Assembly: GCA_030754995.1 (NCBI GenBank)
Contig: JASLZG010000003.1
Span: 1-43,884, forward strand
From: Lentisphaeria bacterium
Lineage (GTDB): Bacteria; Verrucomicrobiota; Lentisphaeria; JABSQK01; CAJWLW01
Direction of reading: 5' to 3'
DNA length: 43,884 bases
A program made the translations under genes and the position numbers. The stretch's first letter is position 1. The number at the start of each line of letters is the position of its first letter. Of this stretch, positions 1 through 43,884 are shown in pieces. The notes below the pieces were generated by a model that made no database searches, was not told the origin of the DNA, and saw only the letters and a program-made list of their open reading frames with translations.

Positions 1-189
1 GGCCGAGTCGAAGCGATTGATCAGGTCACCGCCGAAGATGGCAAAATCGATCCCGTTCCCGTCGTCGTTGATATAGCCGATCGCACTTTCCAGGCGCGAG
101 CGATCGCTGACACGGGCGTTCAGGCCGAATGGACTGTTACAACCAATCTGGGAGTCGGTGATGAAGGCAAAGTTGAATGAGTCGGACAT
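1..189 (-). CDS. Metallophosphoesterase-like protein, N-terminal 63 codons only; the 3' end lies beyond the window start
   Basis: Reverse-strand translation from ATG (complement of 187-189) gives MSDSFNFAFITDSQIGCNSPFGLNARVSDRSRLESAIGYINDDGNGIDFAIFGGDLINRFDSA with no stop before the window edge. FAFITDSxIG and FGGDLIN resemble calcineurin-like phosphoesterase motifs I (DxH, here D-S-Q) and II (GD). It is absent from the ORF track because it is open-ended. Confidence 0.5.
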   Translation of the reverse strand, partial: MSDSFNFAFITDSQIGCNSPFGLNARVSDRSRLESAIGYINDDGNGIDFAIFGGDLINRFDSA

Positions 190-458
190 AAAGCTTCCCG
201 CGGGAGGTTGGTGATCAGGTACAGGGCGTTGGAGTGTTGGAGCATGGGATTTTGGCCTGGGCAGTCCGGGACCGCACGACTCCGATTCTCCATTCCGGCA
301 AAGTAGAACCAGTTGCGGTTAATCTGCTGGCAGACCCGCAAACATCAAGCGCCGGAGCCGGACTCCAGGCCGCGACCCGGCAAGTGAAAGATCCGTCTCC
401 GGGCTTCTTCATCGGCATTGATCGCAACTGCCAAGCGGTTGGGATATTCGGATTAAGA

Positions 459-476
459 GCAGGAATTTCCTCCTGC
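459..476 (-). terminator. Candidate hairpin just downstream of phnW
   Basis: gcagga-atttcc-tcctgc forms a 6-bp stem with a 6-nt loop, starting 18 nt past the phnW stop (494-496). On the minus strand it is followed by TCTTAATCC, which is only mildly T-rich. Confidence 0.3.
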
Positions 477-493
477 CCAAACCGGCAGGCCGG

Positions 494-1684
494 TCAATCG
501 CTGGCGCCTGAAACCATGTCATCATGCTCAGGGTGCCAGTAGCACGCCGCCCCGATTGCGCGCAACAGGCGCTGCACGTCGTCCGGGAACACCTGGCCGA
601 TGGTGCCGATGCGGAAGGTGTCGGCGACACTCACTTTTCCGGGATAGATGACGAATCCCTGCCGTTTGATCTCTTCGTAGAAACGTGCAAAGCCGTAGGC
701 GTCGTCGTCGGGTTCGAAGAACGCCGTGATGATCGGCGACTGATGCTGCGGCGGCAGCAGGCAGCGGAACCCCAGGCTCTCCATGCCTTTCACCAGCACA
801 CGCTGGTTCTCGGCGTAGCGGTTGTGCCGCGCCGCGACGCCGCCCTCCGCGTCGAGCTCGCGCAGCGCCTGCTGGAAGGCCCGGACAACGTGCGTCGGCG
901 ACGTGTAGCGCCATTTGCCGTGCCCCTCCTCCATCGTCCGCCACTGCTCGTGGAGGTCGAGGCTCAGCGAGCGGGCGCGACCGCGGCTGCGCTCCAGCGA
1001 TTCCTCCCTGGCGATGACGAAGCAGAACCCAGGCACCCCTTCAATGCACTTGTTGGCGCTGCTGACCAGGAAATCAATGCCGAGCGCCTCAACGTCCATC
1101 GGGATGCCGCCGAAGCTGCTCATGGCATCGACGATGAACGTCCTGCCGCAGCCTTTGACGACCGCCGCGATGTCGGCAAGCGGATTGAGGATCCCCGTCG
1201 TCGTCTCGCAGTGGACTACGGCGACATGGGTGACCGCCGGATCGGCAGTCAGCGTCGCCTCGAGCGCGGCGCAGTCCGGCGGGGCGATCTCGCCGCTGTC
1301 GAGGACGCCGTTGGCAATCCGCAGCCGCTCGGCGATCTGCACGATGCGGTCGCCATAGCCGCCGTTGGCCAGGACGAGAAGTTTCCCGTCTTCCGGCACA
1401 ACGCTGCCGACCGTCGCCTCGACGCCGAATGTCCCGCTGCCCTGCACCAGCACCGACGTGTAACCCGGTAGCGAGGTGGCGAGGCTGACGAGACGCTCCC
1501 GAACATCCTGCACGACGCCATGGTTGTAGTCGTCGTCCCAGGTGCACCAGTCCCGGAGCATCGTGGCGCGAACGGACTTCGACGTGCTCAGCGGTCCGGG
1601 CGTAAGCAACAGGTACGGGTTGTCCGGAATCAAGTCCGGATCAATCGGCCGGTCCGTAGCGCTCGGCGAAGTTTCTGGTTTCAT
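494..1684 (-). CDS. phnW: 2-aminoethylphosphonate--pyruvate transaminase (class V aminotransferase)
   Basis: 396-aa ORF. The N-terminal [43 protein letters not shown] is the characteristic PhnW signature (LLTPGPLxTS...CTWDDDY). [12 protein letters not shown] contains the PLP-lysine region typical of class V aminotransferases. Confidence 0.85.
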
Positions 1685-2044
1685 GGGACAATCTGTGGGG
1701 CTGCACGAGGCTCCGGTTCTTTACGTCACGGCTCCAAATCGGGCTTCCTTCATCCGCCGCCGCCGTTGAAGCGGACAACAATTGGCGAGGCAACGCTCAT
1801 AGTCAGGATAGCCTACAGCCTCCACGCCGAACTGACCAGTCGCCGGGGCGGTTGCCGGGCCGCAGGCTGCAGCATGAGACAACGGCGAGAAGAACGGCGC
1901 AAACTTGAAGCGACGGGATGAACGATTACGTTGAAAACTGTCGGGTAAAACGGCGGCCGGACAGGCTGAAGTGCAACCCGCCGGGGGCCGTGCCCGGTCA
2001 ATCAAAATCAGCAGCTTATTACGACCGCAACCCTCGGTTCTGCC

Positions 2045-4774
2045 ATGAAAAAAATCTACGCCACGCATACCAACCACTTCGACCTGCTTTGGCGGCGCAC
2101 CTGGGAGATGCCCTGTGATTACGAGGGCAAGCGCTGGCTGAGCTACAGCGAGCTCGAGGAGCTGGTGATCGCGCGCAACATCGAGCTGGCCGAGACCGGC
2201 CGCGGCGCCTACCAGGTCGAGCAGGCGATGACGATGCGCAAATACCTCGAGCGGCATCCGGCCGATCTCAAGCGCGTCAAAGCGCTGTATCGCCAGGGCC
2301 TCTGGGAAATGCACGGCTCCGGCGAGGCGATTATCGACGTCAACCTGTGCAGCCTCGAGACGATGATTCGCAACATGGCGTCGGGCGTGCGCTACTGCAA
2401 GGACGTACTCGAGATGCCGCCATTGTCCGCTTACCATGCGGACGGTTTCGGGTCTTCGGCGCAGTTCCCGCAGGTCATCGGCGGTTGTGGTTTCGACGTC
2501 GTGCTCGGGCTGTCGTACCGCCCGGCGGGCGGAAAAATCTGGCGCGGCATCGACGGCAGCGAGATCTGGTGCGAGGTCTGGGGTGACGGGCAAGCCTACT
2601 TCTTCGACCACTGCTACCACGAGCCGTGCCGCAGCTGCGACGGCTACAACCGGGAGTCCTGCAAAGTCTGCAAAGGTGCCGGCATCGATCTGCCGCAGAA
2701 CTTCTATCCCGAGCTCGAGCCGGTTGACCCGGAGGCGGTCGACGGCCCCGCAGGCGTCTACAGCATCTGCTCCGAAGAAATGCTGCCGCACGACGGGATG
2801 AATGCGAACTTCGCAAAATGGCAGAAGAAAGACCCCAGCGTCAGCTACCAGTGGGGTACGAGCCGCATGACCTTTGCCGCCGTCTACAAGGCCGACCGAA
2901 AAAAGCACGGCGCTGCAGCCGTGTCGCCCCGGGTCGACAACAACCCGGTCATGAACGCCGCGGTCGTTACCCCGAAACGGCCCAGCGGGTTGTTGTCGCC
3001 CGGAGTCGACAACAACCCGGTCCTGAACGGCTGCCATGTCACGCGCATCCGGACCAAGACGGAAGCACGCCGCTGCGAGGCCAATTTCTTTGGCTGGGAG
3101 ACGGCGCTCGCGCTGACCAACGGGCTCGACCTGCGCCCCAGAGAATGGCGGCAACACTTCCTCGAGCTGCCGCTGTTCTTCTTCCACGATTCGGTCACCG
3201 GCACGAGCATGGATATAGCCGCGCGCGAACTGATGCTCCGGCTGTACGCGCACCAGCGAAACACCCGCAAGCTCGCGGTCAAGACGCTGCGGCGCACGAC
3301 CAAAGGCAACGCCTCATCCGAGCAATGGCGCCGGAACCTGAACAAGAAGCTCAACGTCTTCGGGCTCTCCCCGCAAAAAAACGCCTGCCGGGCGGAGCTG
3401 CCGGATTTCGATTGGCGCCGCGACGAACACTATGTGCTGGTCGATCAAGCCGGCAAACGGCACCCGGTCATTCCGGCGTTTCACGCCGACTCCCCCGCCC
3501 TGCCGACGATCACTTACCGATCCAGCCCCGCCGTCGGCCCAACTACAAGAAACCGTCCCGACAGCTGTTCCATGTTTGCGGAGTTCGCAAAAGTGGAGCC
3601 GCTGCAATGGTCGGAGTTCAGCATCGAGAAGACGGCCGGCCCCACCCCGATCCCTGGATCGGAGTTGAGCAACCGGCACGTCACCGTCACGCTCGGAAAG
3701 AACGGCGTCGAGGCGATCATTGACCGTGCCTCGGGCGCCTCGATGAAGGCCGGGGCGATCAAGATCGGCGAACTGTTTGTCGAGGAAGACAACGGGAACC
3801 CGTGGGGCACACGGAAAATTCCCGAGTGGCGGGAAGGCATGGCACAGTACACCAAGTTCCTGGGCGCCCTGCAGTTCGACGGGTACCAGGAGGCATACTA
3901 CGGCGGGCACTGGATGCCGTCGAAGGTGTTCGCCAGTGAAGGCGACCCCGAGATCCTGTGGATCGAGTGGTATGTCACCTTTCGCCTGTTGCGCGATGCG
4001 CGGCGGGTCGATGTCTCGGTCGAACTGTTCTGGAAAACATCGAACCGGCGCATCCGCGTGGCCTTCCCGACCGCCTCAACGTCGAACACCGGGACCTACT
4101 CGATCCCCGGCGGCTGGCTGGAACGCAAGCGCTATGAAATGAAGGAGACGCATCTTTGGAGCCCGAACGGTGACTGGCCCGCAGTGAACTTCGTTGCCAA
4201 CAAGCCACGCAAGGGCAAACCCGGCTTCGCAGTGATCAACTACGGCACGCCGTCGGCGCGGATCGAGAACGGGACGATGTTTTATTCGGTGCTGCGTTCG
4301 CCGGCATTCGGCTATTGCCTGAACCATTACTGCATCAACTATCCGATGCCGACCACTGGTACGAAAGACCACGGCTGGCACTTTTTCGAGTTTTCGATCG
4401 TCCCGCACTTCGGCAGGATGCCGGACCTGGCCCTGCAGGCCGATGCCCGGAACCAGCTGTTGCCAACGACCCTGGCGCCGGCCGGGACAATGCCGCCGAC
4501 GCCGCTGCTGGCGGTCAAGGGAAGCGGCGTCCAGCTGGTCAGCGTGAAACAGCCGTTCGATGAAAAGCAAAACGGCTGTGTGCTGCGGCTGCTCAATATC
4601 AACGACCGCAAGACGACCGCCACGCTGACCTTTGCCGAGACCCGCGGCTTGCGGGTGCGCGAGTGCAACATGATCGAGGAAGCCGGGAAGCCGATCAAAC
4701 GCTTCGCGAAAGGCGGCTACAGGATAACGCTGGGGCCGTTCGAGGTTAAGACCTTTATCGTGTCGGCCAGGTGA
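2045..4774 (+). CDS. Glycoside hydrolase family 38-like (alpha-mannosidase family), 909 aa
   Basis: The N-terminal THTNHFDLLW (HxHxDxxW type) and YHADGFGSSAQFPQVIGGCGFD match GH38 catalytic-domain signatures. Length fits the family. No signal peptide is evident. The stop TGA 4772-4774 overlaps the GTG at 4771 of the next ORF. Confidence 0.75.
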   Translation: MKKIYATHTNHFDLLWRRTWEMPCDYEGKRWLSYSELEELVIARNIELAETGRGAYQVEQAMTMRKYLERHPADLKRVKALYRQGLWEMHGSGEAIIDVNLCSLETMIRNMASGVRYCKDVLEMPPLSAYHADGFGSSAQFPQVIGGCGFDVVLGLSYRPAGGKIWRGIDGSEIWCEVWGDGQAYFFDHCYHEPCRSCDGYNRESCKVCKGAGIDLPQNFYPELEPVDPEAVDGPAGVYSICSEEMLPHDGMNANFAKWQKKDPSVSYQWGTSRMTFAAVYKADRKKHGAAAVSPRVDNNPVMNAAVVTPKRPSGLLSPGVDNNPVLNGCHVTRIRTKTEARRCEANFFGWETALALTNGLDLRPREWRQHFLELPLFFFHDSVTGTSMDIAARELMLRLYAHQRNTRKLAVKTLRRTTKGNASSEQWRRNLNKKLNVFGLSPQKNACRAELPDFDWRRDEHYVLVDQAGKRHPVIPAFHADSPALPTITYRSSPAVGPTTRNRPDSCSMFAEFAKVEPLQWSEFSIEKTAGPTPIPGSELSNRHVTVTLGKNGVEAIIDRASGASMKAGAIKIGELFVEEDNGNPWGTRKIPEWREGMAQYTKFLGALQFDGYQEAYYGGHWMPSKVFASEGDPEILWIEWYVTFRLLRDARRVDVSVELFWKTSNRRIRVAFPTASTSNTGTYSIPGGWLERKRYEMKETHLWSPNGDWPAVNFVANKPRKGKPGFAVINYGTPSARIENGTMFYSVLRSPAFGYCLNHYCINYPMPTTGTKDHGWHFFEFSIVPHFGRMPDLALQADARNQLLPTTLAPAGTMPPTPLLAVKGSGVQLVSVKQPFDEKQNGCVLRLLNINDRKTTATLTFAETRGLRVRECNMIEEAGKPIKRFAKGGYRITLGPFEVKTFIVSAR
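2933..3022 (+). repeat. In-frame direct repeat (18 nt perfect, 72-nt period) plus an internal 13-nt inverted copy, inside the GH38 gene
   Basis: gtcgacaacaacccggtc occurs at 2933-2950 and again at 3005-3022. cgggttgttgtcg at 2986-2998 is the exact reverse complement of cgacaacaacccg found in both copies. The encoded peptide is VDNNPVMNAAVVTPKRPSGLLSPGVDNNPVLNG. Confidence 0.9.
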
Positions 4775-4815
4775 ATGAAAAGGAAAAAATTGCCAGGACC
4801 AACCAAGGCAGGCTG

Positions 4816-7620
4816 ATGGAGAGAACCAAGAAAATTCTGATCTGCGTGTTGATCGTGCTTGGGGCGGGCCTGCGCGCCGATCAGCAACCGGGGCTGTTCG
4901 GGCGGTACTACACCGGCCTGGCGCTGGACACGGAGCACATGGCCCGGGTCGATCCCGTCATCGACTTCAACTGGGACGGCAACGAACCGACCCCGACCAA
5001 GCCGTTCAGCATCAGCTGGTCCGGGCATGTACAGGCCCCGGCGGACGGCACCTACACCTTCTACACAGTGACCGATGACGGGGTGCGTTTGTGGCTCGAC
5101 ACCGCCGGTGACGGCGCGACCATGATCATCGACGAGTGGATCGATCAAAGCGCCACCGAGCACCAGGCAGTCGTTGAATTGACCGCCGGCAGCTACCCGG
5201 TACGCATGGACTATTACGAGAAAAGCGGCAACGCCTCGACGCAACTGTGGTGGCGCGGGCCGGGGATCGAGAAACAGATCATCCCTGCCGCGAACCTCCG
5301 GTGCGACGAGTCGTTCACCCTGCCAGTCGTCCTGCCGCCCGAACCGAAACCGCCGGACGGCTGCCTGTTCGTCGACAAGAGCAAGGCACTCGAAATCAAC
5401 TTTCAGCATGCCGATGGCATTGGATTCAGTTCGCGGCACACGATTGCCTGGGTCGACTACGACAATGACGGTTTCGTCGATCTGTGCGATGGCTTGCTGT
5501 GGCGTAATGATGGCGGCAGGCAGATCACCCCGCTGCCGTTGAAAATACAGGTCGGGCCGAACTCCTACGAAGCCGGCCCCGGTATTTTTGCGGATGTCGA
5601 CAACGACGGCTACCTCGACCGCTTCGGCTGGCGCAATCATCTGAAAGTCGCCCAAATGCATCGCAACCTGGCCGGCAGCGGCGAGTTCGAGGAGATCCCG
5701 ATTCCCAAGCTGCCGCAGGTCAGTCCCGCCTGCTACTGCTGGGCCGACCTGAACGGCGACGGGTTCGTCGACCTCTTCATCGGCGGCGGCGCCAACAGCA
5801 ACGAAACGGACTCGATCATGATGAATGACCGTGCCGCCTCATTCACGGTGCAACCGATCGGCGGCAACTTTTACACGCGCACCGTCACGGCCTGCGACTA
5901 CGACGAGGACAACGACATGGACGTGATGGCCTCGCGCTACTGGTTCCAGCCGAACGCACTGTTCCAGAACGACGGCAACGGCAAGCTGACCGACGTCGGC
6001 GCCGCCGCAGGTGTCCACGGCGTCGGCCACACGATCAGCTCGGTGTGGGGTGACTTCGACAATGACGGACATTTCGACCTGTTCCATGCCAACCTGAACC
6101 ACCACGACGGCCGGCGACAGGACGACGCCACCCTCTATAGGAACCTCGGGCCGGCAGGAAACTGGCAGTTCGAGAAAAAGAAGGCCTTCGACGGGCCGGA
6201 CTGGCAGGAATCCTACGGCTGTGCGACGGCGGCGGACTTCGACAACGACGGTGATCTCGATTTGTACATCACCGCGGTTTACGAAGGCAACAAATCCCAG
6301 CTCTTCCGCAATGACGGCGGCTGGACCTTCACCAGCATCACCGCGGCGGCCGGGCTCGACGTGGTGGTCAGCAACAACCAGGCAGGCAGCGGCGATTACG
6401 ACAACGACGGCGATGTCGACCTGGTGACCGACGGCAAGGTTTTCCAGAACAAGGGCAACGACAACCACTGGCTAAGCGTGCGCCTGGCCGGCAACGGGAA
6501 AACGGTCAACCGCGCTGCCATCGGGGCGCAGGTCAGGATCGAGGTGCCGGGTATCGGCACCATGACGCGGCAAGTCGAATCCGGCGGCGCCCAGGGCAGT
6601 GCCAACGACCTGGTCCTGCATTTCGGGTTCGGCGACCACGCGGCCGATGTCGATCTGCACATCGCCTGGCCGGACGACACGACACAGCGCGTCACGACCG
6701 CCCTCGACCGGATCATCGATGTCGAGCAACCGGATGACTCGCTCCTGGTGGCGCGTGTCGAGGCAGCGGTCGCAGCGTCCCGCGGCAAACCCATTCACGA
6801 ATACGCCAACACCTTTATCTCAAGGACCGCGTGGGAGCGCGAGGGGGTGCGGGTGTTGGCCAAGGAACCGGACGGGCGGCCGAAACTCGATCGGACCAGT
6901 GCCCGCGGGTTCATCGGTGAACGGATCGTCTTTGTCGAGGAGAACCTCGACTTTCCCGCACCGGCACCGTTCACGGTGCCGAAAGCAACCGGGCCGGTAA
7001 CCATCGACGGCAAACTGGATGATGCCGCATGGCAATCGGCGGTCGTGTTCAGGGACAGCTATCCGATCAGCGAACGGAGCGCGGGCGGGCCGGCGACCGA
7101 ATGGCGCATCCTGTGGGACGACAGCTTTCTCTATTTCGCGTTCGACTGCACCGACACCGACCTGGTCGCACCGGAGATGAAACGCGACGCACCGGTTTAT
7201 TCCGACGATTGCGTCGAGATGTTCATCCTGCCCCAGCTCCGCACCGGCAGCTACTGGGAGCTGGTGATCAGTCCATCCGATTCAGTCTTCGACAGCCTGC
7301 ACTCGAAGAGCCTGAGCGAATGGGCATCGATCAATCGCAGCGTCGAAAACATCGAAGGCCTGCAACGCGGCGTCGTTTGCAACGGCACGCTGAACCAACC
7401 CGGAGATACCGATACGGGCTACACCATAGAGGTTGCGGTGCCGTTTTCGCAACTGCCCGAGTATTCGCGGAGTCAGCCTGCCGCCGGACATCAATTGCGG
7501 CTCATGCTGGTCCGGCTCGACAAGACCGGCAAAGATTCACACCTGGTCTACAGCTTCCAGCCGCTGCTCAACTGGGGGCACAATATCTGGAACCATGCCT
7601 TGATGACGCTGGGCGAGTAA
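4816..7620 (+). CDS. Secreted multidomain protein: PA14 domain, seven FG-GAP/VCBS repeats, UnbV/ASPIC domain, C-terminal CBM9-like domain
   Basis: The ORF track starts at GTG 4771. I prefer ATG 4816, which gives MERTKKILICVLIVLGAGLRA, a signal-peptide-like N-terminus. GLFGRYYTG...SWSGHVQAPADGTYTFYTVTDDGVRLWLD...VRMDYYE matches PA14. There are seven DxDxDG-type repeats (DYDNDGFVDL, DVDNDGYLDR, DLNGDGFVDLF, DYDEDNDMDV, DFDNDGHFDLF, DFDNDGDLDLY, DYDNDGDVDLV). NHWLSVRLAG...NRAAIGAQVRI matches UnbV_ASPIC. IDGKLDDAAWQSA...WDDSFLYFAF...YTIEVAVPFSQL is CBM9-like. Confidence 0.8.
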   Translation: MERTKKILICVLIVLGAGLRADQQPGLFGRYYTGLALDTEHMARVDPVIDFNWDGNEPTPTKPFSISWSGHVQAPADGTYTFYTVTDDGVRLWLDTAGDGATMIIDEWIDQSATEHQAVVELTAGSYPVRMDYYEKSGNASTQLWWRGPGIEKQIIPAANLRCDESFTLPVVLPPEPKPPDGCLFVDKSKALEINFQHADGIGFSSRHTIAWVDYDNDGFVDLCDGLLWRNDGGRQITPLPLKIQVGPNSYEAGPGIFADVDNDGYLDRFGWRNHLKVAQMHRNLAGSGEFEEIPIPKLPQVSPACYCWADLNGDGFVDLFIGGGANSNETDSIMMNDRAASFTVQPIGGNFYTRTVTACDYDEDNDMDVMASRYWFQPNALFQNDGNGKLTDVGAAAGVHGVGHTISSVWGDFDNDGHFDLFHANLNHHDGRRQDDATLYRNLGPAGNWQFEKKKAFDGPDWQESYGCATAADFDNDGDLDLYITAVYEGNKSQLFRNDGGWTFTSITAAAGLDVVVSNNQAGSGDYDNDGDVDLVTDGKVFQNKGNDNHWLSVRLAGNGKTVNRAAIGAQVRIEVPGIGTMTRQVESGGAQGSANDLVLHFGFGDHAADVDLHIAWPDDTTQRVTTALDRIIDVEQPDDSLLVARVEAAVAASRGKPIHEYANTFISRTAWEREGVRVLAKEPDGRPKLDRTSARGFIGERIVFVEENLDFPAPAPFTVPKATGPVTIDGKLDDAAWQSAVVFRDSYPISERSAGGPATEWRILWDDSFLYFAFDCTDTDLVAPEMKRDAPVYSDDCVEMFILPQLRTGSYWELVISPSDSVFDSLHSKSLSEWASINRSVENIEGLQRGVVCNGTLNQPGDTDTGYTIEVAVPFSQLPEYSRSQPAAGHQLRLMLVRLDKTGKDSHLVYSFQPLLNWGHNIWNHALMTLGE

Positions 7621-7638
7621 TTGCGGGAAAAGATTTGC

Positions 7639-7660
7639 GGACTAATCATGGCAGACTAAT
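7639..7660 (+). promoter_or_regulatory. Paired GGACTAAT / AGACTAAT motif, ACTAAT cores 14 nt apart, upstream of the BNR-repeat gene
   Basis: ACTAAT occurs at 7641-7646 and 7655-7660. TTGCGG is also duplicated at 7621-7626 and 7635-7640. A GGGAGGAG Shine-Dalgarno-like run follows at 7661-7668. The same core and phasing are seen at 38903-38929. Confidence 0.35.
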
Positions 7661-7683
7661 GGGAGGAGAAGGCTCCCGGGCAA

Positions 7684-8823
7684 GTGAGTGACATGAGTAG
7701 CACCACGGTCGGCCAAACAGTCATCGTCCACAAGGACCGGTTCGCCTACATCTCGCATCCGTCAATCACGATGCTGGACAACGGCGAATGGGTCGCGGCG
7801 TTCAATCATTCCCGCCGCCGGGAGGGGAAGCTGATGCATCCGCCCGACGACCCCCTCTATCGAACGCTGTTGTGCCGGAGCACCGACAAGGGTGCCACCT
7901 GGGATGATCCGACATTCGCACCCGGGTTCGATTGGTACGGCACGGAGTGCCCCGGCATTGCGACCCTCGCCGACGGCACCGTTGTGCTCAGCCAGTTCCG
8001 CTTCGCCTGGTACCCGCTCGAGACGGCCAGGAAACGCCGCGCTGCGGGCGAGAGAATCTTTTTGTACCTGCCCGAAAAACGCTGGCCGACATCGTGGACA
8101 GACGACTTTACGGATGCGGACTGGTCACGCTCACTCTTCACCTGGGCGCGCGGCTATCACGGGGTCTACGTGCACCTGAGTTCCGACAATGCACTCACCT
8201 TTGAGCGGACCGTGAAGCTCGACACGGCGAATTTCGTCGACGGCTACTCGCGCACCGGGGTTGTCGAACTTGCCGATGGCCGCATTGCCTACGCAGTTAC
8301 CGAACACCACCCGCCAGTCAACCGGTACACCTACCTGTTTGTGTCGAGCGACGGCGGGGCACACTGGGATGCGCCGATCGTCATCTACGATGACCCGGAC
8401 CGCCAGTTCAGCGAACCGGACCTTGCCGAGGTCAGCCCCGGCGAATTGTACTGCGTGCTGCGTTGCCTGGGGCCGTACATGTACGGATGCCGGTCCACCG
8501 ACGGCGGCCTTACCTGGAGCCAACCCGAGCCCACCGGCCTGCGAGGATGCCCCGGACACCTGCTGGTCCTGAACGACGGCCGCCTGCTCTGCACCTACGG
8601 CAGGCGGGAGGAGCCGTTCGGTATCCGGATGTGCCTGTCCGAGGATGGCGGCAGGACATGGCCGACGGACAGCGAAATCGTGATACGGGACGACCTGCCC
8701 AATACGGATCTTGGCTATCCGACAACCATCGAGTACGAATCCAGCACCCTGTTTGTGTGTTACTACGGCCAGGCTGCCGCCGGCGTAACATGCGTGCAGG
8801 GGACGTACGTCACATTGAATTAG
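7684..8823 (+). CDS. BNR/Asp-box repeat protein (sialidase-fold glycosidase-like), about 379 aa
   Basis: Four Asp-box (SxDxGxTW-type) motifs are present: STDKGATWDD, SSDGGAHWDA, STDGGLTWSQ and SEDGGRTWPT. No signal peptide and no obvious RIP motif. The start is either GTG 7684 or ATG 7693. Confidence 0.75.
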   Translation: MSDMSSTTVGQTVIVHKDRFAYISHPSITMLDNGEWVAAFNHSRRREGKLMHPPDDPLYRTLLCRSTDKGATWDDPTFAPGFDWYGTECPGIATLADGTVVLSQFRFAWYPLETARKRRAAGERIFLYLPEKRWPTSWTDDFTDADWSRSLFTWARGYHGVYVHLSSDNALTFERTVKLDTANFVDGYSRTGVVELADGRIAYAVTEHHPPVNRYTYLFVSSDGGAHWDAPIVIYDDPDRQFSEPDLAEVSPGELYCVLRCLGPYMYGCRSTDGGLTWSQPEPTGLRGCPGHLLVLNDGRLLCTYGRREEPFGIRMCLSEDGGRTWPTDSEIVIRDDLPNTDLGYPTTIEYESSTLFVCYYGQAAAGVTCVQGTYVTLN

Positions 8824-8987
8824 ACGGCGACGGCGAATCGCGGGGCAAGACCGAATCCGCCGAACAATGCGCCGTGTGCCAGCTGAAACCCAAACTACAT
8901 TACGGGCGCGGCGACAACCAAGCCGACCCGGCGCCCCCGGCGCTATGGGTCTTTTCTCAGCGGAAACACAACAGCAGTCGACGAGAC

Positions 8988-9683
8988 ATGTTTGACAGTT
9001 ACTGCAAAAGGTTACGTGAGGCGGCCGTGGAACGAAGGGCCACGCATCTGCCGCGCTTGAGGTTCATTGTCGTCGCGGCAATTGGTTGCACGCTGGCGTA
9101 TATCATGGTTGCGATGGTGATTATTCCCCAAGACGGGACACGAGACTATCACTTTATTTACGAGCATGGTGCGATAACCGCGTTGTCAGCCCTTTTCCTT
9201 ACGGCTGCAAGTGCCTTTTCCCTGGCAACCATGGTTACGCTCACCCGCGCAAAAGACCCGCACAAATGGGTGTGGCTGATATTGGCAGCCGGCTTTGCAT
9301 TTCTGTCCCTGGATGAACTGTTGCGATTCCACGAGCGCGCCGGGCGGCTGCTTGAGACGACAGAAAGTTCAGGAATGTTCAGGAGCTGGAATGACATCAT
9401 CGTGATTCTATACGGCCTCTTTGCGCTGCTCATGTTAGGCGTGATGCTGCCTGCCTTGATGCGGTCGCCAAAGGTTCTTGAAATGTTTGTGGTTGGCTTT
9501 GCGTTTTACGCGATACATACCTTGATTGATTCAACCAATGAACCACCAACGGTGGTCTCGGTAATCCTGGAGGAGTCCGCCAAACTCTTCTGTGGCGCCT
9601 TCTTGGCAATCGGCACATTTGCCGGTTTGATCGGGGCTATTTGGAAACACCTGATTGTCAACGCAGCACCGAATGATGAGTAG
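8988..9683 (+). CDS. Hypothetical multi-pass membrane protein (about 231 aa), AT-richer than its neighbours
   Basis: The track ORF 8463-9683 overlaps the BNR gene for its first 360 nt. The first in-frame ATG after that gene is 8988 (MFDSYCKRL...). Several hydrophobic segments follow: FIVVAAIGCTLAYIMVAMVII, ITALSALFLTAASAFSLATMV, WVWLILAAGFAFLSL, IIVILYGLFALLMLGVMLPAL, MFVVGFAFYAIHTLI and LFCGAFLAIGTFAGLIGAIW. I recognise no family. Confidence 0.6.
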   Translation: MFDSYCKRLREAAVERRATHLPRLRFIVVAAIGCTLAYIMVAMVIIPQDGTRDYHFIYEHGAITALSALFLTAASAFSLATMVTLTRAKDPHKWVWLILAAGFAFLSLDELLRFHERAGRLLETTESSGMFRSWNDIIVILYGLFALLMLGVMLPALMRSPKVLEMFVVGFAFYAIHTLIDSTNEPPTVVSVILEESAKLFCGAFLAIGTFAGLIGAIWKHLIVNAAPNDE

Positions 9684-9697
9684 CAACACGTTGCCCT

Positions 9698-9715
9698 AAA
9701 GGCGCCCATGCCTTT
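9698..9715. terminator. Weak hairpin between convergent genes
   Basis: aaaggc-gcccat-gccttt forms a 6-bp stem with a 6-nt loop in the 68-nt gap between the stops at 9683 (+) and 9752 (-). No T-run follows on either strand. Confidence 0.2.
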
Positions 9716-9751
9716 GCGGCCGGCCGTGCCCCGAGCCCCTGTGCCCGTGAT

Positions 9752-10660
9752 TTACCTGTTGCTCCCATCCAGGAACCCGGGCTGCTCGAAAGCGGGATTC
9801 GGATAGGTGTAAAAGCCTTTGCCCGATTTGACCCCGAGCTCGCCGCGGGCGATCATGTCATGCACCAGTTGCGGCGGCCGGTCGGTCGGGTCACCGGATG
9901 CGTCGGCATAGACATTCTCGATGTCCCGCACGACATCAAGGCCGACCGTGTCCATGATCGCACAGGGTCCCAGGGCCGTCTGATGCTTCAGCATCCAGGT
10001 GCGGTCGATATCGGCGGCAGTAGTGACGCCCTCGTCGAGCATGCGCAGGACCTCCTTCTTGATCACCCGCCAGATGCGGTTGAAGATGAAGCCCATGTGC
10101 TCCTTCCGCAGGAGGAACGGGATCGCGTGGATCGATTCCGCGAAATCGTGCATCATCCCGATCGTGGTGTCCGACGTCGCCGAACCGCGCATGAGCTCGA
10201 CGAACATCAGACGCCAGCGCCCCTGCACGAAATGAAAGTTGAGCACGCGATCCGGGCGTTGCACGGCACCCTCGATCATCGAGACGGGGATCGATGAACT
10301 GTTGGTTGCAAGGATCGCGTGAGCCGGCGCCGCGGCGTCGAGTGCAGCAAATACCTGGCGCTTGACCGCAACCTCCTCGGTCACCGCCTCGATCACGATG
10401 TCGGCGCCGGCAGCGGCGGCCTCGAGAGCGGTCGACAAGTTGATGCGGGAGAGAATCTGCTCGCGGTCGCCGGCGATCGCCGGATCGCTCGCAATGTGAT
10501 CGTCGAGCCCCGCCGACGCCTGCTCCGCGGCGGCCTCGTCCAGGGCCTCCTGCGAGCAATCGACCATCGTCACGTCGAAACCGAATATCGCCGACTGCAG
10601 CGCAATGCGCGCCCCAAGCGTACCGGCACCGACAACACAGACATTATTGATTTCGCTCAC
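9752..10660 (-). CDS. 3-hydroxyacyl-CoA dehydrogenase family protein (NAD-binding)
   Basis: The 302-aa ORF starts at GTG with GGAG 8 nt upstream. The N-terminal VCVVGAGTLGARIA is a Rossmann GxGxxG motif. DIVIEAVTEEVAVKRQVF, ILATNSSS and a C-terminal GELGVKSGKGFY match the HADH family layout. Confidence 0.8.
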   Translation of the reverse strand: MSEINNVCVVGAGTLGARIALQSAIFGFDVTMVDCSQEALDEAAAEQASAGLDDHIASDPAIAGDREQILSRINLSTALEAAAAGADIVIEAVTEEVAVKRQVFAALDAAAPAHAILATNSSSIPVSMIEGAVQRPDRVLNFHFVQGRWRLMFVELMRGSATSDTTIGMMHDFAESIHAIPFLLRKEHMGFIFNRIWRVIKKEVLRMLDEGVTTAADIDRTWMLKHQTALGPCAIMDTVGLDVVRDIENVYADASGDPTDRPPQLVHDMIARGELGVKSGKGFYTYPNPAFEQPGFLDGSNR

Positions 10661-10900
10661 TTGTCTGACTCCACGGAAACTGTTTGGTTACGGCACAAAG
10701 TACCCTACCCTGTCACGGTCGTATCGCAAATGCGGGATGCGAAACCACGGGGGCACCGGCATCCTGCCGGCTGTTTGCAACCGGCCGGTGCAGGTGGAAA
10801 CTCTCGTCAGTGCGGTGGCATGCAGCGCTTGAATTTTCGCCCGGCCCGACGATTTTTCTTCTTCTCTCATTATCCCGGCAACCCAGCAATCCAATCTCCC

Positions 10901-11953
10901 ATGGACATCATCGACTGGTATCGGACGCCGCTTGATTCGGCAACGCTGAAGAACTTGAATCAGCGCAGTGATTTCTGGGGCCTGTGTCAGGCCCTGGGAC
11001 ATCTCGGCCTGGTCGTGCTGACCGGGGCGACCGCCTGGTACGCCGCCGGCCACTGGCCGCTGCCCGTCCTGCTGCTGGCAATTTTCATTCACGGCACCTG
11101 TTTCAAGTTCCTCGACAACGGGTTCCACGAGCTCGTGCACAGCTCGGTATTCAGAACGAAGTTCCTCAACGCGCTCTTCCTGCGGACTTTCAGTCTTCTC
11201 ACCGGCCACAATCATGTCCATTTCTGGGCCAGCCACCAGGAACATCACAAGTACACCCTGCACCCGCCGGCTGACCTGGAAGTAGTGCTGCCGATGAAAA
11301 CCTCGGTGAAAGATTTTCTCACAACCGGATTCCTCGATCTCATGCAATTGATAACCAGGTGGCCGATAAATATCCGGCACTGCCGCGGCAAGCTGGTGGG
11401 CGAATGGGAGCACACAATATTTCCGGAGTCGTCACCCCGGACGCTCGCGAAGATGCGAAACTGGGCCCGGATCAATCTCCTCACGCATCTGGTTATTGTC
11501 GGTGTTTCGATCTGGCGCCAATGGTGGATGCTGCCAGTGCTGACAACGCTGGCACACTGCTACGGCAACTGGCTTTATTTCTTCTGTAACAATTCCCAGC
11601 ACATCGGGCTGCGGGACAATGTCAATGATTTCCGTCTCTGCTGCCGCACGGTTATTCTCAGCCCGTTCATTCGTTTCCTGTACTGGCATATGAATTATCA
11701 TACCGAGCATCACATGTACGCCGCCGTGCCGTGCTACAAGCTCGGAAAACTCCATGCCCGGATCAAGCACGACCTGCAACCGTGCCCCAAGGGGCTGGTC
11801 GCGGCCTGGACGGAGATCATGGCGATTCAAAAGCGCCAGGAAATCGAACCGGATTATCTGTTCACCCCCGAGCTGCCAAAGCCACAAGACCGACCAGGAC
11901 GAAAGGAACGAAAAGATTCACGCGGCGGTGAACTGCCATCGGACAATCGTTGA
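10901..11953 (+). CDS. Membrane fatty acid desaturase family protein
   Basis: Three His boxes are present: HELVH, HQEHHKY and HTEHHMY. Hydrophobic segments lie between them. The track ORF begins at 10319, but that part is antisense to the HADH gene. In-frame ATGs after the HADH gene are 10820 and 10901, and I prefer 10901 (MDIIDWYRTPLD). Confidence 0.8.
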   Translation: MDIIDWYRTPLDSATLKNLNQRSDFWGLCQALGHLGLVVLTGATAWYAAGHWPLPVLLLAIFIHGTCFKFLDNGFHELVHSSVFRTKFLNALFLRTFSLLTGHNHVHFWASHQEHHKYTLHPPADLEVVLPMKTSVKDFLTTGFLDLMQLITRWPINIRHCRGKLVGEWEHTIFPESSPRTLAKMRNWARINLLTHLVIVGVSIWRQWWMLPVLTTLAHCYGNWLYFFCNNSQHIGLRDNVNDFRLCCRTVILSPFIRFLYWHMNYHTEHHMYAAVPCYKLGKLHARIKHDLQPCPKGLVAAWTEIMAIQKRQEIEPDYLFTPELPKPQDRPGRKERKDSRGGELPSDNR

Positions 11954-12016
11954 CCTGGCATCGATCACGATTACCTTCCCCCCTGCCTCTCACCCCACCA
12001 ATTAAGGAGACGATGA

Positions 12017-12682
12017 ATGGCTTACACCTATCCAATCACCCAGATTGCCCTCGACTACCCGACGACGGAAGAGGCGCTGGAGATGGCGGCGATCGCCGTC
12101 GAGGCCGGCTTCGACTGGCTCGAAATCGGCACCCCGCTGATCACCTGCCAAGGGCTCGCGCCGATCGGCGCGATGGTCCGGGCCTTTCCCGACAAGCCGG
12201 TTATCGCCGACTACAAAACCATGGATTCCGGTTTCAAGAACGTCCAGCGCACCAAGGACCAGGGCGGGCACCTGATGACCGTCTGCGCCAACGCCTCCGA
12301 TGCCACCGTGCGCTCGGCAATCGATGAAGGCAAGGAACTGGACATCGGCGTCGTCGTCGATACCATCGGCGCCAAGGATCAGCCCGGCCGGGCCCGGCAA
12401 TGCCACGACTGGGGCGCCGACTTCATCTACCTGCACTACAGTGCCGACGAACGGCGCGCCGACGACTCGCGCGACACCACGCCCTGGCTGCCCGGTGTAT
12501 TGGAGACCGTCCCGGGGCCCGTCGGCATTGCGACTTTCGGTGTCGAGGACGCCGTGTGCGCGGCAAGGATGGGCGCCGAATACTTTGTCATCGGCCATCC
12601 GCTGACCGACGGCGACGATCCCCTCGGTGAGCTCACGCGCTACGTCGATGAGGTCAAGAGCAATTACCGGCCGAGGGGATAA
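12017..12682 (+). CDS. 3-hexulose-6-phosphate synthase / 3-keto-L-gulonate-6-phosphate decarboxylase family (OMP-decarboxylase-fold)
   Basis: AAGGAG at 12004-12009 lies 7 nt before the ATG. ITQIALDYPTTEEALEMAA...DWLEIGTPLI...PVIADYKTMDSG matches the HPS/KGPDC signature layout (ALD...EvGTPL...aDxKtxD). Confidence 0.8.
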   Translation: MAYTYPITQIALDYPTTEEALEMAAIAVEAGFDWLEIGTPLITCQGLAPIGAMVRAFPDKPVIADYKTMDSGFKNVQRTKDQGGHLMTVCANASDATVRSAIDEGKELDIGVVVDTIGAKDQPGRARQCHDWGADFIYLHYSADERRADDSRDTTPWLPGVLETVPGPVGIATFGVEDAVCAARMGAEYFVIGHPLTDGDDPLGELTRYVDEVKSNYRPRG

Positions 12683-12683
12683 C

Positions 12684-13706
12684 ATGCCAGACACTGCAGT
12701 CGTAAATTATGCGGCCGAGCCGGAGAGCGTCGAGCTGCGCGAGATTCCAGAACCCACGATCGCCGACGACGAAGTCCTGCTCGAAGTCGAGGCTATCGGA
12801 GTGTGCGGCAGTGACCTGCACATGTGGCAGGGGGGTATCAGCTGGACGATGAACTATCCAGTCGTCCTCGGCCATGAGTTCTGCGGCATCATTCGCCAGG
12901 TCGGCACCGACGTGACGGGCTGGGCAGAGGGTGATCGTGTCGTCAGTGAAACGTCGGCCACCATCGACCCGGACAGCCCGCTCACTCGGCGCGGGCTTTA
13001 CAACCTCGACCCGTCACGGCAAGGATACGGCGCCCTGGTCGATGGCGCGATGCGCCGTTACGTGCCAGTGCCCAGACGCATTCTCCATCACCTGCCGGAA
13101 AATGTGCCGTTCGAGCATGCCGCCCTCACCGAGCCGTGCTGTGTCGCCTACAACGCCGTCATCAACAACGGCCGGGTCAAGCCGGGACACCGGGTCCTGG
13201 TCGTCGGCCCCGGACCGATCGGCATCTTCTCCGCGGTCATGGCGAAACACGCCGGCGCCGAGGTGGCGGTCGCAGGACTGCCGTCGGATGCGGCACGGCT
13301 GGCCATCGCCGAAGCCTACGGCTGCACGGCGCTGGTCGACGGTGTCGAGGAGTGGGCCCGGGAGCGGGACGGCCTCGGGTGTGACGGCGTCGTCGATGCC
13401 GCCGGTGCGTCCGCCGCATTGAAACTTGCTGTCGACGTCGTCCGTCCCGCCGGTTGGATCAGCAAGGTCGGGTGGGGGCCGCAACCGCTCAATTTCAGCC
13501 TCGATCCGCTGGTTCAGAAAAACGTCACGCTGCAGGGCAGTTTCAGCCACAACTGGCCGGTCTGGGAACAGATCATCATGATGATGTCCAACGGCCAGCT
13601 CGACGTCACCCCGGCGATCGGCGGCACCTGGGCGTTGAGCGACTGGCATGCCGCGTTTGAAACCATGCATAGCCGCGAAATCGTCAAAGCCGTACTGACA
13701 CCATAA
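12684..13706 (+). CDS. Zinc-dependent alcohol/polyol dehydrogenase (MDR family)
   Basis: ATG 12684 sits 1 nt after the preceding stop and has GAGGGGA upstream, so it is probably in the same operon. GVCGSDLHMW and VLGHEFCG are catalytic zinc-ligand motifs. VLVVGPGPIG is the Rossmann motif. Confidence 0.85.
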   Translation: MPDTAVVNYAAEPESVELREIPEPTIADDEVLLEVEAIGVCGSDLHMWQGGISWTMNYPVVLGHEFCGIIRQVGTDVTGWAEGDRVVSETSATIDPDSPLTRRGLYNLDPSRQGYGALVDGAMRRYVPVPRRILHHLPENVPFEHAALTEPCCVAYNAVINNGRVKPGHRVLVVGPGPIGIFSAVMAKHAGAEVAVAGLPSDAARLAIAEAYGCTALVDGVEEWARERDGLGCDGVVDAAGASAALKLAVDVVRPAGWISKVGWGPQPLNFSLDPLVQKNVTLQGSFSHNWPVWEQIIMMMSNGQLDVTPAIGGTWALSDWHAAFETMHSREIVKAVLTP

Positions 13707-13711
13707 CTCCA

Positions 13712-14662
13712 ATGCGACAGCCCACGAGAAAGCCGGCACCCACGAAACGCCGGAAAGGCGGCGGCCGGCGGGCACGGGTGGACAGGGTCATCAGGAACAG
13801 CTTGACGATTGCCATGTTCGCCGGCACCGCACTCATCGCGGCCGACACGCCCTACGCCATGATTGTGCCGGAAGCGATCAACGAATCATCCGGGCTGGCA
13901 ATGAGCTGCCGCTTTCCAGGGGTCATGTGGACGCTCAACGATTCGGGTGACAGCGCCCGGATCTTTGCCATCACGATGGACGGCAAAGCCGTGCGGCCAA
14001 GAAACGACGCGGGCCCCTACAAGGGCATCAAAATTATCGACGCCCGCAACGTCGACTGGGAAGACATCGCGATCGACGACGACGGCAACCTGGTCATCGG
14101 TGCCTTCGGCAACCACAAGATCCCACGCCGCGACTTGGCGTTATACGTCATCAAGGAACCCAACCCGCGCCTGACCAGGGCCACGCCGGTCATCAGGAAG
14201 ATCCGCTTCCGCTATCCGGATCAGACCGAGTTCACGACGGTGTTGAACAACTTCGACTGCGAAGCGGTGTTCGCGTGGCGCGGCAAATACCACCTGCTGA
14301 CCAAGCACCGCACCAATACCCGCACGCGGCTCTACCGATTCGACGACATCGACGAAAAACGGGAAAACGTCCTGACCCTGCTCGGCGACTTCGACATTGG
14401 CGGCATGGTCACGGCGGCGGACGTTTCGGCCGACGGCAAGCGCCTGGCCGTTCTCACCTACAATGCCGTCTGGGTCTTCGCGATCCGTGGCCGCACTGAC
14501 AACTTCCTGAAGGGCAAGGCGTCGCGATGCGCCATCGCCATGGGCCAGTGTGAGGCGATCTGCTTCGACGGCAACGACCTGATCGTCTCGAGCGAACAGC
14601 GCGGGCTCTACCGGATCAAGCCGGAATGGCTGGAGCCGGTGTTGAGGCGGGGCGCAGAATGA
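13712..14662 (+). CDS. Hypothetical exported or membrane-anchored protein, probable beta-propeller-like fold
   Basis: The 316-aa ORF has a very basic N-terminus (RQPTRKPAPTKRRKGGGRRAR) followed by a hydrophobic segment LTIAMFAGTALIAA. The motifs INESSGLA, WTLNDSGD, NVDWEDIAIDDDGNLVIGAFGN and ADVSADGKRLAVLTY recur in uncharacterised secreted proteins as far as I recall. Function is unknown. Confidence 0.55.
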   Translation: MRQPTRKPAPTKRRKGGGRRARVDRVIRNSLTIAMFAGTALIAADTPYAMIVPEAINESSGLAMSCRFPGVMWTLNDSGDSARIFAITMDGKAVRPRNDAGPYKGIKIIDARNVDWEDIAIDDDGNLVIGAFGNHKIPRRDLALYVIKEPNPRLTRATPVIRKIRFRYPDQTEFTTVLNNFDCEAVFAWRGKYHLLTKHRTNTRTRLYRFDDIDEKRENVLTLLGDFDIGGMVTAADVSADGKRLAVLTYNAVWVFAIRGRTDNFLKGKASRCAIAMGQCEAICFDGNDLIVSSEQRGLYRIKPEWLEPVLRRGAE

Positions 14663-14686
14663 ACCCACCCAGGGGTCCGTCTTCTT

Positions 14687-15169
14687 TCAGGGTACGCGCA
14701 CGACTTTGAGAGGATGCCCGGTAGCGCTCAAGAACCGTTCGATATCGCCCGTGGCAATACTCAGCGTGCTGGTGTTCACCAGCGGATGGCAGCGCAGGCT
14801 TTCGGCTTCCCACAGGGCCTGGTCAACGAAAATCTCGACGGCACCCTTGGTGTCGTTGAGCACCGCCAGCAGGCTCACCGCGCCCGCGGCGATGCCAAGA
14901 TGCTTCTCGAGCCGCCCGGACGATGCAAAGCTGAGCCGGCTCGTCCCGATCGTCTGCGACAACGCCTTGAGATCGATGCTGTGCTCGGCACCAACGGTCA
15001 CCAGGAAATGACGCTTGCCCTTGGCATCGCGCAGGAACAGGTTCTTCGTGTGGGCACCGGGAAAATCCGCCGGTACATGCTGCACGACTTCTTCGCAGGT
15101 GTATACCTCCGGATGATCACACCGCTGATAAGGGATGGCGTGCCGTTCGAGAAATTCGTAGATGTCCAT
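14687..15169 (-). CDS. YbaK/ProX-type aminoacyl-tRNA editing (deacylase) domain protein
   Basis: MDIYEFLERHAIPYQRCDHPEVYTCEE...HTKNLFLRDAKGKRHFLV...VSLLAVLND matches prolyl-tRNA synthetase associated (ProX/YbaK) domain proteins. I prefer ATG at 15169 over the track start at 15211. Confidence 0.75.
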   Translation of the reverse strand: MDIYEFLERHAIPYQRCDHPEVYTCEEVVQHVPADFPGAHTKNLFLRDAKGKRHFLVTVGAEHSIDLKALSQTIGTSRLSFASSGRLEKHLGIAAGAVSLLAVLNDTKGAVEIFVDQALWEAESLRCHPLVNTSTLSIATGDIERFLSATGHPLKVVRVP

Positions 15170-15372
15170 CCGTACACCAGGTTTAGGTTCGGCACCGCCG
15201 CCCGTGGTCAAGGGCTCTTCTCCTTCCTGTTCGCAGCCTCAACACATTGACTGCAAAACGCTGTCCGTCAAACGCAGTTCTGATGTTTGTATTGGTTGTC
15301 GGCCGAGAGATATTCATTATCGGCTTTACCGGGTCAACCGCACACAACCAACATCACGCAGGGGTAAGCAAA

Positions 15373-16746
15373 ATGGCAGGGCCCAAGGTCGTCATTATCG
15401 GCGCCGGCAGCTTGTTTTTCGGCCGGCAGGCCATCTGGCAGATGGTCACCAGTGAACATTTGAATACCGGCACGCTGGCCCTGGTCGACACCGAACCGAC
15501 GCACCTGGCGCGCATGACGGAGCTGGCCCGCAAGGCCATCGACCATGCCGGCGTGTCGCTCAAGCTGGACTCATCCGGGGATCGTTGCGAACTCCTGGCC
15601 GGCGCTGATTTCGTGGTCCTCTCTTTCGCGTACAAATCCGTCAAGCATCGGGCGCTCGACTGTGAAATTGCGGCAAAATTCGGCATCCGCATGTGCAGTG
15701 GCGACACCATCGGGCCCGGCGGCATCATGCGCACACTGCGCGAGTTCCCGAATATCCTGGCATGCTGCAAGGACATCGAGGAGTTGTGCCCGGATGCCTG
15801 GGTGATCAACTACATCAACCCGGCAGCGACCCACGCCATCGGGCTGCAGCTGTACGCGCCGAACCTGAAGAGCTTCGCCATGTGCGACGGCCTGCACATG
15901 CCGCACGTCAAGCGGGCTTACGCCGGCCGCGCCGGCATCACCGAGTCGGAAACTGCCGAGCTGACGCCGGAACAGGATCGTGATTTCGATATGCGCATCA
16001 CCGGCCCGAATCATTTCACGTTCCTGCTCAAGGCGGAATACCAGGGCGAAGACCTGCAGCCCAGGATTGCCGAAAGCCTGCGCCAACAGGCGGCCACCGA
16101 AACGGACGGCGGCGACACCGGGGCCAAGGCCCTGAACAACGACGCCATCACCTACGAGCTCTACAAAGCGCTCGGCTATCTGCCGGCCTGCACAGGGCAC
16201 ACCAAGGAGTACGTCCGCTACTGGCAGGGCAACACGGTCGTCGACGACCCGATCCCGCCGATCGCGATCTGGGATCACGTCCCGCGATACGAATGGCATT
16301 GGGACATGTGGAACGAGGTCGACGGTTACAACTACGGCACACGCAGTCTCGACGAGTTCATCGCCAACACCAAGGCGGACCACGCCACCGACGTCATCGA
16401 AGCGATGTGGGGCGGGCTCGACAAACCGTTCCACCTCATCCTGCCGGTCGGCGACGCGGTGCCGAACATGAACGATGCCTGTATGGAGATTCTTTGTGAC
16501 CTGTCGATGGACAAGATCACGCCGCGCCATGTCGGCGACGCACCTGTCGGGCTGCGCGGCCTGTGGCGGCAGGTTCTCGACAGTCACGAACTCACCGCCC
16601 GCGCCGCCGCCGAGGTCGACCGCGACCTGCTCTACCGCGCCTTCGCCACCGACCCGCTCTGCCAGAGCCTGGCAGACAGCCAGGCGATGATCGAAGAACT
16701 GCTGGCCGCCGAGAAGGACGTCATCCCGGGTGGCTGGCATTCATGA
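15373..16746 (+). CDS. Glycoside hydrolase family 4-like (NAD/Mn-dependent glycosidase)
   Basis: From ATG 15373 the protein begins MAGPKVVIIGAGSLFFGRQ (Rossmann). CSGDTIGPGGIMRTLR and AWVINYINPA match GH4 signatures. The track start 15247 adds 42 unlikely residues. Confidence 0.8.
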   Translation: MAGPKVVIIGAGSLFFGRQAIWQMVTSEHLNTGTLALVDTEPTHLARMTELARKAIDHAGVSLKLDSSGDRCELLAGADFVVLSFAYKSVKHRALDCEIAAKFGIRMCSGDTIGPGGIMRTLREFPNILACCKDIEELCPDAWVINYINPAATHAIGLQLYAPNLKSFAMCDGLHMPHVKRAYAGRAGITESETAELTPEQDRDFDMRITGPNHFTFLLKAEYQGEDLQPRIAESLRQQAATETDGGDTGAKALNNDAITYELYKALGYLPACTGHTKEYVRYWQGNTVVDDPIPPIAIWDHVPRYEWHWDMWNEVDGYNYGTRSLDEFIANTKADHATDVIEAMWGGLDKPFHLILPVGDAVPNMNDACMEILCDLSMDKITPRHVGDAPVGLRGLWRQVLDSHELTARAAAEVDRDLLYRAFATDPLCQSLADSQAMIEELLAAEKDVIPGGWHS

Positions 16747-16979
16747 GGACGAGCCAGCGGTGAGTGCCCGAAGCGCCGGCTGATGATCAAATTCCGCGAG
16801 CCGCTGAACGGTAAAAAAAAATCCGGAAATTCACCGCTGCGCCGGTGTTCGGGGGGCCGGGTACCTGGAACGGCGGGAAATTTTATTGAGTCAACGGAAT
16901 TGCCGTGGGGGAATTCTTGATCCTTGGCTCTATGTTAGGGCCGTTCGACCCAGTTCCCACATTCACAGGACAGGTGCTC

Positions 16980-17777
16980 ATGTTAAAAGACGACAGGCCA
17001 TCCCTGCGCCAACGATTACAGGCCGGCGAGGTTGTTCTCGGTTCATGGCTGATGGCGAGCAGCTCGGTGAACGCGGAGATTCTGGCCGACGCCGGGTTCG
17101 ACTGGCTGGCGGCAGACTGCGAACATTCGGATACGTCCACCGAGCAAGTCACCAACATGACGCGCGCCGTGCAGGGCCGCAGTACGATGCTGGTGCGCGT
17201 CCGCGAGTGTGATACACTGGTGATCCGCCAGGCGCTCGATATCGGCACGGAAGGCGTCATCGTACCGCTGATCGAAACGCCCGAACAGGCGACGCACGCC
17301 GTCCGGGCGGCAAAGTATCCGCCACAGGGCGTGCGCGGCTACTCGTTCGGCCGCTCGAATGACTGGGGCATCAACTTCGACGGCTATTCAGCCGCCGCCA
17401 ACGACCGGATCGTGGTCATCGTCATGATCGAGTCGGCACTGGCGGTTGAGAACATCGACGCAATCCTCGCCGTCGATGGTGTCGATGGCGTCTACATCGG
17501 CCCGTACGACATGAGCGGTTCCTATGGCGTCACCGGCCAGACCAGTCATCCGAAAATCATCGAGGCCCGGCAGCTTGTGCTCGATGCCTGTGGCAACGCG
17601 GGCAAGGCCGCCGGTGTGCATGTCGTGCTGCCGACCCCCGAATCCCTGCGTGCGGCGATCGAGGAGGGTTTCCGCTTTGTCGGTGTCGGCGGCGATATCA
17701 TGTTCCTTACGCAGACCGGCTACAAGTTCGCCGAGCTCGGGCGGCAATGCCGGGAAGCCTGCCACGGGCGCCGTTGA
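16980..17777 (+). CDS. HpcH/HpaI family aldolase (2-keto-3-deoxy-acid aldolase type)
   Basis: MLKDDRPSLRQRLQAGEVVLGSWL..., DWLAADCEHS, LVRV...IRQALDIGTEGVIVPLIET, KYPPQGVRG and VMIESALAVENIDAILAVDGVDGVYIGPYDMS match the HpcH/HpaI layout. The start is set at M26 of the track ORF. Confidence 0.8.
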   Translation: MLKDDRPSLRQRLQAGEVVLGSWLMASSSVNAEILADAGFDWLAADCEHSDTSTEQVTNMTRAVQGRSTMLVRVRECDTLVIRQALDIGTEGVIVPLIETPEQATHAVRAAKYPPQGVRGYSFGRSNDWGINFDGYSAAANDRIVVIVMIESALAVENIDAILAVDGVDGVYIGPYDMSGSYGVTGQTSHPKIIEARQLVLDACGNAGKAAGVHVVLPTPESLRAAIEEGFRFVGVGGDIMFLTQTGYKFAELGRQCREACHGRR

Positions 17778-17854
17778 CAAGGTGCGTGCCCGGCCCTGAT
17801 TCGGTATCGGCCGGCAGTGGATTCACCGGGAGCTTGCCCGGGCCCCACGTTCAC

Positions 17855-18832
17855 CTACAGGCCGAACAGCCGAGCTGCGTTGTTCCAGAAAATATCCTCG
17901 ACCGCGTTGTCGTCGAGACGTTCAGACCAGCAGGCGTGTTTGACTGAGCGCAGGTGTTCGAGCCCGATCAGGACCGGATCGATCTTCAGGTGTTTCTCGC
18001 CCCACACCGGGGATTCGTCATAGAGCCAGAGGAAGGTGTCCGCCGCGGCGAGGGACCGGCCGCGCAAGTGGGACACCGGCAGGTCCGAGCCGTACATCAA
18101 CTTGTCGTGGCCGATGATCCGGATGATGGCCTGGTGCGCCATCGGCTCGCAGTTGGCACTGGTGTCGAAGTACAGGTTGTCGAGCCCGGTGAGGTGCGGC
18201 AGTCCCTCGAGATTGTGGACCGGTTGAAAACCGCGCGCCGAATGGGCCAGGATCAGGCGCATATCCGGATAGGTTTCGCAGTATTTGCGGATCCAGTGAA
18301 TGTTGTCGGGATCAGCCACGGCGCGGGACTTCACCATATGCATGGTGATCGCCCAGCCCTCCTCATTGGCGACGGCGACCAGCGGCTCGGGCAGGAAGTC
18401 CGGAATGTCCGCCTCCCACGTCGGCGTCACATCGGCAAAGGAGTGATAGCACTTGAGACCGTGCATGCCGAAGCGCCTGACCTCCTGGCGCACCCATTCG
18501 GGATCGTCCCTGGGGGTGACGAGGAAAAGGCCGCGGCACTTTTCGCCACGCGCCGTCTGTTCTGCGTGCCAGGCATTGGTCTCACGCTGCGCCTCCTCGG
18601 CGCCCGGATCGGCATACGAGAGAAACAGCGCGCCGCCCGTGCGCTCGCCGTGCAGGTCGCCGACCGCATCCATGTATTCGTCGTGGCCGACGTCGACGGG
18701 GGTGCCTTCCATCGCCCCCCAGGCCGCCATGTACTGCCCGCGCCACAAGTGGCAGTGGGCGTCGAAGATCCTGTCGGGCAGGAAGGTGGCGAGCTCACGC
18801 TCAAAAAATTCCTCGTCGGCAGGTGTTCTCAT
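17855..18832 (-). CDS. Amidohydrolase_2 family metal-dependent hydrolase (TIM-barrel)
   Basis: From ATG (complement of 18830-18832, with GGAG 7 nt upstream) the protein begins MRTPADEEFFERELATFLPDRIFDAHCHLW, which contains the DxHxH metal motif. ITMHM, LILAHSARG and FDTS continue the family pattern. The longer track ORF runs into the neighbouring gene. Confidence 0.8.
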   Translation of the reverse strand: MRTPADEEFFERELATFLPDRIFDAHCHLWRGQYMAAWGAMEGTPVDVGHDEYMDAVGDLHGERTGGALFLSYADPGAEEAQRETNAWHAEQTARGEKCRGLFLVTPRDDPEWVRQEVRRFGMHGLKCYHSFADVTPTWEADIPDFLPEPLVAVANEEGWAITMHMVKSRAVADPDNIHWIRKYCETYPDMRLILAHSARGFQPVHNLEGLPHLTGLDNLYFDTSANCEPMAHQAIIRIIGHDKLMYGSDLPVSHLRGRSLAAADTFLWLYDESPVWGEKHLKIDPVLIGLEHLRSVKHACWSERLDDNAVEDIFWNNAARLFGL

Positions 18833-18887
18833 TGGATTCTCCAGGCCCTGGTTATGGTTGTGCCGGGCAATGGCATCCACTGCCGGA

Positions 18888-21632
18888 TCACCGGGTCGGC
18901 CGTATGCCGATCTGCGATGTGTCGATTGGTTCGAAACCGATATCAAAGGCGGGCGAGTCAGGCGCCAGCGTGTAGTCGTCGTTGTCCGGGTCGACGAATT
19001 TCGGATCGGCATAAACAGTGGCGGTGTCGAAGCCCAGCGAATGCCACCAGGCCATCGACGGGTCGTCGATTCGAGACCCCTCGCCCAACCGCTCGATCGC
19101 CTCCCCGGGCACCCCGCTAAAGGTTGTCGCGGCACCGCCCGGGGTCATGATCAGGTTGGCGTTCAGCTCGTCGAACACCGGCGCCAGGTCGAGCTTGCCG
19201 ATCGCGTTCAGCCGCATGTAATTGGCGTCCTCGGCGCTGTACGCGATGATATTGCGACAGAAACGCTGACCGCTCATTTCGCCGCCGAGCAGCAGGTAGA
19301 CCTGTGACTTCGAGGAGTCGACGAAGATGTTGTTCTCGACGACCGTGTTGCGGCAGTACCAACTGATCATCATGCCGCCGAGCGTGTTGCGGGCAACGAT
19401 GTTGCCGTACACCTGAATCTCCATCGGCGCGTTGTCGAAGTAGATGCCCCAACTGTAGTAGTGCGTCCACAACCGGCCGTCGCAATAGTCGATGCCGCCC
19501 GGTTCCGCCTTGATGCCGTAGGCGCCGCAACCGACGATGTCCATGACCCGGTTGTAGCGGATGATGGCGCCGGACGCCAACTGCGGGTCCAGCTCGGTGG
19601 TGTACCAGCGATTGGCCGTGATGCCGCCGGCATCGCACGTTTCCAGGCAGAGGTCGTGCAGCTCGTTGTACTCGATCACCAGCGGGCCCAGTCCACTCAT
19701 CAGGCCGATGCCGAAGCGCGGGCCGTGGTGGATGTGGTTGTGGCTGACCGTGACCTCCGCCGTGGCGACGCCGAAGAAGGCGATGCCGTTGGCATGTTTC
19801 TCGTAGACCCCGAAATGATGAATGTGATTGTCGCTGATCACGTGCCCGGTACTGCGCGGCCAGACCGCAACCGCCGGGGCCCGGTCCTCCGGCATCGTGT
19901 GCCACTCCGACGGTCCCGGCAGATCGCTGGAACAGACGTCGTGACGCGAGAAACCACTCTGCCTGTGGGCGATGAAGATGCCGTAGGCACCGGCGCCGTG
20001 GACGTGATTACGCGTCGCCGTCACACCGGTGTTCATGCCCGAAATTCGGATCGCATCACCGCCGACAGCGTCGAACTCGCAACCGGTGACGGCACAGTTG
20101 TCGGTGTACTCGAAGAGAAGCGCGACGCTGGCATTGGGCGTCTTGTAGTACGAGTCCGGTTTCGGCCAGCCGATCTGGTTTTGGGTGAACCGCAAATTCT
20201 CGAAGCGCACGAAACTGACCAACGCCCCGGTTTCCGGGCAGCCGCGCAGCTCGACCAGCCCCTCTGCCTGCGGCGCCGTCACGACTGCCTGCTCGATATC
20301 GATACCCGACGGCGGCCGGAAATACACTTTCCCCGCTTCCGCATCAAGGCACCATTCGCCGGCGTCCGTCAAATCTTCGAGATTGTTCTCGATACGAAAT
20401 CGATTGCCCGGCATAAGGTGCGTGGCACTGCCCAGTGTGTAGGCCGACATTCCCACCGGACGGCACAGATGGATCGTCCGGGTCGCCGCATCGACCGACC
20501 GCACCGGGATAATGTCGCTGACCCACGATTTGCCCGGCACCACAAAGACCTCTGCCTGGTGCGCCTTCGCGTATTCGGCCGGGAACGGATCGTCCTGCCA
20601 GGTGAAGGCGGCGGGATTACGGACGCTGCCGCGCACCGAGGCCAGGTCCGGTTCGCCGGCGGCGCTGACCAGTGAAACCGGATGACGCATTCCGCCGCCG
20701 CCGCTGTCGCAGTTGACCCTGACGGCAAACTCGTGAGCCTGTCCGGGCTTCAGGTGGCGGCGGATGTCGATCTTGAACGGGCGCTCCCAGAGCTCGTCGC
20801 CGGAGAGTCCGGTGGAAGCGTAGCTGTGTTCGAAAATCAACTCGCCGTCGAGGTAGACATAGGCCTCCTTGTCAACGGCGCCGAAGCACAGCCAGAGGTT
20901 CTGGCGCGAATCGAAATCCGCGGGCAGGGTCACCGTCGTGCGGTACCACGCCGTCCCGAGATATTCGTAGCCCTGCCGGACCCAATCCGTCTGCAGGCTG
21001 ATATCGGCCCACTCACCGGTGTCCGTCGCGGCACTGGCCCACTGCTGCCCCTCCCCGACACGGCCGGGGTCGGTGCGGAAACGCCAGGGGCCGAGCCGAC
21101 AGACGTCGACGCCGTCCATTGCGCCGCTGGAGTCGACCAGCTCATCGATGAATGCCCAGCCGTCGTACAGCGGATCCTCCGGGTTGTACTTCGGGCGACG
21201 GCTGCGCACCATGCGCCGGCCGTCGCAGAACAACTGCTTGAAACTCCAGATACCGCTGCGCACATCAGGGATATCGGCCACAAAAATACCGTCCGCGTGC
21301 GGCTGCCAGTTCGTGATGCGGCGGCCGGCGGTGATGGAAGCCTGCTCTCCCGGGTAGGAGCGATAGACAACCGGTGCGCCGCGGCGGCCCGAGTCACCGG
21401 CGGTCAAATGCAATGGCTCACTGAGGACATGGGCGCCCTGGCGCAGGTTGACCTCGGCGGCGCCGTTCACCTCGCCGTCGTACCGCAGTTTACGCAACCG
21501 GTTGCGGGCGCCGAACATTGTCGCCAGCGGCTCATCAATAGTGCCCGGCGCAGCATCGTCGCCTGCCGGAGCAACATAAAGTTTCGTTGCAGCTTCGGTC
21601 TGCATGTTGTTGACGTCCATCGATCGGTTCAA
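18888..21632 (-). CDS. Large right-handed parallel beta-helix protein with a GH2-like sugar-binding (galactose-binding-like) domain
   Basis: 914-aa ORF. KLYVAPAGDDAAPGTIDEPLATM is typical of N-termini in pectate-lyase-fold proteins. WYRTTVTLPADFDSRQNLWLCFGAVDKEAYVYLDGELIFEH resembles the GH2 N-terminal sugar-binding domain. Repeated NxxxxNN / HHFG-type turns occur, and the C-terminal YADPKFVDPDNDDYTLAPDSPAFDIGFEPID is typical of beta-helix proteins. The start is uncertain: TTG 21632, ATG 21620 or ATG 21605. Confidence 0.75.
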   Translation of the reverse strand: MNRSMDVNNMQTEAATKLYVAPAGDDAAPGTIDEPLATMFGARNRLRKLRYDGEVNGAAEVNLRQGAHVLSEPLHLTAGDSGRRGAPVVYRSYPGEQASITAGRRITNWQPHADGIFVADIPDVRSGIWSFKQLFCDGRRMVRSRRPKYNPEDPLYDGWAFIDELVDSSGAMDGVDVCRLGPWRFRTDPGRVGEGQQWASAATDTGEWADISLQTDWVRQGYEYLGTAWYRTTVTLPADFDSRQNLWLCFGAVDKEAYVYLDGELIFEHSYASTGLSGDELWERPFKIDIRRHLKPGQAHEFAVRVNCDSGGGGMRHPVSLVSAAGEPDLASVRGSVRNPAAFTWQDDPFPAEYAKAHQAEVFVVPGKSWVSDIIPVRSVDAATRTIHLCRPVGMSAYTLGSATHLMPGNRFRIENNLEDLTDAGEWCLDAEAGKVYFRPPSGIDIEQAVVTAPQAEGLVELRGCPETGALVSFVRFENLRFTQNQIGWPKPDSYYKTPNASVALLFEYTDNCAVTGCEFDAVGGDAIRISGMNTGVTATRNHVHGAGAYGIFIAHRQSGFSRHDVCSSDLPGPSEWHTMPEDRAPAVAVWPRSTGHVISDNHIHHFGVYEKHANGIAFFGVATAEVTVSHNHIHHGPRFGIGLMSGLGPLVIEYNELHDLCLETCDAGGITANRWYTTELDPQLASGAIIRYNRVMDIVGCGAYGIKAEPGGIDYCDGRLWTHYYSWGIYFDNAPMEIQVYGNIVARNTLGGMMISWYCRNTVVENNIFVDSSKSQVYLLLGGEMSGQRFCRNIIAYSAEDANYMRLNAIGKLDLAPVFDELNANLIMTPGGAATTFSGVPGEAIERLGEGSRIDDPSMAWWHSLGFDTATVYADPKFVDPDNDDYTLAPDSPAFDIGFEPIDTSQIGIRPTR

Positions 21633-21732
21633 CTGAAAGGACTATTGTCAGAATCTATGAAGACGGGAAGATATTGCTAATGTTTCCTCTATATTCATTT
21701 GGTTATTCACCTCCTACCCAAGCCTGTATCCA
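21633..21732. promoter_or_regulatory. AT-rich divergent intergenic region (probable promoters for 18888-21632 and 21733-24272)
   Basis: This 100-nt gap is visibly AT-rich against the GC-rich flanks (aggactattgtcagaatctatgaagacgggaagatattgctaatgtttcctctatattcatttggttattcac). It contains TATATT and GCTAAT -10-like hexamers. Confidence 0.4.
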
Positions 21733-22809
21733 ATGAAAATTGACCGTGTCTTCTTCCTGATTCACCCGGCTTGCTGGGCCTTGCACGACGGACATCCGGA
21801 CCTGGCAGAGCTGCAGCGGCAGGGTACACGACGCGCTTCGTTCTTCGCCGCCGATCACTGGGAACAACGGGTGATCGAGCTGCAGAAAAAGTTTATCGAA
21901 TCCCTCGGCCAGGGCGACGCGATGGTCATCTACCCGATCGGTGACACGCCGCCGATGTGCAGCCTCCTCGAAACCGCGCGCACGCACCTCGGTGACCGCT
22001 GCATCGTGCAACAGGCCTCGATCAACGTGGAGCCGGCGGCGCTGCACGACATGACCGAGCCGATCCGCCATTTCCTCGAGGACGAACTGCTCGAGGGCCG
22101 TGACGAGTTCTGGGACGTGATCCCCGAACATCTGCACGCGGAGATACATGATGACCTCCGCCGCGCCATCGCCGCGCACGGACATGACTGGGCACCACGT
22201 GCCTTGAAAGTGCTCTCCGGCAATCGCATCTATGCCGACGAGATCGCCCGTGAATTAACCCGGCTCGGTTGGGAGATCGACCCGAACACCGTCGAGTCCG
22301 TGGCATTCGGGGAAGGCTTCGAACAGTGCGCCATGGCGTGGAAGGCGATGGTCGGCGACTATCTCGGCTGGGCACGACCGATCGAGAACGATTTCCAGCT
22401 CTCAGTCAGTGGGGCACCATGCCTGTTCGATGCACAATTCCGGGAACGCCTCGATCTCGACCACGATATCCGCTTGTTCCTGTGGGAAAAACCGAACAAC
22501 CTGTGGCTCGGATTCTACGCCCGGTGCCGTGGCCGCCTGCACGAGCCGTATTATGTCGCGAACTTCGCACCCGGAGACACGGTGATAGAGGCAGTGGACA
22601 TTGCCGACAAGGTGCTGTGGCCGGCCGACGACTCAGTCGTCACGATGACCGACGATCGCCTGCGGGTGCCCGTACTCTCCGGACTGCGAATGCTGCCCGA
22701 CGAAGGACCGTGCTACCTGGTCGGATGTAACCACACATACGCGCAATTCCGCGACCTGCTTGCCGGCGCCCGCATCGAGCCCTTTAACCTCACCCCATCA
22801 AACTCATGA
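21733..22809 (+). CDS. Hypothetical cytoplasmic protein (358 aa), no recognised domain
   Basis: A clean ORF from ATG 21733. The stop TGA 22807-22809 overlaps ATG 22806 of the next gene (ATGA coupling). No TM segment, signal peptide or known motif was seen. Confidence 0.65.
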   Translation: MKIDRVFFLIHPACWALHDGHPDLAELQRQGTRRASFFAADHWEQRVIELQKKFIESLGQGDAMVIYPIGDTPPMCSLLETARTHLGDRCIVQQASINVEPAALHDMTEPIRHFLEDELLEGRDEFWDVIPEHLHAEIHDDLRRAIAAHGHDWAPRALKVLSGNRIYADEIARELTRLGWEIDPNTVESVAFGEGFEQCAMAWKAMVGDYLGWARPIENDFQLSVSGAPCLFDAQFRERLDLDHDIRLFLWEKPNNLWLGFYARCRGRLHEPYYVANFAPGDTVIEAVDIADKVLWPADDSVVTMTDDRLRVPVLSGLRMLPDEGPCYLVGCNHTYAQFRDLLAGARIEPFNLTPSNS

Positions 22810-24272
22810 AAGTATTTTCCGGCGGCATCGCCACGGAAACCAATATGTTTGCCCCGTCTCCCACCGGCATGGCCGACTACGATGTCATTCGCCCGGCCGA
22901 ACTGAAGACCGGCGGTACGGCAGCCGGTTTCGAGCAGACGATCAGAATCTGGAAGACGGAATCAGCTGAATGCGGGTGGGAATTCGCCTTCGGCCTGTTT
23001 GCCTTTGCGCAACCGGGAGGTGTTACGCCGCGGGCGGTGTACGAAAGCCTGCGAGACGAGCTGCTGGCGGCCCTCGAATCCGCGATGCCGGTCGACATCG
23101 TCCTGCTCTGTCTGCACGGCGCCATGGTCGCCGACGGCTACGACGACTGCGAAACCGATATCATCGCGCGGGTCCGCGAGATCGTCGGACCTGCCGCAAC
23201 GGTCGGGGTCGAGCTGGACCTGCACTGCGACGTCACGGCGCAGATGATCGGGCAGGCGGACGCGATTGTGCTGTTCAAGGAGTACCCGCACACGGACATT
23301 GGCGAGCGGGCACGCGATCTCTTTCGAATCATCGCAGACTGCGCAAAGGGCAAGGTTCGACCCGCCATGGCGCTGTTCGACTGCCGCATGATCGGCATGT
23401 ACCTGACGCCGTTCGAGCCGATGCGATCGTTCGTCGATGAGATGACCGCAATGGAAGGACAGAACGGTGTCCTGTCCCTGTCCGTCGTTCATTGCTTCCC
23501 GTGGGGCGACGTCCCGACGACGGGCACGCAGATCCTGGCGGTCACCGATGATGATCTCGAGCTGGCGAACCGGGTCGCCGAAGAACTGGGCCGCAAGTTT
23601 TTCGGCCTGCGCCATCAGTTGCAGGTTGACTCACCGGACATGCACACCGCCCTGGACAAGGCGCTGTCGAGCCCGGACAGCCCGGTGGTGGTCGCCGATC
23701 AGGCAGACAATGCCGGGGCCGGGGCGCCGAGCGATTCGACGTTCGTCCTGGGTGAACTGCTGCGCCGCGGGGCCGGCAACGCGGCACTGGGAATGATCTG
23801 GGATCCCATTGCCGTGCAGACGGCGATGGCGGCGGGGCAAGGAGCCACGTTGGACCTGCGCCTGGGCGGCAAGATGGGACCGATGTCGGGGGACCCGCTG
23901 GACCTGTCCGTGACGGTCACGGCGATCGTTCCGGACATGACCCAGGAGTGGCCCCAGGGCAGCGGGCCCCCGATGCAGTGTCCGGTGGGCAATGCCGTGG
24001 CCCTGCATTGCCGCGGCATCGACATCGTTGTCAACAGCAGGCGCAGCCAGGTCTTCAGCCCACAGGTGTTCAGCAAGTGCGGCATCGATCCGATGCAAAG
24101 GCAGTTGCTGGTCGTGAAATCGACCCAGCACTTTTATGCCGGCTTCGAGCCGATTGCGGCCCTGATCATCTACATGTCGGCGCCCGGCGCCGTGCCGCCG
24201 CACTTCATCAAGATCCCGTACACCAGGGTCGATACCCACAAGTTTCCGTGGGTCGACAATCCATTTGAGTGA
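22806..24272 (+). CDS. M81 family metallopeptidase (MlrC / microcystinase C-like)
   Basis: The N-terminal GGIATETNMFAP (ETNxF motif), LHGAMVADGYDDCE, KEYPHTD and ADQADNAGAGAPSDST correspond to MlrC-family signatures (DUF1485 plus the MlrC C-terminal domain). Confidence 0.8.
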   Translation: MKVFSGGIATETNMFAPSPTGMADYDVIRPAELKTGGTAAGFEQTIRIWKTESAECGWEFAFGLFAFAQPGGVTPRAVYESLRDELLAALESAMPVDIVLLCLHGAMVADGYDDCETDIIARVREIVGPAATVGVELDLHCDVTAQMIGQADAIVLFKEYPHTDIGERARDLFRIIADCAKGKVRPAMALFDCRMIGMYLTPFEPMRSFVDEMTAMEGQNGVLSLSVVHCFPWGDVPTTGTQILAVTDDDLELANRVAEELGRKFFGLRHQLQVDSPDMHTALDKALSSPDSPVVVADQADNAGAGAPSDSTFVLGELLRRGAGNAALGMIWDPIAVQTAMAAGQGATLDLRLGGKMGPMSGDPLDLSVTVTAIVPDMTQEWPQGSGPPMQCPVGNAVALHCRGIDIVVNSRRSQVFSPQVFSKCGIDPMQRQLLVVKSTQHFYAGFEPIAALIIYMSAPGAVPPHFIKIPYTRVDTHKFPWVDNPFE

Positions 24273-24404
24273 TCGGTGGCCCCATGGCGGTGAACGATTT
24301 TTTGCCACGCCGGCAGCGACGTTCCAACTCTCCGCCTTGACTGTGTTGCAACCCAAACTAAACTGATTCAGGCAGATTCACTGCCAACACAAGAAGGGGG
24401 TATC

Positions 24405-24743
24405 ATGTATTCGATTTTCGTTACGCTCGACATCGAGCCTGAGTACATCGATCGGTTCAAGGAGGTGAGCCTGGGAGACGCCCAGGGCGCCGTGCGCGAC
24501 GAACCGGGATGCTTTACGTTTGCCATCAATCAGGACGAGGAAATACCGACGCGTTTCTACCTCTATGAAGTATACCGCGACGAAGCGGCCTTCCAGGAAC
24601 ACCTGGAAACACCGCACTTCAAGGAATGGCTTGCCGCGGCAAATCCCATATTCGCGGGACCGAGATCGAAGGTGATCATGAACACGGTCTTCCCCTCCGA
24701 CGCCGGCCTTGAAAAACAGAAGCCGGGGCTGCTCGACTGGTAG
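24405..24743 (+). CDS. Antibiotic biosynthesis monooxygenase (ABM) domain protein / putative quinol monooxygenase
   Basis: 112 aa, with AAGGGGG upstream. FTFAINQDEEIPTRFYLYEVYRDEAAFQEHLETPHFKEW is the typical ABM/YgiN-like core (F.LyE.Y.d..A...H..t.H). Confidence 0.75.
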   Translation: MYSIFVTLDIEPEYIDRFKEVSLGDAQGAVRDEPGCFTFAINQDEEIPTRFYLYEVYRDEAAFQEHLETPHFKEWLAAANPIFAGPRSKVIMNTVFPSDAGLEKQKPGLLDW

Positions 24744-24771
24744 ACACGGCTGCCCGCCCGCCACCAGTTCG

Positions 24772-24793
24772 ATCCTCGGCAGCGGACGAGGAT
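24772..24793. terminator. Hairpin between convergent genes (candidate bidirectional terminator)
   Basis: atcctcg-gcagcgga-cgaggat forms a 7-bp perfect stem with an 8-nt loop, located between the stops at 24743 (+) and 24797 (-). There is no flanking T-run. Confidence 0.3.
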
Positions 24794-24796
24794 TGC

Positions 24797-25999
24797 CTAC
24801 GGCACCCCCGCCAGAACCTCGATCTCGGTCAAGCAGGAAGGAAAGCCGTCACCGCAGATCCCCTGGCCGGCAGCAGCAGTGGTCAGTTGCGCCGTGATCT
24901 CGTCAACTACTTGATTGATATTGGTGTATGGCGCCCCGGCGCAGAGTCCGTCAAGCACGACGGTGTGCAGGTCAACGCAATCGATGCACGGCGGGCTGCC
25001 GCCGGAGACCTGGGCAACGCCGATCTTGTTGGTCAGGAAAAACAGCGGGATATTGGACAGCAACGAACCACCGCCAACCCCGAATATCTCGACGCCCTGC
25101 AAAGAACGGGCAGCGTACACCCGCGAGTTGTTGGAGGTGACGGCGATGCCGGCGCCAGGGGTCCCCTGGGCGGTGCTGCCGGTGAAACCGCCGACGATCG
25201 CGGCGGTCGCGGTGTCGATGATCTCGACCGGAATACCGTTGCTGTGGGAAACGTAAAGCGTCGTGCCCGCAGGGTTGAGTGCGATCCCGGTCGGGCCGGT
25301 GGCCACCGGGATCGTCGAGACGTCCGACGTGTTGACATCGATCACCACGACATCGCCGTTGTTTTGGTGGACCGTATAGAGCCTGCTGCCGTCCGGGGTG
25401 ATCTCGAGCGCCCCATTGCCGTCCTGCAACGTCGCCGGAATCGATCCGCTAACGGCGTTGGTGGCGGTGTCGATAACCGTGATCGCGTTCGTCGTGACCG
25501 CATGTGACACATAGAGTGTCAAGCCATCCGGTGAAATCGCGATACCGGTCGGATTAACCGGCACGGTGATTGACTCGGTGACCGTGTTCGTCGCGGTGTC
25601 GATCACATAAACGAGGTCTGACCCGTTGGCGTCGAACGTCGCGTACACCACGCTGCCGTCGGAGTTGAAGGCGAAATCCGAAACCGCCCCGTTTGACGAT
25701 GCGAATGAAGTGATGAGCGTATTCGTCGTGCCGTTGATTGCCGAAATGGCACCCGAGAGTTCCGGGCCGACATAGACCTTGGTGCCGTCAGGCGATACGC
25801 CGACGCCACGATTGCTGTTGGCCGCGAAAATAGTCGTCACCAGGGTGTCGGTGGCGGTGTCGATCACGTCCACTTGCGACGACGTCTGGTCTGTCACATA
25901 CGCGAAGGATGCCGCGAAGACGGGAATGACAACGGCAAAAAAAGCGCAGACCAATACATACACACCAAAGCTGCGTGCCACCGGGTGGGTTGGGGGCAT
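24797..25999 (-). CDS. YVTN-family beta-propeller repeat protein with N-terminal signal/anchor and Cys-rich C-terminal tail
   Basis: From ATG (complement of 25997-25999, with AAGGA upstream) the protein begins MPPTHPVARSFGVYVLVCAFFAVVIPVFAASFAYV. Repeats of the type YV(T/S)..........V.VIDTATN......I.V...P.GIA.SPDG..LYV occur about 7 times. Confidence 0.75.
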   Translation of the reverse strand: MPPTHPVARSFGVYVLVCAFFAVVIPVFAASFAYVTDQTSSQVDVIDTATDTLVTTIFAANSNRGVGVSPDGTKVYVGPELSGAISAINGTTNTLITSFASSNGAVSDFAFNSDGSVVYATFDANGSDLVYVIDTATNTVTESITVPVNPTGIAISPDGLTLYVSHAVTTNAITVIDTATNAVSGSIPATLQDGNGALEITPDGSRLYTVHQNNGDVVVIDVNTSDVSTIPVATGPTGIALNPAGTTLYVSHSNGIPVEIIDTATAAIVGGFTGSTAQGTPGAGIAVTSNNSRVYAARSLQGVEIFGVGGGSLLSNIPLFFLTNKIGVAQVSGGSPPCIDCVDLHTVVLDGLCAGAPYTNINQVVDEITAQLTTAAAGQGICGDGFPSCLTEIEVLAGVP

Positions 26000-26070
26000 G
26001 ATAAATCCTTGTAGACAGCTGGGTTGGGCTGGATAGCTGGATGGTAGACCACACAACTGCCCCGATTATC

Positions 26071-26125
26071 GGAAAATTGTCACGAAATTGCAAGTAAAAA
26101 TCCCCGGCCGTGGAAAATCCGTCAC
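26071..26125 (+). promoter_or_regulatory. Two GGAAAAT-N(1-2)-GTCAC direct repeats upstream of the ALDH gene
   Basis: ggaaaattgtcac lies at 26071-26083 and ggaaaatccgtcac at 26112-26125, in the 225-nt divergent gap between the YVTN gene and the ALDH gene. Confidence 0.25.
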
Positions 26126-26224
26126 CAGGCAGCAGGCATATCTGCACCCCCCAGTTATATTGCCGGTCCGCAAACCCCCGGTAACCGCGCACCCAACGCG
26201 CCATCGATCTGAGAGGAACGAAAA

Positions 26225-27643
26225 ATGAAAATGTATGTCGCCGGTGAATGGGTCGGTGCGGACGAGACCACCGCGATCACCTCGCCATTCGATGGCACCG
26301 TGGTCGACGAAGTCCCGGCCGCCGACGCCGCCCAGATCGAAACCGCCCTCGCCGCCGCCGTCGAAGGTGCCCGCCAGATGCAGGCATTGACAGCGTGTGA
26401 GCGCCAGGGGATCCTCAATCGCGCCGCCGAGCTCATTGCCGGGCAGGCGGAAGACCTTGCCGTGACCATGAGCCGTGAAATGGGCAAGCCCATCAAGGAG
26501 GCCCGCGGCGAGGTCGGACGAATGCCCGACCTGCTGCGCTTGTGCGGCTTCGAGGGCGCCCAGCTGCGCGGCGAGACACTGCCGATCGATGCCCAGGCCG
26601 GTGCGGCCGGCAAGTTCGGGTTCACGCTGCGCGTGCCGTGCGGCGTTGTCCTCGCCATCACGCCGTTCAATTACCCCGTCCTGCTGGTCCTGCACAAGCT
26701 GGGACCCGCCCTGGCCGCCGGCAATGCGGTCATCCTGAAACCGGCCGGCTACACGGCCCTGACCGGCCTGAAATTGACCGAGCTGCTGGTGCAGGCAGGC
26801 CTGCCGCCGCTGGCGCTGCAGTGCGTCACCGGCCCGGGCAGCGCCGTCGGCACTCAACTGTGTGCCGACGAGCGGGTGCGCAAGATCAGTTTCACCGGCA
26901 GCGCCCCGGTCGGCGAACAGATCACCAGGGTCGCCGGCGTCAAGAAGCTGTCGCTCGAGCTGGGCTCGAATGCGCCGATGATCGTCATGCGCGATGCCGA
27001 CCTCGACCAGGTCGCCAAGGCCACCGCGGTCGGCGGCTTCGTCAACGCCGGGCAGGTGTGCATTTCGACCCAGCGCGTCCTGGTCGACCGCGGCGTGTAC
27101 GGCGACTTTCTCGACGCAACCAAAGCGGAAGTCGAGGGCATCGTCAGCGGTGATCCACTGGACGAAAACACCGGGCTCGGCCCGCTGGTCCAGGAGACCG
27201 AGGCAGTGCGGGTCGACGAATGGGTCCGGGAAGCGGTCACCGGCGGCGCCCGCCTGGTCACCGGCGGCGACCGCGACGGGGCGCGCTACGCCCCGACGAT
27301 CCTGGCCGACGTCGATCCCGGCATGCGGGTATCCTGTGAGGAACTGTTCGGACCGGCAATCGCGGTGACGCCGGTGGACGACATCGACCGGGCAATCAGC
27401 TTGGCGAACGACAGCAAGTTCGGGCTCGGCACCGGCATTTTCACGCGCGACATCAACGACGCCATGCGCTACGCCCGCGAAGCGGAGTGCGGCAACGTGA
27501 TGATCAACTGGACCCCACTGTGGCGGGCCGATTTCCAACCGTACGGCGGCTTCAAGCAAAGCGGCATCGGCAAGGAAGGCCCGCGCTATGCCATCGATGA
27601 AATGACCGAGATCAAGACCGTCGTCGTGCACGGACTCGATTGA
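26225..27643 (+). CDS. NAD(P)-dependent aldehyde dehydrogenase
   Basis: 472 aa, with GAGAGGAA upstream. FNYP, KISFTGS, LELGSNAP (glutamate box), GQVCIS (catalytic Cys) and EELFGP are the canonical ALDH motifs in the correct order. Confidence 0.9.
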   Translation: MKMYVAGEWVGADETTAITSPFDGTVVDEVPAADAAQIETALAAAVEGARQMQALTACERQGILNRAAELIAGQAEDLAVTMSREMGKPIKEARGEVGRMPDLLRLCGFEGAQLRGETLPIDAQAGAAGKFGFTLRVPCGVVLAITPFNYPVLLVLHKLGPALAAGNAVILKPAGYTALTGLKLTELLVQAGLPPLALQCVTGPGSAVGTQLCADERVRKISFTGSAPVGEQITRVAGVKKLSLELGSNAPMIVMRDADLDQVAKATAVGGFVNAGQVCISTQRVLVDRGVYGDFLDATKAEVEGIVSGDPLDENTGLGPLVQETEAVRVDEWVREAVTGGARLVTGGDRDGARYAPTILADVDPGMRVSCEELFGPAIAVTPVDDIDRAISLANDSKFGLGTGIFTRDINDAMRYAREAECGNVMINWTPLWRADFQPYGGFKQSGIGKEGPRYAIDEMTEIKTVVVHGLD

Positions 27644-27678
27644 CGTGGATCAGGCAGAACGGTTCCCGGCAACCGCCA

Positions 27679-29877
27679 CTACTTTGAGAATTCTATGGTG
27701 AATTCCGGCACGGTGCCGTCTTCCACATCCATGCCGACCCCGAAGTTCCGGTGCCCGTAGTTCTCGCTGCCCACCGCCGGGTCCTGCCAGGTATGTTGGT
27801 CACGGCAGATTGACGACGGCGGCCGCTCGTCGCGGTCACGGGCATGGTCCAGGTATTGGTCGGCGCCGCCGATGTCCAGCAGCAGTCCGAACGAATTGGC
27901 GTGGAAGTCGTACGGACCGTAGCGGTATCCGCGTTTGCGGTACTCGTCACGGAACGGCGCGACGCCGCGGCCGCCGGCGCCGGCCGGGTACAGGTATGTG
28001 TCGTCGCCGCCGATATCGACGAGCAAGGCGTTCGAGCGGATATCGGCTCGCGCCATGCTGTTGCCCCACGCCGAGTAGACGTCGTTGCCACCCTTGTTGA
28101 GCAGCAGTGCGACGGTGAAATCCCAGCCGAACCCCAATCCCGCGCCGCCGGTCTCGAACAGCTCGTGGCGATCATTGCCGCCCTCGTCGATCAGCACGCC
28201 GATGCAGAAATGCGCCCCGCTGCCCTGCGTGAAGTACACACTCTTATAGTGATCGTCGCCCGCCCCGTCGAACAGCAGCCCCGTACCGTACCAGTATCCG
28301 AGTCCGACCGAGAAGTTCCCCGCCAGGTAGCTGTCGTCGCCGCTCAAGTCGATCATCGTGCCGAGGCCGCCGGCCCAGTTGTGGCCGTCGGCGCCGTCGC
28401 CGCGCCGGCCCGCGCCGACGCCCTGCGCCTGGCTGATGGCGATCTTGCCGCCGGAATGATAATCGGCGCGGCCGGCCTTTTCAGCGTAGACCTCGGCCTC
28501 GTACTGGTCGTTGCCCGAGTGGTTCGCCAACACACCGACGCCGCCCGGCCCGCCGTACCCCTGGCCGTCACCGAAGAAGTAGAAGCGATCATTGCCGCTG
28601 CCGTCCAGATGATAACCGAGGCCGAAATAGCCGGCGCCCTGCCCGGCCAGCGTCATCGTGTAGCTGTCGTCACCGTCGCGGTCGAACAACAGGCCGAGCC
28701 CGAAGAGGCCGGCACCCTGGGCATGGGAACCTGCCGTGTAGGTGTCGTTGCCGCCGTTGTCGATCAGGACACCGGCGCCGAGGATGCCGGCGCCCTGGGC
28801 CGGCACCTCCTCCGATACGTAGTCGTAGACATCGTTGCCGGCGCAGTCCAGCGCGATGCTGATCGGCAGCGACAGTGACGAGGTGGCGCCGACCGGACCG
28901 GTATAGCGATCGTCGCCGCCCAGGTCAACGAGCACGATGGCGTCGTCATGGGCATGCGTATCGGCGCCGGGTCCGGCCAGGACAACCCGGCCGATCGGCG
29001 TCACGAAGTCGAAGCTGGCCGCCGCCAGGTCAAGGTCGGTCTCCAGCACCGCGGCAAAGGCGTGGCGGGCGTCATCGGCCGCCTGCACCGCTTTCATGCC
29101 GGCGTAATACAGCGACGGCTCGTCGAGGTCCTTCGCCAGGTCGTCGATCGCGAAATGATAGACCCGGCTGCCCGAGTGGGTTTGGGGCAGGTCGCGGATG
29201 TGGAAGACTTCATTGAGATCCTGCGGATCGACATTGCGCATCGCCCGCTGCCGCCATTGCCAGGCGTCCAGCGCGTTGAGCACCAGCGCCGCCAGCGGTT
29301 GGCGGATCGCGGGGTCGAGTTTCGCGGCCTGGTCCCGCAGCTCCTGCCGCGCGTTCCTGTCCCAGCCGCGCCATTTCTCGCCGGGGCTCAGGCCGAAAGT
29401 CTTCACCGTCAGCTGGCCGCCGGTGACGGCATAGATCCGGTCAATGGCATCGACCAGCGGGGTCTCCTCATCGGGCTGCGGATCGAGGTTGGCACTGTAC
29501 GAGCGGAAGCCGGTGATCTTGCGATCGACGCCGAGGAAATAAACGAGCTGGTACAGGGCATTCGGCTTCTCCAGCCCCGCGGGACTCAGGTACGCATCGA
29601 CCGCCATGGCCATGAGGCTGGTGAACTCGTAGCTCGCCAGCGGCTCGGCGAAGAGATCGTTGAAGAACGGCAGAAGATACGGCATCTGGTCGGGGTTGGG
29701 ATACCGTGACCAGTAGCCCTTCGGCCGATAGCCCAGGTCGTCCCGTGAAAAGCCGACCAGCTCCAGCGCCGCTCCCAGGCGATCCTCCTCCCGCACCGGT
29801 TCCTTCGCCGGTGCCGCGGCGGTCGTGACCAGTGAAAACGACGTCAGCAGAGCAAGCAGACGAAACCTGTACCGCAT
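27679..29877 (-). CDS. Secreted repeat protein: unknown N-terminal domain plus 12 Gly-rich GxDxY repeats (predicted beta-solenoid), 732 aa
   Basis: From ATG (complement of 29875-29877) the protein begins MRYRFRLLALLTSFSLVTTAAAPA, a signal peptide. The longer track ORF would overlap the cupin gene. Repeats lie at residues 320-675 (nt 27850-28935). Confidence 0.75.
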   Translation of the reverse strand: MRYRFRLLALLTSFSLVTTAAAPAKEPVREEDRLGAALELVGFSRDDLGYRPKGYWSRYPNPDQMPYLLPFFNDLFAEPLASYEFTSLMAMAVDAYLSPAGLEKPNALYQLVYFLGVDRKITGFRSYSANLDPQPDEETPLVDAIDRIYAVTGGQLTVKTFGLSPGEKWRGWDRNARQELRDQAAKLDPAIRQPLAALVLNALDAWQWRQRAMRNVDPQDLNEVFHIRDLPQTHSGSRVYHFAIDDLAKDLDEPSLYYAGMKAVQAADDARHAFAAVLETDLDLAAASFDFVTPIGRVVLAGPGADTHAHDDAIVLVDLGGDDRYTGPVGATSSLSLPISIALDCAGNDVYDYVSEEVPAQGAGILGAGVLIDNGGNDTYTAGSHAQGAGLFGLGLLFDRDGDDSYTMTLAGQGAGYFGLGYHLDGSGNDRFYFFGDGQGYGGPGGVGVLANHSGNDQYEAEVYAEKAGRADYHSGGKIAISQAQGVGAGRRGDGADGHNWAGGLGTMIDLSGDDSYLAGNFSVGLGYWYGTGLLFDGAGDDHYKSVYFTQGSGAHFCIGVLIDEGGNDRHELFETGGAGLGFGWDFTVALLLNKGGNDVYSAWGNSMARADIRSNALLVDIGGDDTYLYPAGAGGRGVAPFRDEYRKRGYRYGPYDFHANSFGLLLDIGGADQYLDHARDRDERPPSSICRDQHTWQDPAVGSENYGHRNFGVGMDVEDGTVPEFTIEFSK

Positions 29878-29939
29878 GGCGAATTCCCCGCTTTGATTAT
29901 CGGCCTGATGGGGTTCTGCAAGGAAGGCCCGGCCGCCGC

Positions 29940-30302
29940 CTACAGCTGCAGCGGCTCCGGGGTTCTCAGGACGAACGTCTTCCTGATGTACTCCGGAACG
30001 TGCCATTTTGTCTTCGTGCCGATCCGCATGTGCCCGACGTCGCCGGCCCGCAAGGTGACGGTCTCGCCACCGGCTTCCTCGATCGTTGCCTCGCCTTCGA
30101 GGATCATGACAAACTCGTCCCAGGTATAGTCCCAGGTGAAGTCGCCCGCGGTGCAGTCCCAGACGCCCTGTGTCACCTTGAGATCCTCCGTCTGGGCCGA
30201 GATCCAGATCTTCGCAACCGGGTCGCCGGCGATGATCTGCTCGGGGGCAATCGGGAAATCGGTCAACTCGACGGACGCAGCTTGGTGAGTGATCATGGAC
30301 AT
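29940..30302 (-). CDS. Cupin_3 (DUF861-type) small cupin protein
   Basis: 120 aa with a strong AAAGGAGG 6 nt upstream. GVWDCTAGDFTWDYTWDEFVMILEGEATIE...GETVTLRAGDV matches the single-domain cupin_3 pattern. It ends 62 nt before the start of the repeat-protein gene on the same strand. Confidence 0.75.
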   Translation of the reverse strand: MSMITHQAASVELTDFPIAPEQIIAGDPVAKIWISAQTEDLKVTQGVWDCTAGDFTWDYTWDEFVMILEGEATIEEAGGETVTLRAGDVGHMRIGTKTKWHVPEYIRKTFVLRTPEPLQL

Positions 30303-30436
30303 GGTGGGCCTCCTTTGGTTTTGGACTCATAACATAGGCACGCTTGGGGCAGGGCGCCAGACGATTCCTCATCATCTCTCAATTAACCTGTCCCGCGCCG
30401 TCTGGGGCGCTATACTATCGGTGCATAGGAAACCTC

Positions 30437-31564
30437 ATGGACCAGAAAAATTCCACAAACCAGGTTCACGCCCAGGCGACCGACGGCGATTACCCGGCAA
30501 AAACATTCACCACCGAAGAGTTGACCGCCTTCGGCGTCGCCTTGTTGACCTCTGCCGGCACCGGTGCAGAAGAAGCGCAGGCGGTCACCGACGAGCTGGT
30601 TGCGGCCGACGCGGCCGGGCACCCGAGCCACGGCATCATGCGGCTCATTCAGTACGTGAAATTCGTTGAAATCGACTTGATCAAACCAGGCGCCCGCCTG
30701 AAAATCGTCAGTGAGTCGGCCGGCGTCGACGTGTTCGACGGCCAGTTCGGGTTCGGTCAGTTCCTGATGCGTGAATTCCTGGAGATCGCTTATCCCAAAG
30801 CGCGCCAGCATGGCAGCTACACCGCCTTCGCCCGCCACTTCAATCACATCGGCCGGCTCGGTTCCTATGCCGAGGCGGCGGCACGCAACGGCTTCCTCGC
30901 CATGATGATGGTCAACGTCAACGGCGCCTCCCGCGTTGCACCGTACGGCACCGCCGAGCCGCGGCTCGGGACAAACCCGATCTGCATCGCCATGCCCAAC
31001 GGTGACGACTGGCCAGTCATGGTCGATACCGCGACTTGCGTGACCGCGGAAGGCAAGGTACGCATCGCGATGCAAAACGGCATGCCGCTGCCGGACGGCC
31101 AGATCATCGACAAGGACGGCAATCCAACCAACGACCCCGCCAAGTTCTATACGGACCCGAGCGGCGCGATCCTGCCGGTCGGCGGGCCGGTCGGCTACAA
31201 GGGCTCCGGCCTGGCGATCATGGTGGAGATGATGTGCGGCATCCTCTCGGGCGCCGGCTTCGGCCGGCCCGACGTCGCGGTCGGCACCAATGCCGTCTGG
31301 CTCAACCTGGTCGATCTCGGACAAGTCATCGACACCGAACATTACGAGGCGGAGACAAAACGTTTCATCGACTACATCAAGCAGTCACGGCCGATGCCCG
31401 GCGTCGACGAGGTCATGCTCCCCGGGGAAGTCGAACACCGCCGTGCGGAGTCCGCAAGAATCAACGGCATCCAGGTGCTCGGCGGTACCTGGCACCAGCT
31501 CTCAACGCTGGCGGCGGAACTCGGCGTGAAGACACCGGCCGGGATTGCGGGGTCACCGGAGTGA
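30437..31564 (+). CDS. Ldh_2 family oxidoreductase (malate/L-lactate/ureidoglycolate dehydrogenase type 2)
   Basis: From ATG 30437. AAGHPSHGIMRLIQYV (HGxxR motif), GTNPICIAMP, DTATCVTAEGKV and PVGGPVGYKGSGLAIMVEMMCGILSG match the Ldh_2 family. Confidence 0.8.
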   Translation: MDQKNSTNQVHAQATDGDYPAKTFTTEELTAFGVALLTSAGTGAEEAQAVTDELVAADAAGHPSHGIMRLIQYVKFVEIDLIKPGARLKIVSESAGVDVFDGQFGFGQFLMREFLEIAYPKARQHGSYTAFARHFNHIGRLGSYAEAAARNGFLAMMMVNVNGASRVAPYGTAEPRLGTNPICIAMPNGDDWPVMVDTATCVTAEGKVRIAMQNGMPLPDGQIIDKDGNPTNDPAKFYTDPSGAILPVGGPVGYKGSGLAIMVEMMCGILSGAGFGRPDVAVGTNAVWLNLVDLGQVIDTEHYEAETKRFIDYIKQSRPMPGVDEVMLPGEVEHRRAESARINGIQVLGGTWHQLSTLAAELGVKTPAGIAGSPE

Positions 31565-31660
31565 TTGGCGTGCGAATCGCCTTGATTTCTTTTCCACGTC
31601 CAACTGACAGCAACGGAACTCCTTGACCGTCCCACCCAACGGCACGGCACCGATGATTAC

Positions 31661-34600
31661 ATGAAAGATGAAAGGCGCAATGAACTGACTCGATTATTGC
31701 TGCAGCATCTCCGGTCCGGGACGGTAAATCTCGCTGATGTGCGGCCCGTTCTCGAGGAACTGCTGCCTGGCGCGCCGCCGCCGCTGGCCGAGCTGCACGA
31801 GCTCCTGGACGACGACCCGTCACCGGCGATTCGTCAGTTGCGGCAGGCCATCTTCCAACAGATGCTGGCCGGCGCGCGGCAGTGCCATGAACGCACGGTC
31901 GCCGGCGACCCCGCCGATGCGACGCCGCAGCAACTGGGGCTGCCGGCCAATGTGCACCTCGGCTGGCGTAATGAAAAAGAAGTTCTGCCAGTCGTGCACG
32001 CCGTCACCAATTGCCTGCGTGACACGCTGTTCCTCGACAGCCGGGACGGGTTGCACGAACTCCAGATCAGGATAGACGGTTACTTTCAAGATTCGTTGCA
32101 ATCGTATTTCAGGTTGCCCTCGCGCTGGCATGGTTTCGAGCCCGCCGCCGTCGCCGGCGAATTTGAGCAGCCGGTCGCGGCCCTCGCGGCGCAACGTCGC
32201 CAGGCGGCGCTCACCAGGGTCACGCAGGCCGTCGACGCATTGCCGGCGCCAGTGCCCGTGGACGTTGACGAACAGTTGTTGATGACCGAGCTCAAGAGCC
32301 GATTCACGGCAGCCACGACGCGGGCGGAACAACGGGAGCTCCTGGACGTTGCCCTGTGCTGGCCGGGTGACATCGCGGCCGGTGTGATTCGCGACTTGTG
32401 CCTTGAGGAATGGGCCCAATGCCGCGCCGTGCTGATGCTGGCAATGCGCTTCGGCCGGGCGGAGATCGACCACTGGACGGCGGCCGTGCGGTGGCTGGAT
32501 GAGCAAATCGCGGTACGCAACAACCGGCTGCAGTCCCGGCGCTTGAAGTACGATGAGGCGGCGCCGTACCTGCTGTTCCTCTGGTCCATTGACGAGGACG
32601 ATCAGGAAAGTGAACTGTCACTGGCACTGCATGACGAGCTGAAGCAGCGAGCCGCAGCGTATGATGTCGGCAAGTTCGTCGCCGTGTGGCACGATTACAT
32701 GAGCCCGGCCGAACTCAATCTACTGACCGGCCGACGGCCCGGCGAGATGACAGCCGCAGTGGATGCCGGCCAGGCCGGCGTTGCCGACGTTGCCGACGAC
32801 AACGAACAGCGGCCGCCCGATGGTGCCGACGCACCGGCCTTTTGGGCGGAGCATATCCGGCCGCTGCTCCATGAAAACTGGTACATGGTCGTTGGCCTGG
32901 TGATGGTGATCTTCGGAGCATCGTTACTCGCCTACTTCACGTGGGACAAGCACTGGCTGATGCGCTACACGATCATGCCGGCACTGTTGGCCGGGTTGAC
33001 GATCGGCTTTGCCGAATCCGGCGGCTGGCTGCAACGACGATTCGCCGAGCTGCGCGGTACGGCGATCATGATTCGCGCTGCCGCGATCGGCTTATTGCCG
33101 GTCAACTTCATGGCGGTGGCGCTGCTGAGCAACGACAGCCAGGTCGCGACGCATGCAAGATGGGCGCTGCCGGTCATGATGCTGGTGTACATGACGGTGT
33201 TCGGCTGGGGACTGATCCGTTGGTGCAGGGCGGTGCATCAACCTTCAGCCGGGCGGCTGTACCCGGCGCTGCTGGCACTCAATGTGATTGTGCCGGCAGG
33301 CGCCTCAAGCCGTTTTTTCCACGTCGCCGAAGGCACCGTCGTCATTCTCCTGGGCGTGCTGCTATACCTCGGCTTCATCGTCCTGGCCGGGACGATCCGG
33401 TCATTCGCGCAAAAGCAACTGACCCGCGAGATGATCATTGGCCGGCTGATCCCCTGGTTTGTCGGTGGAGTCCTGGTGCTGACCTATGTCGAGGTGTTCG
33501 CCTGGGTGCATTGGGTCCTGCACCTGGTTCCACAGGCCAGCCACTATGCCGTGCTGGCGGTGCTCGCCGGTGGCCTGATCATGCTGGTCGAGCGCCAGTA
33601 TCACCGCAAGCTCAATAGCGATGTTCCGTACCTGCCGGAATCCTTCATCGGATATGCGGCGATCATTGTCGGTATCCTGATGGGCCTCGGCGATCAATAC
33701 GTCCGTATCGCCGTGCTGGTGCTGGCAGGGGCCCTGTGGTTGTACCAGGCGACCCTGCGCAAGGGCGAAGTTCATCACTGGGTGGGGCTGACAATCCTGG
33801 CGATGGGCTGGGCCGCGATCGGCACCCTGGACGCCTTCCCCCGCCGCATGGAACTGAACCTGCTGCCCGTCCTCGGCCTTTGCATCGCCCTGGGAATCGG
33901 GGCGGTTCGCGCGCTGGCAAGGCGTTTCGGCAATGACGAATTGAGCGCTGCAGCGACGGAATTCCAACCCGCAATCCTGTTCTTGACGGCGATTGTGAGC
34001 ATGCTGTCACAGTGGCATTATCGGTCGGCACCGTTGGCAACCGGGCTGACGCTGATCGTGATCGCCGCCTTTTTCGCCTGGCGCGCCTACCGGGCCCGGC
34101 GCTTGGGTTGGGTGCATTCGACCATGGCGCTCCTCGCGCTGGCGCTGCCGTACCTGGGTTGTGTCGACATGGCGGGGCGCAGTCTGCATGGGAACACGCT
34201 GGTGTTCGGGCTGGCCGTGCTCGGCTTCCTATGGCTCGCCATAGGGCATTGGGTACAGTCCGACTTGCTGCGCCGGGCCCGTTCCACGGTGCTGTTCGCG
34301 TACGGTGCAGTCGCGGTGGCGGCGATGGTGGTTCGCGTCGTGATGGAACGCGGCCGTTTCGGTGAGACCGACGCAGTGTGGCTGGCACTCGACCTGTGCG
34401 GGCCCGTCCTGATGACCGTCGTCCTGGCATTTGCCGCCTACCATTCCCGCTCGCTGATCCCCGGGTTCATGGCGGCAGTGATTCTGGCGGTGCTGTTTCC
34501 CGAGTTGAAGCAGGGGCTGGAGGAACGTTCGCCAATCTATGGATGGGGCTCCGGACTGGCCAGTGCGATCTCCGCACTGGCGCTGTGCCTGGTTGCTTTT

Positions 34601-41781: not shown

Positions 41782-43077
41782 TCAATCCAGATAACGCGGC
41801 TGTTGCGCAATGTATTCGTCCAGCTGCGCGATCAGCGGCGCCGCGGCAACCGGCGGAGACGCCGCCAGGTTGTCGACCTCGCCGGGGTCGCGGGCCAGGT
41901 CAAAGATCTCGAGACGCCGGCTGCTGCGACGCGCGTCGGTATGCAGAATCACTTTCCAGCGCGCCGTGCGGATCGCGAAAATCTGCCGGTCGTCACCGCT
42001 CAGCGCCTGCCAGCCCGCCGGTGTCGTCTCGCTGAAGGCAACCTCGCGAAACGCCGTGTCCCCGTCGATCAACGGCAGCAGTGACTGTCCTTCCATCCAG
42101 TCGCGCTGCGGCAGGTCGAGCATCTCGAACAGCGTCGGCATGATGTCGATCTGCGAGACCTGTGCATCGACAACCGTACCGGGCTTCAGCCGCGGCGGGT
42201 AACGAAGGATCAGCGGCACCCGAATCGACTCGTCGTAGAGCGTCCCCATCAGGTTGCAGGAGCAATGGCCGACGTGCCCGCGCTCCATGAGCTCCTCGCC
42301 GTGATCGGCGGTGAGAATGATCAACGTTTCGTCGAGAATGCCCAGCACCTCGAGCCGGCCCAGCCATTCGCCGACCAGGTCGTCGAAGACCCGCACCTCG
42401 CCATCGTACAGCGCCTCCAAAGCGCCCCGGTCCTGGGGCTCCAGGTCGACGGCAGCAGCCGTGCGGCGGTGCGCCTCGTCGGCGTCGTCGTCCGGCAGCG
42501 GATCCGCCTCGCCCGCCTCCAGTTTGCTGATCATGCCGGAGGGATGAACGATCAGGAAGTTTCGCACGATCTCCATCCGCGCCATCGTTTCCGGAGTCGG
42601 CGTTTCGTCAAGAAACTGTTCGAAATACTCGGCCGGCGGATTGTAGGGCAGATGGGTGGGATACGGTTCCGCATAGAAGAACCACTTGTCCTGCCGATGG
42701 CTGTCGAAGTAGGCAGTAATCCCGTCGCTCCGGGTGTCGCGCCTGAAACCCAGCGGCGCCCAGCGCATGACCAGCTCACCATCGACGCAGTAGCCGGCGC
42801 GCTCGAGCGAATGCAGCGGCGTCTCGACGCCGTCCCAGGCACCGCCGATCCACTGTATGAAGCGCGGCGCATCGACGACCCCGTGGGTCGCCGGCCACTG
42901 GCTCATCAGCATTGAGACGATCGGCGGCAGCGTGTGGGCAGCGGTGGCAATGGCACCGTCGAAACGCACCCCTTCGCGAGCCAGTCGATCACAGTTCGGC
43001 GTCGTGTCGCGTTTGTAGCCGTAGCATCCCATGTGATCGGGACGCAGCGCATCTTCAAGGATCCACAGAACGTTCAT
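41782..43077 (-). CDS. Sulfatase-fold (alkaline phosphatase superfamily) hydrolase lacking the C/S-x-P-x-R motif; no signal peptide
   Basis: MNVLWILEDALRPDHMGCYGY, LTADHGEELMERGHVGH, DESIRVPLILRYP and SQIDIMPTLFEML follow the sulfatase-family layout. The nucleophile position reads AAH-T-L-P-P-I (nt 42919-42936) instead of C/S-x-P-x-R. Confidence 0.8.
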   Translation of the reverse strand: MNVLWILEDALRPDHMGCYGYKRDTTPNCDRLAREGVRFDGAIATAAHTLPPIVSMLMSQWPATHGVVDAPRFIQWIGGAWDGVETPLHSLERAGYCVDGELVMRWAPLGFRRDTRSDGITAYFDSHRQDKWFFYAEPYPTHLPYNPPAEYFEQFLDETPTPETMARMEIVRNFLIVHPSGMISKLEAGEADPLPDDDADEAHRRTAAAVDLEPQDRGALEALYDGEVRVFDDLVGEWLGRLEVLGILDETLIILTADHGEELMERGHVGHCSCNLMGTLYDESIRVPLILRYPPRLKPGTVVDAQVSQIDIMPTLFEMLDLPQRDWMEGQSLLPLIDGDTAFREVAFSETTPAGWQALSGDDRQIFAIRTARWKVILHTDARRSSRRLEIFDLARDPGEVDNLAASPPVAAAPLIAQLDEYIAQQPRYLD

Positions 43078-43884
43078 GATGCCGCGAACCGCTCTGCCTG
43101 GCCGACGATGTCGACGCCGACACGTTCACTCCAGGCATCCAGCAGGCGAGCCGCCAGCGGGCCGGGATACGCATTGCCGACCGGCCGGCCGTCGATGCAG
43201 GAAATTGGCAGGATACAGAAGGAGGATGTCGTCCAGAACGCCTCGTCCGCGGTGTAGGCATCATACAGCGCCAGGTCCTCCTCGACCGCTTCGATGCCCA
43301 GCTCGCGGCAAAGTCCCAGCACGTACTGGCGGCTGGTGCCGATCAGGATGCCGCGGGCCCTCGGCGTGTACAGGACGCCGTCGCGGACCACGAAGATATT
43401 GGCGCCGGTGCCTTCCGCGAGGTTGCCGTCGGTATCGAGCATCAGCGCAAACGCGTCCGGGTCCGTGCGCGCCGCGGCGCGCTTCGACAGGAAGTGCGGA
43501 AAACGTGACCGGTTCTTCATCCGCTGATCGTAGGACTGCGCCGGCGGCGACCGAAAAAAACTGGTGACCACATGCTTGCCGGTCCGGTAACAGCGGGCGT
43601 AATCGCTCTGCGGCAGCGGCGCGGTGTAGCAGATGACCGTTGGCGTGGAGGGTGCGGCGCCGCCCATCAGCGGCATCGGAAAGCTTTGGCCGGGAGTCAC
43701 CTGGATGTTCCCCCAGAGATCGTCGTCCGGGTCGGTGAACTGTTCGTTGGCCTCGAGCGTCCGCGCCAGCGCCTGATCGAACTGCTGCCGGTCGAGGAGG
43801 CCCTGCAGCCCGGCATAGGTCAGAGACTGCTCGAGCCGTCGCCAGTGTTCGCCCTGCAGGAACCAGCTGTGCTTGAAAGTTCGC
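43074..43884 (-). CDS. Class IV (fold type IV) aminotransferase, branched-chain/D-amino-acid aminotransferase family; the 5' end lies beyond the window end
   Basis: The frame is open from the window edge (RTFKHSWFLQGEHWRRLEQSL...). EGTGANIFVVRDGVLYTP, LIGTSRQYVL, ADEAFWTTS and IDGRPVG match class IV aminotransferases. The stop TGA (complement of 43074-43076) overlaps the ATG of the sulfatase-fold gene (ATGA). Confidence 0.8.
   Translation of the reverse strand, partial: RTFKHSWFLQGEHWRRLEQSLTYAGLQGLLDRQQFDQALARTLEANEQFTDPDDDLWGNIQVTPGQSFPMPLMGGAAPSTPTVICYTAPLPQSDYARCYRTGKHVVTSFFRSPPAQSYDQRMKNRSRFPHFLSKRAAARTDPDAFALMLDTDGNLAEGTGANIFVVRDGVLYTPRARGILIGTSRQYVLGLCRELGIEAVEEDLALYDAYTADEAFWTTSSFCILPISCIDGRPVGNAYPGPLAARLLDAWSERVGVDIVGQAERFAAS

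Follow-up and report, generated by a model that had tools for sequence, protein, structure and literature searches.

The gene at 27679..29877, on the minus strand of a 43,884-nucleotide window (the whole stretch of DNA analysed) from contig JASLZG010000003.1 of a Lentisphaeria bacterium, raises the question of what a Gly- and Asp-rich repeat protein encoded downstream of a cupin gene might do, and whether the two genes belong together. Its product has 732 amino acids followed by a stop codon. The open frame around the gene extends upstream as far as 30375; orthologues share the same initial Met followed by a signal peptide, and therefore 29877 is the correct start. Residues 1-24 (MRYRFRLLALLTSFSLVTTAAAPA; 29806..29877, minus strand) comprise a basic n-region, a hydrophobic core, and a small-residue c-region. 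This agrees with the signal peptide that a sequence-only reading of this DNA had proposed; by sequence it is of the Sec type, and a comparable hydrophobic N-terminal segment was found in 73 of 75 family members with a crude hydropathy cut-off. The protein is probably exported via Sec and would function extracytoplasmically, either in the periplasm or farther out; a Sec signal by itself does not discriminate periplasmic residence from release out of the cell.

The repeat that defines the protein had been described as 12 copies of the motif G-x-[DNA]-D-x-[YFH]. All 12 are present, ten of them at the positions given (320, 346, 375, 401, 427, 454, 512, 539, 566, and 596), while the last two, placed at 622 and 669, start at 623 and 670. 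Two further degenerate copies occur at residues 303 (PGADTH) and 494 (DGADGH). The repeat is real and lies far above chance expectation: xG[DNA]Dx[YFH] occurs 14 times in the protein, compared with a mean of 0.29 and a maximum of 3 in 2000 whole-protein shuffles. Likewise, an HMM built from five coils recovered 13 stretches in the protein, nine of them at 5 bits or more (including the five training coils), compared with a mean of 0.01 and a maximum of 1 when the repeat region was shuffled 200 times. The repeat period is 26-30 residues, and Gly makes up 20% of residues 301-690.

Scans of the protein against Pfam, NCBIfam, and PHROGs returned no family at E<=0.1. The N-terminal part, previously considered unassignable, indeed matched no family in Pfam or NCBIfam, and no described repeat family in Pfam matched the repeat region at E<=0.1. 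The earlier distinction from the RTX nonapeptide and from PbH1-type repeats also held, as neither PF00353 nor PF13229 (or NosD) was matched at that threshold; the 914-aa protein at 18888-21632, named as an example of the PbH1 type, does match PF13229 Beta_helix (E 1.2e-17). Searched against PDB sequences, neither the protein nor a 71-row profile found anything above chance level (E 0.12 and 0.48). In the ESM Atlas only clusters labelled 'hypothetical protein' were found, and the helical domain described below had no usable match to named clusters; the source names of 10 diverse family members were likewise 'hypothetical protein' or none. A search of the literature on beta-helices, calcium binding, RTX, Zixibacteria, and MpAFP found no account of the repeat or the family. 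Two candidate descriptions were set aside, since the available text of PMC12153261 (BapP) and that of bioRxiv 10.64898/2026.01.04.697558 (AbpX) each deal with an unrelated protein.

The AlphaFold2 model of the full protein (pLDDT 92.7, pTM 0.92) consists of a helical domain and a beta-solenoid, so that the regular solenoid suggested from the repeat alone is predicted with high confidence. The solenoid spans residues 293-720 (27718..29001, minus strand) and, as delimited by DSSP, pLDDT, the coil HMM, and the structural match, is built of roughly 14 coils, each 26-27 residues long and following the signature h-G-h-L-h-D-x-x-G-[DN]-D-x-Y-x6-Q-G-x-G-x-x-G. DSSP on the model assigns three strands to a regular coil, 6, 6, and 2 residues long. 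The alpha-helical domain covers residues 25-292 (29002..29805, minus strand), is family-specific, and holds a near-invariant loop, GYRPKGYWxRFP. In the full-protein model it has 13 helices within residues 33-278, and most 10-residue blocks reach pLDDT 87-99, with lower values of 63-76 around residues 21-30, 51-60, and 231-240; modelled in isolation, the domain reached a pLDDT of 80.5. At the other end, the C-terminal tail (residues 721-732; 27679..27717 together with the stop codon, minus strand) falls to a pLDDT of 41 at the end of the model. In Foldseek searches of the PDB, neither the whole model nor the helical domain had a hit at E<=1e-3. In VIA, the helical domain alone scored no higher than Z 5.8, against designed proteins and helical bundles; no chain reached Z 8, and the result was treated as no match.

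The whole model, in turn, found its best VIA match in 3p4g_A, the Ca2+-bound region IV of MpAFP (MpIBP) from Marinomonas primoryensis (Z 16.2, rmsd 2.6 Å). The alignment covers 248 of the 301 residues of that chain at 19% identity and lies 3.4 Z units above the next row, making this the nearest solved structure. Other matches included TibA (Z 12.8), Vag8 (Z 11.8), SRRP (Z 11.1), and HMW1 (Z 10.8). Left-handed helices superposed on the model only at an rmsd of 11-12 Å; the solenoid is probably right-handed, because good superposition was obtained only on right-handed helices. Region IV of MpAFP has been described as a Ca2+-bound right-handed beta-helix of thirteen 19-aa RTX-like repeats, which requires Ca2+ and carries a flat, ice-binding Thr/Asx array on one face (PMC3492233). 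Like the solenoid described here, it is an acidic, single-chain parallel beta-helix with a Gly-x-Asp type turn per coil. However, the two have no match at the sequence level, and coils of 19 residues stand against three-stranded coils of 26-27 residues. MpAFP is moreover a giant T1SS adhesin, whereas the present protein has an N-terminal Sec signal and, unlike region IV, combines its solenoid with a helical domain and carries a polar face that is conserved. The matched Ca2+-bound helices all have coils of 18-19 residues. An ice-binding role was considered and rejected, as the coil listing contains no repeated T-x-N (Thr/Asx) array and the coils are 26-27 residues long.

The conserved polar face lies in coils 7-11 (residues 447-615; 28033..28539, minus strand), where the third face carries conserved polar and aromatic residues instead of Gly-rich ones. 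These coils include an irregular insertion at residues 460-504 (RADYHS ... RRGDGADGHNWAGG). Residues E462, R470, D472, H474, R492, D494, H499, W501, Y528, S546, F549, H556, W585, D586, and S615 are invariant among 71 orthologues. In an alignment of 76 more distant members with the query (77 rows), R492 is kept in 99%, Y528 in 94%, W529 in 91%, H556 in 100%, and D586 in 95%. This pattern suggests that an Arg/Tyr-Trp/His/Asp ladder on coils 7b-10 could be a ligand-binding or catalytic face, the residues of which would stack in space as judged from coil register rather than from coordinates.

We propose, with a probability of roughly 0.55 for the proposal as a whole, that the gene encodes an exported acidic protein with a Ca2+ solenoid and a polymer-binding face, with no tie to the cupin. 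In the model, the approximately 14 coils form a three-faced parallel beta-helix, the N-terminal end of which bears the helical domain, known only alongside such a solenoid. The D-x-x-G-[DN]-D-x-Y turn in every coil would bind Ca2+ between neighbouring coils, in the manner of the RTX-like turns of MpAFP region IV, and the protein may thereby become rigid only once exported. The third face of coils 7b-10, on which the ladder replaces the Gly-rich QGxGxxG segment, is the probable working surface of the protein. This ladder would hold a polymeric ligand through R492, Y528/W529, H556, and D586, the set kept by the wider family, to which orthologues add E462, R470, D472, H474, H499, W501, and S615. 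An anionic glycan or a component of the envelope is the most likely ligand, and the protein may also cleave it. Of these elements, the analysis establishes the fold, the repeat, the size of the family, and the lack of a conserved partner, whereas export, Ca2+ binding, the working face, and the class of ligand are inferred.

A possible, still tentative, extension of the last point is that the protein belongs to a new family of carbohydrate-active enzymes, as a beta-helix lyase or hydrolase in which the Arg, His, Tyr, and Asp residues of coils 7b-10 do the chemistry. Such a role refines the main proposal and does not contradict it; Ca2+ could then offset the charge of an acidic sugar, as it does in alginate and pectate lyases. 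In its favour, polar residues are invariant in orthologues, and R492, Y528/W529, H556, and D586 persist in distant subfamilies. Other genes of the window encode a sulfatase, a GH141-like beta-helix protein, and a GH4 enzyme. The VIA matches include beta-helix lyases, epimerases, and glycosidases (6kfn Z 10.2, 7o7a Z 9.4, 2pyg Z 9.2, and 1bhe Z 8.9). Some pectate-lyase-like beta-helix enzymes catalyse with Ca2+ and Arg. These helices (PF13229, PL6 alginate lyases, polygalacturonases) resemble the present solenoid in being three-faced parallel beta-helices of similar coil length, although their Z of 8-10 and rmsd of 3.8-5.5 Å, compared with 2.6 Å for MpAFP, fall in the same range as those of unrelated beta-helices and are no higher than the scores against adhesins and tailspikes. 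Since functionally unrelated beta-helices score Z 8-13, the fold alone is uninformative on function. Furthermore, CAZy-related Pfam models had no match, and the gene usually occurs in 1-3 copies per genome near housekeeping genes, not in polysaccharide-utilisation clusters, which argues against the enzymatic role.

The size and spread of the family bear on a different role, that of a non-catalytic structural or adhesive envelope protein, a Ca2+-stiffened rod binding a surface or matrix component in the manner of adhesin beta-helices. At least 3429 representative clusters (50% identity) match the protein, 1509 of them at E<=1e-30. The 120 best hits listed are 44-95% identical, most of them over 95-99% of the query; among the matches listed, homology is full-length (about 720 aa, spanning both domains). 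Of the 335 candidate stretches in species genomes, 312 were confirmed as family members, and a relative was present in 118 of 121 sampled genomes of one Zixibacteria-type phylum. A metagenome scan added only three further copies at 95% identity and one relative at 43%. A search for a free-standing helical domain returned only eight short proteins, which are probably fragments. Near-universality in one phylum would suit an adhesive rod, as would the top VIA matches, all of them adhesin or passenger domains (MpAFP region IV, TibA, Vag8, SRRP, and HMW1). Distant members point the same way: in a Pfam scan of 14 chosen family members, fusions to HEAT repeats, to a Cu_amine_oxidN1 domain, or, in one member, to a T9SS sorting tail were found. 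Nevertheless, cross-phylum identity of 44-50% over 95-99% of the length (among the matches listed), together with the invariance of His, Arg, and Asp residues, is tighter conservation than an adhesin would usually show. The length stays constant at about 720 aa without expansion of the repeats, and no anchor, autotransporter barrel, or T1SS signal was found in the protein. We therefore regard the adhesive rod as rather doubtful.

Ca2+ binding itself, central to the main proposal, can reasonably be inferred, because the best structural match is Ca2+-bound, the turn Asp residues are conserved, and the family is acidic. In each of the 12 coils, the turn Gly and the Asp that follows it are either invariant or conserved in at least 90% of 71 sequences; the Asp closing the first strand reaches the 90% level in nine coils. 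The mature protein has a pI of 4.5, with 102 Asp and Glu against 54 Lys and Arg; the family has a median pI of 4.5 and a median net charge of -43. The candidate Ca2+ sites are accordingly those at the coil turns, a placement that follows motif and register logic only. The resemblance to RTX repeats (PF00353) extends to Gly/Asp-rich tandem repeats, parallel beta structure, and a G-[DN]-D-x-[aromatic] turn similar to GGxGxDxUx. The 27-residue coil equals three nonapeptide lengths, which is an arithmetic observation only; the RTX period is 9 or 18 residues, compared with 26-27 here, with one Asp turn per coil. RTX proteins have been described as carrying a C-terminal T1SS signal (PMC3492233; PMC6891781). 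Assignment to the T1SS RTX proteins was ruled out by the N-terminal Sec-type signal, and the C-terminus is here a conserved solenoid cap.

It could also be argued that the Asp pairs merely cap the turns of a metal-free solenoid and that the likeness to Ca2+-bound helices is geometric. RTX profiles found no match in the protein, its coils have 26-27 rather than 18-19 residues, AlphaFold2 folds it confidently without ions, and Foldseek gives the 3p4g entry an E of only 0.46, all of which would fit. However, at least 22 Asp residues at equivalent turn sites are kept across phyla, the median net charge of the family is strongly negative, and the nearest structure is, by a clear margin, Ca2+-bound, so that a metal-free solenoid appears rather unlikely.

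The genomic context gives no hint of a substrate. The cupin_3 gene upstream (120 aa; 29940..30302, minus strand; PF05899 at E 3e-21) has its own RBS, AAGGAGG, and stops 62 nt before the start codon of the solenoid gene on the same strand, as had been reported; the gap (29878..29939, minus strand) contains a GGGGA-type RBS 7-8 nt before the ATG. The suggestion that the two genes form a functional two-gene operon is very improbable: they share a strand and a short gap in which no terminator-like or promoter-like site was found, and the pair is retained in all three other genomes of the genus, but 77 of 80 loci with a family member lack the adjacent cupin, no cupin cluster emerged from de novo clustering of neighbours, the only RNA-library contig on the region (236 nt, 30070-30305) spans the cupin alone, and the cupin gene lies back-to-back with an Ldh_2 dehydrogenase gene, with an aldehyde dehydrogenase gene just downstream of the solenoid gene. 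All three loci with an adjacent cupin come from the genus of the window and are about 95% identical, and therefore are not independent. A survey of 41 related genomes detected the cupin in no family other than that of the window. A second RNA run had no contig on the region, and assembled contigs cannot demonstrate the absence of a transcript. The Ldh_2 and aldehyde dehydrogenase surroundings suggest a metabolic role for the cupin.

More generally, none of the window neighbours of the solenoid gene is kept outside the genus across the 80 loci. De novo neighbour clusters comprised a 207-aa protein of unknown function (28 loci), an HD domain protein (27), RidA (20), and a PD40 propeller (12), with further clusters for Mfd, ribonucleotide reductase, and Nuo. 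These clusters reflect lineage synteny, and a family-wide partner gene is absent. The solenoid protein probably has no functional tie to the neighbouring cupin, which should not be used to annotate its function.

The protein thus represents a large family without a Pfam or NCBIfam model, a name in the sources consulted, or a solved relative, for which the model offers a domain plan, a construct boundary (residues 25-732), and a residue set (the turn Asp pairs, R492, Y528/W529, H556, and D586). If Ca2+ binding is true, the principle of one cation per coil of RTX proteins and MpAFP would extend to a Sec-exported scaffold with 27-residue coils; finding a substrate would put a name to a core extracytoplasmic function in bacteria of sediment and seawater that are largely uncultured. 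More speculatively, and in our view improbably as a whole, the protein could be the first representative of a new enzyme class, built on three-faced beta-helices that depend on Ca2+. Such a class would have 27-residue coils of three nonapeptide-length sides, one DxxG[DN]DxY cation turn per coil, a new helical domain, and the Arg/Tyr-Trp/His/Asp ladder acting on a polymer of the envelope or matrix. Its function would be near-universal in Zixibacteria-type bacteria and would also have reached some Lentisphaeria, Latescibacterota, Planctomycetota, and Armatimonadota.

The same genome encodes a paralogue, an 887-aa lipoprotein-like protein (G000 contig C455, L002:1276-3939, minus strand), which lies among unrelated genes that provide no functional hint. 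It differs in its longer N-terminal part, with a weak PDZ match and a lipobox-like FAGC, and the RADYHS / RRGDGxDGHxW stretch is mostly unmatched in the pairwise alignment. The solenoid, however, is 35% identical over 337 residues, shares the GxDxY coils, and retains the A-H (556) and W-D (585-586) pairs.

The solenoid gene occupies 27679-29877 on the minus strand and encodes a protein of 732 residues. Its reading frame stays open upstream as far as 30375, and the start was placed at 29877 because the orthologues share the same initial Met, followed by a signal peptide. The sequence-only reading had listed twelve GxDxY motifs, all of which are present, at residues 320, 346, 375, 401, 427, 454, 512, 539, 566, 596, 623, and 670, the last two having been placed one residue too early (622 and 669); two further degenerate copies lie at residues 303 and 494. 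The repeat is far above chance expectation: there are 14 instances of xG[DNA]Dx[YFH], compared with a mean of 0.29 and a maximum of 3 in 2000 shuffles, and a five-coil HMM recovered 13 stretches, nine of them at 5 bits or more (five of these nine being its own training coils), compared with a mean of 0.01 and a maximum of 1 when the repeat region was shuffled 200 times.

The regular beta-solenoid that had been proposed for this region is also predicted by AlphaFold2, which, from a 71-sequence alignment, gave a model of the full protein with pLDDT 92.7 and pTM 0.92. In the model, residues 1-24 form the signal peptide, the helices of a helical domain lie between residues 33 and 278, the strands of the solenoid run from 288 to 718, and a short C-terminal tail follows. 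In a regular coil, two strands of 6 residues flank a turn of 5 and are followed by a Gly-rich side that holds a strand of 2 residues; the register is h-G-h-L-h-D-x-x-G-[DN]-D-x-Y-x6-Q-G-x-G-x-x-G, and we describe the 27-residue period as three nonapeptide lengths. The coils number about 14: 12 carry the motif, one is an N-terminal starter, and one, at 479-504, is irregular. Modelled separately from its own 69-row alignment, the helical domain reached pLDDT 80.5, below its confidence within the full model, which, together with the pTM of the latter, suggests that it may pack against the solenoid. The structural picture is well supported: the protein is exported and acidic, combines a three-faced beta-solenoid with a helical domain private to it, and belongs to a large family without annotation.

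Regarding export, a signal-like N-terminus was detected in 73 of 75 members by a heuristic hydropathy cut-off (a 10-residue window among the last 45 residues preceding the conserved core). Most show a K/R, hydrophobic, AxA/AQx pattern, and a lipobox-like match was found in only three. The mature protein holds 102 acidic versus 54 basic residues (pI 4.5), and the family has a median pI of 4.5 and a median net charge of -43. In each of the 12 coils, the turn Gly and the Asp that follows it are either invariant or conserved to at least 90%, and the Asp closing the first strand reaches at least 90% in nine coils.

Comparison with solved structures gave no Foldseek match for the whole model at E<=1e-3, the top beta-helix row being 3p4g at E 0.46, and sequence searches of the PDB returned no match. 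Among the 48,161 chains searched with the structural aligner VIA, the top chain was likewise 3p4g_A (Z 16.2, rmsd 2.6 Å, 248 residues aligned, 19% identity), the Ca2+-dependent beta-helical antifreeze region of Marinomonas primoryensis (MpAFP region IV), followed by TibA (Z 12.8, rmsd 5.4 Å). An excerpt of the published description of MpAFP region IV gives thirteen 19-aa RTX-like repeats that form a Ca2+-bound right-handed beta-helix (PMC3492233), whereas the coils described here measure 26-27 residues. The solenoid is predicted to be right-handed as well, since the left-handed helices of LpxD and GlmU superpose on the model only at rmsd 11-12 Å. Taken together, the conserved turn Gly and Asp, the acidity, and the match with MpAFP support the putative binding of one Ca2+ per coil turn, and stiffening of the solenoid by Ca2+ is likely, with a probability that we place roughly at 0.55-0.6.

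The residues outside the repeat that are invariant in the 71 orthologues cluster in coils 7-11 (E462, R470, D472, H474, R492, D494, H499, W501, Y528, S546, F549, H556, W585, D586, and S615). In a more distant alignment of 77 rows, formed by the query and 76 members at E of about 1e-57 to 1e-86, conservation was 99% for Q485 and R492, 86% for D494 and Q551, 94% for Y528, 91% for W529, 100% for H556, and 95% for D586. The pairs Y528-W529, A555-H556, and W585-D586, each located at the short third strand and the residue following it, occupy an equal register position in three successive coils; by this common position, they should form a stacked ladder, and R492 would lie one coil higher. The reading that we favour is that coils 7b-10 would carry a ligand-binding or catalytic groove acting on an extracytoplasmic polymer. 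Generic beta-helices make up the VIA rows at Z 8-12, and these include PL6 lyases, AlgE4, and polygalacturonase as well as tailspikes and autotransporter passengers. That the protein is an enzyme can be proposed only tentatively, and a non-catalytic binder or structural protein appears slightly less probable still.

No family at E<=0.1 was found in scans of the protein against Pfam, NCBIfam, and PHROGs, and yet the family is large. Of the 8000 candidates scored, at least 2777 proteins matched at E<=1e-3; the best 120 of these are 44-95% identical, in most cases over 95-99% of the query, and have lengths of mostly 705-770 aa, with "hypothetical protein" as the sole name among the matches listed. 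A search of 1.84 billion representatives yielded 3429 at E<=1e-3, of which 1509 reach E<=1e-30, and none of ten diverse members carried an informative name. Many weaker matches start around query residue 175-290 and hold the solenoid and the last helices without the first half of the helical domain, while a few distant members carry extra HEAT repeats, a Cu_amine_oxidN1 domain, or a T9SS sorting tail. The helical domain without the solenoid was found in just 8 short proteins, probably fragments, and on its own it gave a best VIA Z of 5.8, with no chain at Z>=8 and no Foldseek match at E<=1e-3. The fold class and the principle of one cation per coil are already known. In the papers searched and in Pfam, NCBIfam, and PHROGs, no description was found of a 26-27-residue coil with a DxxG[DN]DxY turn, nor of Sec export, a helical domain, or a conserved polar ladder for such a solenoid.

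Loci with 95% identity are labelled as Lentisphaeria or Lentisphaerales MAGs, and metagenome runs of seawater, marine, and hydrothermal-vent origin, drawn from 14 studies besides the possible source study, contain near-identical DNA. Of 41 related genomes, the window's own included, all four from the window's genus carry the full-length gene; a search of the remaining 37 did not find it, and five of these hold solenoid-type paralogues only (E 1e-14 to 1e-51). In species genomes, a relative is encoded in 312 of 335 candidate stretches, the best 80 of which are labelled Zixibacteria, Ignavibacteria, Latescibacterota, Planctomycetota, Armatimonadota, Victivallales, and Calditrichota, among others. 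For one complete Zixibacteria-labelled chromosome, 121 genomes of its phylum were sampled (phylum label taken from the record title), of which 118 had a match and three had none; by our count from the per-genome table, 63 reach E<=1e-200 (full-length type), and 55 reach only 1e-48 to 1e-126. In a quick, unrooted maximum-likelihood tree of 76 rows, the Lentisphaeria clade neighbours a Latescibacterota sequence (SH-aLRT 99), and the Victivallales sequence stands apart from it, grouped with Planctomycetota and Armatimonadota. Judged from MAG labels and this tree, the patchy distribution would fit gene transfer, short of proof. Ignavibacteria- and Zixibacteria-labelled sequences are thoroughly interspersed in the tree (loci L013-L092), and the genome of locus L042 (G042), labelled "Ignavibacteriales", was among those sampled from the phylum of the Zixibacteria-labelled genome, so the submitters' labels for these MAGs are probably inconsistent.

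An operon with the preceding cupin_3 gene (29940-30302; PF05899, E 3e-21) had been suggested as well. The cupin gene carries an AAGGAGG ribosome-binding site, and the 62 nt between its end and the solenoid start codon stand as described; no terminator-like site was found in this gap. When the window's neighbours were sought by tblastn in the 80 loci, the cupin matched in three, all same-genus copies, as compared with three for the Ldh_2 gene, two for a 2373-aa membrane protein, one for the window's beta-propeller, and four for the aldehyde dehydrogenase (two being same-genus copies). The cupin was found in 5 of the 41 related genomes, every one inside the window's own taxonomic family, and a metagenome scan added three 95% copies only. 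De novo clustering of the flanking ORFs of the 80 loci revealed no family-wide partner either, and the operon therefore does not hold at the family level; a functional pairing of the two proteins is very improbable. The commonest flanking clusters, which are a 207-aa protein of unknown function (28 loci), an HD-domain protein (27), RidA (20), and a divergent PD40 propeller (12), are limited to subsets of the Zixibacteria- or Ignavibacteria-labelled loci and look like lineage synteny; further flanking genes encode Mfd, ribonucleotide reductase, a Nuo subunit, and a Na/H exchanger. The PD40 (TolB-like) gene, e.g., L040:2671-3774 (-), lies divergently just upstream of the solenoid gene in 11 of its 12 loci, at a median distance of 84 nt, and tblastn detected no homology between its product and the window's propeller. 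The sole mapped RNA-library contig (236 nt, 30070-30305) matches the cupin gene exactly and covers that gene alone; it comes from a metatranscriptome library, in which DNA carry-over is possible.

The window's genome also encodes a lipoprotein-like paralogue of 887 aa on contig C455 (L002:1276-3939 (-), equivalent to L104:8959-11622 (-)), which shares the GxDxY solenoid (35% identity over 337 residues) and has a lipobox-like N-terminus (...VFAGC) and a different, long, unassigned N-terminal region in which a weak PDZ_6 match lies (E 0.009); its gene neighbours offered no functional hint. Within the window, the 2373-aa ORF at 31661-38782 (+) has long hydrophobic stretches throughout and resembles a polytopic membrane protein of very large size; no Pfam family matches it at E<=0.001, and two same-genus loci encode it with 86-87% identity. 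The 419-aa protein at 24797-26056 (-) has an N-terminal hydrophobic segment and a C-terminal tail rich in Cys, matches several beta-propeller families weakly (lactonase/SGL/YVTN-like), and is kept in one same-genus locus only. Two ORFs that may be genes, of 358 aa at 21733-22809 (+) and 313 aa at 40806-41747 (-), are also without a Pfam family at E<=0.001. The genes for a 914-aa Beta_helix/GH141-like protein (18888-21632, -), a GH4 glycosidase (15247-16746, +), an M81/MlrC-type peptidase (22806-24272, +), and a sulfatase (41782-43077, -) fit a polymer-degrading marine Lentisphaeria lifestyle.
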